NCBI GenBank assembly: GCA_963772365.1
Contig: CAVYXA010000002.1
Coordinates: 32,763-96,762, forward strand
DNA: 64,000 bases
Reading direction: 5' to 3'
From: an uncultured Verrucomicrobiae bacterium
Lineage (GTDB): Bacteria > Verrucomicrobiota > Verrucomicrobiia > Chthoniobacterales > UBA10450
The notes under the pieces were generated by a model. The model ran no database searches. It saw only the letters and a program-made list of their open reading frames with translations, and had not been told where the DNA came from. Below are positions 1 through 64,000 of the stretch, in pieces. A program made the position numbers and the translations under genes. Position 1 is the stretch's first letter, and each line of letters begins with the position of its first letter.

Positions 1-654
1 CGCGGCTGTGCTGGCGACTGCGCTTCCAGCCTTCTCGCTTCCGGTGAGCGTAACCGCCTTGATTCGAGGATCGACAATTAATTTTTCAACCTGCTCCGAT
101 TCGATCAGCAATGTCTGGAAAACGCCTTCTTCGAACCCGGCTCTGCAAAAGATTTCTTCGATCGCCAGGGCGCACTGCGGAACATTGGCGGCGTGCTTGA
201 GCAGTCCGACATTGCCTGTCATTAACGCAGGCGCGGCGAACCGGAACACCTGCCAGAAGGGAAAATTCCAGGGCATGACCGCGAGTACCGGCCCGAGCGG
301 TTCATAATGAACGTAACTCTTCGCGGCGTCAGTCTGCGCGGCTTCGTCTTCCAGAAATCGCTCCGCGTTTTCCGCGTAATATCGACAGCCACGGACACAT
401 TTTTCGACTTCGTCCACCGCAGCGCGGAATAGTTTTCCCATTTCCAGTGTCATGAGACGGGCGAAATCCTTCTTCTCGCGTTCGAGCAAAGATGCAGCCG
501 CCGTCAAAAGTTGAGCGCGTTTTGGAAACACTTCACGTCGATGCTGCTGGAATGCTTTTTGTGCCCGCTCTAGTCGCTTCTCGATCTCGTCGCCGAGCGC
601 CTGAAATGTTTTCAGCGTTTCACCATTAGCGGGATTGATGGAGGCGATTGGCAT
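1..654 (-). CDS. NAD(P)-dependent succinate-semialdehyde dehydrogenase family aldehyde dehydrogenase (3' part outside window)
   Basis: Manual translation from ATG at 654: MPIASINPANGETLKTF...PLGPVLAVMPWNFPFWQVFRFAAPALMTGNVGLLKHAANVPQCA; ALDH signature. Absent from the ORF track because it runs off the window. Confidence 0.88.
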   Translation of the reverse strand, partial: MPIASINPANGETLKTFQALGDEIEKRLERAQKAFQQHRREVFPKRAQLLTAAASLLEREKKDFARLMTLEMGKLFRAAVDEVEKCVRGCRYYAENAERFLEDEAAQTDAAKSYVHYEPLGPVLAVMPWNFPFWQVFRFAAPALMTGNVGLLKHAANVPQCALAIEEIFCRAGFEEGVFQTLLIESEQVEKLIVDPRIKAVTLTGSEKAGSAVASTAA

Positions 655-683
655 ATAGTTAGATAATCGCTCGACCTCGCTCT

Positions 684-767
684 GTCACCCTGAGCGAAGT
701 CGAAGGATCCCGCGAACCTACCTCAAAGCTCTCGCCACGGGATTCCTCGACTCCGCTCGGAATGACG
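684..767. repeat. REP-like palindromic element, family A (GTCAyscTGAGC...GCTCrGAATGAC)
   Basis: Long imperfect inverted repeat; related copies at 3058-3152, 43231-43325 and a half copy at 35180-35207. Confidence 0.8.
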
Positions 768-782
768 AAGCGATTTAACGCG

Positions 783-2288
783 CTACACCCGCAATCCTTT
801 TGGGATCACCACGCGATCGAGCAGGTCGAATAACCATTGCACTAGCAGCGCGAGCAGCGCCGCTGGGATTGCACCTTCGAGAATTGTAGCGTGATCATTC
901 AGGTCGAGTCCACTCAGAATCGGTTCGCCCAGTCCGCCGGCACCGATCAGCGCCGCCAGTGTGGCCGTGCCGATGTTGATGACCGCGCTGGTCTTGATCC
1001 CGGACAGAATCGAACGCGAAGCCATTGGCAGATAAATTTGCCACAAGCGCGCAGCAGGACTGAGTCCAAGTGCCGTTGCCGATTCCCGCAGAGATCGCGG
1101 AATATCCTGCAACCCGCTCGCTGTGTTCCGCACAATTGGCAACAAGCCGTAAAGAAAAAGCGCGGCAATGGCGGTACGGACACTAATCCCAAAAAAGGGA
1201 AGAGGAACGAGCAGCGCGAGAAGGGCGAGCGATGGGATTGTCTGCACAATGCCAGCAAATCCGAGAATGACATGTCCAAACAAACCGCCGCGACTGGCGA
1301 ATATTCCAAGCGGAATGCCAATTATCACGGCAAGCAGCAGCGAAAATCCAGCAAGCTCCAGATGGCGAAGTGTCCAGCGCCCAAGTTTGTGCCAGAACGA
1401 TTCGCCAGCAGCGATTGTCGATCCTTTATTCCCAGCGAAATACAAATTCGCCGCTCGGGCGTAGCTTTTCGTCCGCTCCGCTTCCGAATTCAGTCGGATC
1501 ATTTTCGATTCATTGATCGTGCCTTCCAATTTGCGTAGTGCGGTGGTTGTCGATGCTGGCAATGCGAGGCGATACAAAAACACGGCATCATATCGCGGGA
1601 AGAAATTCAGATCGTCATGCAGTGTGACGAGATCGTATTCGGCAATCTTGGCATCGGTCGAGTAAGCATCTTTCACATCGATGTCACCATTCTTGAGCGC
1701 GGCATAGCCTAGCGCATGATCAATCCCGATCACGTGATGAGGATTGAGTTGGTAACGCGCGGCCAAAGGTCGCCAGCCATCTTCTCGATCCAGGAATTCG
1801 TGAGTGAGACCGACTGTGAGCTCCGGGTGATTTCGCAAATCGCTGATTGAGCGAATCCCGAGTCGACGCGTTTGGTCGCGCCGCATGACCAGCGCATAGG
1901 TGTTGTTAAACCCGAGCGGTTCGGTAGTGCCGATCCCGAACTTGGCGAGCGCATCTGGAATGTTTGCCTGTCGATCTTTCAATATCTCCTCGGCGATTGT
2001 GCCGGTGTATTCGGGATAGAGATCGATCTGGCCGCCGCGAAGGGCCTGCCAGAGAATGATTGTACCGCCCATCCCTTGCCGATGCTCTGCAGGAATTCCG
2101 GAATCGATCAGTGTGCGCTTGGCGATCTCACCCAACACATACGATTCCGTAAATTTCTTCGAGCCGATCATGATTGGCTGCGCACAAACAGAAGCGGAAA
2201 AAATCAGGAAAGCGGGAATGCAGGAAAAAGGCAGAAAACGGAATATAGAAATCTTTTCCTGTTTTCCTGCGTTCCTGATTCTCTTCAT
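783..2288 (-). CDS. Glycine betaine/ergothioneine-type ABC transporter, fused substrate-binding protein + permease
   Basis: N-terminal GSKKFTESYVLGE, YPEYTGT and NTYAL motifs (OpuAC/OsmF type); C-terminal permease with EAA-like loop (ESATALGLS). Confidence 0.88.
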   Translation of the reverse strand: MKRIRNAGKQEKISIFRFLPFSCIPAFLIFSASVCAQPIMIGSKKFTESYVLGEIAKRTLIDSGIPAEHRQGMGGTIILWQALRGGQIDLYPEYTGTIAEEILKDRQANIPDALAKFGIGTTEPLGFNNTYALVMRRDQTRRLGIRSISDLRNHPELTVGLTHEFLDREDGWRPLAARYQLNPHHVIGIDHALGYAALKNGDIDVKDAYSTDAKIAEYDLVTLHDDLNFFPRYDAVFLYRLALPASTTTALRKLEGTINESKMIRLNSEAERTKSYARAANLYFAGNKGSTIAAGESFWHKLGRWTLRHLELAGFSLLLAVIIGIPLGIFASRGGLFGHVILGFAGIVQTIPSLALLALLVPLPFFGISVRTAIAALFLYGLLPIVRNTASGLQDIPRSLRESATALGLSPAARLWQIYLPMASRSILSGIKTSAVINIGTATLAALIGAGGLGEPILSGLDLNDHATILEGAIPAALLALLVQWLFDLLDRVVIPKGLRV

Positions 2289-3028
2289 AAAACGGCAAGC
2301 CTGCGTTGCGCATTGATAAATTCGGAGACGAAGTCATTCGCGGGCCGTTCCCGGAGATCGATAATCGATCCCTGCTGCACGATTGCGCCTTCGTTCATGA
2401 GCACGATTGCGTCGCCGAAATAAGCGGCTTCGGCCAAATCGTGCGTGACCAGCAACGTTGTCTGGTTCAGCCGAGAAAAGATTTCCTTCAGTTCTTCTTG
2501 AAGCGAAACGCGCACGAGCGGATCGAGCGCACCGAGCGGCTCATCCAGCAGCAACAATTCGGGTGAAAGCATCAGAGCGCGCATCAAGCTGACACGCTGA
2601 CGCTGTCCACCGGAAAGCTCGATGGGATAACGCGAAAGCAAAGTCTCGGAAAACCTGGTCAACTCACATAAATCCGAGAGATGTTGCCTCGTTTCAGTTT
2701 CGTTTTTCCCGAGATGTCGCGCCATCAGCAACACGTTTGCCCGCGCGGTGAGATGCGGAAACAGACCGCCTTCCTGAATCACGTAACCAATTCGACGACG
2801 GAGATTGTCGATGTTATCCGACCCGATCGTTGCGCCGTCGAATTCAATCGAGCCCGAATCAGGCTCGACGAGTCCGATAATCAAACGCAGAAGCGTGGAT
2901 TTTCCGCAGCCGCTTGGACCGATGAGGACGGTCGTTCTGCCGCGCTCGATCGAAAGGATCGTCGGATGCAACGCCGGGGTATCCGCGTAGCGCTTGCTCG
3001 CGTCACGAAGTTGAACCAGCGCATTCAC
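2285..3028 (-). CDS. ABC transporter ATP-binding subunit (osmoprotectant type)
   Basis: GPSGCGKS, LSGGQRQR, LLLDEP; start placed at GTG 3028 because the longer ORF reads into a repeat. Confidence 0.9.
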   Translation of the reverse strand: MNALVQLRDASKRYADTPALHPTILSIERGRTTVLIGPSGCGKSTLLRLIIGLVEPDSGSIEFDGATIGSDNIDNLRRRIGYVIQEGGLFPHLTARANVLLMARHLGKNETETRQHLSDLCELTRFSETLLSRYPIELSGGQRQRVSLMRALMLSPELLLLDEPLGALDPLVRVSLQEELKEIFSRLNQTTLLVTHDLAEAAYFGDAIVLMNEGAIVQQGSIIDLRERPANDFVSEFINAQRRLAVL

Positions 3029-3057
3029 TGTCGATCCAATAAGCAGTAATCGTCGCT

Positions 3058-3152
3058 TGTCATGTTGAGCGAAGCGAAACATCTCCAATCATTGGCTGCG
3101 CGCTGTGCCGGGGAAAAATGGTTTGAGATTCTTCGCTTCGCTCAGAATGACA
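3058..3152. repeat. REP-like palindromic element, family A
   Basis: tgtcatgttgagcgaagcgaaacatctc...gagattcttcgcttcgctcagaatgaca. Confidence 0.8.
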
Positions 3153-3187
3153 GGAATATAAATCGGAGCGCTGCATGGCGCCCGCGT

Positions 3188-4158
3188 TCAGCGATCTCGG
3201 CGACAGGTGAAATAGAACACGCCAAACAGGCGCGCGTCATCGGTCCACATTTTCTGAAATTCGAAGCCGGCATTGCGGGCGAGCGCTGAGAAACTTTCGG
3301 TCGTGTGTTTGTAGGGTACTCGGTGAGAATTTTTTCGCCCGCTCTAAACTCAAACTGTCGATCCTCGATGTGGAGCGTTTGGTCGCGTTCGCTAATCAAG
3401 TACATTTCGATCCGCCCTTCGGCAGCATTGTAAATGGCGCGATGTCGCCAGTTTTCCAGATTGAAATCCGCGCCAAGCTCGCGATTGGCCCGCACAAGTA
3501 GGTTTAGATTGAACTCTGCAGTCACGCCCTGGGAATCGTTGTAAGCAGCCTCAATTATCGAAGGATCTTTTTGAAGGTCCACGCCGATGAGTAGCCCGCC
3601 GCCGTCGCCGCAAAGCCTGGTAATTCGGCACAGGAAATCGGCGGCTTCTCCCGGTTCGAAATTTCCGAGGGTGGATCCGGGGAAATAAACCACTTTGCGA
3701 GTAGCACTGCGGCGCGGCGCCGGCAGAACAACTGGTTGCAAATAATCGGCGCAGACGGGTAAGACTTCGAGATCGGGAAAAACTTTCCGGAAAACCGCTG
3801 CGGATTCGTAAAGTTGTTCCTCGGAAATATCGACAGGCATATAAACGGCAGGCCTGTCGAGTGCTGCGACGAGGATTCGTGTCTTGGTTCCTGCGCCGGT
3901 TCCGAGCCCGATCAACTCGATGTTTGGCCCCAGATACGACGCGATTTCGCGACCGTGTTTCTCCAGAATGTCGATCTCGGTGCGTGTGATGTAATACTCC
4001 GGCAGCTCGCAGATTTTCTGGAACAACTCCGAGCCACGCGCGTCGTAGAAGTATTTGCACGGCAGCGTTCGTGGCTCGTGGGAAAGGCCGGCAACGACGT
4101 CGGCGTAGAAATCGGAATTAGCCGGCTCGCGCGCAAGCACGGCGGTTCTAGAATTCAT
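3188..4158 (-). CDS. egtD: L-histidine N-alpha-methyltransferase EgtD (one apparent frameshift near 3315)
   Basis: PCKYFYDARGSELFQKICELPEYY, FPGSTLGNF, AAYNDSQGVTAEFNLNLL; C-terminus (KMWTDDARLFGVFYF) continues in another frame; ATG overlaps the egtB stop. Confidence 0.92.
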
Positions 4159-5537
4159 TGTGGATCGCGTGCGAGTCTGATTCCGGTGAACTGCCAACGT
4201 TTTTCCGGTTGGAAGAAATTGCGATAGGTCTTGCGGATGTGAGTGCGGGAGGTCGCACAGGAACCGCCGCGCAAGACGTATTGGTTGCACATGAATTTGC
4301 CGTTGTATTCGCCCAGAGCGCCGGGCGCAGCACGATAACCGGGATAGGGCGAATACGAACTGCGCGTCCATTCCCAAACGTCGCCGAACATTTGCAGGAG
4401 CTTGCCGTGGTGTGCGCGAGTTTCCGCTGAGACAGCGGACGCTACAGGATGGAATATTTCGTTCTCGACGAAGTTACCGTCGATAGCGATGTTCGCCGCG
4501 GCGCGTTCCCATTCAAACTCGGTAGGCAAGCGGGCACCGCTCCAGTTGGCGAAGGCATCGGCTTCAAAGTAACCGATGTGCGTCACCGGTTCGTCAGGAT
4601 CGACAGGATGGAAACCCGAAAGCGTGAAATTCCACCATTGTCCGTCATGCTTTTCCCAATACAGCGGCGACTCCCAGCGCTGCTCATTTATAGTCATCCA
4701 GCCGAGCGACAACCAGAACTCCGGGCGTGAATAGCCATTGTCTTCGATGAAAGCCATGTATTCCCCATTCGTTACCGGTCGCGAAGCGAGTGCAAATGCG
4801 GGGACGAGCGCGCGATGACGCGGCCCTTCATTGTCGTAAGAGAAACCGCGGCCGTCATGGCCGATCTCGACAATTTCCTCGTCGAAATCGACGAACTTCA
4901 ATGGCGCGATGTCGCGATTGTTGTGGCATTGGCTTCCAGCCAATGTCTCATCGGCAGAATGCCGATGCCACGTGCGCGGCCGAAAAATCGGATGCAGCGG
5001 ATTCTGCGCGAAAACGTGCTTAATATCGGTGAGGAGCAATTCCTGATGTTGTTGTTCGTGATGAATTCCGAGCACAACAATCGGCTCGACTTCATTGAAA
5101 AGTTCTTCGTCGGCGCCCGAAATAAGATTGTCGATCTGCTCATCGATTGCCGAGCGATATTGATGGGTCTCGTCAACCGTAGGCCGCGAAATTAGACCGC
5201 GCAGATCGCGCCGGTGCATATCGCCGGCGGCGTTGTAGTAGGAATTAAAAAGATACGCGTATTGCGAATTATTAGGCTGATAACCGGTGATCCATTTCTT
5301 GAGAACGAACGTTTCGAAAAACCATGTGGTATGCGCGAGGTGCCACTTGGTTGGGCTGACATCGGGCATCGATTGTACGACGCAGTCTTCGGGGGCAAGG
5401 CTATGGCAAAGCGCGGATGTAAAGCGTCGAACTTCGTGAAAGCGGCAGAGCAATTGCTCACTTCGCGATTTCGCCTTCTGGCCGCGCAATTGCGCGAGCG
5501 GCATTTCATTCCGAGTTGCGGCCGCAATTGCGCTCAC
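4155..5537 (-). CDS. egtB: Ergothioneine biosynthesis sulfoxide synthase EgtB
   Basis: DinB domain (SPTKWHLAH, HHEQQHQE) plus FGE-sulfatase domain (RLPTEFEWE, GDVWEWT, EYNGKFM); adjacent to egtD. Confidence 0.93.
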   Translation of the reverse strand: MSAIAAATRNEMPLAQLRGQKAKSRSEQLLCRFHEVRRFTSALCHSLAPEDCVVQSMPDVSPTKWHLAHTTWFFETFVLKKWITGYQPNNSQYAYLFNSYYNAAGDMHRRDLRGLISRPTVDETHQYRSAIDEQIDNLISGADEELFNEVEPIVVLGIHHEQQHQELLLTDIKHVFAQNPLHPIFRPRTWHRHSADETLAGSQCHNNRDIAPLKFVDFDEEIVEIGHDGRGFSYDNEGPRHRALVPAFALASRPVTNGEYMAFIEDNGYSRPEFWLSLGWMTINEQRWESPLYWEKHDGQWWNFTLSGFHPVDPDEPVTHIGYFEADAFANWSGARLPTEFEWERAAANIAIDGNFVENEIFHPVASAVSAETRAHHGKLLQMFGDVWEWTRSSYSPYPGYRAAPGALGEYNGKFMCNQYVLRGGSCATSRTHIRKTYRNFFQPEKRWQFTGIRLARDPQ

Positions 5538-5938
5538 GAGCTTTCGTCCTCCTGCTCGCGCTCTTCCCGGCGCGCTTCCAACATTTGATCGTGCGTCGCT
5601 TCTTCTACTCCTCCGTTTACCAGATTCTCGCCTACCGTTTCCTCATCTTCCTCTGCGCCGGGCCGAGGGACACGACGGCCGCGATTTTCCGGGGTAATTT
5701 CCCAGTCATCCGGCATTTCGGCGCTACCCTTGGTTTCCTCCTGAGGCGTCGGATGTTCTGCACCAAGCAATTCTTTTCGCGCCTGGGCCCAGTCCGCCTC
5801 GGTAAATTCATCCGGGTTGCGCTCGTCGATCATCGCGATCTCCCGCGCGCGTTTCTCGATGTCCTCCGTAGAGGGCACGCCCATGCCGCTTCCATGAAGT
5901 GAAATTTTTCCACCGCCTTCCTGTGAGTAATCGTTCAT
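5534..5938 (-). CDS. Acidic hypothetical protein
   Basis: 134-aa ORF whose stop overlaps the egtB start. Confidence 0.65.
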   Translation of the reverse strand: MNDYSQEGGGKISLHGSGMGVPSTEDIEKRAREIAMIDERNPDEFTEADWAQARKELLGAEHPTPQEETKGSAEMPDDWEITPENRGRRVPRPGAEEDEETVGENLVNGGVEEATHDQMLEARREEREQEDESS

Positions 5939-6025
5939 ACAACCATGTGTCGCACTTCAAACATAATGTGGATGTTTCCGATGCGAAAAGTTTTTTTGCC
6001 GAATGCGCCGCACTGTCAATCGTGC

Positions 6026-6100
6026 TGTAGTGTGCGCTGTCCTCAGCGCAGTGGTTGGTGATTCACGGAGGCGGCCCCGCGGGTTCCGCTGAGGACAGCA
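6026..6100. repeat. REP-like element, family B (tgtagygtscgctgtc-cagcg)
   Basis: Related hairpins at 4423-4446, 10068-10091 and 10250-10273. Confidence 0.65.
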
Positions 6101-6134
6101 TGAATCCATACGCTTCGACCACTTCATTATCCGG

Positions 6135-7004
6135 ATGAAACTGCTTGAGCTGAAAAGCGGCCACTATCTTGCGTTTGATGAATTCGGCGATCCATCCGGC
6201 ATGCCTGTGTTTTTCTTTCATGGCTGGCCCAGCTCGTTGACGATGGCGCAAATTACGGACGCGGCCGCTCGCGAGTTAGCTGTTCGAATCATTTCTCCCG
6301 ACCGTCCGGGGATTAGCGAATCGACTTTGCAGCCGGATCGCAAGTTACTCGATTGGCCGCCGGTGTTGCGCGAATTAGCGGATTATCTCGGCATAGAGCG
6401 CTTTCATGTGCTCGGGATTTCCGGCGGCGCTCCGTATGCCTACGCAACAGGCTGGTCGATACCGGACCGCATCCGAGCAATCGCAGTTGTTAGTGGCGCG
6501 CCGCCGATTGTCGATCTTGCCGACCATAGCGGATTGCTGCGGCTTTATCGTTGGATGCTCAGGGTTCACCGAATCAGTCCCGAGCTTTTGCGAATCTGCT
6601 TTAAAATTGCGCAGCCCTTTGCTGCGCGGAAAATTCCGATCCGGTTGCGGCCATTATTTTTGAGAATCTTTCAACGAGGGGATGCTGAGGTGCTGCGCGA
6701 CAATGCCGCGTTTGAAGCTTGTTTTGAAAGTGCGAGGAAAGCCTGGCGGGCATCAGTTGACGGTGTGATGGTCGATGCCCGTGTCTACGCCCAGGCATGG
6801 GGATTCAGGCTGGAAGAGGTCGATGTTCCCGTGCGAATCTGGCACGGGACGAAAGACCGGGCGTTTTCATTTCGTTTGGCCGAGCAGCTCGCGGCACGCT
6901 TGCCAAACTGCAAACTGCGGATTGTCGATGCTGCCGGTCATTTTTCGCTGCCGATTCGTTTCATGCGCGAAATCCTGGCCGATTTGATTTCGGTGAAGTC
7001 ATAA
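6135..7004 (+). CDS. Alpha/beta fold hydrolase
   Basis: HGWP, DRPG, GISGG nucleophile elbow, HGTKD, AGH. Confidence 0.9.
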   Translation: MKLLELKSGHYLAFDEFGDPSGMPVFFFHGWPSSLTMAQITDAAARELAVRIISPDRPGISESTLQPDRKLLDWPPVLRELADYLGIERFHVLGISGGAPYAYATGWSIPDRIRAIAVVSGAPPIVDLADHSGLLRLYRWMLRVHRISPELLRICFKIAQPFAARKIPIRLRPLFLRIFQRGDAEVLRDNAAFEACFESARKAWRASVDGVMVDARVYAQAWGFRLEEVDVPVRIWHGTKDRAFSFRLAEQLAARLPNCKLRIVDAAGHFSLPIRFMREILADLISVKS

Positions 7005-7046
7005 CTTTTTCTGTGCGGCCGGCATGGGTCGCGCTTAAAATTCCTC

Positions 7047-8120
7047 GTGGGAGATTTCACAGCAGGGACAATTCAGACGGAACCGGTGCGGCGACAATGG
7101 ACAATCGAGCCGCCGTTCGATCAGCGAGTGCGCGAACTGGCGGAGGATTGGGGCGCGGAAAAAACTCCGGAGTTGATCGAGGAGATGATCGTCACTGCGC
7201 TCAAGATCGCGCGCGACGAAATGGGCGTGGCCGATCTGAAATTGATCAATCGTTCGCTCAAGGAGCTGTGTTATGCGGCCAAGGTTTTCGCGCAATATTC
7301 CGATGTTCGTAAAATCGCGATCTTTGGCTCGGCGCGAACGGCTGCGGACGCGGCTGTGTTTCGATTGGCGGAAGAGTTAGGCCGCGAAATTGTGAAGCAC
7401 AATTTCATGGTCATTACCGGCGGTGGCGATGGGATCATGGGCGCGGCTCAAAAAGGCGCGGGCCGGCAGAACAGTTTCGGTTTGAACATCCGGCTGCCTT
7501 TCGAGCAAAAGGCAAACCCGATTATCGAAGGCGACGGTAAACTGATTAACTTCAATTATTTCTTCACGCGGAAATTGAATTTCGTGAAGGAAACCCATGC
7601 CATGGCCCTTTTTCCGGGCGGTTTCGGGACAATGGATGAAGGCTTCGAAGTCCTCACCCTAATGCAGACGGGCAAAGCGCGACTGATTCCACTGGTATTG
7701 TTGGACATGCCGGATGGCACATATTGGGAAACGTGGATGAAGTTTGTTCGTGAAGACATGTTCAATCTCGGTTATGTCTCGGCCGAAGATTTTTCGCTAT
7801 TCAAACTGTGTCACACAGTTGGCGATGCGGTGAAAGAGATCCTGCAATTTTACAAGAATTATCAGTCAATGCGATGGGTGGGCGATCGGCTTGTTTTCCG
7901 AATCTGCCGAAACTTATCGCGCAAAGCGATTGTCGATCTTAATCAAAAATTTTCCGATATCGTGCGCGAAGGCGAGATCGTGCAAGGCAACGCTTTGCCC
8001 GAGGAGAGTAACGAACCGGAAATTTGGAATCTGCCGAGATTGACCTTAACGCCGCATCGACGCGACTTCGGACGGTTTCGACAATTGATTGACGCGATCA
8101 ATGCTGCTGCCCCCGCCTGA
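7047..8120 (+). CDS. LOG family protein (TIGR00730-like)
   Basis: IFGSART, TGGGDGIM, FFTRK, PGGFGTMDE. Confidence 0.9.
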   Translation: MGDFTAGTIQTEPVRRQWTIEPPFDQRVRELAEDWGAEKTPELIEEMIVTALKIARDEMGVADLKLINRSLKELCYAAKVFAQYSDVRKIAIFGSARTAADAAVFRLAEELGREIVKHNFMVITGGGDGIMGAAQKGAGRQNSFGLNIRLPFEQKANPIIEGDGKLINFNYFFTRKLNFVKETHAMALFPGGFGTMDEGFEVLTLMQTGKARLIPLVLLDMPDGTYWETWMKFVREDMFNLGYVSAEDFSLFKLCHTVGDAVKEILQFYKNYQSMRWVGDRLVFRICRNLSRKAIVDLNQKFSDIVREGEIVQGNALPEESNEPEIWNLPRLTLTPHRRDFGRFRQLIDAINAAAPA

Positions 8121-9221
8121 GCCCGGTTTTCCGATCAAGCGAAGATCGACATCGACTTTGGCTTGCATCATCTGATCGAACCCAAAATGCGCGCGCGCAT
8201 ATTGCAGCGCATTGACGGCGCAGCGCGCTGTCAGATCCTTATCCGCGAGGAAACGAAGAATTGCCTTGGCCAATGCGTCCACATTTTTTGGCGCAACCAA
8301 TAAACCGTTTTCGGCGTCGCGAATGATTTCGGGGATATCGCCAATCGTAGTGGCGACGACCGCACAACCGCTGGCAAACGCTTCTCGCAGAACGATCGGC
8401 GAAGCCTCGGTGCAGAATGACGAGATCACAACCATGTCAGCCGCAGCCAGAATATCAGGCGTGTCCCATCGATAGCCGAGCATGAGGATCTTGTCTTGCA
8501 GACCGGATTTCTGAATCGCTTCTCGCAATTCTCGTTCGCGCAAGCGCGAGCCGGTTCCCTGGCCGACGATCACAAATCGGGCATCCGATCTCTCCTTCAG
8601 CACAATCTCAGCTGCTTTGGCCAGGCGCTTCTGTCCTTTGTCTGAGCGAATCATGCCGATGTTCACGATGACCGGCGTGTCCGGAGCAAATCCCATTTCG
8701 CGACGAAATTTTACTCCATCGCCCGATTGAAATTTCGCAAGATCGACAGCGGACCCGATCACTTCAATTTTTTCCGGGCGAATGCCATTCTGTTCGACTA
8801 GCTGTCTCTTAATCACGCTCGCGTCCACCACAATGTTCGAGCAACCGTATTTGAAAATGAATGCGCGACTTTTACCGCCGAGCGGATCGGTAATGCAACG
8901 CGCGCGAGATAGCGGAATTCCACCGAGAAAAAGCGGGAACGCGAGCCAATGGTCCTTTGAGCTATAAGTTTTGATCAGATCGATTCGGTTCCGCCGGCAA
9001 AACCGCAAGATTCGCCAGGAACAGATCAGATCGACACGACGCCGCATGGGCACGACAACGAGATGGGCGCCGAGCTCGCGGGCTTTGGGCACGATCTCGC
9101 TTTGCGGATCGCACATCAGCCAGGCGTGATGTCCATTTCGATTGAGCCAGTTGATCTCCAGACAGGTGCGATATTCTTGTCCGCCCCAGCTTCGGCTGCT
9201 CTCGAGATAAAGTACGTTCAC
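8046..9221 (-). CDS. Glycosyltransferase family 4
   Basis: WGGQE at the N-terminus, KGQ, EASPIVLREA, GDIPEII. Confidence 0.9.
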   Translation of the reverse strand: MNVLYLESSRSWGGQEYRTCLEINWLNRNGHHAWLMCDPQSEIVPKARELGAHLVVVPMRRRVDLICSWRILRFCRRNRIDLIKTYSSKDHWLAFPLFLGGIPLSRARCITDPLGGKSRAFIFKYGCSNIVVDASVIKRQLVEQNGIRPEKIEVIGSAVDLAKFQSGDGVKFRREMGFAPDTPVIVNIGMIRSDKGQKRLAKAAEIVLKERSDARFVIVGQGTGSRLRERELREAIQKSGLQDKILMLGYRWDTPDILAAADMVVISSFCTEASPIVLREAFASGCAVVATTIGDIPEIIRDAENGLLVAPKNVDALAKAILRFLADKDLTARCAVNALQYARAHFGFDQMMQAKVDVDLRLIGKPGSGGGSSIDRVNQLSKPSEVASMRR

Positions 9222-9263
9222 CTGGTCCGGCGACTCGCGGCCTCGCGAATTCGCTCGCAGAGC

Positions 9264-9533
9264 CTAAGCGTTCGCCGCGCGTTTTTCGACAATATAATCG
9301 TGGATGCTGTTTACGCTCTGCAACGCTTTGCCGGCGACTTCCGCATTTGGAACGCTGACGCCGAAAGTTTTTTCCATGCTCACTGCCAGTTCCAGCGCGT
9401 CGATCGAATCCAGCCCGAGACCGTTCGGGCCAAACAATGGTAGATCATCGCCGATTTGATCGGCCGTAGTTTGCAGCATCAAATTTTTGACCAGCATCTC
9501 CTTGATCCGCTGGCGAAGATCGACATCTGACAT
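9264..9533 (-). CDS. Acyl carrier protein
   Basis: GLGLDSIDALEL phosphopantetheine site. Confidence 0.92.
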   Translation of the reverse strand: MSDVDLRQRIKEMLVKNLMLQTTADQIGDDLPLFGPNGLGLDSIDALELAVSMEKTFGVSVPNAEVAGKALQSVNSIHDYIVEKRAANA

Positions 9534-9597
9534 AGGAAACGCCGATTCTGTCGCAAATCGTGCGAAACGTCAAACGCGCGACATCACGGTTGATTCA

Positions 9598-9680
9598 GAA
9601 AGCGGCGGAGTACCGCCGCACTCCAAAGCACTGGCGTGCAAAACATTTCGCGAAGCTTTTGAGTGCGACGCGTCGCTTTT
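9598..9680. repeat. REP/REPIN-like element, family C (aaagcg...cgcactcc / ggagtgcg...cgcttt)
   Basis: Related copies at 44695-44742, 44878-44920 and 49497-49640. Confidence 0.75.
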
Positions 9681-9694
9681 ACTCAGCGCCGCTG

Positions 9695-10018
9695 CTACAC
9701 CTGATCGGCTTGTTTGCCGGGTGCGATTTCCTGATTCGGATCCGGATGAGATTCCGGCGTAGTGGTCTGGTCGGCTATGCGCGGCACAGTCGACTGCGCC
9801 GGCTTCACTTCTGGCGCGGCTGGTTGCGTATCGGATTTGCCGGCTTTGTGCAGCTCGTCGTTGAATTCATCCTTCGCCTTCTGGAATTCCTTCACCGCCT
9901 GACCCATCCCGCGCGCCAACTCTGGTAACTTCTTCGCTCCGAACAAGACCAGGATGATCAGCAGAATGACGATCAAATCCGGGCCGGCCAGATTCATGAA
10001 GCTGGCAAGGAGATTCAT
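9695..10018 (-). CDS. tatA: Twin-arginine translocase TatA/TatE
   Basis: LVLFGAKKLPELARGMGQAVKEFQKA. Confidence 0.92.
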   Translation of the reverse strand: MNLLASFMNLAGPDLIVILLIILVLFGAKKLPELARGMGQAVKEFQKAKDEFNDELHKAGKSDTQPAAPEVKPAQSTVPRIADQTTTPESHPDPNQEIAPGKQADQV

Positions 10019-10100
10019 AAGCTGGGTCAAACATCAGACTCTTTCCCGAAGTTGCAAGGCAATTCAATGCGCTGAGACAGCGCACGCTACAGCAAAGACT

Positions 10101-10342
10101 CCGTGGGCACTTTGCGGGCCGAGCGAAGGGCCAGCGGCTGTGAGCAAGCCGGCAACACGCCGGCTTGGGCGAGCAGAACGCTCGCTCTGGCTGGCATGTT
10201 GCCAGCCAGCCGCACCTGGACCACTGAGAGAGTCGGCGAACGAACAGAATCCGCTGTGACAGCGGACACTACAGCAGTTGGTTGGCCCGCTACCGGCAGG
10301 CGAGGGCGGAACGCCGCCTTCGGGGTGGAACGCGGCCCACGG
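10101..10342 (+). ncRNA. Candidate structured non-coding RNA (unidentified), nested multi-stem
   Basis: Closing stem ccgtgggc/gcccacgg, two further nested long-range stems and five hairpins; G-U pairs favour the + strand. Confidence 0.5.
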
Positions 10343-10412
10343 GAAGTTATTGACAATTGTTCACAATTAAACGAAACGAGACTCCCGCCCTCTAAAAAAA
10401 GGAGATTCTGTT

Positions 10413-11274
10413 ATGCGTCCGATCTGGAAAGGCAGCATCAGCTTTGGGTTGGTTTACATTCCCGTGGCAGTTTACCCGGCCACACGCGAAGAGAAGATTA
10501 GTTTCCGCCAGCTTCGCTCCAACGATCTCAGCCCAATCAAATACAAAAAAGTCGCCGAAGCAGATTCGAAAGAAGTCCCGGCCGATCAAATCGTCAAAGG
10601 CTTCGAGTACGAACGCGGCCATTATGTTGTGATGAAGGACGAGGACTTCGAAAAGGTGCGAATCGAATCGACGCATTCCATCGACATCACCGATTTCGTC
10701 GAGGTCGAACAGGTCGATCCGAAATTTTTCTATAAACCGTATTTCCTGGAGCCGCAGAAAGGCGGCGAAAAAGCCTACGCGGTTCTGCACAAGGCGTTGA
10801 GCGGCACGGACAAGATTGGCGTGGCCAAAGTCGTGATCAGCAATCGCGAGCACCTGGCCGCCGTAAAACCCGATGGGCTGTTTCTGATTCTTGAGCTGAT
10901 GCATTTCGCCAGCGAAATCATGAGTACCGATATTCTAACAAATGGCGCAGGGACGGCCCGTGACCGATAAGGAATTGAAAATGGCCCAGGCCCTCATTGA
11001 CAGCATGACGGTGACATGGGCGCCGGAGAAATATCGCGATGAATACCGCACCGCGTTGATGGAACTCATCGAACAAAAAGCCAAGCACAAGGAGATCACA
11101 ACCAAGGCGCCGCCACCGCCGACTCCGACCAACGTTGTCGATCTTGTGAAAGTTCTCCAGGACAGCCTGAACCGAAGCCAATCGACGCGGCCAAAAAGCG
11201 GCGGAGTTCGATCTGGCGTTCGCCGCTCGAATAGCGCGCTGGTAAAACAAAAACGCCGCGCCGGCGCGTATTGA
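10413..11274 (+). CDS. ku: Non-homologous end joining protein Ku (apparent frameshift near 10945)
   Basis: MRPIWKGSISFGLV, IVKGFEY, KPYFLEP; second frame gives PEKYRDEY, NVVDL and a basic tail. Confidence 0.93.
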
Positions 11275-11308
11275 TTTTCGAGCGAAGCGGGAAAGCCGTT
11301 GCATCTTA

Positions 11309-11500
11309 AGGTGGATCGGCTTCTCCGAAGACGATGTTGGGGACGATCGCCTAAGGCGCAAACCAAAGCATTTCCTATCGGAGGAGAAGTTTGGCGCAGG
11401 CGCGCTTTTATTTTGCCAACGCGTTGAGGACAACACGTTCCACCAGATGTTTGACCAAAATGTTTGAGAGAAGGTGGATCGGCTTCTCCGAAGACGATGC
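11309..11500. repeat. REP-like family E (ggtggatcggcttctccgaagacgatg), two copies
   Basis: Direct copies near 11309 and 11473; a third near 44639. Confidence 0.75.
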
Positions 11501-11535
11501 TAAAAACAATAGCCGAAGGCGCAACACTCGAATTT

Positions 11536-12285
11536 ATGAGAAGAGTATTATTAACGCTGTTCGCTTTTGCGGCTTTTGCAGGCACGTGCACCGCGGCAGT
11601 AGCGCAGCCGCTTCAAAATTGTGGCCAGCTTCTGGTCGTTACAACTTCTTCCTGGTCGGCGCCGAGCGGCGCGATGTCGATCTTCGAACGCGATAGCAAC
11701 GGATCGTGGAGACAGCGCGGGTCAAAGTGTGACGTGCGCATTGGCCGGGCGGGTCTCGGTTGGGGACGGGGCATCGTGGAGACCAAATCCCTCAGCGGGC
11801 CGCGCAAACGAGAAGGCGACGACAAAGCGCCAGCGGGAATTTTCCGGCTGGGAAGTGTGTTCGGTTCCAAGCGCGAAACTAAAATGCCATTCATCCGATT
11901 GTCGAAAGACATCGTCTGCGTGGACGATCCGGACTCGCAGTATTACAACCGAATTGTCGATGCGTCGAAGATTCGCCCGCCTTCGCCAAGGCTACGGCGG
12001 GCGAGCCCTCGCGATTGGAGACACGCCGAACAATTATTCGGCGTCGATGTTTACAAATGGGGAGTATTCGTTGAACACAATGTTCCTCCGAAACCTCGGG
12101 CCGGTTCCTGTATTTTCCTCCACGTCTGGAAAACTTCTCGCACTTCCACATCCGGTTGCACAGCGATGTCAGAGCAGAACCTGATCTCAATCATTCACTG
12201 GCTCGATCCAAAGAAGCACCCGCTTCTCGTCCAATTGCCGCGTCCAGTTTACGATGGATCGCGATCAAAATGGAACCTGCCCTGA
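11536..12285 (+). CDS. L,D-transpeptidase (YkuD-like) family exported protein
   Basis: Signal peptide, KREGDDKAPAG, GSCIFLH...TSGC catalytic motif. Confidence 0.85.
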   Translation: MRRVLLTLFAFAAFAGTCTAAVAQPLQNCGQLLVVTTSSWSAPSGAMSIFERDSNGSWRQRGSKCDVRIGRAGLGWGRGIVETKSLSGPRKREGDDKAPAGIFRLGSVFGSKRETKMPFIRLSKDIVCVDDPDSQYYNRIVDASKIRPPSPRLRRASPRDWRHAEQLFGVDVYKWGVFVEHNVPPKPRAGSCIFLHVWKTSRTSTSGCTAMSEQNLISIIHWLDPKKHPLLVQLPRPVYDGSRSKWNLP

Positions 12286-12340
12286 ATTTGCGAGACCGCC
12301 GCTATGCCGGATTCGATTGGTTGGATGCTTTCATTCGCCA

Positions 12341-12760
12341 CTATCGATCGAATGAATCTGGGAAGATCATCGTCCCGTCTTTGTCGAATCCGAAAGTCAC
12401 TTTAGATGAGCCCTCGTGTCCATCGGAAGCGGCCCCGGCGTAAACGCGACCGGGAATGAGCTTCTGCGGTTGAATCATCGTAGTAAACCCAGGAGGCGTA
12501 ACTCCGTACTCGAGTGGGTGGGTCAGACCACGGCTGCCCACGATGGACCACATCGCCTTCCATCTGTCATCGGCGGTCCGCATAGAAACGGTGAATGACT
12601 TGATATCGGTCTTCGGACGTTTGGTGGAATCACGGTAAAACTCGAACCGGATCGGCCCGCCCAATCGCCCGCTCGCCCTGGAAATAAACGAGTATGACAT
12701 CGCCTCGGCAGCGATGCCCGCGGACAGCAATAACATGATAGCAACGACGCGCCTTTTCAT
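12341..12760 (-). CDS. Integron cassette 5: secreted hypothetical protein
   Basis: ATG directly follows attC R' (GTTAG-ATG); signal peptide; followed by a degenerate R'' box (ATCCAAC, 12320-12326). Confidence 0.75.
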   Translation of the reverse strand: MKRRVVAIMLLLSAGIAAEAMSYSFISRASGRLGGPIRFEFYRDSTKRPKTDIKSFTVSMRTADDRWKAMWSIVGSRGLTHPLEYGVTPPGFTTMIQPQKLIPGRVYAGAASDGHEGSSKVTFGFDKDGTMIFPDSFDR

Positions 12761-12881
12761 CTAACGATAACAAGATAAGCCACCGCTGATGGCAGCAAGC
12801 TGTGCTTGGAATAAGTGTGTGTTGATCATCAAAGGTGAGGCTGTACGCGGTGAAGCGGTTCGCTGCATCGACTGGTTAGAC
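12759..12881 (-). mobile_element. Integron attC site
   Basis: Minus strand GTCTAAC-cagtc-GATGCAGC...GCTTATC-ttgttatc-GTTAGAT; imperfect palindrome. Confidence 0.88.
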
Positions 12882-12884
12882 CCT

Positions 12885-13232
12885 TCAATGGATTTTCTGC
12901 ACATCCTCGATAAACGCATCCAGCCCACCAGATATCAAAAACCAAACATCGATTGTCTTGCCGTTTCGCCGCCGAACCGTGTACACATCGTAACGTTTCT
13001 TGCCTGGAGGAACCGCTAAGGTCTGCATGAGGACTTTCGATCCCGGGTATTTCTGCGCGATCCAAGCATAGGCGTTTTGCTCAACGCCGACAGCAATCAC
13101 CGCCTGCTCTTGGGAACTGCCGTCGCCCCCGTAATAACCTAGCTTTGTGTGGCTGTAATCGGGAGACGTATCACGCGTGGAGCAACCGAAGATGGACCAG
13201 CAGATTATTGATAAGGTGAGTAGTAAGCGCAT
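12885..13232 (-). CDS. Integron cassette 4: putative lipoprotein
   Basis: Lipobox-like IFGC, GGDGSSQEQAVI; bounded by attC sites. Confidence 0.78.
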   Translation of the reverse strand: MRLLLTLSIICWSIFGCSTRDTSPDYSHTKLGYYGGDGSSQEQAVIAVGVEQNAYAWIAQKYPGSKVLMQTLAVPPGKKRYDVYTVRRRNGKTIDVWFLISGGLDAFIEDVQKIH

Positions 13233-13234
13233 AG

Positions 13235-13367
13235 ATCTAACGAGAACAAGATGAGCGACGGCGGACGAGGGCGCGCGTCGCTCGAAGTGGAAGTGTGGAA
13301 GTCATCTCAAAAGCGGAGCGTACAGCCCCGAATGTTTTCGGGGTTCGCTCCATCGCATGGGTTAGGC
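13235..13367 (-). mobile_element. Integron attC site
   Basis: Minus strand GCCTAAC...GATGGAGC...GCTCATC-ttgttctc-GTTAGAT. Confidence 0.88.
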
Positions 13368-13577
13368 CTTTGTCGTGGCAGCAAGCGGGATATGCGAAGT
13401 CGTGAGCTCTCGCAGGTCCAACTTCTGACTGGCGTAATCGATGTCGATCCCGACGAGCGTACCCTCGGCGTCGTAATCCAGCACGACGCCGGGTGCGACC
13501 TCTTCGCTCTCAACACTCGGTCGTGAAGAGAAATCGATGTAGAGCGAGTCGGTGTCCGGAAAGTAATCGAGCTTCAT
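13362..13577 (-). CDS. Integron cassette 3: DUF2283-like putative antitoxin
   Basis: MKLDYFPDTDSLYI, GVVLDYDAEGTLVGIDI; stop codon lies inside attC R''. Confidence 0.85.
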   Translation of the reverse strand: MKLDYFPDTDSLYIDFSSRPSVESEEVAPGVVLDYDAEGTLVGIDIDYASQKLDLRELTTSHIPLAATTKA

Positions 13578-13666
13578 GGGCGAAATCTGCGATCCAAGAA
13601 TGCGTTGTGAACCGTGAGCTTATCAGAGAGCGTGATCACCCGCAAGAAGCGACCGCTCAGCTCCGG
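13574..13666 (-). pseudogene. 3' fragment of the partner toxin (DUF4258/BrnT-like)
   Basis: PELSGRFLRVITLSDKLTVHNAFLDRRFRP*, overlapping the antitoxin ATG; 5' part replaced by IS sequence. Confidence 0.65.
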
Positions 13667-14156
13667 CTTTCGGGGTTCCAACCGCAATATCCACCAGTTA
13701 AAAAACGGCTCGCTATCCTGGCAAAGGGCGCGCCCGCCACCGGCGCACAACGCAAAAAAGCCATCGTCGCTGTGGCCCGGCATTTGGCCGTCGATCTGTG
13801 GCGCGTGCACACCGGACGCTGTACCGCAGCCGGGCTCGGCCTAACTATTTAACGATTGAGTTCGAGGGGAACAGTTTTGGAACGTGGCGCGTGTCCGGGA
13901 TCTAACCTGAACCGTTAAAACGACGAGCTTCGTCGCTTTAGATTGGACCGCGTCAAAGTTCCGCTTCAGTCGAGACGGAATAAGTCACATTGCGCTGTCA
14001 AAATTAACATCGACATGCGCGGATAGGAGTATCAGCCGCTGAACAATCCAAAGCGCGCACCAGAAGCGGAAGCGTTCCTCCCCAAGTTCAACCCCACAAC
14101 CTGACAAACCAATGTAACGTCATCCTCAAAACTTATCTTTGACACCCTTCATAGGG
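13667..14156 (+). mobile_element. IS110/IS1111-family remnant: transposase C-terminus (to 13852) plus ~300-nt right non-coding end
   Basis: FQPQYPP...RKKAIVAVARHLAVDLWR; ends in tttgaca...catagg directly against an attC R'' box. Confidence 0.8.
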
Positions 14157-14163
14157 GTTAGGC
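14157..14163 (-). mobile_element. R'' box of an interrupted attC (cassette 2)
   Basis: GCCTAAC on the minus strand downstream of the 336-aa ORF, followed immediately by the IS end. Confidence 0.65.
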
Positions 14164-14267
14164 CTTTGGCGTGTTTCACTCGAAGTGTAGAGCCTGATCG
14201 CATCGGGACGTGGTAGTGAGAATGGATGATGGCCGACAAGATCGGAGCCGTCGTCGTGATGTGTGAG

Positions 14268-15278
14268 TTAGTCTCCGCCGTCCATCCGCTCACCCTCCGT
14301 AGTCATTGCCTTAGCTCTCGCGGAATTGCGACCCGTCCTCCGATCAATCTCCAAGAAGGTTTTTCCAATTAGGTCGCTCAAGAGCCGTAGGGCCATCAAT
14401 ATCATGCGGTCGTCGTCGGTGCAGTAAGCCTCAGGCAGTGCATGATTGGCAAGGTTCAGGCTGATTACGCACATGTGCGCTGGGTCGGTGAAAGCGCTGT
14501 TGCTCCGTCCCGTCAGCAGGACGGGCTTGTCCAAAGGTGCTTCAGCCGCACCTAAGCTGGCATTGTAGGGTTTCGCACCAACATGTATGTCATCTGATGC
14601 CCATTTGAAGCGTGGTCGCCAGTGATCGAGACCAGTCGCCTTCTCAAGATCATAAAGATTGATACCTTTCGGCTTGTCGACGGTGGGGTATGCCCACCCG
14701 TAGTCCTCCCTGAATTCAGCGCCAAACTCCTTGATCAACAAAGCCTTCGTGGCCTCCGCTGCCTCTAGACTTCCAGGCTCCAGGGGGGTCATATTCGAGC
14801 GAGGCAGAAACTCAGAATATTGCTTGAGAGCCTTGGCGCTCACGATCCCGCGATGAGCGATGAAGCGTTTTGAAACCTCGCGGTCATACCCGGCTAGGAA
14901 GGTGGATACGACGCCAATCTCATGGAGGGTGCGCCAGCGGCTCAATGCACCATCGGGAAATCCTTCGCGGAGCAGTGCGAGGATTTCATTGGAGACGCGG
15001 ACGGCGCGGGCGTGCAGCGCCACATTAGCCTCAAAAGTGTAATTTTGATCCCGCAGTGCGCGCGGTCGCTCGCGTTGATTGAACGTGGAGCCGTATTCCT
15101 CGCTGATGACGATGAACATCGTGAGAAGGTCTAGCCCTTCCCTCCATCGCGTATAGCAGCGCCGTCGAAAACCTGCGTCGTGTTTCCGGTGATCGGCCAG
15201 CATTTCCGGCAGATGCTCGAACAAGCGGTTGAGGAGCTCAGCGCCCCGCTCGACATCTTGTTTCAGGTCATCGGGCAT
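14268..15278 (-). CDS. Integron cassette 2: DUF5677-like hypothetical protein
   Basis: GFPDGALSRWRTLHE, YGWA, WASDDIH; bounded by attC sequences. Confidence 0.75.
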   Translation of the reverse strand: MPDDLKQDVERGAELLNRLFEHLPEMLADHRKHDAGFRRRCYTRWREGLDLLTMFIVISEEYGSTFNQRERPRALRDQNYTFEANVALHARAVRVSNEILALLREGFPDGALSRWRTLHEIGVVSTFLAGYDREVSKRFIAHRGIVSAKALKQYSEFLPRSNMTPLEPGSLEAAEATKALLIKEFGAEFREDYGWAYPTVDKPKGINLYDLEKATGLDHWRPRFKWASDDIHVGAKPYNASLGAAEAPLDKPVLLTGRSNSAFTDPAHMCVISLNLANHALPEAYCTDDDRMILMALRLLSDLIGKTFLEIDRRTGRNSARAKAMTTEGERMDGGD

Positions 15279-15373
15279 GGAAACTCAGGCGTCATTCGCC
15301 GGAAAAGAGCGCGCTCCTCAGAACGCAGCGGTCGATGGTCGGGAGTGGTAGCGGCAGTGTGCACGTGGAATGC

Positions 15374-15496
15374 GCCTAACGAGAACAAGATGAGCGACCG
15401 CCGCTGGGAGCGAGCAGTGCTCGAAGCAAAACTATTTTAATCATAGGAAATGTGAATGCACGACGGGCGGCGGTTCGCTCCAGCGCCTGGTTAGGC
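15374..15496 (-). mobile_element. Integron attC site
   Basis: Minus strand GCCTAAC-caggc-GCTGGAGC...GCTCATC-ttgttctc-GTTAGGC. Confidence 0.9.
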
Positions 15497-15505
15497 CTGG
15501 CGTGT

Positions 15506-15826
15506 TCATTGATGCGGACCGCCGCGAATGTGAAGACCACAACGTGGACAGACGTAGTTGTAGCCTGTCATCAAAACCATGTAGATCAAGCCAGGGAGCA
15601 AGAACAGAAAGCAGAGGACGATGGCGACAAGGATGCTGCCTCGCGCTTCCTTTTTTGGCGGGCCGATATAGCCGCACTGTGGGTTCGGGCAGATGATGTC
15701 GCCTGGATTGAGCTTTTGTGGCTTTGCAGATGCAGACGTTGCCGCAAGCGGAAAACCACAATGTGGGCAGGATCCGGCTGCAGAAGAGATTTCCCTGCTG
15801 CATTCTTGACATTTGGTCAGCGCCAT
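15506..15826 (-). CDS. Integron cassette 1: zinc-ribbon membrane protein
   Basis: CQEC..CPHCG and CPNPQCG-hydrophobic segment-CPRCG. Confidence 0.8.
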   Translation of the reverse strand: MALTKCQECSREISSAAGSCPHCGFPLAATSASAKPQKLNPGDIICPNPQCGYIGPPKKEARGSILVAIVLCFLFLLPGLIYMVLMTGYNYVCPRCGLHIRGGPHQ

Positions 15827-15847
15827 GATCTTAGCGGATTTGATTGG

Positions 15848-15900
15848 GCCTAACTATAATTAGACCCCATTGTTTGTACGAGGCCAGATATTTCTGTGTG
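15848..15900 (-). mobile_element. Putative attI site
   Basis: Minus strand gtctaattataGTTAGGC heads the array, with no attC palindrome upstream. Confidence 0.55.
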
Positions 15901-15957
15901 CACGGGGAATGTTCGTTTATCGCTGGTGTTCCGGGATTTGTCACGATAAAAGGGCGG

Positions 15958-16161
15958 ATGCCGCGACCCAAACCGCATTATTCTCTGCTCTTGAAAAATC
16001 ATCATACCGGAGAGCAGCTCCGGCTCGATTTGGTGGATCTTCCTTTCGTTACCGCCAAGCAGTTCCGGCTGCGGCTGAATGGTCATTGGGCAAAGAAACT
16101 ACCAGTCGCGAGCAAAACGACTGTGCTCCGTCAATTGCGGACCTGGTGGGTGACACATTAG
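15958..16161 (+). CDS. Small basic hypothetical protein (67 aa), divergent from the cassette array
   Basis: MPRPKPHYSLLLKNHHTGEQLRLDLVDLPF...; occupies the usual intI position. Confidence 0.6.
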   Translation: MPRPKPHYSLLLKNHHTGEQLRLDLVDLPFVTAKQFRLRLNGHWAKKLPVASKTTVLRQLRTWWVTH

Positions 16162-16264
16162 CGGCAAGGTCCTGATCGTTACAGTCTTCACCGAAAGACG
16201 CAGCAGGACGGCATTTTTTTCTCGAGCATTTTGTTTCGGGCATGAAACTTGGTAAGCTGGCTCC

Positions 16265-17573
16265 GTGGTGAATAGGATCGACATCTATGATGTTGTCATC
16301 ATTGGCGGCGGGCCGGCGGGAAGCACGGCCGCGACTTTGCTCGCCCAGGCTGGCCGCCGCGTGATCCTTCTCGAGCGCGAGAGATTTCCCCGATTTCATA
16401 TCGGCGAATCGCTGCTGCCTTTCAGCATGCAGGCGTTCGATCGCCTGGGCGTCCGGGAAAAGCTGGATCGCGCATTTCTGCCCAAGTATGGCGGGGAAAT
16501 CATGGCTGCGTGCGGGACGAAGAGCATAAAATTCTATTTCAAAGATGGCTTCCGGGCGCGGCGCGATCATGCGTATCAAGTCACGCGCTCGGAGTTCGAT
16601 AAACTGCTATTGGATCACGCCCGTGAGCAGGGAGCTGAGGTTCGCGAGGAGACGGACGTGAAGCGGATCGAATTTGAACCCGGCCGGGTGAAGATCGACA
16701 TCGAAAATTCCGACGGACGAATCGAGACATTGCAGGCCAAATACGTCCTCGATTGCAGCGGTCGCCAGACCGTGCTCGGCAACATGTTCAGGCTGAAAAA
16801 GGCCTACGATCATCTCCAGAAATTTTCCGTCTTTGCGCATTACGAGAATGTCGATCGTGAAGAAGGAATCGACGCCACGCTGATTCGCATTGTGCGGGGG
16901 ATTGATCGCTGGTTCTGGATTATTCCGCTTACCGCCACGCGCGCCAGTATCGGTGTCGTGATGGACACCACGACTTTTCGCGCTACGAAACTTTCGCCCG
17001 AAGCTGCGCTGGAAAAGTGTCTCGACGAGCAACCGATGATGCTCAGATGGATGAAACGGGCCGAGCGCGTCTCGCCGGTTTATTCAGCCGGCGATTATTC
17101 CTATCGCAACACCAGATTTTTCGGGGACCGCTGGCTGCTGGCCGGCGATGCCGCCGGCTTTATCGATCCTGTGTTCAGCAGCGGTGTGTTCCTCGCAATC
17201 ACTTCTGCAGAACGGGCCGCTGATACGCTGGATCAAGTTTTACGAAATGAATCTCGCCGCCAGCGTCTGTTTCGGAGAGTACTCGCGCTCCTTGAATCGG
17301 CTGATGGATGTTTATCTCAAGTTCGTGAATTCTTGGTATCTCAACGGAAAAGAATTTATCGAAATATTTCTGAACCCCACCGAGCGGATGCAGATTGCAT
17401 CGGCGGTCAATGCCGTCCTGGCGGGCAACGAAGGCAGGAGCTTTCACATCCGATGGCGGATGTGGCTGTTCTATTTCTTTGTGAAGATGCAGCGATTTTT
17501 CCCGTTGTGTCCGCGGCTCTCGCTCGTGCCGAAAAAGGGAGACGTGGTCCCGGCCGAAGCTGCGATTTCCTAA
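16265..17573 (+). CDS. Flavin-dependent halogenase-like oxidoreductase (apparent frameshift near 17275)
   Basis: GGGPAG, FPRFHIGES, WFWIIP (WxWxIP), GDAAGFIDPVFSSG. Confidence 0.85.
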
Positions 17574-17579
17574 ATGTAG

Positions 17580-18002
17580 ATGTCGATCCTAAGAAAATAT
17601 GTGACCGTTGCGATCGTGATTTCAATCGGCGGTTGCGTCTCAGTCTCTCAACATGAATTCGCCGAGCCGGCAAGCGGATGGCAAACGCGCACGGGTCAGC
17701 TTTTGGTTCGGAGCTCCCATTCTACATTCATCGGCGATGTGATTGTGCGTTTTTCCAGGACCGGAGATTTCGAGCTCAACTTTTCCAAAGGTCCGGGCCT
17801 GACGCTTTTGGCCATTCGCGAGGACCAATCGTTCGCGCAAGTGAAAGGCGCGCTGGCGCAACGAGGATGGTCGGGTCCGATCGATCGCGCGCCGGCGCAA
17901 CTGCGAGAATGGTTGGGATTGCGCGAAGCGTTTCTTAAGAACCCAGACCGCAGATCGTTTCGCTATAAAACTGACGGCCAAACATTTCTGTTTCGGCTCT
18001 GA
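17580..18002 (+). CDS. Putative lipoprotein
   Basis: Signal peptide ending in IGGC; lies between the halogenase and MMPL genes. Confidence 0.7.
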   Translation: MSILRKYVTVAIVISIGGCVSVSQHEFAEPASGWQTRTGQLLVRSSHSTFIGDVIVRFSRTGDFELNFSKGPGLTLLAIREDQSFAQVKGALAQRGWSGPIDRAPAQLREWLGLREAFLKNPDRRSFRYKTDGQTFLFRL

Positions 18003-18014
18003 GAGGGGCCACGC

Positions 18015-18085
18015 TGTAGGAGAAGCTGACAGCTTCCCCCATCGCGACGGATGAAACTCGGGAAGCTGACAGCTTCCCTTACAGG
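18015..18085. repeat. REP-like doublet (gaagctgacagcttc x2, tgta...taca ends)
   Basis: Two near-identical hairpins in an intergenic position. Confidence 0.7.
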
Positions 18086-18155
18086 AATAACATCGACAGT
18101 TCGGGCACGGGTTGATTGGCAAATTGCAGTCGCTTCGTGTTCATTCGTGGGGCAG

Positions 18156-20651
18156 ATGAAGATCAGCGATCGCATTGCGCAGATTATAACCCAGCGTCGT
18201 GGCACCGTTTGGCTGGGAATCATTGTCCTGGCCGCTGCTTGCCTTGGCATTCTGTTCACGCGTATCTCGCTTGATAGCGACGTGCTCAACATGCTGCCCT
18301 ACGGTTTCCGCTCGGTCGATGGATTGAAAATTTATGACCGGGCATTCGAACAAACGCGGGAGCTCACGTTTGCTTTGCAATGTCAGCCTCAGGATGTCGA
18401 TAAACTGGAAGAGTTTGCGCCCATTTTCGCAGATCATTTGCGCAAACAACCGTGGTCGGTGCGCGTTCTGGCCGGTTCGCCGATGGAAACGCCAGATGGT
18501 CTTCGCGACCTCCACAGTATTGCGGTGCCGCTGCTGTTGAATCTTGAGCCGGCGGAGTTCGACAAGGCATTGTCGATCCTTCAGCCGGACAAAATGCGCG
18601 AACGCTTGCATCGCTTCCGGGAACAGATCGAGGCCGGTTCGCCGCGACCGCAATTCGAGCTCCAATTCGATCCGCTCGGATTGATTGGGCCAGCGCTCAA
18701 ACCCTTTGCCGAGAGCAATCAGATTCAACAGGAACAGCCGCTGGCTTCAGCCGATCGCACGATGCGGGTTTTTCTGGTAGTGACGGATCAGGAATCGACC
18801 AGCGCGTTCGCCTGCCAGCGCTTGATGCGAGAAGTCAACGAGTTTCGAAATCACGCGCGGGAAGGATGGGAAGGCGGGCCGTTGCAAGTGCTGGTTACGG
18901 GTCGCTCGGCTTACGTTGCAGAGATTTCGCTTAGCATGCGCCACGACATCGTCGCGACATTGATCGGATCGGTTGTGCTGGTCGGCATCATATTCTTCGC
19001 CGGGTTTGGCCGTTGGTTGCCGCTGCTCGGAATGGGTTTCTCCCTGTTGCTCTCGTGTCTCGTTGCTCTCGCCTTTGGTCTTCTGATTTTTGGCAGGCTC
19101 AACATGGTGACCGTCGGGTTTTCTGCCATTCTGGTTGGACTGGGCGTCGATTTTGCCATTCTCCTGTTTGGCCGATATCAGCAGGCACGGACTGACGGCG
19201 ATTCGCATCAGCAGGCGATCTCAACCGCAATTCAAAAACTCGGGCGGGCGGTTTTTTTCGGAGCGCTCACAACAGCAGTTGGATTTCTGGCGCTAATCTT
19301 GAGCGGCTCAATTGGATTTTCGGAACTCGGTGTGCTGATCGCGATTGGAATTCTCTTTGCCGGATTATTCATGTGCTCGATTCTCTTTTCCTTTATTCGC
19401 GCTGGCCAGGCACCGCTGCGACACGACTGGATTTTCACTTGTGTGAAACGATATGTGGCCTGGAGTGTCAGGCGTCCGGCTACAATTCTGACCTGCGCGA
19501 TCCTTGTATTCTCGATGCTCACGGTGTTCGGGTTTTCGCCGAAACCGGCGATCCGTTTCGATTCGAGCGCACGGTCACTCGAGCCGAAAAACAGCCGCGC
19601 CGCTCAGGCTTTGGCCGCGATCATGAGCAAGATGCCGGTGCGCTGGGAACCGGTGCTGGCTATCGTGCGTGCCCCCAATGCGCAAACGCTTCATGACGAT
19701 TGGAAGAAAATCTCGGCCCACTGGCACGAACTGGAAGCCGCCGGCCAGATCCAAAATTTTTCCACACCGGCTGCATTGACGCTTTCGCCGGTGTCGATTT
19801 ACCAAAATCGAGAACAATTGCGGACGATCGACTTCGAAAGCATTCGCCAGACGTTGGGACAGGTTCTCGATGCCGAGGGATTTAGTCGCGATTCGTTCTC
19901 AAGCGGCTTCCGATTGCTCGCTCAATTACAAGCGGTGGCGGCGAATCCGAGCACGCCGCTGCCGGACTGGCGTGACGAACTACCGAAGTCATCCAGCTGG
20001 TGGTTCTTAATCGATCGTTATTTTGCGGAAGATCCTTTGCTGACGGCGGGATTCGCCACGAGCAATCAGCCAATCAAGACTCATGCGCAATCTCTGGAGC
20101 TCAGCCGTGAACTGACGGTGCCAGGTGTGCCAATGATTCTGTCAGGGTGGAGTTATACTCTGGCTAATCTGTTGCCATGGTCGCAGCGCCAGTTGTTGAT
20201 CGTGAGCGGCGCCATGGCGGTTTTTGAGGCATTGCTTCTGGCGATTCTCTATCGCGACTGGCGGCTTTGGGCCATTCAGGAGTTGACGCTCGTCTTCGGC
20301 GTCGGCGCGATGTTGGCCACGATGAAGTTGTTCAACCTGGAATTAAATTTGTTAAACGTGCTCGCTTTTCGACTCGTCCTCGCGATCGGGGTCGACTACG
20401 GCATTTATGTTCTGTTTGCCTGGCAAAAGGCGCACGAGATCGAGCACGACGTCGCCGGGGTAGTGAAACCGGTTCTTCTTGCGGGATTGACGGCGGTGAG
20501 CGGCTTCGGTTCGCTGGTGCTGGCGAAAAATCCGTCCCTGAGCGGATTAGGCGTCGCCTGCGCCATCGGCATTTTCTGGAGTTTGGTAGCGACGATTTTC
20601 TTTACTCTTCCCGCCGCTGCTGCAGCCAGACCTAAGCGATGGGAGGGTTAA
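18156..20651 (+). CDS. MMPL/RND family exporter
   Basis: Two transmembrane bundles with GLGVDFAI and AIGVDYGI motifs. Confidence 0.9.
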   Translation: MKISDRIAQIITQRRGTVWLGIIVLAAACLGILFTRISLDSDVLNMLPYGFRSVDGLKIYDRAFEQTRELTFALQCQPQDVDKLEEFAPIFADHLRKQPWSVRVLAGSPMETPDGLRDLHSIAVPLLLNLEPAEFDKALSILQPDKMRERLHRFREQIEAGSPRPQFELQFDPLGLIGPALKPFAESNQIQQEQPLASADRTMRVFLVVTDQESTSAFACQRLMREVNEFRNHAREGWEGGPLQVLVTGRSAYVAEISLSMRHDIVATLIGSVVLVGIIFFAGFGRWLPLLGMGFSLLLSCLVALAFGLLIFGRLNMVTVGFSAILVGLGVDFAILLFGRYQQARTDGDSHQQAISTAIQKLGRAVFFGALTTAVGFLALILSGSIGFSELGVLIAIGILFAGLFMCSILFSFIRAGQAPLRHDWIFTCVKRYVAWSVRRPATILTCAILVFSMLTVFGFSPKPAIRFDSSARSLEPKNSRAAQALAAIMSKMPVRWEPVLAIVRAPNAQTLHDDWKKISAHWHELEAAGQIQNFSTPAALTLSPVSIYQNREQLRTIDFESIRQTLGQVLDAEGFSRDSFSSGFRLLAQLQAVAANPSTPLPDWRDELPKSSSWWFLIDRYFAEDPLLTAGFATSNQPIKTHAQSLELSRELTVPGVPMILSGWSYTLANLLPWSQRQLLIVSGAMAVFEALLLAILYRDWRLWAIQELTLVFGVGAMLATMKLFNLELNLLNVLAFRLVLAIGVDYGIYVLFAWQKAHEIEHDVAGVVKPVLLAGLTAVSGFGSLVLAKNPSLSGLGVACAIGIFWSLVATIFFTLPAAAAARPKRWEG

Positions 20652-20777
20652 GGGCATTTTCACGCTGCCAAAATCGAGCTTTCGCCTGGAAATGCTCACT
20701 TAACAGGTAGCTGCTCACGTAGCTGCTCGGGAGGATAGTGTTTGTTCATTGTCAGTTCGGGGAGGCGAATTTCACAA

Positions 20778-20876
20778 CCCTCACCTGGCGCTTCGCGTAC
20801 GGCCTCCGACCCCGATTCCCAAGGTACCCGCGGCCTATGTCCTCCTCTCCTGCCAGGGAGAGGATTGAGGTGAGGG
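20778..20876. repeat. REP-like element, family F (ccctcacc...ctctcc..ggagag..ggtgaggg)
   Basis: Intergenic copy; a related copy is in-frame in glycerate kinase at 44031-44086. Confidence 0.78.
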
Positions 20877-20994
20877 TCTCCTTCCAACTGACAAGCCGGC
20901 AAACTACCCTCTAGCGCCTTCCTGCGAAAAAAAGCTTGACCTTTTCACCAGGATTTATCAAAACAACAGCACTAAACCTCAAAAAAGGAGAACT

Positions 20995-21666
20995 ATGAGC
21001 CCACACAATCGACCTCTCACTTCATGCATGGCTGTAGCGGCTGCTGTTTTACTGTTTGCGTCCAGCAGCTTTGCCGACACTGTCTACAACAACTTTACTG
21101 GATATAGCGATTTCTGGCATCCGTTCGGAAATCCCGATACGGCCACCTACGGCGAGCTCTTCACATCGCCGAACAATGGCGACAACAATTTGGCAAGCTT
21201 TTCGTTCTACATGGGAAGCCCCGCTTTGACCGGAAACATCATCACCGGCGCGTACATCGCGACTTGGACGGGTACCATGGCTGGCACTTTGTTGTACTCT
21301 TCCAGTGCGATTGACTATGACAATCTCGGCAATGAGCAGATCACCGTTAACACCGGTGGACTCGCGCTCACCGCGAACACGCAGTACGTAATGTTTCTGA
21401 GCGTCTCGAATTACTACGGGCAGTCCGCGGGCCAGGCTTACGTGTCGCAGGGTACATCCATCCCCGGTCTGAATGGCTTCGTTTACTTCAATAATGAAGG
21501 GAATTTCGCCGAGCTCTTCACCAACCCGTGGAACGGGCCGCTGGCACCAGACTGGGCCGTTGATCTGCACTTCAATGCTGTCCCGGAGCCGGCATCGGCT
21601 TCTCTGATCCTTCTGGGAATGGGCGTTCTCGGCGGCATTGGCATTTTGCGCCGCAAGCGATCCTAA
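20995..21666 (+). CDS. PEP-CTERM sorting domain protein
   Basis: Signal peptide; VPEP + hydrophobic helix + RRKRS; ggag RBS. Confidence 0.92.
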   Translation: MSPHNRPLTSCMAVAAAVLLFASSSFADTVYNNFTGYSDFWHPFGNPDTATYGELFTSPNNGDNNLASFSFYMGSPALTGNIITGAYIATWTGTMAGTLLYSSSAIDYDNLGNEQITVNTGGLALTANTQYVMFLSVSNYYGQSAGQAYVSQGTSIPGLNGFVYFNNEGNFAELFTNPWNGPLAPDWAVDLHFNAVPEPASASLILLGMGVLGGIGILRRKRS

Positions 21667-21684
21667 ATATCATTATTCACAACA

Positions 21685-21715
21685 AACGCCGGAGCGAGTA
21701 GCTCCGGCGTTTTTG
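21685..21715 (+). terminator. Rho-independent terminator
   Basis: aacgccggagc-gagta-gctccggcgtt followed by a T tract. Confidence 0.8.
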
Positions 21716-21868
21716 TTTGCACGCGCGGTTCGGTTCGGTTCGGTTCGTAGTCCCGGCCTATGTTTGATGGCGCTCTGGCCCACGTTCGCTTGCATTCCAA
21801 AGGGCGCTTGTCAGGTTGGTGTACGACGGCAAGTTATCGCAGAAAAACGAAAAACGGAGAAGGACCTG

Positions 21869-22234
21869 ATGAGAAAGTCACTAAGAGTAGTCAGCATCTG
21901 CGCCCTTGCGCTAAATCTGAGCATCGTCGGTCTTCAGGCAGGGAATGGCAATGAGAATCGTCGAGCTAGAAAAAAGCACTGGGTGCAGACCAAGGAACAA
22001 AAGGAAAATAAAGCGGACACCGAAGCTAGCGGGCAATCCTCTGCGAAGCCGCGACCGGGCCATACGTTTGGTCATGCCCGGCGAAAAAAACACTCCAAGC
22101 TCAGGACCAAAACACACGCCGAGGATGCCGACCCTGACGCACTACCGAGCAATTCTGCTTCCAACAAAGTCAAAGGAAAAGAATCAGACTCAACAAAAGC
22201 GAAACCCAAAGCCTCAGCAACCCCCTATCCATAA
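21869..22234 (+). CDS. Secreted Lys-rich low-complexity protein
   Basis: Signal peptide MRKSLRVVSICALAL; agga RBS. Confidence 0.65.
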   Translation: MRKSLRVVSICALALNLSIVGLQAGNGNENRRARKKHWVQTKEQKENKADTEASGQSSAKPRPGHTFGHARRKKHSKLRTKTHAEDADPDALPSNSASNKVKGKESDSTKAKPKASATPYP

Positions 22235-22360
22235 TTTTACATGCAGGCCTTGCGCCGCCAGCGATCCTGAACGTTCACGATTTGTGACGAACGCCGGAGC
22301 GACTAGCTCCAGCGTTTTTGTTTGCAGGCACGGTTTCGATGATTTCCGTTTTCCCGAACG

Positions 22361-22703
22361 TCATCGTCCTTCAATGTGAAACCGATGCAATAGCCGATGT
22401 GCGAACGGCGCGACAATGAGGGATGCGATCCCGATGAAAGCCAGCCCGGAAAACAGCGCGTAGCAAGAAGCAAAAATTTTCGCCGCGGCCGAATGCAGAG
22501 GATCGACAGGTCCCATCCCGCCCAGAATCATTGAGGCATTGAGAAGTGCATCGACCCATCCTCAGCTTGCCGAGAAAATGATAACCGAGCACGCCAATGC
22601 CCAGGGCGAACGCCACCAAAGTCAGCGCCACTGCCAGGTGCCGCGCCACGCGCCTGGCAAACTTCGCCCGGCTCAACAACGGATGATTGCGCCGCTCATA
22701 CAT
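22361..22703 (-). CDS. Small membrane protein, ion-channel-like (apparent frameshift near 22560)
   Basis: Joined frames give VLGYH...WVDALLNASMILGGMGPVD...YALFSG...HRLLHRFH. Confidence 0.7.
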
Positions 22704-22710
22704 TTAGGGA

Positions 22711-22914
22711 CTAAATTTTAAAGCGGAGTGCAGCGCCCGCTTCAAAGTCCTCGTCGGCCTGTTTGGCAAGATGATCAAGCTTACCCGCAGCGACGTCAGC
22801 TTCGAATTTGCGATCCCAGGCCTCGGCGACAAACTCCTCAAACCATTTTGTAAAAGCCGCAAGTTGATCGCTGGGCAAGCGTTCAACCGCGGATTCAATC
22901 TCCCGGACGCTCAT
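22711..22914 (-). CDS. Small putative antitoxin-like protein
   Basis: MSVREIESAVERL...WDRKFEADVAAGKLD pattern; no toxin follows. Confidence 0.6.
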   Translation of the reverse strand: MSVREIESAVERLPSDQLAAFTKWFEEFVAEAWDRKFEADVAAGKLDHLAKQADEDFEAGAALRFKI

Positions 22915-22952
22915 GCCTTAATTCTGTATCACCACTTGCTTCAGCGCAAAAG

Positions 22953-22990
22953 CAAAACAGCCGACCCCTTTTCGAGCTCGGCTGTGTGTT
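22953..22990 (-). terminator. Rho-independent terminator downstream of the duplicated groEL 3' end
   Basis: acagccga...tcggctgt hairpin with a T tract on the minus strand. Confidence 0.6.
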
Positions 22991-23781
22991 AACTCGCGAA
23001 AGCTTTCGGAGTTAATCGTTGTTTCGATTTCGGCTTAATAATCCATGCCGCCCATGGCGGCCCAATCTCCCAGCCTAAATCCAAGAAAAACGACCGACTC
23101 CTTTCTGCCTTTCTTCGCTGTCAAGATTTGATGCCTGACCCCAATCTCCCAATCAGATTTGATGCCTGACCCCAATCTCCCATCCTGGTAAGTGACGAAT
23201 AATTTCGAACTAACGTCTCAGGCAAACTGGGAGTAACAGGGGCGCGGTTAAACTGAAAATGCTACCGGGGAAATCTCCACCGCGGCGAGCACGAGCAGGC
23301 GTGTTTCATAGGCTCGACTTTTGAGCGGCTCCGCAAATGTTAAGTGTTTAGATCTGACTCCGCTCTGGATTTCCGAGTGACGCCATAAGTTCGGCGCGCT
23401 CGGCTTCAGTCAAAGCATCCAGACCACATCGTCGCGCAAGCTATCGCGATTCCAATGCCTCCCGTTCCGCCGGCGGGAGCGCTTCCATCGCTCGTTCGAT
23501 TTGGTCAACGCTCATGTTCTCGATCCTGATTCGATGCCGCGACTTCGGCAATCAGGAATCCGCGCGGGAGCTGCGATCGGTTTCCTTGACCGTGCAAATG
23601 TTGAATTGCCTGCTCGCGAATGCTTCGGAGTTTAGACCCGACCCCGTTTTCCCCGTTCCGACTACGGCGGCCCAACGTCCCAGCCTAAATACAAGAAAAA
23701 AGCACCGACCCTTTCTTCCCTCTTTTCCCCTGCTTTCCCCATCAGTCATTTTTTTCTTGCAGCGGCCTGCTTGGCGCGCGC

Positions 23782-24240
23782 ATGATGCGCCTTTCCTCCG
23801 CAAATATGGCCAGACTCGTCGAACGCCGACAGAAACCCGCATCCGACGCGGCTGATTTGTCGGCACGCAAACAGAACGGTTTAAACGAGTGGGGAGAGCG
23901 GGTCGCCAAGTACATCCCTGCGGAAATTCTCACATTCTACACCGCCGCCGTAAGTCTAATTGCTGCATACGACCTCACAGCCCAAGCGACGAAACGATTG
24001 TGGTTATTCGCCGTAGCTGGTTTGGTCTTTTGGCTGCTGACCCCATTTTGGCTCGGCCGATTCTCAAAAGATAAAAGCGTGAAGATAACGAACCAAATTG
24101 TTGGATTCATCGCATTCGGATTATGGGCATATGCTTTTCCGGCTGGGTGGTTTAAAGACATGGGATTATATGACCCGATTCTCGCAGGTGTTCTTTTAAT
24201 CCTGTTCGCGGGTGTCAGCGGATTCATTACGCCTAAGTAA
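23782..24240 (+). CDS. Multi-pass membrane protein (about 4 TM)
   Basis: ERVAKYIPAEILTFY followed by hydrophobic helices; basic N-terminal extension. Confidence 0.75.
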   Translation: MMRLSSANMARLVERRQKPASDAADLSARKQNGLNEWGERVAKYIPAEILTFYTAAVSLIAAYDLTAQATKRLWLFAVAGLVFWLLTPFWLGRFSKDKSVKITNQIVGFIAFGLWAYAFPAGWFKDMGLYDPILAGVLLILFAGVSGFITPK

Positions 24241-24249
24241 GGCAAGGGC

Positions 24250-25434
24250 ATGCGAGCGCTCTTCAGCTTCAGCGAGCGCGGGGAAGTTCGTGACTTAGTC
24301 GGAAGTGCGACTGAGTTTCGATCCGTACAGGGTATTGTTGTAGACTATGATCCCTTTTGGCTAACACTGTGGTCGCTCCGTAGCAAATACGGAGATTCAG
24401 CCGTCGACGAACTCAGCCGGCGATTGTTCGATTGGTTGCATTTCTTTGGGCCAGGTAATTGGCCAATGTTTATTCCGTCCTTTGTTCAAGGTCTCGAAGA
24501 AATTGGAGAGGTCGAACCGCCGGATCCAAAGTGGATACCGAAGCACTGGTTTGAACTCCAACATCTCCTTCGAGTCGGCGCACCGTCGAAAGAGCCATTC
24601 ATCGTAAAGATTTGCCTGCTACCGTGGCAGCCGGAAGAGCGCTTACCCCAGCTGGGAGAGTATCCGTTTCCAGTTCTGAAAGAGCGTCGAGGGATTGCTG
24701 AGCTAGCTTTTCCGATGCGAGCCCACCGGCCCGTGATTGGCGGAATTAGCATCGGCACAAACTCCACCGATTCAGGAACGCTCGGCGGTATCGTTGAAGA
24801 TCAGAACAAGAAACGATGGGGCGTGACATGTGCACACGTCGTCGGTGGTACATGCTCTGTTGAGCAGCCAGCTCAGAGCGATAACGGCAGAGCCGCATCA
24901 ACCGTCGGCAAAGCGCAACTAATTAGCCGCCTCAACGCTTCGACTCGCAGTACGCCTTGCAATCCGTACAACAAGGGAGCGGTATTAAATTCTGTTGATG
25001 CCGCCTTAATCGAATTTGATCAGGGCACAACTACCTCGCTTCAGATCTTAAATCAACCCAAGCTCGTGGGCGTAAGGTCGCGCCAAGATATCAATCCTGG
25101 TGATTTAGTGGATGTCGCGGGAAAGCAATCCGGTTCGCGATTGCTGCAAGTGGGGGGACTGGGCGTTACGTACAGGATGCGAGATTCTGCGAATAATTTT
25201 TTCTGTTTTCACCACTTGTTTGAACTCAAGTGGCCACGCTGGTGGCGGGTTATCGCGAGTCGACCGGTACAAAAAGGTGATTCGGGCGCCTGGGTAATCA
25301 CGTCCGGCGTAAATGGAAGCGAGTGGGCCGGAATAGCAATCGCGGGAGATCGTTTGATTGGCTATGCAACATTTGCAGAAGAAGTGATCGATTGGGCGCG
25401 AGCCGATCACAAACTCGATTTGGTCATTGTCTGA
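24250..25434 (+). CDS. Trypsin-like (S1) serine protease with N-terminal extension
   Basis: GTLG, TCAHV (His), DAALI (Asp), GDSGA (Ser); no signal peptide. Confidence 0.85.
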   Translation: MRALFSFSERGEVRDLVGSATEFRSVQGIVVDYDPFWLTLWSLRSKYGDSAVDELSRRLFDWLHFFGPGNWPMFIPSFVQGLEEIGEVEPPDPKWIPKHWFELQHLLRVGAPSKEPFIVKICLLPWQPEERLPQLGEYPFPVLKERRGIAELAFPMRAHRPVIGGISIGTNSTDSGTLGGIVEDQNKKRWGVTCAHVVGGTCSVEQPAQSDNGRAASTVGKAQLISRLNASTRSTPCNPYNKGAVLNSVDAALIEFDQGTTTSLQILNQPKLVGVRSRQDINPGDLVDVAGKQSGSRLLQVGGLGVTYRMRDSANNFFCFHHLFELKWPRWWRVIASRPVQKGDSGAWVITSGVNGSEWAGIAIAGDRLIGYATFAEEVIDWARADHKLDLVIV

Positions 25435-25568
25435 GCCGTACAGCAAAAACAGCTCAGCTCTCGCCAGATCGACTGCTTGTTAATTGTTATTCGGCTTTGG
25501 ATAAGGATGTCCAAAATCTATGCCGTTCACTCCGCGATCCGCATTAGACAGTGATAACTTGATAAGGA

Positions 25569-26139
25569 CTACCCAGTTTGTCGAATCCAATCGCGAATAT
25601 TCATCCCGATTCTCTCAACGTCTTCCTTGGCCAACACGCCGCCATGCATCACGATGTTGCGCGATTTTTCGAGAGTATTGAGTACCGGCTTTTGACCATT
25701 CCAAATCGGCAAGAACGCTCTCGAATACCGCCCAATTCGTGACAATGATCGACGAGAGATCGCCGAAGTCGCAATAATTAATCTCAGATTGCCCACGGCT
25801 ACCATGCCACCGGAATTTTGCTTCTTCTTCCATTCGCGTTGCCGCTTTCTTCTGGATCTTATCAGGAACTTTAGTCCACCACGTTTCCGTATGTTCCTCT
25901 GCCATTGCTTTGCTCACCAAGGTGCGCACCATATTCTCAAACGAATGAATCGCTGTGTAGACGATTGACATTCGCTGGGCATCCACGAGCGCGTCCGGGT
26001 GAAGCATTTCAAACGAAAGCGATCGACGCAAAATTCCCGCCTCCTCGCTTCCGAAGTGTTTCCGCCGTTGTCGCCCAATTCGATCGAGAGTTTCGTCCGT
26101 TAAAACTCCGCGGTAGATAAAAGAATAGAGATCGACCAT
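25569..26139 (-). CDS. Swt1-like HEPN domain protein (apparent frameshift near 25688)
   Basis: FENMVR, WW, YCDFGDL; second frame supplies the RNIVMH (Rx4H) motif. Confidence 0.8.
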
Positions 26140-26774
26140 TAGCCTAAATGTTGTCTCAGGCTCCTGAAAATTGCGTCGTAGACGCCTTGATCTCTGCTCT
26201 CAGGCAAAACGATGTTCACATGGTACTGCAAAGAACCTACCGATACCTTGCCAAGGGGTTGATTGAGCTCCGGCTTATCACTGGCTGATTCGGTAAATTG
26301 TTCGATCTTACTTTCCGCTGCCGATTCAGCTGTTGCAGGAACCGTCGCGCCTTCGAAGTCGGCTTGCTGACATAACGCAACAAATGTTCGCGCGATCAAC
26401 GAGATCACGCTGTCCTTCTTCTTGCCCGCATATAGAGTCCTCAATTTATTCCTAACCTCGGTCGGGCTGAGTTTGTGCGCCTGCCGATTAACCGTGAACA
26501 AGTCAGAAAACGCTTCTTTGATTGCTTCCGCCAGGACTTGCTCAGACCGAGAAGTATCAAGGAATTCGTAATACCTTTTCTGAGGAACGCCATCCGCGTC
26601 GATGAATTTCAGATCCTTGAGAACGCCGATCAAAAGTCGGTCGTTTGTCGAAGTGAATCCCAGTCCCTCAAGGAATTTATAAGAGAACCGAGGAGGAGCA
26701 TCAGCGTTTTGAATGGCGGCGAAATATGCCGGGATAGCACCCGGCTTTAGTGTGTAGCTGTCAGGTAGGCTCAT
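26139..26774 (-). CDS. DUF5343-like protein
   Basis: APPRFSYKFLEGLGFTSTNDR...LKFID; C-terminal LQYHVNIVLPESRDQGVYDAIFRSL; stop overlaps the HEPN start. Confidence 0.75.
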   Translation of the reverse strand: MSLPDSYTLKPGAIPAYFAAIQNADAPPRFSYKFLEGLGFTSTNDRLLIGVLKDLKFIDADGVPQKRYYEFLDTSRSEQVLAEAIKEAFSDLFTVNRQAHKLSPTEVRNKLRTLYAGKKKDSVISLIARTFVALCQQADFEGATVPATAESAAESKIEQFTESASDKPELNQPLGKVSVGSLQYHVNIVLPESRDQGVYDAIFRSLRQHLG

Positions 26775-26780
26775 AAGAAG

Positions 26781-26815
26781 AAAATCGCCGGACCTCTTTC
26801 GAAGTCCGGCGATTC
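26781..26815 (-). terminator. groEL terminator
   Basis: aatcgccggac...gtccggcgatt hairpin with a T tract on the minus strand. Confidence 0.75.
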
Positions 26816-26837
26816 ATAATTCATTTGTGGTTTGCCC

Positions 26838-28476
<1,639 letters not shown>

Positions 28477-28574
28477 TTATTTAGGTTAAATGGTTACATC
28501 GCTACATCGGAAGTCAGGCATCTTGCCTGACTCGGCCGACAGGCTTCTAGCCTGTCTGATCTCAACCTGAATCC

Positions 28575-28871
28575 TTATCCAATGATGCCGAGGATGTCGT
28601 CCTCGCGCATGATCAGGTAATTGTCGTCACCGATCTTGATTTCGGTGCCGCCGTATTTGCTGATCAGCACGCGGTCGCCTTTCTTTACGGTGAAATCGAC
28701 TTTCTTTCCGTTGTCGTCGACTTTGCCGGTGCCGAGAGCGACTACTTTCCCCTCTTGTGGTTTTTCCTTGGCGGTATCGGGGATGATGATTCCGCCTTTT
28801 TTGGTTTCCTGCTCTTCGAGCGGCTGCACCAGCACCCGATCGCCGAGCGGTCTTACGTTAACGTTTGCCAT
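28575..28871 (-). CDS. groS: Co-chaperonin GroES
   Basis: [22 protein letters not shown]. Confidence 0.97.
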
Positions 28872-28989
28872 AAGTTGTCTGAATTACTCCTTATTGGGTT
28901 GTATTGTTTCTTTTGGTTGAGCCGGCGACTGTCGATGTTGCGACCGCCACCGGCAAATTGTTTCGGTTAATATAATTTCTGCGACTCGT

Positions 28990-29140
28990 CTGGGGAGCGC
29001 ACGCTTGTAGCGTGCTGGTTGCCGCATTCTGCGGCGACGAACTTCCCTTCGACTCATTCACGAGATCCGATTGTTGATTCAACGAAAAAGTTCGTGATCG
29101 CAGAATGCGATCATCAGCACTCAGAATGAGTGCGCTCCCC
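28990..29140. repeat. Long palindromic intergenic repeat (gggagcgcac...gtgcgctccc)
   Basis: ~150-nt nested inverted repeat between dnaK and groES. Confidence 0.7.
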
Positions 29141-29218
29141 GAAATTCCGGGGCCGCACTTTCCATAATACGCTGACTTGTTCGCCCGATTCACGATTCTC
29201 GAATCACGATTCACGGAT

Positions 29219-31177
29219 TTACTTTTTCTTGTCTTCGTCCACGACTTCGAACTCGGCATCGACGACGTCGCCTTCGGGCTTCGATTCGCCCTGTTCGGCG
29301 CCGCCACGCGGTGGCGTCTGCGGGCCGGGTCCGGCTTGCGGCCCGGCCTGAGCACCCGCTTGAGCCGAGGCCTGTTTGTAAAGTTCGGCGCTGACTTCCT
29401 GAAACTTGTTCTGCAGTTCGTCGTAGGTCCGCTTCATTGCGTCGGTGTCGTTCTTGTTGATCGCTTCATGCACCGCGGCGATGGCGTCTTCGACCTGCTT
29501 TTTCTTGTCGCCGGAAATCTTGTCGCCCAACTCCTTGAGTTGTTTCTCGCTCTGGTAAGCGAGCATGTCGGCGTTGTTCTTGATCTCGATCGCTTCCTTC
29601 GCCTTTTTGTCCTCTTCGGCGTGCGATTCGGCTTCGCGCTGCATCTTCTCGATTTCTTCCTTAGACAGACCCGAGCTGCCGGTGATCGAAATTTTCTGTT
29701 CCTTACCGGTGCCGAGATCTTTCGCGGAGACGTGCAGAATGCCATTGGCGTCGATGTCGAACGTCACTTCAATCTGCGGAACGCCGCGCGGCGCCGGCGG
29801 GATTCCATCGAGATGGAACGTGCCGAGGTTCTTGTTGTCGCGGGAGAGCGGACGCTCGCCTTGCAACACTTTGATTTCCACGCCCGGCTGATTGTCGCTG
29901 TAGGTCGAAAAGATTTGCGACTTCCGAGTCGGGATCGTGGTGTTGCGCGGAATCATTGGCGTTGCTACTCCCCCGGCGGTTTCAATCGCCAGCGTGAGCG
30001 GAGTCACGTCTAAGAGGAGGACGTCTTTGACGTCGCCCTTGAGTACGCCGCCTTGAATGGCCGCGCCGACCGCGACGACTTCGTCGGGATTTACTCCCTT
30101 ATGCGGTTCTTTGCCGATTAACTGACGCGCAGTCTCGATCACTTTCGGCATGCGGGTCATACCGCCAACGAGCACAAGCTCGTTCACGTCGCGCTCCGAA
30201 AGCTGCGCATCTTTCAAGCATGCTTTCACAGGCGGGATTGTCCGCTGGAACAAATCGTCCGTGAGCTGCTCGAGTTTGGAGCGAGTCAGTTTTTTCTGAA
30301 TGTGCTTCGGTCCGCTCGCATCGGCCGTGATGAACGGCAGATTGATCTCGTATTCCTGCGAGCTCGACAGCGCGATCTTCGCTTTCTCAGCTTCTTCCTT
30401 GATTCGCTGGACCGCGTCCGGCTGTTTGGTCAGATCGATGCCGCTGTCTTTTTTGAACTCGGCAATGATCCAATCCATCACTTTCGCGTCCCAATCGTCA
30501 CCACCGAGGTGCGTGTCGCCGTTGGTTGCCTTTACTTCGAAAACGCCGTCGCCGATTTCGAGAACGGAAATATCGAACGTGCCGCCGCCCAAATCGTAAA
30601 CGGCAATTTTCTCGTCCTTCTTCTTATCGAGACCGTATGCCAGCGAGGCCGCGGTCGGTTCGTTAATAATTCGCAGCACTTCCAGGCCGGCGATTTTGCC
30701 AGCGTCTTTGGTCGCGTTGCGTTGAGAGTCGTTGAAGTATGCCGGAACCGTAATGACGGCCTGCGATATTTTCTCGCCTAGCTTTGCTTCCGCGTCGGCT
30801 TTCATTTTCGACAAAATCATCGCCGAAATTTCCGGCGGCGAGAAAGTCTTGCGCTGGCCGTTGACTTCGAGCTGCACATGGGCGTCGCCATTGGCTGCCT
30901 TCACGATTTTGTACGGGACTCGGTGCTCTTCCTCGTGGATCTCGTCGAACTTGCGCCCCATGAACCGCTTGATTGAAAAAACTGTGTTCTGCGGATTCGT
31001 CACCGCCTGACGTTTCGCGGCCTGACCGACGAGCCGCTCGCCATTTTTGGTGAATGCCACGACTGAAGGCGTCGTGCGCGCGCCTTCGCTATTTTCCAAA
31101 ACTACCGGGTCGCCACCCTCCATCACGGCCATGCAGGAGTTGGTGGTTCCCAAATCGATACCTAAAACCTTTGCCAT
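29219..31177 (-). CDS. dnaK: Chaperone DnaK
   Basis: [25 protein letters not shown]. Confidence 0.98.
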
Positions 31178-31260
31178 ATATAATTAAGTCCTTTCTTCGG
31201 TCGATCCACCAACGGACAAATTTGCCGCGGCGAACGAGATTTCGACCTACGCGCGTCTTT

Positions 31261-31276
31261 AGCAAAGCTTGCGCCA
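31261..31276 (-). promoter_or_regulatory. Sigma-54-type -24/-12 promoter for dnaK-groES-groEL
   Basis: Minus strand TGGCGC-AAGCT-TTGCT, about 84 bp upstream of the dnaK ATG. Confidence 0.65.
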
Positions 31277-31572
31277 TTGCCAGTGATTCGATGTAACTAC
31301 CTGACACACAGATGATAGCGTAGATTCTGGACGAAGGCACTATCGGCTAAAGTGCGACAACGCGGCGCAGATCGCAGATTGTGGCAAGATCCGAGCGCGC
31401 CAACGCGGCGCGAACACCCGCGCGTCCGCGTCACTCTGTTTTGGCGCGGCAAGCGATGCCAATATTCTCCTGATCGAGCAGAGTCCGCGCGGTCACGTGT
31501 CTGGAATTGAAATTCGCACAATCGGAAATTGGATATTTGCTTGCGGGCATATCGGCTGCTCATTGAAATTGT

Positions 31573-31800
31573 GTGCAGGACGAGGGGGCTAGAGTTCCAT
31601 CAGAGACAGCGCCGCTCCGCGCAACTCAGTTACGCTTTGATGAACTCAAGAGGCAATTGGTCGAAAACGAATCGCAACGAACGGAAATTACCGGCTACAT
31701 CAATCAATTGTCGATCCAACTGCATCGCTGGCGGTTGCGCTTGCAAAGTTTGAACGCGCGCAAGGAAGAGCTCGAAAAGGAATTGCGGGCAATAAAGTGA
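31573..31800 (+). CDS. Small coiled-coil hypothetical protein
   Basis: 75-aa ORF with a heptad pattern. Confidence 0.5.
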   Translation: MQDEGARVPSETAPLRATQLRFDELKRQLVENESQRTEITGYINQLSIQLHRWRLRLQSLNARKEELEKELRAIK

Positions 31801-31848
31801 TCGCCAGAAGTCTCGTCGAAACGATTCCCAGCGTCAGATTGCCGGGTT

Positions 31849-32322
31849 TTAAGGTCTGTTGATTCGACGGGCGATCTCGTCCGCCTCGATTTCCAGTGGC
31901 GCCTGGGCGTATCCGACCGTGAAACAGTCGAAAATATATTGGCGCAGAAATGGAAGGATACCGCCGAGCCGTTCGTACTGAGAAGTGTGAACCAGCTCGT
32001 GCGCGACCACATGTCGATCCTCGCGGCAATCGGACCGAATGAAAATACCGTATTGAAACGTGAGGCCTCTCGCGGTTCCGGTCAGCAATTGGATTCCAGC
32101 CATGGCCGCTTTTAGCAGCGGATGTTGCGGAGCGGGAATCTCGTCTACCGGCAGGACGCGGACGGTTTCGGGTTTTTTTACGCCGGCGGCTCTGGCGTCG
32201 TCTATTTCGACAGAGGAAAGCGGTATTCCCTCACGCAAGATTTTCGCTTCCTGTTCCACCGCCCATTCCGCTGCCAATGGCAACAGAAGTTCCAGTTGTT
32301 CGGGAGAAGGTTTTCGTTCCAT
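31849..32322 (-). CDS. HExxH (DUF4157-like) putative metallopeptidase
   Basis: AHELVHTSQYERLG...PLEIEA. Confidence 0.75.
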   Translation of the reverse strand: MERKPSPEQLELLLPLAAEWAVEQEAKILREGIPLSSVEIDDARAAGVKKPETVRVLPVDEIPAPQHPLLKAAMAGIQLLTGTARGLTFQYGIFIRSDCREDRHVVAHELVHTSQYERLGGILPFLRQYIFDCFTVGYAQAPLEIEADEIARRINRP

Positions 32323-32398
32323 CCGAAAAGAAAGAGCAAGAATCCGGCCAGCGAATGATCAAGCGCAAATGCCATCTCGCGTTCGATTTGTTGATGAG

Positions 32399-32812
32399 AT
32401 GAGCGTGCAAGTTTACGGTTGCAACCACGTCGCCATTGAGGTCGACGACATTAAAAAGGCAGTCGCGTTCTATCAGGACGTATTCAATCTCGAGAAGCTC
32501 GATCGCGGCGAGGGTGACGCGTTTTTCAAGCTCGGAGAGCATCAATTCCTCGCCATTTTCGAGGTCGACAAGCTCCAGCCGGCAAACATGCGCCATTTCG
32601 GAATCATTGTTCGCGACGAGCAACAGCTCGCGGAAGTGCGAAAGAAGATCACCGGCAAATACAAACTGAAATTGCAGCCGCCGTTCCGTTGCGATTTTCA
32701 CGATCCCTGGGGAAACCGAATCCAGGTTGTCGATCTTCACGACGAATCGCTGATCTGGCTTTTGCCCTATCGGGAAGTGCAAAAGGCGGGCGTGAAGTTC
32801 GGGGAACTCTGA
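32399..32812 (+). CDS. VOC/glyoxalase family protein
   Basis: NHVAIEVDD, HFG, DPWGNRIQ. Confidence 0.88.
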   Translation: MSVQVYGCNHVAIEVDDIKKAVAFYQDVFNLEKLDRGEGDAFFKLGEHQFLAIFEVDKLQPANMRHFGIIVRDEQQLAEVRKKITGKYKLKLQPPFRCDFHDPWGNRIQVVDLHDESLIWLLPYREVQKAGVKFGEL

Positions 32813-32841
32813 CGGGGCATGCGGAGATTATTAAAAAATTT

Positions 32842-33180
32842 CTATGCCTGGCCCCTGGCCTTGTCGATCTCGAGATATTCGTCGCGCGGCGGGCTGAACG
32901 TGTCGAGGACGCGTGTTTCTTCCATGGTTTCAACGCCGTGCGGCACGTTAGCCGCGAGATAAAATGAATCGCCCGGAGCAAGTTCGTGCGCGGTTCCATC
33001 GACGATCAATTTCATTCGACCGGACAAAATATGGACGACCTGTTCCTGCGGATGTCGATGTTCCGGCATTTTACTGCCGGCATCGAGCTGGGCGATCATC
33101 TGATACATTGTTTTGCCGCTGGCGACCGTCTGTCGTTTGATGCCGGGACAAATCTCAATCCAAGAGTTTTCGTTTTTCAT
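32842..33180 (-). CDS. Cupin domain protein
   Basis: HRHPQEQ, VPHG, DTFSPPR. Confidence 0.88.
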   Translation of the reverse strand: MKNENSWIEICPGIKRQTVASGKTMYQMIAQLDAGSKMPEHRHPQEQVVHILSGRMKLIVDGTAHELAPGDSFYLAANVPHGVETMEETRVLDTFSPPRDEYLEIDKARGQA

Positions 33181-33239
33181 GATGGCATTAACGGACAATC
33201 GCCCGTACATCAGGCATCGAACAAAGCGCCGGGGCGGGG

Positions 33240-35000
33240 CTATTTTTTGCTCTTCTTCGATTCGCGCTTGGATTCCTTCGCTTCCTTCGGCTCTTTTTCT
33301 TCCTTTGGTTCTTTGGCGGTTTTTTTCGATTCGCCCGGCCGATATTCTTCCTGCTCAGCCGCGGCGAACGCTTTTTCCAAACCGACCATGTCTTCGCCGG
33401 GGCGCAGCGTATCAAAGGTTTCGGCTTCCTTGCGCAATTGTTCCTCGGTGTAATTGGCGGCTTTGATCGACAAGCCGATCCGACGCTCGACCTTGTCCAC
33501 CTTAATCACGCGCGCTTCGACTTCCTGGCCAACCTTGAGCACGTCTTTCACTTTGGCGACATGATCCTCGCTCAATTGAGAGATGTGCACGAGCCCGTCG
33601 ATGTCGTCCTGCAACTGCACGAACGCGCCGAAACTGGCGAGCTTGGTGACTTTGCCGGTAACGAGATCGCCAATCTTGTATTTCTGGTCGATGTTTTTCC
33701 ACGGATCTTCGCTGAGCTGTTTAATGCCGAGACTGATGCGCTGATTCGTCTTGTCGATGTCGATCACTTCGGCTTCGACTTCGTCGCCTTTCTTAAACAT
33801 TTCGCTGGGATGATTGATCTTGCGGGTCCAGCTCAGATCCGAGACGTGGATCATGCCGTCAATGCCTTCGTCGAGCTCAACGAATGCGCCATACGCGGTC
33901 ATGTTGCGAATCTTTCCTTTTACCCGGCTGCCGATGGTGAATTTCTTCTCGATCTCATCCCACGGATTCGGCTCGAGTTGACGCAGGCCGAGCGAAATTT
34001 TTTGTTCGTCCTTATTCACGCCGAGCACGACTGCTTCGACTTCCTGGCCGGCGGTCAAAATATCCGATGGCCGCATGATGCGCTTCGTCCAGGAAAGTTC
34101 GGAAACGTGAATGAGTCCTTCGACGCCTTCTTCCAATTCCACAAATGCGCCATAGGGAACCAGATTCGTGATTTTGCCTTTGACGCGCTGACCTGCAGGG
34201 AAACGCTCCTCGATTTGGTCCCATGGATTCTTTTGGGTCTGCTTCAGGCCGAGCGAGACGCGCTCTTTCTCCTTGTTGATGTCGAGCACAACGACTTCCA
34301 ACTGCTGCCCCACTTTGACCAACTCGCTCGGATGTCCGAGCCGGCCCCATGTCATGTCGGTGATGTGGAGCAATCCATCCATTCCATCGAGATCGATGAA
34401 CGCGCCGAAGTCAGTGAGATTTTTGACGGTGCCAGTCACACGATCGCCGACCTGCACGCTCTCCATGAATTTCTGCCGTTTTTCGCTTCGCTCCTGTTCG
34501 ATTAGTTCACGCCGGCTCAGCACGACATTCCGGCGATCGTCATTTATTTTGACGATCTTGAAGTCGTAAGTGTTCCCGACAAACTGTTGCAGATCTTTCG
34601 GTGGAACCACGTCGATCTGCGATGCGGGCAGAAAAGCTTCCACGCCGATGTTGACCATCAAACCGCCTTTGACGACGGATTTCACCTTGCCGGTGATCAG
34701 GCCATCGCCCTGAAACACGCTCGCGATCTTGTTCCAATTCTGCCGATAAGCGGCCTTTTCCTTTGAGAGAACGACCATGCCCTCCTCGTTTTCCAGTCGC
34801 TCGAGCAACACATCGACTTCGTCACCCACTTCCAGGTTCTCGACGTCCTCAAATTCGTTAATCGAAATCACGCCTTCCGATTTGTAACCGATGTCCACCA
34901 GAACTTCGCGCGGGCGAACCTCCAGAATCCGCCCTTTGACGATGCTTCCTTCGCGGAAGTCCGGCATCGGCTTCGACATCACATCCTGCATTTGAATCAT
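33240..35000 (-). CDS. rpsA: 30S ribosomal protein S1
   Basis: Six S1 repeats (GAF...GLxHxS/T). Confidence 0.96.
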   Translation of the reverse strand: MIQMQDVMSKPMPDFREGSIVKGRILEVRPREVLVDIGYKSEGVISINEFEDVENLEVGDEVDVLLERLENEEGMVVLSKEKAAYRQNWNKIASVFQGDGLITGKVKSVVKGGLMVNIGVEAFLPASQIDVVPPKDLQQFVGNTYDFKIVKINDDRRNVVLSRRELIEQERSEKRQKFMESVQVGDRVTGTVKNLTDFGAFIDLDGMDGLLHITDMTWGRLGHPSELVKVGQQLEVVVLDINKEKERVSLGLKQTQKNPWDQIEERFPAGQRVKGKITNLVPYGAFVELEEGVEGLIHVSELSWTKRIMRPSDILTAGQEVEAVVLGVNKDEQKISLGLRQLEPNPWDEIEKKFTIGSRVKGKIRNMTAYGAFVELDEGIDGMIHVSDLSWTRKINHPSEMFKKGDEVEAEVIDIDKTNQRISLGIKQLSEDPWKNIDQKYKIGDLVTGKVTKLASFGAFVQLQDDIDGLVHISQLSEDHVAKVKDVLKVGQEVEARVIKVDKVERRIGLSIKAANYTEEQLRKEAETFDTLRPGEDMVGLEKAFAAAEQEEYRPGESKKTAKEPKEEKEPKEAKESKRESKKSKK

Positions 35001-35247
35001 AAATAAAATGGCCTCCTTGGGGCACAGCGACGCTCTCATCGAGCATCGATCTTTCCGCGTGGCTAAAGAGCGGAATTGGGGAGGCCAAAGTAGGCGCTTT
35101 CGTTGCGCAGGTCAACTCTGCAGGATGTGCCATTCTGGGCCTAGAAAACCCTCAAGAATTGATCTCGGTCCGGCAGCCGCCGGACTCGACTTCGCTTCGG
35201 AATGACGGCATTGTTGAGCACTGAAGGTTTCTCCCTAGTGTAGAGCA

Positions 35248-35790
35248 ATGTCGATCTTGCGCTTCCTAATCGTGTTTGGGCTCATTTCGCCGGCCTTCTT
35301 TTCCGCTATTGGACAGGATAAGCTGGACAAAAAACTTGTTAAGCCCTCGGCGGAGGAGACCGTGCTCGAGGCCATCAAGTCGCCACAGCTCAGCGTTGTC
35401 CACCTTTGGGCGCCGTGGTGCTCGAATTGTCAAGCCGAGCTCAGAAGCGGCGGCTGGACAAAAATGGTGAAGGCGAATCCACAGGTGAAATTTTACTTCG
35501 TCTCGGTTTGGGACGCCGGCCAGGACGGTCGCGCCATGTTAAAGAAATTCGATATCGCTGATCAACCGAACGTCACGGTCCTGGCCGATCCCGGTCCGCG
35601 CGGCCAGGATCACATTAAACAATTTGCCGGGTTGCCCCTTTCCTGGATTCCGACAACGTGGATTTATAAGGGCGGCGATCTGCGTTACGCGCTCAATTAC
35701 GGCGAAATCCATTTCCCGGTGCTTCAGCAATTTCTCGAGGACAGCCAATCGGAATGGTCGCATAAGGGCGAACCGAAGCTTGAAGAATGA
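35248..35790 (+). CDS. Exported thioredoxin-like protein (TlpA type)
   Basis: Signal peptide, WAPWCSNC, IPT cis-Pro loop. Confidence 0.8.
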   Translation: MSILRFLIVFGLISPAFFSAIGQDKLDKKLVKPSAEETVLEAIKSPQLSVVHLWAPWCSNCQAELRSGGWTKMVKANPQVKFYFVSVWDAGQDGRAMLKKFDIADQPNVTVLADPGPRGQDHIKQFAGLPLSWIPTTWIYKGGDLRYALNYGEIHFPVLQQFLEDSQSEWSHKGEPKLEE

Positions 35791-36640
35791 GCGTCGCGAC
35801 GCTTTCGCCTAACAGGGCTACGGCAAAGTTCCGTCTCGCTGGTGGCGGCCAGCCATTAATTCTTTTGCCGGTGCATGTGAACGGCGAGGGCCCATTCGAT
35901 TTCATTTTGGATACGGGCGCCGGAACATCACTGCTCTCCCGGGAGCTCGCGGGACGCCTCGACGTGAAAATCATCGGCTCCAAAGATGGACATAGCGCGG
36001 GCGGTCGAGTTTCTGTTTCCCTCGCGAAGCTCGATTCGCTGGCGGTTGGCGATATGAGAATGGGTGATGTCGATGTTGGAATTGTCGATCTTGCACATAT
36101 TGGGCGCGCCATAGGGGCACAGATTGATGGCGATCTTGGTTACAATTTCCTGAAACATTTTCGAGTAACCATCGATTACGGCGCAGCGAAATTCGGCTAG
36201 AGGATCCAAAACGTCGCGAGAACATTGGCGACAACAGTTTTACTCAAGTGCCGATTCGTTTGGCCAGCCCGGCCAAACCGCTCATCCTTCTCCAGATTTA
36301 CGCAAACGGCCGGGGACCATTTCAATTTGCGGTGGATACCGGAACATCGACAAGCGCAATCACGCCGGAGCTGGCCAGCGAATTAGATATTCAGGGATCA
36401 CCGATCGACCCGCTTACCACTGGAAGTGCTTCGGTCGCCGCGGCCACTGGCTCGTTGCGTTCGTTTCAATTGGGCGGCGCCAAAGTCGACAATTTCGCTG
36501 TCGTGATCGCGGATTTTTTTGGTAAATTGAGCGAGATCGTCGGCGTCCGGCTCGATGGGATCGTTGGCTATAATTTCCTGCGCAATTACAAAGTGGTGAT
36601 CGATTACCCGAACGAAACGTTGAGTTTGATTCTCCCATGA
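35787..36640 (+). CDS. Twin-domain retropepsin-like aspartic protease (apparent frameshift near 36195)
   Basis: FILDTGA...DGDLGYNFL and FAVDTGT...DGIVGYNFL. Confidence 0.82.
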
Positions 36641-38079
36641 TTGAGATGCCGACTGCTCCCGCCAGTTCAACCAGAAAGCCCCCGGCGATCCTCGCATTGA
36701 TCGGCGATACGCCACTGGTCGAGGTCACGCAGATCGATACCGGGCCGTGTCATCTTTTTCTGAAATTGGAAAATCAGAATCCCACCGGCTCGATCAAGGA
36801 TCGCATCGCGCTGTCGATGATCGAAGCCGCGGAACGAGAGGGCAAATTACAACCCGGTGGAACGGTGATCGAGGCGACGGCCGGAAATACCGGGCTCGGT
36901 CTGGCCCTGGTAGCGGTAGCGAAAGGTTACCGGGTCGTGCTCGTGATTCCCGATAAGATGTCGCAGGAGAAAATTTCGCACGTCAAAGCGCTCGGCGCGG
37001 AAGTCGTTCTCACTCGCTCCGATGTCACGCGTGGTCACCCGGAATATTATCAGGACATCGCGGCGCGTTTGGGCGAGGAAATTCCGGGCGGCTTTTACGT
37101 CAATCAATTCGGGAACCCGGCCAATCCGGAAGCGCACGAACGCACCACCGGTCCCGAAATCTGGGAACAAATGCGTCACGATGTCGATGCTGTAGTCGTG
37201 GGAGTCGGCTCGGGCGGAACATTGACTGGGCTCGGCCGGTTTTTTAATCGGGTGAAACCGCGCCGCGGCATCGAAATGATCCTGGCCGATCCGACCGGCT
37301 CCGTTCTCTACGAGTATGTGAAAATGGGCAAACTGGTGGAGGCGGGAAGCTGGGCCGTCGAAGGGATCGGCGAAGATTTCATTCCCGACATTGCCGACAT
37401 GTCGCTCGTGACCGATGCATTTGAAATCGATGACGAGGAAAGTTTCGCCACAGCGCGGGAACTCTTACACAAGGAAGGAATCTTTGGCGGCTCATCTACA
37501 GGCACTTTGGTGGCGGGAGCATTGCGTTATTGCCGGCAACAGACGAAGCCGAAACGCGTGGTCAGTTTCGTTGTCGATACCGGGAACAAATATCTCTCCA
37601 AAATGTACAGCGATTTCTGGATGACCGAGCAGGGATTCCTCCATCGCCAGCCTCACCGTGATTTGAGCGATCTGATTTCACATCGTTATGAAAAAGGTGA
37701 AGTCGTTTCCGTCGGACCGGGCGATAGTTTGCTCACCGCATTCAAACGAATGCGGGGCGCGGATGTTTCGCAACTGCCGGTAGTAGATAAGAATGGCCGC
37801 GCCGTTGGCATTCTCGATGAATCCGATGTGCTGATGAAAGTCCATCGCGATCCATCGCATTTTCGGGATGAAGTGAAAAACGCCATGACCGATAAACTGG
37901 AAACACTTTCCCTCCAGGCCAAGATCAAGGATTTGATCGACGTGTTCGATCGGGGCCGCGTGGCCATTGTCATGGACAACGACAAATTTCTCGGCCTGAT
38001 CACCCGCACCGATTTGCTTTCCTATCTGCGGCTGCACATGCCCAAGTCCGCGGCGCCAATCGAACGCGAGTACAGTTAG
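36637..38079 (+). CDS. Cystathionine beta-synthase with CBS domains
   Basis: NPTGSIKDR, ATAGNTG, GSGGT, C-terminal CBS pair. Confidence 0.9.
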   Translation: MIEMPTAPASSTRKPPAILALIGDTPLVEVTQIDTGPCHLFLKLENQNPTGSIKDRIALSMIEAAEREGKLQPGGTVIEATAGNTGLGLALVAVAKGYRVVLVIPDKMSQEKISHVKALGAEVVLTRSDVTRGHPEYYQDIAARLGEEIPGGFYVNQFGNPANPEAHERTTGPEIWEQMRHDVDAVVVGVGSGGTLTGLGRFFNRVKPRRGIEMILADPTGSVLYEYVKMGKLVEAGSWAVEGIGEDFIPDIADMSLVTDAFEIDDEESFATARELLHKEGIFGGSSTGTLVAGALRYCRQQTKPKRVVSFVVDTGNKYLSKMYSDFWMTEQGFLHRQPHRDLSDLISHRYEKGEVVSVGPGDSLLTAFKRMRGADVSQLPVVDKNGRAVGILDESDVLMKVHRDPSHFRDEVKNAMTDKLETLSLQAKIKDLIDVFDRGRVAIVMDNDKFLGLITRTDLLSYLRLHMPKSAAPIEREYS

Positions 38080-38164
38080 CGCTACATCGTTACATCGAAC
38101 GATTCACGAATCTCGATTCACGAATATTCTACATGAAAAGAAGTTACGAATTCGCCGGTCTATT

Positions 38165-38275
38165 GGGAAGACAGGCATCCATGCCTGTCTCGGCCAACAG
38201 GCATCTTGCCTGTCGGATTATGATAAAGCAGGCTAGAAGCCTTCTTGCCAGGACAGGCTGGAAGCCCGTCTTCTT
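38165..38275. repeat. REP-like element, family D (caggcatcttgcctg / caggctggaagcc)
   Basis: Related copies at 28510-28560, 39446-39492 and, in-frame, 4922-4972. Confidence 0.75.
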
Positions 38276-39436
38276 ATGAAAAGAAATTACGAATTCGCCA
38301 CTCGCGCTATTCACGCCGGTCAGGAACCCGATCCTACGACCGGCGCGATCATGACGCCGATCTATGCGACATCCACCTATGTCCAGGAGAGTCCGGCCAA
38401 GCATAAAGGCTACGATTATTCGCGCTCGATCAATCCCACCCGGCTGGCCTATGAAAAATGCATCGCCGATTTGGAAAATGGGACGCGCGGATTTGCGTTC
38501 GCTTCGGGGTTAGCCGCAATGGCCACCGCGCTCGATTTGCTCGATAGCGGTTCGCACATCGTGGCGAGCGATGATCTCTACGGCGGCACCTTTCGCTTGT
38601 TCGACAAGGTCCGGACCCGCTCGGCCAATCTTGAGTTTAGCTACGTCGATCTTACCAACGCGGAGGCATTCGAGACCGCGATCAAACCAAATACCCGCAT
38701 GGTCTGGATCGAAACACCCAGCAATCCGTTGCTCAAGCTGATCGATCTGGAAGCGATCGCCAAGATCGCGCGCGAACACAAAATTCTCTCGGTCTGCGAT
38801 AACACATTCGCCACACCGTGGATTCAACGCCCCATCGAAGGGGGTTTCGATATCGTGATTCATTCGGCGACGAAATATCTCAATGGCCATTCCGATTTGG
38901 TGGGCGGCGTGGCGGTAGTAGGCGATAACAAGGAACTGGCCGATCAACTGGCGTTTCTCCAAAATTCAGTGGGCGCAATTGCCGGCGCATTCGATAGTTT
39001 CCTTGTTCTCCGAAGTTTGAAAACGCTCGCCCTGCGCATGGAGCGGCATTGTTCGAATGCGATCGAGATTGCGCGCTGGCTCGAAGAACAATCCGAGGTC
39101 AAAACAGTCCATTATCCCGGGCTCAAGTCGCATCCACAACACGATCTCGCCCGGACGCAAATGCGCGGGTTTGGCGGAATGGTGACAATGGTTTTGAAAA
39201 CGGGCCTCGACGGAACAAAGCGATTTCTGGAAAACACAAGTCTCTTCGCGCTGGCGGAGAGCCTCGGCGGTGTGGAAAGCTTGATCAATCATCCTGCCCT
39301 CATGACCCACGCCTCGGTGCCGAAAGAGAGACGCGAAGCGCTCGGCGTGACCGATTCGCTCGTGCGACTTTCGGTAGGCGTGGAAGACGTTCGCGATTTG
39401 ATCGATGATCTGAAGTTCGCCTTCGAAGCCATTTAG
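38276..39436 (+). CDS. Cystathionine gamma-lyase/synthase
   Basis: [43 protein letters not shown]. Confidence 0.92.
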
Positions 39437-39498
39437 TTACCAGCGCAGGCTGGAAGCCTACTCGCCGAGACAGCCAAGATGGCTATCTTCCATCGTGT

Positions 39499-40584
39499 AT
39501 GGCTAACACTTTCGGCCAACTCTTTCGCGTCACCACGTTTGGCGAATCACACGGCGGTGGCGTCGGCGTTGTGGTCGACGGTTGCCCGCCGAGGATCGAC
39601 ATCAGCGAAGCCGATATTCAATGCGAGCTCGATAGACGACGGCCTGGACAAAGCAAGATCACCACCCAACGACGCGAGGAAGACCGCTGCGAAATTCTCT
39701 CCGGCGTTTTCGAAGGCAAGACGCTCGGCACGCCGATTGGTATCCTCGTTCGTAACAAAGACGCGCGGCCGGAAGATTACGCCGAGCTGGCGGATAAATT
39801 CAGGCCGTCTCACGCGGATTTTACCTACGAGGCGAAATACGGAATTCGGAACTGGCAGGGCGGGGGACGCGCATCCGCGCGCGAGACGATTGGGCGTGTG
39901 GCTGCCGGAGCGGTCGCGAGCAAGGTCCTGCGCACATTTTATCCGAAGATCGACATCGTCGCCTATGTGAAACAGGTTCACGAGATTGGTGCCAGGATCG
40001 ACAGGTCGCGAGTGAGAAGGAAAGATGTCGATGCAAACATCGTTCGTTGTCCGGATGAAAGCGCCGCCCGGTCGATGATTGAGATCATCGAGCAGGTGCG
40101 CGAGAAGGGGGACTCGTTAGGAGGAATCATTGAATGCGTGGTCCGGAATCCTCCGGCGGGTTTAGGCGAACCTGTCTTTGACAAGCTGGAAGCAGATCTG
40201 GCCAAGGCGATGCTGAGCCTGCCCGCTACGAAAGGATTTGAAATCGGTTCGGGATTTGAAGCGAGCAAGATGCGCGGCTCCCAGCACAACGATCCCTTTG
40301 AAATGAAAGCCGGCAGCGTTCGAACATCGACAAATTATTCCGGCGGCATCCAGGGCGGGATCAGTAATGGCGAGGAAATTTATTTTCGGGTTGCCTTCAA
40401 GCCGACGGCAACGATTGTTGCGCAACAACAAACAATGACTCGATCGGGCAAAAAGGTGAAGATGGCAGCCCGCGGTCGGCACGATCCATGTGTGTTGCCG
40501 CGAGCCGTGCCGATGGTTGAGGCGATGGCGGCGTTAGTGCTGTGCGATCATGCATTGCGCCAGCGCGCTCTCAGCCGGCCATAG
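39499..40584 (+). CDS. aroC: Chorismate synthase
   Basis: [28 protein letters not shown]. Confidence 0.97.
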
Positions 40585-40646
40585 GCCCTGGCTGAAATTA
40601 GGGCCGCCATACGCCCGCAGTTCGATCAAAACTCGAATATTGGATT

Positions 40647-41600
40647 ATGGCTTCAGGTTCGGCGCTTTGGCAGACGATTTTCGTTTCGTTCGCCATCGTG
40701 CTCATCTTGTTTGAACTGATTCGCGGATGGCGTCTTGGGCTGATGCGACAACTGGCTCGGCTTGTAGCATTGCTCGCAGCTTATGCCGCCGCCATTTTCG
40801 GCGGTAGACTTCTTCTGCCGATCGCCCGCCCGTTTTTGAAAATGCCCGATGCCGTAATCGCCATCATCGCCGGGGTAATCGTGGCCCTGGTGGTTTATTC
40901 GGTCATCAGCAGTCTCGGTCGGATCTTGTTTAGACGGACAGATCAACAGATCTCCACCTCCTTGCGAGTTTTGTCAGGACTCAGCGGCGCAGCCCTGGGA
41001 TTATTTTTTGGGTTGCTGATGGTTTGGCTGATGGTGGTGACCATTCGTTCGCTTGGAGCTGTGGCAGATGGTCAGGTCCGCGGCCAGGGCATCGCCGAAA
41101 ATTTTGGAACTCCGCCGCAGGCTGTGCACGCGGTTTATTCTCCCGATGCCGAGATTCCCGCGCCGAAACTGAATGAACCTTCCAATTTCGTTGGTCTGCT
41201 GGCCCGGTTGAAAAACTCCGTGGAACGCGGCGTGGTGGGGCGAATCATGGAGAAAACGGATCCAGTTCCGCAGGCGACCTACGATATGCTCGGGAAACTC
41301 GGCCGTTTGCTCTCCGCACCGGACAGGGCGCAGCGTTTTCTCTCCTACCCCGGCGTGCAGCAATTGAGCGACAACCCGAAAATTGTCGCGCTGCGAAACG
41401 ATCCTGAGATACTGGATCTCATTTCGGACGGTCGCGTTTTTGAACTTCTCCGGAACGATAAGATTCTCGCCGCGGCTAATGATCCTGCCCTCGTAAACCA
41501 GATCAAGAAATTAGATCTTCGAGGCGCACTCGATTTCGCCCTCGGTCCCGAGCAACCTGGCGTTAAGCCCGTGAACGTCGGAGTAAATGACCAACAGTAA
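40647..41600 (+). CDS. CvpA family membrane protein
   Basis: IRGWRLGLMRQ, N-terminal TM helices and a C-terminal soluble domain. Confidence 0.75.
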   Translation: MASGSALWQTIFVSFAIVLILFELIRGWRLGLMRQLARLVALLAAYAAAIFGGRLLLPIARPFLKMPDAVIAIIAGVIVALVVYSVISSLGRILFRRTDQQISTSLRVLSGLSGAALGLFFGLLMVWLMVVTIRSLGAVADGQVRGQGIAENFGTPPQAVHAVYSPDAEIPAPKLNEPSNFVGLLARLKNSVERGVVGRIMEKTDPVPQATYDMLGKLGRLLSAPDRAQRFLSYPGVQQLSDNPKIVALRNDPEILDLISDGRVFELLRNDKILAAANDPALVNQIKKLDLRGALDFALGPEQPGVKPVNVGVNDQQ

Positions 41601-41688
41601 GATCGCGTTGGCCGGCGGCTTCCGATAACAGAGCCCGTAGGAAGTCATTGTCACACTAGCGGACGTTGTGCGAGAAATTTGGCGCCGC

Positions 41689-43142
41689 ATGAGTTATGTC
41701 GCGACCATCGGGCTGGAAGTGCACGTCCAACTGAAGACGCGCTCGAAAATGTTCTGCTCGTGTCCGGTTGAGTTCGGCGGCGCGCCGAACTCGCATACGT
41801 GCCCGACCTGTCTCGGTTTGCCGGGGGCACTGCCCGTCATGAATCATGAGGCGTTACGCCTGACCGTGCTCACCGGACTCATGCTCGCTTGCGAGATCGC
41901 GCCGGTATCGAAGTTCGATCGCAAGAATTATTTTTATCCCGACATGCCGAAGAACTATCAAATTTCGCAATACGACATGCCGCTCTGCACCAACGGCAGT
42001 GTCCCGTTGCACGATCTCGCTTATCCCAAGGACGCGCAAAAGAGCATCGTGCGCCGGACAAGGAAGTCCGTCTCGTGCGGATTCATTTAGAAGAAGACGT
42101 CGCGAAGAGTTTTCATTTCGAAAATAGCACTGGCATTGATTTCAATCGGGCCGGCACGCCGTTGATGGAGATCGTGACCCAGCCTGAAATCAGTTCGCCC
42201 GAAGAAGCATTCGCGTTTCTGACTTCGCTCAAGCAGATCCTGATCTACGGAAAAGTCAGCGACGCCGATATGGAGAAAGGGCAGCTCCGTTGCGATTGCA
42301 ATGTTTCGGTGCGCCCGGAATCGCAAGCCGAGCTGGGCGTTAAGATCGAGATCAAGAACATGAATTCGATCAGTGGCGTCCGGCGAGCGCTAGGTTATGA
42401 AATCAATCGTCAGATCGCTGCTCTGGAACGCGGAGATAAACTCGAACAGGAAACCCGCGGCTGGGATGATGCCGCTGGCGAAACGTTTTTAATGCGAACC
42501 AAGGAATTCGCCCATGATTATCGTTATTTTCCCGATCCCGATCTCGTACCCGTAAAAACCGAATCTCTGCTGGAAGAGGTGCGTCGCCGTGTCCCCGAAC
42601 TGCCGAAGCCAAAGCGCGACCGATTTGTGCAGCAATACGAGGTGAGTTCGTACGATGCCGGTGTTCTGGCGAGCGATGTCGATCTTGCAAACTATTTCGA
42701 AGCAGCCGCGCGTGATGCAGAAAGACCCAAGATCGTGGCAAATTGGATTTTGAACGATCTGCAAAGCGCGTTGGGCGCGGCCGGTAAGACTGTTGAAAAT
42801 TGTTCCATTCGCCCCGAGTCGCTCAATGAGCTGGTGAAGTTGATCGACAGCGGAAAGATCAGCGGCAAGCAGGCCAAGGACGTTTTCGCGGGAATGTTTG
42901 CTACTGGAAAAACGGCATCCGCAATTGTGAAAGAAAAAGGGATCGAGCAGTTGAGCGATGTCAGCGCGATTGAAAAGATGTGCGACGAAGTAATCTCCGC
43001 GAACCCGAAACCGGCGTCGGATTTTCAGGCGGGAAATGCGGCTTCTCTGAATTTTCTCAAAGGCCAGGTGATGAAACTATCGAAGGGCAAAGCCAACCCG
43101 CAGCTGGTCGGAGAAATCCTGCAACGGAAGCTTGGCCGGTGA
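41689..43142 (+). CDS. gatB: Asp/Glu-tRNA amidotransferase subunit B (apparent frameshift near 42050)
   Basis: [32 protein letters not shown]. Confidence 0.96.
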
Positions 43143-43230
43143 ATTGTGGAAGAGTTGAAACGTTAAAAGGTTAACAGTTGAATAGAGAGAACCGCTTTTT
43201 TAATAATTCAACCGCGCTCGATTTCTCACC

Positions 43231-43325
43231 TGTTATTCTGAGCGGAGCGAAGAATCTCTAATCATTTTCTTTGTGCATTGGTCTCGAGTCATGACTGGTG
43301 ATGTTTCGCTTCGCTCAACATGACA
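43231..43325. repeat. REP-like palindromic element, family A
   Basis: Close to the reverse complement of 3058-3152. Confidence 0.8.
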
Positions 43326-43505
43326 AATGGGGGATGACCATGCCTCCTTGATGTTTCGCATCAAATGCTCAGCGCGGCGGCAAGCAATGCCAATTCTCCA
43401 AGCGATTCGATGTTTGTGAGAAGTTTGTAGGGCGTTTCTGTGAAACGCCGTCTATTTTAAATCGTTGAATCGGCGGCTGACACAGCCGCTCTACAATCCC
43501 ATGCT

Positions 43506-44639
43506 GTGACTATTTTAATCGCCCCGGACAAATTCAAGGGCTCTTTAAACGCCCGTGAAGTGGCGGAGAACATTGCGATCGGTCTTCGCGAAGTTCTTCC
43601 GAAAGCGAAGATCGACATCGTTCCGATGGCGGACGGAGGAGAAGGGACGGCCGAAGCACTCTGCGACGCTCTGGGCGGTTCGTGGGTGAAATGCCGGGCG
43701 CACGATCCACTCGGTCGAGAGATCGAAGTGCGTTACGGCTGGATTAAAACTCAAAAACTCGCCGTTATGGAAATGAGTGAAGCGGCTGGCATGCGCCGAT
43801 TAGCGGAAGACGAACGCGATCCAATTCGAGCGGATACGTTTGGAGTGGGTGAAATGATCGCGGACGCCAGCAAACGTGGCGCCGGGGAAATCATCATCGG
43901 ACTCGGCGGCAGCGCGACAAACGACGGCGGGACGGGGATGGCGCGAGCGCTCGGATTTCGATTTTTTGCGAATGAGGAGGGATTGAGTCGTGATGTCAGC
44001 GGACTCAGCAAGCTTACGCGTATCGAGCGACCCTCACCTGGCGCTACGCGTCCTCCTCTCCCTCAGGGAGAGGATGGAGGTGAGGGCAAACCGTTACCGA
44101 AAATCATTGCAGCGGTGGATGTGAAGAATCCCTTGCTTGGAGAAAATGGTGCCACGCGGATATTCGGTCCGCAGAAAGGAGCGAGTGCGGAGAAGATCGA
44201 CATTCTGGAGCGCGCATTAACCAGACTGGCAGATGTGGTGGCGAAACAATTCGGCGTCGATTATCGGAATCAACCTGGTGCTGGCGCGGCGGGTGGACTC
44301 GGGTTTGGGCTGATGAGTTTTTGCAATGCAACGGTCCATCCGGGTTTTGACGTGGTCGCGGAGGCGATCGATCTCGAGTCGAAGATGAGACGGGTCGATG
44401 TTGTGATTACAGGCGAGGGGAGTTTGGATCGACAAACGCTGGAAGGAAAAACGCCCGCCGGAGTCGCACGATTGGCTCACAAAGTTGGAAAACGCGTGTT
44501 CGCGATTGCCGGCCGAGTATCGGAAGATCGACAAGCGCGAGAACTGTTCGATGGCGTTTATGAATTGGGCGGAACGATTCCGCAGGCGGCGGAATTATTG
44601 CAGGAACGCGCGCGAGAATTAGCAGCTTCCCTGAAATAG
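43506..44639 (+). CDS. glxK: Glycerate kinase
   Basis: APDKFKGSL, ADGGEGT, GGSATNDGG, GAGAAGG, TGEG. Confidence 0.94.
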   Translation: MTILIAPDKFKGSLNAREVAENIAIGLREVLPKAKIDIVPMADGGEGTAEALCDALGGSWVKCRAHDPLGREIEVRYGWIKTQKLAVMEMSEAAGMRRLAEDERDPIRADTFGVGEMIADASKRGAGEIIIGLGGSATNDGGTGMARALGFRFFANEEGLSRDVSGLSKLTRIERPSPGATRPPLPQGEDGGEGKPLPKIIAAVDVKNPLLGENGATRIFGPQKGASAEKIDILERALTRLADVVAKQFGVDYRNQPGAGAAGGLGFGLMSFCNATVHPGFDVVAEAIDLESKMRRVDVVITGEGSLDRQTLEGKTPAGVARLAHKVGKRVFAIAGRVSEDRQARELFDGVYELGGTIPQAAELLQERARELAASLK

Positions 44640-44694
44640 GTGGATCGGCTTCTCCGAAGAAAAGATTCGCGAAAAGGAAATAGGCCGGCAGCCG

Positions 44695-44920
44695 TTTTGC
44701 GCGAAGCGCTTTAGGAGTGCGATGCGTCCTCGCATCGCTTTTCTTGCTTTCATCAGAGATTCAGCATGATATCCGAGGGCATGGGGCAAAGCTGGCCGCA
44801 CGCGCCGCTGCACTATTTCGCGCGGCGCGGGACGTATATGATTACCGCTGGTACGCATCGCATCAAAGTGAGTTTTGAAAGCGACGCGGCACGCATCGCA
44901 CTCCGAAAGCTTTCGCGAAA
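44695..44920 (+). mobile_element. Remnant of a REP-associated tyrosine transposase (RAYT) between inverted family C REPs
   Basis: MGQSWPHAPLHYFARRGTYMITAGT at 44781 resembles Y1/RAYT N-termini; REPs at 44695-44742 and 44878-44920. Confidence 0.6.
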
Positions 44921-44986
44921 TGGGAAACACCGGAACCGTTTCTATTTCGATCATCGCTTGCGGGATGATAAGCACGGAAACCTTAG

Positions 44987-45655
44987 TCACGGCTGCGCAG
45001 CGACCCATTGTGCGGCGTAGCGCACGACTTGTCGCGCATTCTTCAAGTTCAGTTTTTCCTTGATGTGGGCCCGATGGGTTTCCACCGTTTTTGCGCTGAT
45101 GTGTAACGCCCGGGCGATCTCGCGTACGTCCCGGCCTTTGCCGATTAATTCCAGAATCTCCAGCTCCCGGTCGCTCAGGTTATCGGTCCCGCTCGATTGA
45201 GTTTTTCCACCGGCGAAGTTCGTGATCAGTTTGGCCGACATATCGCGGCTGAGATAGGGCCGCCCGGCCAATACTTCCCGGATCGCCGTGATCACGTTCT
45301 CCGCAGCTTCTTCTTTCATGACATAGCCCTGCGCACCGGCCTTGATCGCTCGCAAGGCATAAAGCGACTCATCATGCATCGACAACGTCAGCACCGGGAG
45401 TTTTGAAAATTCGGCCCGGATATTTTTGATCAACTCAACACCGTTAGCGCCCGGCAAACTGACATCCACTATGACCAGATCTGGCTTGAGCTTCCGAAGC
45501 ACGTCCATGGCATCGGCGGCATTGCCGGATTCACCACAAACGACGAGGCCATCCTCAGTGCTGTTGATCAACTGTTCGATCCCTTTCCGGAAAAGAGGAT
45601 GATCATCGACAATGACAATTCGCTTCGGTGCCGTGCCGCGTTTCGGGCTTTTCAA
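44987..45655 (-). CDS. NarL/LuxR family response regulator
   Basis: VDDHPLFR receiver, LSDRELEIL...KTVETHR HTH. Confidence 0.93.
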   Translation of the reverse strand: MKSPKRGTAPKRIVIVDDHPLFRKGIEQLINSTEDGLVVCGESGNAADAMDVLRKLKPDLVIVDVSLPGANGVELIKNIRAEFSKLPVLTLSMHDESLYALRAIKAGAQGYVMKEEAAENVITAIREVLAGRPYLSRDMSAKLITNFAGGKTQSSGTDNLSDRELEILELIGKGRDVREIARALHISAKTVETHRAHIKEKLNLKNARQVVRYAAQWVAAQP

Positions 45656-45676
45656 TTTTGGTCGGGCGAGCCTGTT

Positions 45677-48600
45677 TCATACTTCTCCCGAGCGAGAATC
45701 TGGCAACCGCGGCGTTTGAGACGCGCCATTGCCGTGTGACAGATAGACCGAGACGCGTGTCCCGCCACTTTTAGGTGATGTTACTTCCAAGCGTGCCCCG
45801 ATGGATTTGGCCCGATAATTCATAATGTGAAACCCGAGCCCGGTGCCGCTTCTCCGTTCCGGCTCCATGCCTACGCCGTTATCGATTACACGAAAGACCA
45901 GCTCGTCTTTCCGGCGCCCGACCTCGACCACTGCTCGACTCGCCCGGGCGTGTTTGTTCACGTTCATGAGCGCTTCGCGCAGAATCCGGTAAAGCTCGGA
46001 AGCCGTGGTATCGCTTTCGATATCGAACTGGGTGCTAATCTTCAATCGACAGGGCGTGTTCCAGATTTTTCGTTCGACGAGATCATGCAACGCTTTCTTG
46101 AAATGGGCTGCATCCATTTCCTCCTTGTGCAGATCGCGCGCGATATTGCGAACGTCGATGACCGAGTTGTTAATCAGTTGCGCGATCTTCTCCAGATCTT
46201 CGACCTGGACGACTCGATGATTCTTGAGCCGCAACGCCGTGGAATGCGCCATCAACCCGATCGCGCCTAATTCCTGGCAAAGGCCGTCGTGCAATTCCTG
46301 CCCGAACCGCTGCTGCTCGCGATCGCTTACCGTGAGAATGTCGCTCTCAAGTCCTTTTCTTTGTGCCATCTCGTTTTTCAGTTCCGCATTGGCCACTCGC
46401 AATGCCCTTGTCCGCCGTTGCACCAGCAGCTCCAGCATCTCCTTCGAGCGCCGCAGTTCAGTCTCGGCCTTTTTTCGGTCCGTAATGTCCACCACTACGC
46501 CAACTACCGATTGCACCTTGCCCTGGATATCGCGCACTGGTGATGCGCTCACGCTTACCCAAATGATCGAGCCGTCTTTCCGGACATAACGCTTTTCCAT
46601 CTGGTACGCTCTTCCTTCACGGATCAATCGGTTGAAAAGATCCGCGCTCCGCGCCATCTCATGCTTGTAGGTGAACATCCGAATCGGTTGCCCGATCAGC
46701 TCGGACTCGGTGTAACCCAGAATTTTGCAGAACGGTTGATTTACGAACAAAAGCCGGCCCTTCCGATCAGCCCGAGCAATGCCGACGGTGGTTTGTTCGA
46801 TCATGGCCCGCGTTCGTTGCTCCGAGTCATAGAGCGCTTCGGCGGATCGTTGCCGCTCGATTCCGTGGGCCAATTGCCGCGCGAGAGTCAATGCCAGTTT
46901 GCGTTCGTCGTCGCTGAAAAGGTGCGGCCGATTGTGATAGACAATGAATTTGCCGATCAATTTTCCATCCGCCACGAGAGGGAAGAAGCCGGCGGCCCGG
47001 ATCCCTTCCGCTCGAATCGTTCGCTTCAGCTTCGGCGGCAGATTGGAAAGATCGACATCGCTGAGGCAAATCGGTTCGACGTTCGTCGCGTCAGGTTTCC
47101 ACGGCGAATGGCCTTCCACGCTCCGGCGATACTTTTCGGAAATGCCGCGCCAGGCGACAAAACGCATCACATTTTCCTCGTCGAAAAGCAGAATCGACGC
47201 GCGGTCGCAATGCAATAGATCCATGATCGCGTCCAATCCCGCACAGTAAATCGACGTCATCGTTCTGCCTTCACTGCGGCGCTGGATGAACTCGTACAGC
47301 ACTGCCTGTCGTCGGGCGGCTTCGGCCAGAGCTCGCTCGGCTTTCCTGCGTCGAGTGATATCCGCAAAATAGAGGTTCACATACTCACGCTGGAGGGTCG
47401 GAGCGATCGAGACCAGGTAAATGCGATCGAAGAAGCTTACTTCAGCGGAGCGCTCATTCGTGGCTGCCAGCGCCAGAATTTCTCGAGGTGCTGGTGCGCC
47501 GATTTTCCCGCCCAGGCGGGACAACAGTTTCTCAGCAGCAGGATTGGCGAAGTTGATAGTTCGATCGCGATGAACGCGCATCACGGGCGAAGGATTTTCC
47601 TCCGGCAAGGTGCTGGCCAGCTTCAACGCTTGCCGGGTTTGGATGCGCTCGGTGACGTCGGTATTGATTTCCAGGATCGACACGGGATTTCCATTCGCAT
47701 CGCGATCCAGCGTCCATCGGGAAAAGCTGGTGATGGCAGTGCCGTCGCGCCGATGGTGCACGAGTTCGCCGTCCCACAGGTTGTGCCGATGCAGCGTCTT
47801 CATGATTTGAGGAAGCGGCTCCGGATGTTGGGTCTTGAGCAACTGGTGAGTGATTTTGCCGGCCGCTTCTTCCCAACTGTATCCAAACATTTTTTTCGCT
47901 CCCTTGTTCCAGTAAACAATCCGGTCAGCGGAATCGCGAACGATGATGGCATCCGCGGTCAAATCGAGAAGGCGCGCCTGTTCGGTTAATCGGCGCTCGG
48001 CTTCCTTTTGCTGAGTGATGTCACGCGCAATTTTTGAGATACCGATAATCTCGCCGTTGCGATCCTGGATGGGTGAAATTGTCAGGGAGACGTCGATCAG
48101 CCTACCATCCTTGCGGCGGCGCACTGTTTCATAGTGATCGATCGACTCACCGCGGCGAGTCCGACTTAGAATCTCTTCTTCCTCGCTATGCCGGTCCGGC
48201 GGGATGATGGTAAGGATTGATTTACCGACAATCTCGTTTGGTTTGTATCCGAAGATGCGTTGAGCGCCGTTGTTCCAATCGGTTACGATGCCGTTCAGGT
48301 CCTTGGCTGCAATCGCGTCATGCGATGATTCAACCACTGCCGCCAATCGCTGGGACGCCGCTTCCGAGCGCCGGCGCTCGGTCACATCATAAAGACAATC
48401 GATTACGCTGTTGATCTTGCCATCGGCGCCTCGCACAGCCCTCGGGGAAGCGATTGCCCACCGGCGGGTTCCATCAGGGCGTTCCACGATGACTTCGCAA
48501 TCCTCTGCCGTGAGCGATTCACCTCGCAAGAGGCGCGCTACCGGGTATTGATCGCGCGGCATCAATTGGCCATTTCGATAGTAGGTTCGAAGCGCTCCGC

Positions 48601-49366
48601 TAAACAACTCCTCGGCGTCGTCCCGCCCGGGAATACGGCCCCAAAGTTCCACCGCTTGCTGATTGAATTGCCCGACTACTCCCCTGGCGTCGCAGGCATA
48701 CACCGCCATCGGGACCAGATCGAACAGGGTGCGATAACGTTCCTCGGAGCGGCGAATCATTTCCTGAGCCCGGACGCGCTCGGTGAGATCGACGATCGCC
48801 GTCTGATAAAGACGTGTTCCCTCCTTCTTTTGCGAAGTGGTGGGATTACTGTAGAGGTGGGCGAAAATAAATTCCCGATTCGCCCGTTTCAGGCGCAGAT
48901 CGGTTTCGACATAGCCTTCCCCGGATCGACAGCGGCCAAGGTGATCCAAAAACAGTTGAATGTCCTCCCGAGCAACAAATCGGGTGAGCGGCGATCCAAT
49001 GAGATAATCGCGCTTTATCCCGAGAAGCTGGCTGGCGGCCAGGTTCGCCTCCTCAATTCGGCCGGCGCGGTCAAAGCTGACATACGCCATCGGGGCAAAG
49101 TCGTACAACTCGATGAATCGCTCGACGGCTTGCTCGAAATTAGACGAAGCGTTGTGAAAACTTCCGCCGCGCGGGAGATGCCGTCGCTTCGATGCCCCGT
49201 TGGGTGGTCTGGACCGCAGTGGCTTGGAAGCAGTTGCGTTTCCGTTCTTTTTCATCGCAACTCTGGTTAATACGCGGCCCAGTCCTCTCTCCGATGCCTT
49301 TCTTCGCCCGGCGGATCGAGCGAGCCGACTGCGTCGCCCTCTCCCATTGGTTTTGCTTTTCTTCAT
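45677..49366 (-). CDS. Multi-PAS/GAF sensor histidine kinase (HisKA_3 type)
   Basis: Several PAS/PAC domains, GAF, ELHDGLCQ, DNGVG, GLG. Confidence 0.92.
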   Translation of the reverse strand: MKKSKTNGRGRRSRLARSAGRRKASERGLGRVLTRVAMKKNGNATASKPLRSRPPNGASKRRHLPRGGSFHNASSNFEQAVERFIELYDFAPMAYVSFDRAGRIEEANLAASQLLGIKRDYLIGSPLTRFVAREDIQLFLDHLGRCRSGEGYVETDLRLKRANREFIFAHLYSNPTTSQKKEGTRLYQTAIVDLTERVRAQEMIRRSEERYRTLFDLVPMAVYACDARGVVGQFNQQAVELWGRIPGRDDAEELFSGALRTYYRNGQLMPRDQYPVARLLRGESLTAEDCEVIVERPDGTRRWAIASPRAVRGADGKINSVIDCLYDVTERRRSEAASQRLAAVVESSHDAIAAKDLNGIVTDWNNGAQRIFGYKPNEIVGKSILTIIPPDRHSEEEEILSRTRRGESIDHYETVRRRKDGRLIDVSLTISPIQDRNGEIIGISKIARDITQQKEAERRLTEQARLLDLTADAIIVRDSADRIVYWNKGAKKMFGYSWEEAAGKITHQLLKTQHPEPLPQIMKTLHRHNLWDGELVHHRRDGTAITSFSRWTLDRDANGNPVSILEINTDVTERIQTRQALKLASTLPEENPSPVMRVHRDRTINFANPAAEKLLSRLGGKIGAPAPREILALAATNERSAEVSFFDRIYLVSIAPTLQREYVNLYFADITRRRKAERALAEAARRQAVLYEFIQRRSEGRTMTSIYCAGLDAIMDLLHCDRASILLFDEENVMRFVAWRGISEKYRRSVEGHSPWKPDATNVEPICLSDVDLSNLPPKLKRTIRAEGIRAAGFFPLVADGKLIGKFIVYHNRPHLFSDDERKLALTLARQLAHGIERQRSAEALYDSEQRTRAMIEQTTVGIARADRKGRLLFVNQPFCKILGYTESELIGQPIRMFTYKHEMARSADLFNRLIREGRAYQMEKRYVRKDGSIIWVSVSASPVRDIQGKVQSVVGVVVDITDRKKAETELRRSKEMLELLVQRRTRALRVANAELKNEMAQRKGLESDILTVSDREQQRFGQELHDGLCQELGAIGLMAHSTALRLKNHRVVQVEDLEKIAQLINNSVIDVRNIARDLHKEEMDAAHFKKALHDLVERKIWNTPCRLKISTQFDIESDTTASELYRILREALMNVNKHARASRAVVEVGRRKDELVFRVIDNGVGMEPERRSGTGLGFHIMNYRAKSIGARLEVTSPKSGGTRVSVYLSHGNGASQTPRLPDSRSGEV

Positions 49367-49496
49367 GAGCTAACCGATCCCAATGTCGGAATTTTAACTC
49401 TAAGGCGAGCTAGCCCAAAGGCAAAAGGAACGCCGTCTGGAAAAGCGCCGGACGATTTCTGAAGAGCCACGAGGTAAGGCAGACCACCTCGGTAAG

Positions 49497-49640
49497 AAAA
49501 GCGATGCGAGGACGCCTCGCACTCCCAAAGCACTTCGTGCGAAATGTTGGAAGGCGTCCGCCGGTTTTCGCGAAGCTCGCCACGGGACGAGTCCGTCCGG
49601 AGGCGGACTTTCGGAGTGCGACGCGTCCTCGCGTCGCTTT
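49497..49640. repeat. REPIN-like element, family C
   Basis: Two inverted REP hairpins. Confidence 0.75.
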
Positions 49641-49678
49641 CGAGACGGCCCAAACCACCATATATCGCCGTGGATGGT

Positions 49679-52402
49679 CTAACGCTTTTCCTTGTCGATG
49701 CTCTCTTTGCCGTTGATGTTCACCAACGTCATCACCGCGCCGTCGATCTTGTTATCGGCCGTGCGATAGGGACGAACCCGCAGCGAATACTTGCGACCGT
49801 CGTTGTCACGCACGGTGGATTGCCTCGTTTGCAACGTGTCGATCACTTCGCGTAACAGCTTCTCCAAATCGCCGACATTGAAGTTCGGTTTGAAGTCGCT
49901 AATCGGCCGGCCCACGTCGCTCTGCAAAATATTAAAGGGGTTGCGCGCCGCCGGTGTTACCCGCCGGACGATCAGATTGTTGTCCACCATCACGATCGGC
50001 AATTGAATGCTGGCGAGCAGATTGTTCAGGTCGCTGTTCATCTGCATCATTTCCAGATTTCGATTGCTCAGCTCTTCATTGAGGGTGGTCAGCTCTTCGT
50101 TGGTCGATTGCAACTCCTCCTTCGCCGTCTCGAGCTCTTCGTTGGTCGATTGCAATTCTTCATTGCTCGATTCGATCTCTTCGTTGGCCGATTTCAGTTC
50201 TTCGTTTGTCGCTTCCTGCTCTTCGATGATGGCCTGGAGCGATTCCTTGGAAGCGGCCAATTGCCGCCGCAGCTCTGCCGTTTCCCGCTGGGTTGCGGTC
50301 TTCCCCAACGCCCACGGCGAAATGCCAGGCTTTATTGTCCTGGTGGTTTCGTCGAAAATCACCAGATACCAGAACTTGCCCGAGGCCTGAATCTTGAAGG
50401 GGACGACCTGAACGTTTATTTCGCGCATCTTGCCGTCCACCTTCACCAGCACGCGATCTTTCCGGACGGGCTTCTTTGCCTTGGTGGCGCGATGAAGTGC
50501 TGTGCGCAGATCGGAGACGATACTGGGTTGTGCGACTTGAAAAACATTCAGCGAAGCGGGACCCGCCGGATGCGCGAGATATGCATCGGCGCGGCCGCGG
50601 AACTGTTGGATCTGCATATCAGAATCGAGCACTACCGCAGCGGGCGCGTAGGCGCTGAGCATGATACGGTCGGCTGTTTGCAAAAGTTGACCGCTGGTGG
50701 TGAGATCAATGGGTGTCGCCGGTAAGCCGCGTAAAATTTCGCGCCGTTCGGTGGCTCCGAAGGCCAGCTGCGGTGTCGGGACATTTTTCTTGGAGTAAAT
50801 TTTGTTCTTCTTGTCCACTACCCTGAACAGGTTTTCGAAGGCGCCGACCGATTCTGCCGGGCCGAGAATAAGAAATCCCTCGGGCAGGAGAGCGTAATGA
50901 AAGTGTGGCAGACAACGTCTCTGCAATTCCGGCCCAAGATAGATCAGCACGTTGCGGCAACTGATTATATCCAGACGCGAGAACGGTGCGTCTGCGACAA
51001 TATTCTGGCGGGCAAATGTGCAGACATCGCGCACCTGCCGGGCGATTTGATACATACTGTCGCGTTTGACGAAATAACGCTTCAAACGCGCCGGCGAAAC
51101 ATCTCGCGAAATGGCGCCGGAATAAATCCCTGCCCGCGCATGTTCGATGGCGAACTCGCTCAGATCCGTTCCGAAAATTTGGAGGTTCGTTCGGGAGACG
51201 CGGCTGCCCAGCGTCTCCAGAATGCAAATCGCGAGCGAATAAACTTCCTCGCCGCTGGCACAACCCGGCACCCAAACCCGCAGCTCGCCTTGTTTTTTTC
51301 TTTTCAACAGTTGAGGCAGGAATTTTTTCTGGAGCGCGCTGAACAATTCCTTATCGCGGAAGAAGTGGGTTACGTTGATCAGCAGATCGGAAAAAAGCGC
51401 TTCGGCCTCCTTTTGGTTGTCTCGAAGAAAACGAGCATAATGCTCGAGGCGTTCGATGCGATGCAGCGCCATCCGGCGCTGAATGCGGCGGTTCAAAGTG
51501 GACTGCTTGTAAGCGCTGAAATCGACTCCCGTATATTTCTTAAGCGAAAGAAAAATCCGGCCGAGATCGTCCGTGCTTTTGTAATCAACTTCGCCGGTCT
51601 CTTCCGCCAGGGGTTTGCGCAAATATGGATGGGTGGCGACACGCTGAATTTCACGGGCAATCTCACGCGGCGAGAGAATCGCGTCCGCGAACCCGGCGCG
51701 AATGGCGCTGGCGGGCATGGCGTCGAACTTCGCCGTCTCGGGATCTTGCGCAAAAGTCAGCCCGCCCGCGGCTTTGATCGCGCGCAAACCGGCCGTTCCG
51801 TCCGTGCCGGTACCGGAAAGTATCACCCCAATCGCGCGCGATCCGCGGCTTTCCGCCAGCGATTCAAAAAAATGGTCGATCGCCAGAGTGGGCAACTGAA
51901 TGCGCCGGATGAGGACGAGCTTGCCATCCTTGCAACTCAAACCTTTGTCCGGCGGCTGAACGTAAACTGTATTCGGTTCGGGAGTGATCGTTTCCTTGAC
52001 TTCAAGCACCGGCATTTTCGTTACCCGGCCCAACAAACTGGCGAGGCGGCTGGCGTGGTGCGGATCGAGATGTTGGATGATTGCGAAGGCAGTCCCAGTG
52101 TTAATTGGAAGATGCTGCAGCAACTCCGTCGCGGCCTCGAAACCTCCGGCCGAACCGCCGATCCCGACGATGGGACAAGCGGATAGCGCGGCGGTGCCTT
52201 TAGATGACGCTTGCCGTGCGGCACCCTGATCAAGTTTGGTCGAATTTTTCCGGCCGCCCTTTCGCTTTCGTGAGGGCGATGCGCTTTTTTTCGCTTTTTG
52301 GTTTGCGGGCACGGCCAAATTAAGCTTAGAGCGCCGATGTTCTGAAACAAGGCGTAATTGATTGCTTCCACCTGCGGGAAACGACTCGCCTGCGATTTTC
52401 AA
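49679..52402 (-). CDS. CheB-CheR fusion with coiled coil and PAS (start uncertain)
   Basis: GSAGG/QH/DG esterase triad; VTHFFRD, GCASGEE, CRNVLIY; EELQSTNEEL repeats. Confidence 0.92.
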   Translation of the reverse strand: MKIAGESFPAGGSNQLRLVSEHRRSKLNLAVPANQKAKKSASPSRKRKGGRKNSTKLDQGAARQASSKGTAALSACPIVGIGGSAGGFEAATELLQHLPINTGTAFAIIQHLDPHHASRLASLLGRVTKMPVLEVKETITPEPNTVYVQPPDKGLSCKDGKLVLIRRIQLPTLAIDHFFESLAESRGSRAIGVILSGTGTDGTAGLRAIKAAGGLTFAQDPETAKFDAMPASAIRAGFADAILSPREIAREIQRVATHPYLRKPLAEETGEVDYKSTDDLGRIFLSLKKYTGVDFSAYKQSTLNRRIQRRMALHRIERLEHYARFLRDNQKEAEALFSDLLINVTHFFRDKELFSALQKKFLPQLLKRKKQGELRVWVPGCASGEEVYSLAICILETLGSRVSRTNLQIFGTDLSEFAIEHARAGIYSGAISRDVSPARLKRYFVKRDSMYQIARQVRDVCTFARQNIVADAPFSRLDIISCRNVLIYLGPELQRRCLPHFHYALLPEGFLILGPAESVGAFENLFRVVDKKNKIYSKKNVPTPQLAFGATERREILRGLPATPIDLTTSGQLLQTADRIMLSAYAPAAVVLDSDMQIQQFRGRADAYLAHPAGPASLNVFQVAQPSIVSDLRTALHRATKAKKPVRKDRVLVKVDGKMREINVQVVPFKIQASGKFWYLVIFDETTRTIKPGISPWALGKTATQRETAELRRQLAASKESLQAIIEEQEATNEELKSANEEIESSNEELQSTNEELETAKEELQSTNEELTTLNEELSNRNLEMMQMNSDLNNLLASIQLPIVMVDNNLIVRRVTPAARNPFNILQSDVGRPISDFKPNFNVGDLEKLLREVIDTLQTRQSTVRDNDGRKYSLRVRPYRTADNKIDGAVMTLVNINGKESIDKEKR

Positions 52403-52490
52403 CGCTCGACATCGCCATTATAATCGCCGTTCGCTCAAATCACTCACGCCCAATGAGCGATGAGAAAACGATCCATTTAAGGAGGCTTTT

Positions 52491-53462
52491 TTGCCAACGA
52501 TCAAACGCAACATCATTGTTATCGGAGCATCTGCGGGTGGAGTGGAAGCTTTGTGCGGCTTAACCAAGCATCTTCCGAAAGATCTCGATGCGTCCGTTTT
52601 CGTGGTGATGCACGTGGGCGAGGAAAGCATGCTGCCCGAGGTTTTATCCACGTGCGGCAATCTGCCGGCCGTTGCGGCAAAGAATAACGAGCAATATCAA
52701 CGCGGCTGCATTTATTGCGCTCCGCCGCGGTGTCATTTGTCAATTAAAGATACAAAAACAATGCTGACCCGCGGTCCGCGCGAAAATGGTCATCGGCCCG
52801 CCGCGGATGTTTTATTTCGAAGCGCGGCGCGCGTGCACCGCGAAAAGGTGGTCGGTGTTATTCTGAGCGGAGGCCGCGACGACGGTTCGGCTGGGCTCTT
52901 CGCGATTAAAGCGCGCGGCGGCGTCGCAGTTGTTCAAGATCCGGATGACGCAGTGGCGCCGAACATGCCGACCAACGCGCTCAACATGGTCGAGGTCGAT
53001 TTTTGCCTGCCAGTTCCGCAGATCGCCAAGGTGCTGGTACAACTGGCGAACGGCAAAGCCACCCACATTGTTGATGCACCAGATGGAGGACATAAAATGG
53101 AAAAACAAGCCACCGCCGAACGGCCGACTAGCCAGCCTCCGGGTGAGCAGATCCCGTTGTCCTGTCCGGAGTGCAACGGCCCCATTTATCAGGTCAATGA
53201 AGGAGAACTCGCCCGCTTCCAATGTTTCGTCGGGCACGCCTTTTCGCCGGAAAGCTTGAGTGAAGAACACACCGAAGCACTCGAGCGCGCACTTTGGACC
53301 GCGACTCGTAAACTCAAGGAGCGTGTTGTTCTCCATCAGAAATTGCTGGAGCGCAAAAAGCGCAATAACGGGGAAGAAGAGTTGCGCTCGCGGCTGGAGG
53401 AATCTGTGACCACGGCCGAGAAGGACGTCAAACTTCTGCGCGAGATTCTGGACCGGATCTAG
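52491..53462 (+). CDS. cheB: Stand-alone CheB methylesterase with C-terminal Cys-rich region
   Basis: GASAGG, VMH, RPAADVLF, DDG; CPEC...CFVGH. Confidence 0.88.
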   Translation: MPTIKRNIIVIGASAGGVEALCGLTKHLPKDLDASVFVVMHVGEESMLPEVLSTCGNLPAVAAKNNEQYQRGCIYCAPPRCHLSIKDTKTMLTRGPRENGHRPAADVLFRSAARVHREKVVGVILSGGRDDGSAGLFAIKARGGVAVVQDPDDAVAPNMPTNALNMVEVDFCLPVPQIAKVLVQLANGKATHIVDAPDGGHKMEKQATAERPTSQPPGEQIPLSCPECNGPIYQVNEGELARFQCFVGHAFSPESLSEEHTEALERALWTATRKLKERVVLHQKLLERKKRNNGEEELRSRLEESVTTAEKDVKLLREILDRI

Positions 53463-53542
53463 CTGGCGGCGCCAGAAACAAAAGAGCGGGGTTGTTTCCC
53501 CGTTCTTTCGCTAGGCGGCAAATCTTCGGTATCAACTTCTCA

Positions 53543-54446
53543 CTACACGAGATTGTCGATGTAAGTTTTGCGATCGAAAGGCGCAAAATCCTCAATTTTT
53601 TCCCCGGTGCCAACGAAGCGTGTGGGGATTCCGAGCTCATCCTGAATCGCGACGATGATTCCGCCTTTGCCGCTGCCGTCGAGTTTCGTGACGATGAGAC
53701 CGGTCAGACCGAGCGCATTGTGAAACTCGCGCGCCTGACTGAGCGCGTTTCCTCCCGTCGTAGCATCGACAACCAGCAGAGTCTCGTGCGGCGCGGTGGA
53801 ATCCTGCTTTGCCAGCGTCCGTTTAATTTTTTGCAGCTCGGCCATCAAATTCGATTTGGTATGCTGGCGGCCGGCGGTGTCGCAGAGCAAGAAATCGGCT
53901 TTTCGTTTAATGGCTGCTTGATAGGCCTCGTAGCAAACGGCGGCCGGATCGGCATTGTACTGGCCGCGAATCATTTCGATTCCAAGGCGCTCTGCCCAAA
54001 TCCCGAGTTGCTCGATCGCCGCCGCGCGAAAGGTATCAGCGGCAGCGACCAGGATTTTGGAAGTGCCAGGTAGGCGCGATTGACCACAATCGCCCGCGGG
54101 TGGTTCGGGGGAACAGCCCCTACCTTTCAGATGGTGCGCGAGTTTCGCTGTCGATGTTGTTTTGCCCGTACCATTCACGCCCACGATTAGAATCACGGCA
54201 GGCTTATCCGATTGAATGCGAATCGGCTCAGTTTTATCCGGTAGAATTTTCGCAATCTCTTCCCGCGCAACTTTGATCACGTTGTGGATCCCGAGCAGGG
54301 ACCAGGCTTCGACTTCTTCGAGCCGCTTCATGATGCGCATCGTTATCGGTACGCCAAGATCGGCCCGAATGAGCGATTCTTCGAGCTCGTCCCAATCGAT
54401 CGGCTTATTCGCAAAACTTTGGGCGAGGGTTTGAAGGAATTTTCAT
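53543..54446 (-). CDS. ftsY: Signal recognition particle receptor FtsY (apparent frameshift right after the start)
   Basis: GVNGTGKTT, DTFRAAA, DTAGR, TKLDGSGKGG. Confidence 0.95.
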
Positions 54447-54519
54447 GCGAGGATCAGTCTTTATATTGTAGGGCAGGCGCATCGCCTGCCAATACGGCGG
54501 CAACCGCAGCAGGTTGACC

Positions 54520-54956
54520 CTACAATTCCTTTTTCACCGCTTCACGCGCAGGACGAGTCAGGTCCTTTCGCACGCGGTCCAGGATGCCGTTGACGAACCG
54601 GCCGGACTCGGCGCCGCCAAAAGTTTTTGCCAACTCGATTGCTTCGTTAATCGAAACGACGGGCGGGATATCGTCGCGATAAAGCATTTCATAAATGGCG
54701 AGCCGCATGACATTTCGATCCACGGCCGAGATACGATTGAAGTCGAAATTCTCCGAGTAGCGGCGGATGCGTTCGTCGATCTCCGGCAGATGGGAAATCA
54801 TTCCTTCGATCAGCGGCTGGGCAAACTCGCGAACGATGGTTTCACCGGACAAAATTCCCAGAAATCCTCGATGCGTTCCGGCGCTTTGCCGCCCTGCAAA
54901 TCCCGCCAGAAATGAAATTGAATGGCTGCTTCCCGTGCCCGTCGCCGTTTGCCCAT
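54520..54956 (-). CDS. nusB: Transcription antitermination factor NusB (apparent frameshift near 54840)
   Basis: MGKRRRAREAA; VSINEAIELAK, FVNGILD. Confidence 0.93.
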
Positions 54957-54958
54957 AA

Positions 54959-55441
54959 TTACTTGCGTCCAATCTGCCGAGATGACATTCGGCAATATCC
55001 ACGGCGGCGCGAGCGCTGCTTCGGTGCCGCGATTGATGCGATCCTCAAGACAGCGTTCCTTGGCCTGTTTTTCTGTATCGAAGCGAGCACCGCGTTAATA
55101 ACAGGGATGCCGTGATGAATCGCGATCTGTTGGAGCGCGTCGGTCACCGATCGGCTGAGATTCTTCGCGTGATTAGTTTCGCCTTTCAAAATGACGCCGC
55201 AAGCGATGATCGCTTCCGCTTGATTTTTCATGGCCAGCTCGCGCACGACTACCGGGATTTCAAATGCTCCCGGCACGCGATGGACTACCACCGTCGCATT
55301 CGGCAAAAGATTGCGTAATTCTTCCATGGCATGATCGATAAGTCCCTGCACATGGTGGGCGTTAAACTGGCTCGCCACAATTACGAATGTGCGTGTTCCG
55401 CCGGCGATCTTGACGCGGCGAGGAGGAATGAGATTCGACAT
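54959..55441 (-). CDS. ribH: 6,7-dimethyl-8-ribityllumazine synthase (C-terminal indels likely)
   Basis: ASQFN, VPGAFEIP, GVILKGETNH. Confidence 0.92.
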   Translation of the reverse strand: MSNLIPPRRVKIAGGTRTFVIVASQFNAHHVQGLIDHAMEELRNLLPNATVVVHRVPGAFEIPVVVRELAMKNQAEAIIACGVILKGETNHAKNLSRSVTDALQQIAIHHGIPVINAVLASIQKNRPRNAVLRIASIAAPKQRSRRRGYCRMSSRQIGRK

Positions 55442-55592
55442 TGTGCTGTGAGGCTCACTGTCCGTGTCGATTGAGGACCGCGCAACTCGAGCTGCGTTGT
55501 AGCCGAGGGCGCCGACCTCGGCCTTTCTGTGCATGGCCGCGCGGCGGACGGGGTCAACGACCCCGGCTCCAGCTATGTCGAACTGTTTGCTC

Positions 55593-58500
55593 CTACGGAA
55601 GGCCGGTGCCAGTCTTCGATTTCACGACGGAAATATCAGAGCTGTTGATCTCGCCACTGACCGTGACATCTGTTCGGAAATTCGTTGCGCCGACAGCAGT
55701 CCCAGTCTGAGATTTGGTCTGGCTGATATCGGAAGCAGTTCACGGGCCGATTGGCATTCGTATCGCCTAACAGCACGCCCATCGGAATCGAAACATCTCC
55801 AGTATTTGTGCCATCACTCACACTGAAGAGAGTGACGACGATAGTCTGGGCATTGGCCACGCCGCTAAGATCGACCGTGACAACCGAGCCATTGATGTTC
55901 ACAGCATCGACTTGTCCCGTGCCCGAAGTGACCGCCGCCTGCGGGTTTCCGTTGATCGTTACGGGATTAGCAAAAGTAATGACCATTCTGTGGTCATCCG
56001 CATTAGCGCCCTGGCCTTTGCGGCATTCGATTCCAGGCGGCCCACTCAGCGGCAGATCGACATCCCAATCGCCTGCGCTGCCATGCGTCTTTCGAGAAAC
56101 GGCGCCCACTGCCGTGATTCCGCCGGGCGCGCATGGGTTATTGCCTGAAACGAGATAAGTTGCCGCTGGATAGCCATTGTCCGTCTGTCCTTTCACAAAC
56201 GTGTGATCGATAAACAGATTCGATCGATGCAGATTTTGGGTTTCGGGTGTGTCGCCGGTGAACGTTCTTCCGTTCACCGCTCCGAGAAGTGCGCCTGGCT
56301 GCGGATTGCCGACACCGGATTTCGGCACCACGATCGTGACTGTCCCGTCCGACTGATAATTACTCGCCGGCTCTGCTGGGATGGCGTTTTGCTCGGAGAT
56401 CACGAAAACGGCAGGTACTCCTGCATCGGCCAGCTCGCCATATTGGAATGAAGGTGTGCCGGTTTCATCGGTCCTCATTCCGCAATAATATTGCTGTCCC
56501 GGCGAAGCGAATGAATCCCACACGATTCGCCACCGGCTGTTCGGCGGCAGAGTCGCGAGATCGTTCACTTTCATTTTGAATACGAGATTGCTGGAGTTTT
56601 CCGGTTCGCCCACTGCGATGATAATCGATCAGCAAGTGAAGCCGGCGTGGCCATTCCGCCATTGGCTTCGGGATGCGTCGGATCGTTGCGATGCATGATG
56701 ATCCCGCTGCACGCAGTTCCAAGAAACGGCGCGGCGACCTCGTTGTTGCCGCACGATGGGCCGAGCGCTGTTTACCGCCACCACCTTATAATAATAGGTG
56801 GTGGTGTCGTCTGCCGGCAAAGTGTCTGTGTAAGTGCCGCCCGTTTGCATCCCGGGAACTGTCGTCAGCAAGGTTTCGCCGCCGCTCTGCTGTGCCGCGC
56901 AGAATTTGATATCCCGTGATCGGTGAATTGCCGGTGTCGGCTTCGGACCATTGCAGATTTACGACATTTGCGACACGGCGTTTGGGTGAGCAAGGCATGC
57001 CCGGCTTGGAAGTGGGATTACAGGATCATGAGCGGCAAACAGCCGCCGGCCACTGGATTGTCGGGCGATGGTCGCCGCCGTAGTGTATGCGTTTCCCTGG
57101 TCCGGCGGTGTTTCTCCCGAGCCGGTGAGAGGGGCTTGCATGCAATTGCCGCCTTCACAACCGTTCACGTAGCCAACCAGAACGCGCCCATCGTGATCGA
57201 CTGTCATATCGAAGAAGTCGAGGAGATTGCGGCAAATATTGGCTCCGCCTTTGGCCCAGATGCAGCCGCGTTGCATCGGCGCTTTCGGAGTCGCATCTGT
57301 AGTTGTCCAATGCACGCCGCCATCGAAGGTATTGGCCACATAAAGATGCCAGACGCCGACGAAACTGCCTTCCAGCGCGTCACCCGCAGTTGTTGTTCCA
57401 TAGAAGGCCACGGCTGCACGCGCGGCCAGCATCTCCCGCTATCGCCGCCGGATATCGGATATTATGGAGGCCGTAAATGTCGGAGACGTTTCCGAGATTC
57501 TGCCATGTAGACGCCTGCATCATCGGAAGTGAGAACAGCGGCCTGAGTGTCATTATTGGCAATCACAAAATAGACACGACCGCTTGCATCGATGGCCACT
57601 GCAGGATCCTGGAAACTGGCCGAAGGAGCCAGCCGAGACACTCCGTTTTGCGACATGTCGCACAGTCCAGGTAATGCCGTTATCGGTGGAAACAACCACG
57701 CTGCCAACGGCGTCGCACTGATTGAACGGGACATAGACAGTTCCATTCGGGCGAAACTTTGACGTGACCGTGCAATCCGCCACACACATTGATCGGCGGA
57801 TTCGTTAGCGGAATGGATGGCCCGAACGTTAATCCGCCATCATCGCTGCGTGAACAAAACGAGGGCGGGCCGCTGGCCGGCACACCTTCCTGCGAACAAT
57901 AATAAACCGCGTGCTGATACGCCGGAGGCGGCGGAGGAGTGATGGCGGTGCATGGTACGGGCCGCCGCCGATTGTCTCGTGATCGACACCCGGAGGCCAG
58001 GCCACTGCCCTGAGTGGGCACCCAGGTCATGCCGTCGTCGTCGTGTATAGGAAGTTTTACAGGTCGGTGAAAGCAAGCGTGAGCTGGCCGGAAAAGGAGC
58101 GTCCGAGAGGAGAATCGGTAAAGCCGATCGGATCGGAATCGACCAATTGCGCCGTGGGCGCTTGTCGATTTCACCCATGTGGAAGCGATGCCGTTGGCCG
58201 GGCAAGTATCGTCGAAATTCACGAACAACGATTGCAAATCGCTATAAAAAATCGTCGTATCGGTGATCCAGTTGTTTCCGATGGATGGTTCGCCAGCGCC
58301 GCGTCCCATGTATTCGACCGAATTGGCCTGCTGGCCACCGGAGGTCGTAGTTACGTGAAGAAGTTGTCCCGGCGCGGTAAAGTTTTCGAATCCGATTTTC
58401 GGGCCGTTGTCCTGCGGCGCTGCCGGGACATTCATCGTTATCGGCGGCGGCGGCGGGCCGCCCGGAGGTCCGGTATTATCGAGAGTGAACGTGCCGTTAT

Positions 58501-58975
58501 AATCGTAGGGAGGCATCTGCGTGATTTCCCCCGGATTTGGGGTTTCACAAATCTGGAACTTGGTACTCGCCCGGCGGGACTCCGCCCGATGGCTGATAAA
58601 CATAAACTTCGCCGCTTGTTCCGGTGTCTTCGGTGTGAATCAAGTCGGGACTTGGATCGGGGCCAAACAACAGGCTCACCGTCAGATCATTTGTGACTAA
58701 GCGTAGCCTGAACTTGAACGATCAGCCGAATCTGACCGACGGGCACGATGAAATGATGTCGCGGCGTTGCACACGGATAGACGGTCGGATCGTACGGTCC
58801 CACTAAATGGGATCGGCACCGCGACATCGGGCGATTTGCTTTGCGCCAAGCAGACGGCCAAGATTGCCGGCAGACAGATTCGAGAAGTGCAAGCGCAAAC
58901 AGACAGACGCTGGCTATAAAGAAGGGCATGACTAACAGGACGCGCGCGGCGGCTGGAGAAGGAATTTATTTTCAT
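55593..58975 (-). CDS. Large secreted protein: Asp-box (sialidase-like) propeller, Fn3 and C-terminal dockerin-like domain; broken by many apparent indels
   Basis: Fragments contain SRSDDGGLTF, STDNGITW, NTFDGGVHW, SPITGYQI, YYYKVVAVN, VSRKTHG...GIECR and GDTNAN. Confidence 0.72.
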
Positions 58976-59085
58976 AAGCGGATTTTTGTTCGCCTGTTAA
59001 TCGGGCTTCACGAAGGTGATGGATGTATCCGCACGAGCAGTGACATCGCTGCAAACGCCGGGCTTGCTGCGTGAAATGCGCTCAG

Positions 59086-59630
59086 TTAGAGACGATCGAG
59101 CGCTTTTCTGGCCAGCGTTTTTGATTTGTCGATCTTCGTTTGCTGATCATCCGGCCCGCCAAGGCTGAGACGAATGAAAGTCTTGTTCTTTGATTGCGTA
59201 CAATGCAGCCGCCCACACGATTTCCCACCCAATAGGCATCTTCTCCAAGACCTTCAATTCTTACCGGGGAAGCCGACGCCCGTTCTTTGGCTTCGCTTTC
59301 TCTTTCGCTTCAACATCGCCTTGCCGGGAAACATCTCCTGCCAATAATCTTTCGGAGATCGTTTAACGGGATGATCGGGATCCGACTGCGTGACCACCAG
59401 GCTCACTGATTTGCTCGTTTTCTTCTGCCGCAAAATAACATTGAGAAATTCGAAACCCCTTCTCGGCGGTCTCGCTGCTTTTGCGTTCCGTGATCGGCGA
59501 ACCCTGCACGACTTCAATCTCTTGCTCGTGAGAAGCGCGCAGGCGTCGATTTTCGTTTCGAGCAGAATTCTCGACTTTCCCGCACCCGGCAAGCCCAAGC
59601 TACTAAAGCCGCTAAACAAAAAAATCTCGG
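59086..59630 (-). CDS. Hypothetical protein (several apparent frameshifts, start uncertain)
   Basis: Joined frames give KIDACALLT...GLGEDAYWVG...KTLARKALDRL*. Confidence 0.55.
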
Positions 59631-59632
59631 CT

Positions 59633-60850
59633 TCAAAGCAGGTGACCTAATTTGGCCTTCTTCGTCTCGAGGTATTTGACGTTATGCGGATTTGCCTCGG
59701 TCCGAATCGGCACCTGCTCGATCATCTCCAGACCGTAACCTTCCAGGCCGACAACCTTTTTTGGATTATTAGTCAGGAAACGGAATTGCCGCACGCCGAG
59801 ATCGAACAGGATTTGCGCGCCAAGTCCATAATCGCGCAGATCGCTCGGATAACCAAGCTTTGCGTTCGCTTCTACGGTATCGAGACCTTCCTCCTGCAAT
59901 TTGTAGGCGTGAATTTTTGCGGCTAATCCGATTCCGCGTCCTTCCTGGCGCATGTAAACCAGAACGCCGCTGCCTTCTTCCGCAATCTGGCGAAGTGCGG
60001 CGTGCAATTGATTGCCGCAATCGCATCGCCGCGAGCCGAAAACATCGCCGGTGAGACATTGGCTGTGGACGCGGACCAGGGTGGGTTTGTCTTTGTCGAT
60101 CTTCCCTTTCACCAATGCGAGATGATGCTGACCATCCAACTTCGAGCGATACAAATGCAGATCGAAATCGCCGTAATCGGTCGGCATTTTTACGACCTGC
60201 TCCAGTTCGATGAGTTTTTCGCGCACCCGCCGATGCGCGATCAACGCCTGGATCGTGCAAATGCGCAGGCCGTGCTTTTTTCGAAACTCCATCAGCTCCG
60301 GCAGACGCGCCATCGTTCCATCCTCGTGCAGAATCTCGCAAAGCACGCCGACCGGTTGCAGCCCCGCCATCCGGGCAAGATCGACAGCCGCTTCGGTATG
60401 ACCGGCTCGACGCAAAACTCCGCCATCTTTTGCTCGCAATGGAAATACGTGACCAGGCTGATTCAAATCTTCCGGCGAGGATTTCGGATTAGCGATGGCC
60501 AGAATTGTCGTGGCCCGATCGTAAGCGCTGATGCCGGTGGTGACTCCGCGTGCGGCATCGACCGAAACCGTGAAATCGGTCCGGTGTGCTTCCCGGTTTT
60601 GGGCCACCATTCGTTGCAAGCCGAGCTGCTCGGCGCGCTCGTTCGAAATCGGGACACAAATCAGACCGCGGCCGTGCGTGGCCATGAAATTCACCGCCTC
60701 GGGCGTAACCTTTTCCGCGGCGATAACTAGATCGCCTTCGTTTTCGCGATCGGCATCATCGGTCACAATCACAATGCGTCCCTTCGCGATGTCGCTAACG
60801 ACATCGTCGATCATGTCGAACTGAAATGACTCCTTCGGCTTCGCAATCAT
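59633..60850 (-). CDS. ribBA: Bifunctional DHBP synthase / GTP cyclohydrolase II
   Basis: DRENEGD, RRAGHTE, RVHSQCLTGDVFGSRRCDCG, QEGRGIG. Confidence 0.96.
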   Translation of the reverse strand: MIAKPKESFQFDMIDDVVSDIAKGRIVIVTDDADRENEGDLVIAAEKVTPEAVNFMATHGRGLICVPISNERAEQLGLQRMVAQNREAHRTDFTVSVDAARGVTTGISAYDRATTILAIANPKSSPEDLNQPGHVFPLRAKDGGVLRRAGHTEAAVDLARMAGLQPVGVLCEILHEDGTMARLPELMEFRKKHGLRICTIQALIAHRRVREKLIELEQVVKMPTDYGDFDLHLYRSKLDGQHHLALVKGKIDKDKPTLVRVHSQCLTGDVFGSRRCDCGNQLHAALRQIAEEGSGVLVYMRQEGRGIGLAAKIHAYKLQEEGLDTVEANAKLGYPSDLRDYGLGAQILFDLGVRQFRFLTNNPKKVVGLEGYGLEMIEQVPIRTEANPHNVKYLETKKAKLGHLL

Positions 60851-60933
60851 TGCGACAATATAATTACGTTAGCGCTAGATTTGAGCAACTCTTACTCGTG
60901 CTCTCGCTCATGCTCGTAATCGAAGACTAAAAT

Positions 60934-61681
60934 TCACTTCCCGCTGGTCGCCACGACTGACTCTTGCCGATACAAATCACGATTGCTGCCCTGAAACTCC
61001 GCTTTCAGTTTTACCCGGAACCGGGCGAGATCGACGAGGTCCCATCGAGTAAATTTCCACATCGCGTTCGGAGAACGCGATCCACCTTCCCACGGCTCAT
61101 GTTCGAAACCAACAACCAGATGCACCGCATCGTCGCGCACTTTGTTGGTCGCCTTTTTCGGTTCGAAATAAAATGTCCGGAAACTACTGCTCGCGGCTCC
61201 CGGCCGCATACAATTTCGGATCGAGATAAAAAATGCGTTTCGATTCAAGATCGACAATCCGCAGGTCCGGATAACCCGAGCGCTGCACTTTTCCCTCGGC
61301 CGTTCGCGGAAAATCGCAATCCAATCCCGGCGTCGCGTTCAGCAGCTCGCGCAAAGTATCTTCAAAATGACTGCCCACCTCATTGATTCGGCCAACTTTT
61401 TGGATGGAACTATCTGCCGCGTTCAAGCGCTTCATCGTCCCATCGCAGGCGGCGCCGACCGCACGAATCACGCGCTGATCGACCGCGTTTGTCTTATCGA
61501 CCCGTAGCACGCGTTTTCCGGTTGCATCGAAAATCACTTCGCTGAAAGCGATTCCCCGGAGTTGTCGATCCTCATTCAGCAGCCACGGAATGAGTTGATC
61601 GACCGGTTCCTTCGCGTGTGTTGCCGCGGCAAGTGAGTTGACCAGCGCGATAAAACCAAAGAGGACCTCACGCCGCAGCAT
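60934..61681 (-). CDS. Hypothetical protein with signal-like N-terminus and PD-(D/E)xK-like motif (apparent frameshift near 61190)
   Basis: NEVGSHFE...SGYPDLRI...YLDPK, then SSFRTFYFEP in the next frame. Confidence 0.65.
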
Positions 61682-61741
61682 GACCGGATTGAAAATCGGT
61701 GTGCGCCCATTGGCAAGCTTGATTGGATCTGATAGGCGATT

Positions 61742-61825
61742 TGCCGGCGGAGGGGATCGAACCCACACGATCTTGCGATCACTGGATTTTGAGTCCAGCG
61801 CGTCTGCCAGTTCCGCCACGCCGGC
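61742..61825 (-). tRNA. tRNA-Leu(CAA)
   Basis: GCCGGCG acceptor stem, TGGCAGACGC D arm, CTCAAAA anticodon loop, long variable arm, GGTTCGATCCC; CCA not encoded. Confidence 0.95.
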
Positions 61826-61929
61826 TCTTAACTCAGAACAAACGACTTACAATTAATTACTCGCCGGGTTGAAAATCTCACGTTGACGGCATGTTGACTT
61901 TATCAGCCGATTATGCGACGATTTGCGGC

Positions 61930-63081
61930 ATGAAACGACCATCGCTCACAATCCGTCCTTATCGGCATAGTCAAACACATCGGTACTGTCTCGATCTTCG
62001 CGCATTCGGCAAGGGGCGCAAGTTTTTCAAGACGCGCGCGGAAGCTGATGCTGAGCGGTTGCGGCAACTCACGACCCTGGAACGCCACGGTCGCGATGCG
62101 CTGGATTTGCCTAACCATATCCTCTCTGAGTTCATCAAAGCGAGAAAAAAGCTGACGGATACGGGAATGAAATAAAAGACGCCGTGGAATTTTACGTTGA
62201 CCATTTGGAGCGCGTCCGCCGATGCGGGACAACTGTTGCGCAGTTGGCGGGTGAAGTCGTAACGGCGAAGGAACAGGATGGGCGCTCGCGCGATTACATC
62301 TGCGATTTGCGGTTGCGCCTAAACCGTTTCTGTCAGGATTTCGGCGATCAACCCATTGCGGCAATCGGTGTGAGAGAATTAGATAATTGGTTGCGCGCAT
62401 TGCCTGGTTCTCCGAAAAGCCGCGCGAACTATCGCGCCAATGTTGGTGTGCTGTTCAGCTACGCCACAGAGCGGGAGATTCTGGATAAGAATCCGGTCTT
62501 ACGCACTGCGAAGCCGAAGCTTCTCGATAAACCGCCGGAAATCTTCCGCGTCGATGAACTCGCAGCGCTGTTGGATGCCGCGAGTCGCGTGGAGCCTGAT
62601 GCGTTGCCGATGCTGGCCATTGGTGCATTTGCGGGGTTGCGCGAGGCGGAGATTCAACGCCTCGATTGGAGCGAAGTCGATCTCAGGCGCGGACACATCG
62701 AAGTGAAAGCAGCAAAGGCCAAAAGCGCCAAGCGCCGAATCGTTCCGATACAGCCGAATCTCACCGCATGGCTTCGCCCTTACGCTAGCAGGACCGGGCG
62801 CATGGTTCCGGCAGGCGCGCGCAGCAAGCTTGATCGTGTGCGCAAAAGCTGCCGGTCTCGCGCGCTGGCCGACGAATGGGTTGCGTCATTCGTTCGCGTC
62901 TTATCGACTCGCAGCAATCCACGATGCGCCCCGTGTCGCCTCCGAGCTTGGCCATACCAGCCCGCAGATGCTTTACACCACGTATCGCGAGATTGTGTTG
63001 CCCGACGAAGCGGAGCGGTATTGGAAGATTAGTCCGGCAACAGAAGCGAACGTTGTACGCCTCGATTTGGCGATTCGATGA
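61930..63081 (+). CDS. Tyrosine recombinase / phage integrase (apparent frameshifts near 62170 and 62848)
   Basis: AGLREAEI (R), LRHSFASY (HxxR-like), LGHTS, Y; N-terminal arm-binding-like region. Confidence 0.9.
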
Positions 63082-63596
63082 ACTGGTCAGCGTTCCATTT
63101 TTTTAGACAGCCGGGCGGCATCTCCAAGAACGACCAACTCGAAATGCTCGTTTGCTTGGACTACGAGCGAGCGTTAGAAAGCAAAAAGATAGCCGAATTT
63201 GTAGGACAATTACAAAATGCCGAACGCAAGGAGTTAGTCGCGGAAGCAGACCTCTTCCACTCAAAATTCGTGCGAACTGAGTGGGACATCCAGGAATTGA
63301 TTCCCGCTGCTTGTGTTGCAGCTTCATGGTTTCCGAAGCACTGGCTTGAGGGTTCACCAGTCGAACGGCGAAAGATCGTAAAGCAGTTGGCGACGGTTTA
63401 CGCGGAACGCACCTTGCCAATCTGGGATTTCCCGTTCCAAGACAAAGAGGAACTTGAACTGCTGCTGTCTCTACAAAGACCGCACGAAACTTTGCACGTC
63501 GTTGCAATCGATCTGACGCAAGCAAAATCGGCGCTAAAGCGCAAATTCGAGAGGTGGATTGCGCGCGGAACGACATCACGGGAACACGTTCTCTAA
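63078..63596 (+). CDS. Hypothetical protein of the integrated element (may extend further)
   Basis: ORF overlapping the integrase stop. Confidence 0.55.
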   Translation: MNWSAFHFFRQPGGISKNDQLEMLVCLDYERALESKKIAEFVGQLQNAERKELVAEADLFHSKFVRTEWDIQELIPAACVAASWFPKHWLEGSPVERRKIVKQLATVYAERTLPIWDFPFQDKEELELLLSLQRPHETLHVVAIDLTQAKSALKRKFERWIARGTTSREHVL

Positions 63597-63839
63597 AAGG
63601 CAAAATCAAGGTTCCCTCCATGCTCTACGATCTAGCTTGCTATCGCTTGGCAAAGGTGGAGGGGGGGAACGTGAGCTGCTGATGACCAAGGCTTCCGGCG
63701 AAATTCGTCGCAGATTTCACGCGGCAAGACTAGGGCCAAACGAGTTCTAAAGGCTTTGAAATACATCTGAGCATTTGCCGGAAAGAGTTTCTTTCTTCCC
63801 GGCAAGCGCAAACTCGGCTGTTCGCGCATCAGTGCGGTC

Positions 63840-64000
63840 ATGAACAGTAATTGCATTGAAAAACAACCATCTAACTCCCGTGAAATCCTAACAAAAAAAC
63901 AATGTTGCGAGCTGCTCGCTTGTTCGCCGCGTTATCTGGAGCGCGTCTTGGACGAACGGGCGGCTCCGCGCATTCAAGCCGACAGGCAAGCTGTGGCGTG
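63840..64000 (+). CDS. Excisionase-like HTH protein (truncated by the window end)
   Basis: EILTKKQCCELLACSPRYLE...LRAFK..GKLWR. Confidence 0.6.
   Translation, partial: MNSNCIEKQPSNSREILTKKQCCELLACSPRYLERVLDERAAPRIQADRQAVA

Follow-up and report, generated by a model that had tools for sequence, protein, structure and literature searches.

A conserved integron platform variant in Verrucomicrobiota with a candidate new component encoded beside attI

The locus and its cassette array

The window, that is, the whole stretch of 64,000 nucleotides that was analyzed, comes from an uncultured bacterium whose named relatives belong to the Chthoniobacterales (phylum Verrucomicrobiota). It contains a cassette array, an attI core and a short open reading frame (ORF) of 67 codons, which runs from an ATG to a TAG codon (Table 1). 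The product of this ORF is strongly basic, with a pI of 11.4, 12 lysine or arginine residues against 3 aspartate or glutamate residues, and a net charge of about +10. Distances to the ATG are about 93 bp for the L end of attI and about 105 bp for the crossover. An earlier note on this DNA had described a divergent, basic ORF about 100 bp from an attI-like site, followed directly by backbone genes. The coordinates and the core are confirmed, and the backbone resumes directly past the ORF with an FAD oxidoreductase gene from about 16265. Because the core pattern occurs seven times in the 3.3-Mb genome, with five occurrences at attI positions (two beside intI and three at platforms of the window type), the attI-like core beside the ORF exceeds chance.

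Table 1. Features of the platform and its array, with positions in the window
Feature	Position	Strand	Remark
67-residue basic protein, unnamed attI-tied family	15958-16161	+	predicted three beta strands and C-terminal helix
RBS-like purine run ahead of the ORF	15949-15957	+	SD-like run
Possible cassette promoter, GTGACA-17-GATAAA	15916-15944	-	read by eye; weak
Two TGCAC-type repeats, 24-bp period	15874-15880 and 15898-15904		about the place of the direct repeats in intI-linked attI
attI core: L box GTCTAAT (15865-15859), 4-nt spacer TATA, R box GTTAGGC (15854-15848)	15848-15865	-	
attI crossover, G/TT	between 15854 and 15853	-	
Cassette gene 1, zinc-ribbon membrane protein	15506-15826	-	zinc-ribbon matches below Pfam cut-off
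attC of cassette 1	15374-15496	-	R'' matches TTAGGC after the attI crossover
Cassette gene 2, DUF5677 protein	14268-15278	-	
R'' half of second attC (14163-14157), then IS110-family remnant	13574-14163		transposase C-terminal piece on +
DUF2283 gene	13362-13577	-	preceded by 3' stump of partner gene
attC	13235-13367	-	
Cassette gene, lipoprotein-like, without family	12885-13232	-	
attC	12759-12881	-	
Last cassette gene, then decayed attC start	12341-12760	-	

The array leaves attI on the minus strand, comprises five cassette genes and ends at ykuD (11464-12285). Its attC sites belong to a homogeneous family that is common to the platform array and to intI-linked arrays. Three of them are whole (15496-15374, 13367-13235 and 12881-12759), and one more is cut by the IS110-like remnant, whose family match is weak (E 0.015) and which truncates the next cassette too. 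The remnant starts directly after the attC R'' box, in which it presumably resembles the attC-targeting IS1111 group, and its transposase stop overlaps a sequence resembling an attI R end. The DUF2283 gene is presumably antitoxin-like. In the relative G016, ykuD abuts the FAD oxidoreductase gene with no array between them, an order found in one of the five ortholog loci compared. Consequently, the 4-kb block of array and platform is an insertion.

An SD-like run at most 17 nt from the ATG is present in 42 of 50 dereplicated loci. A consensus scan for the cassette promoter Pc gave none, and the best hexamer pairs on the array strand fell at one common offset in 12 of 50 sites, which is a weak positional signal.

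Other parts of the window are of separate interest. Frameshifts at 17271-17275 (FAD oxidoreductase) and 27709-27833 (groEL) are probably assembly errors. A lower-GC segment at 22361-26774 carries a small gene, presumably DUF2281-like, a serine-protease-like gene that has a small membrane partner, and two paired genes that presumably resemble a Swt1/HEPN defence module. At 61742-64000, a tRNA gene precedes a tyrosine recombinase gene (62184-63032) and small genes; an integrated element probably has its edge here.

Use of the attI site with no intI in cis

The core has the same geometry as the intI-linked attI sites of the genome and its relatives, with an exact match at one of them (L144). An attC pattern built from the clade was applied to 92 loci and gave 109 matches on the side and strand of the array (155 kb), none on the opposite strand and one on the far side (187 kb). 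Where the array side spans 1 kb or more, attC was present in 45 of 49 loci. If cassettes enter by attI x attC recombination, the bases after the crossover should pair with the R'' box of the first cassette's own attC. They match in 32 of 39 cases, compared with 9.4 in shuffles, and 0 of 10,000 shuffles reach the observed value. In addition, the first cassettes are unrelated in 73 of 83 platform pairs (not mutually independent) that are at least 90% identical, including fully identical platforms. The core geometry, the attC asymmetry and the cassette turnover thus show, at the level of comparative sequence, that the site is an attI with an array, in agreement with the status that the earlier note had assigned to it.

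Searches for intI in the flanks of 102 loci with the ORF and of 8 distant loci, many of them on short contigs, found none. IntI is encoded elsewhere in 19 of 23 carrier genomes, in 17 of them above the family cut-off, and lies 260 kb to 1.8 Mb from the platform in the four carriers with long contigs. In the source genome (G000), one intact intI (C1:1249522), which has an attI and array of its own, is on a different contig, and a broken intI lies at a distance of 34 kb from the window platform. The simplest reading, already proposed in the earlier note, is that an IntI from elsewhere in the chromosome serves the site in trans, which is very probable. By the same comparative evidence, the locus is a non-autonomous (satellite) integron platform.

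The source genome contains two further platforms, 3.5 kb apart. One (G000:C3:766309-765994) combines a frameshifted ORF with three attC sites; the other (G000:C3:769842-769748) ends just before the ORF and is 88% identical to the window copy. A lone attC with a gene (G000:C1:823108) is distant from any intI or platform found. In another genome, three tandem platforms (G542:C2:1000-15000), each with its own cassettes, share a roughly 300-bp tail that includes a REP-like hairpin; the array also contains an IS110 gene. The IntI proteins of families f19 and f45 (L135-L140, L146 and L147) are encoded by open frames 420-500 aa long, and their long N-terminal extension bears no relation to the 67-residue ORF.

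Satellite attI sites are not confined to loci with the ORF. In a set of 61 relatives, IntI was found in 35 and the ORF in 4. The core pattern occurs in 162 of the 251 genomes of the taxonomic family, with 461 matches, some of them chance ones inside genes. Among 50 core sites inspected, an ORF match was present at one and a truncated start at another, and many of the sites were bare attI modules with cassettes, without intI or ORF. These modules (for example in G016, L195-L203; G609, L184 and L204-L208; and G487) are about 35-55 bp long and number up to about ten per genome. Each is made up of the core with one or two repeats of the IntI type, of which the outer duplicates the R box; similarity extends barely beyond this outer repeat. 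Satellite attI sites without the ORF are commoner than those with it. Integrase-less attI is therefore a general trait of the taxonomic family, and the ORF marks one subclass.

The platform resembles a sedentary chromosomal integron in its attI L and R boxes, its attC family and the entry of cassettes at G/TT. It differs in that no intI is present in cis and the 67-residue gene holds its place, that other repeats lie behind the core, and that a genome may have several platforms. The locus also agrees with the definition of a CALIN in the accessible text of Cury et al. (2016, PMC4889954), as it contains two or more attC sites, no nearby intI (the nearest remnant being the broken copy mentioned above) and IntI elsewhere. 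That text treats CALINs as reservoirs or as leftovers of intI loss, rearrangement or insertion at secondary sites, in which attI could not be searched for; by this description the window locus differs by its intact attI with turnover and its conserved, dedicated gene. CALIN cassettes are described as mobilized in trans in the accessible part of 10.1101/2025.06.18.660453. Insertions at attG and the resulting SALINs, as presented in the accessible part of 10.1101/2022.09.11.507474, likewise place cassettes outside the main integron through IntI in trans; however, attG is a loose GWT target, whereas the target described here is an attI that is conserved, has both boxes and has been used again many times.

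The protein family and its linkage to attI

A word search found 56 homologues of the 67-residue protein, with 60-90% identity and mostly 67-68 residues long. When 1.84 billion representatives were searched with a profile, 158 matched; among the 150 listed, nearly all are short, and the two long ones are repeat artefacts. The median dN/dS is 0.198, based on the 595 of 2,145 pairs with usable dS among 66 unique intact coding sequences. Judged by this conservation, the ORF is a real gene of a conserved family under selection, as the earlier note had required of a new component.

The note had also reported that tyrosine recombinase motifs were absent from the protein. This holds at the level of families, since no Pfam or NCBIfam recombinase domain matches it. 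The possibility that the ORF is an IntI fragment was rejected, with an hhalign probability of 0.1 for its profile against IntI. Among the 150 listed matches, one sequence carries IntI: in P0194, from one ENA contig, the N-terminal half of IntI continues in frame into the final 29 residues of a family member. This fusion suggests that intI and the family gene may once have been neighbours.

Family searches gave no functional annotation for the protein. Structure prediction, a check proposed in the earlier note, gave an AlphaFold2 model of three strands and a C-terminal helix (pLDDT 85.8); comparison with the structure libraries gave no significant match in any of them. No winged-helix or helix-turn-helix family is listed among the matches.

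The association with integrons was scored over the 102 loci with the ORF (16 from genomes, the best 80 of 150 metagenome matches, 4 from relatives and 2 from the source genome). In 83 of them (84 by script, minus L024), the opposite strand carries an attI core 104-114 bp upstream of the ATG, and the association expected in the earlier note is thus found. In nine others the ORF is inverted, so that attI lies after its stop codon. Four further contigs are too short, and in five loci the ORF is partial, attI is displaced or an attC half is present. The inverted copies form at least two separate clades and so represent at least two events. They have far-side neighbours in common with uninverted relatives; therefore, the inversions occurred in place. 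In each, about 50 bp behind the core stayed with attI, and the repeats did not move with the upstream region of the ORF. One inverted clade has GTTAGG just ahead of the ORF, resembling an attI-type cassette. In the uninverted loci the spacing is held to about 5 bp although the intervening DNA diverges, and among the loci with enough flank none had the gene without an integron site. Distant members occur in other families of Verrucomicrobiota, in 9 of 401 genomes and in 11 of 301 genomes of another set; as read by eye, they have an AAC-type core upstream and divergent genes, at about 30-45% identity. A functional tie of the protein to attI, in the sense of an attI-related task, is thus probable.

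At the same time, the gene is patchily distributed and often broken. It is present in 45 of the 251 genomes of the taxonomic family, with up to four or more copies. The far-side neighbourhoods number 42 among 78 loci, and 23 loci (including L028, L036, L047, L066 and L081) have the platform at one common chromosomal place, behind a convergent gene with a presumably glutamine synthetase-like C-terminus. Another group of platforms sits behind a jag-like gene. In the intactness test, 22 of the 102 copies failed, and about 18 are visibly broken; some of the breaks may be long-read errors, since the window also has frameshifts in groEL and the oxidoreductase gene. Because satellites without the ORF are commoner and about 18 of the 102 copies are broken, the protein is an optional add-on and not a general or required part of integrons. 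Of the accessory component proposed in the earlier note, conservation and the tight tie to attI therefore stand, but generality and necessity do not.

Unpublished genomes contribute to these counts: G452 provides one of the 102 ORF loci and one of 13 intI-linked sites, G597 one of 49 sites without the ORF, and five others enter the tallies. All claims hold without them.

Possible roles of the protein

At sites linked to intI, a pair of direct repeats is spaced with a 24-bp period, and the outer repeat duplicates the R box. Sites linked to the ORF instead have TGCAC-type repeats near +25 and +49, and often at +37, in a similar place and with a similar period. The TGCAC-type repeats, a motif defined on ORF-linked sites and of common descent with the gene, are present at 51 of 56 ORF-linked, none of 13 intI-linked and 2 of 49 ORF-less sites. 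The IntI-type outer repeat (DR2) is found at 4, 9 and 33 of these sites, respectively. A search for the core together with the motif gave 16 sites in 14 of the 251 genomes, with an ORF match behind 11, nothing behind 2 and, by eye, a decayed ORF start at 3. As read by eye, four genomes outside the taxonomic family also have GTGCAC repeats behind the core, at six loci in all, and another clade of the protein has different repeats.

The best reading of these patterns, with a probability of about 0.45 and hence somewhat short of even odds, is that the protein binds the TGCAC-type repeats and replaces the accessory binding of IntI. The two repeats in the window would then be candidate binding sites. 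In the proposed mechanism, the protein would be a small sequence-specific DNA-binding protein that binds the repeats lying some 25 and 49 bp away from the R end, acts as an accessory, architectural element in place of the IntI-type direct repeats and thereby tunes or licenses attI x attC insertion at the satellite site.

Small basic proteins beside an att site with phased repeats are familiar from Xis and from integrase arm-binding domains. The 67-residue protein shares with Xis its small size, its basic character and its place beside an att site, and the beta-beta-beta-alpha order of the model presumably recalls arm-binding domains of the lambda Int and Tn916 type. However, neither sequence nor fold gives a match to Xis or to the arm-binding domains of phage and transposon integrases. 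Within integrons, the closest parallels come from attI1 and from Vibrio cholerae. The accessible text of the review by Vit et al. (2022, PMC8946536) states that V. cholerae attIA x attC recombination requires an unidentified accessory factor, and proposes that the direct repeats of attI1 may have replaced host factors; an accessory attI function of this kind is what is proposed for the 67-residue protein. DR1 and DR2, however, are bound by IntI1 itself according to the accessible part of PMC12901181, which also describes attI-type cassettes, whereas the family reported here is known from Verrucomicrobiota genomes. In the accessible text of PMC11551772, Xis is mentioned solely as a tool.

For a second class of integron platform in Verrucomicrobiota the case is more tentative still. 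In such a class, a small DNA-binding protein of a new family, possibly with a new fold, would stand in for intI, and the protein's own binding sites would stand in for the IntI-bound repeats. One integrase would serve several attI sites, and the class would be switched or tuned by its own factor. Integrons are described as requiring intI, attI and two promoters, with help from host factors only. In the full-text literature covered, which included few subscription journals, no description of an integron-encoded accessory recombination protein or of such a platform was found. The protein could thus be the first of its kind, and the locus is a real, conserved integron platform variant with a candidate new component. 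One genome offers a natural pair: one attI has IntI-type repeats but lacks a helper gene, and the other has different repeats and a gene dedicated to it. With a single integrase, the two sites and one 67-residue protein, the idea that repeats may have taken the place of accessory factors becomes open to a direct test. Moreover, some arrays scored as CALIN leftovers in an abundant soil group own an attI and still turn over.

A transcription regulator that leaves recombination untouched, with the repeats as its operator between the cassette promoter and the first cassette or with control of its own divergent promoter, is unlikely. Such a function would suit a small basic protein divergent from the array, with a possible promoter between the ORF and attI and repeats downstream of it, and palindromic repeats are typical operators. 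Nevertheless, the inversions keep the repeats with attI while the upstream region of the ORF and the promoter region are lost or moved, the repeats retain the period of the IntI-type repeats, and the promoter itself is poorly supported.

The replacement of IntI binding also has to be weighed against two improbable alternatives. The protein might promote the IntI-driven spread of attI together with the ORF and become dispensable after installation. The patchy, multi-copy distribution, the three tandem platforms of G542, the many far-side neighbourhoods, the empty site in G016 and the frequent decay of the ORF agree with this, as does the GTTAGG before the ORF of an inverted clade, given the attI-type cassettes of PMC12901181 (accessible part). 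Against it, the platforms showed neither a conserved far end nor a terminal repeat or target duplication, ORF-less attI sites are dispersed too, and the 23 loci in one neighbourhood indicate a platform that is sedentary there; attI1 also inserts poorly into genomes, according to the accessible text of Loot et al. (10.1101/2022.09.11.507474). Alternatively, the protein might contact IntI or single-stranded attC as an activator, inhibitor or chaperone, with the TGCAC-type repeats as diverged IntI sites. The identical spacing of the two kinds of repeats and the P0194 fusion would fit such contacts, but a factor acting in trans needs no adjacency to attI through inversions, and P0194 is a single sequence on a single contig.

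Least probable is a passenger gene with an unrelated task beside which an ancestral attI landed, the pair having been copied since: many ORF-less attI sites work alone, broken copies are common and the protein has no functional annotation, yet the gene was not seen apart from integron sites (an attI, though displaced, or an attC half is present even in the five irregular loci), its spacing is held while the DNA between diverges, and the link survives inversions and extends to other families.

A small element, presumably GIY-YIG-like by its translation, is inserted in the ORF or just behind it at L022, L023, L024, L096 and L110 and in G561.
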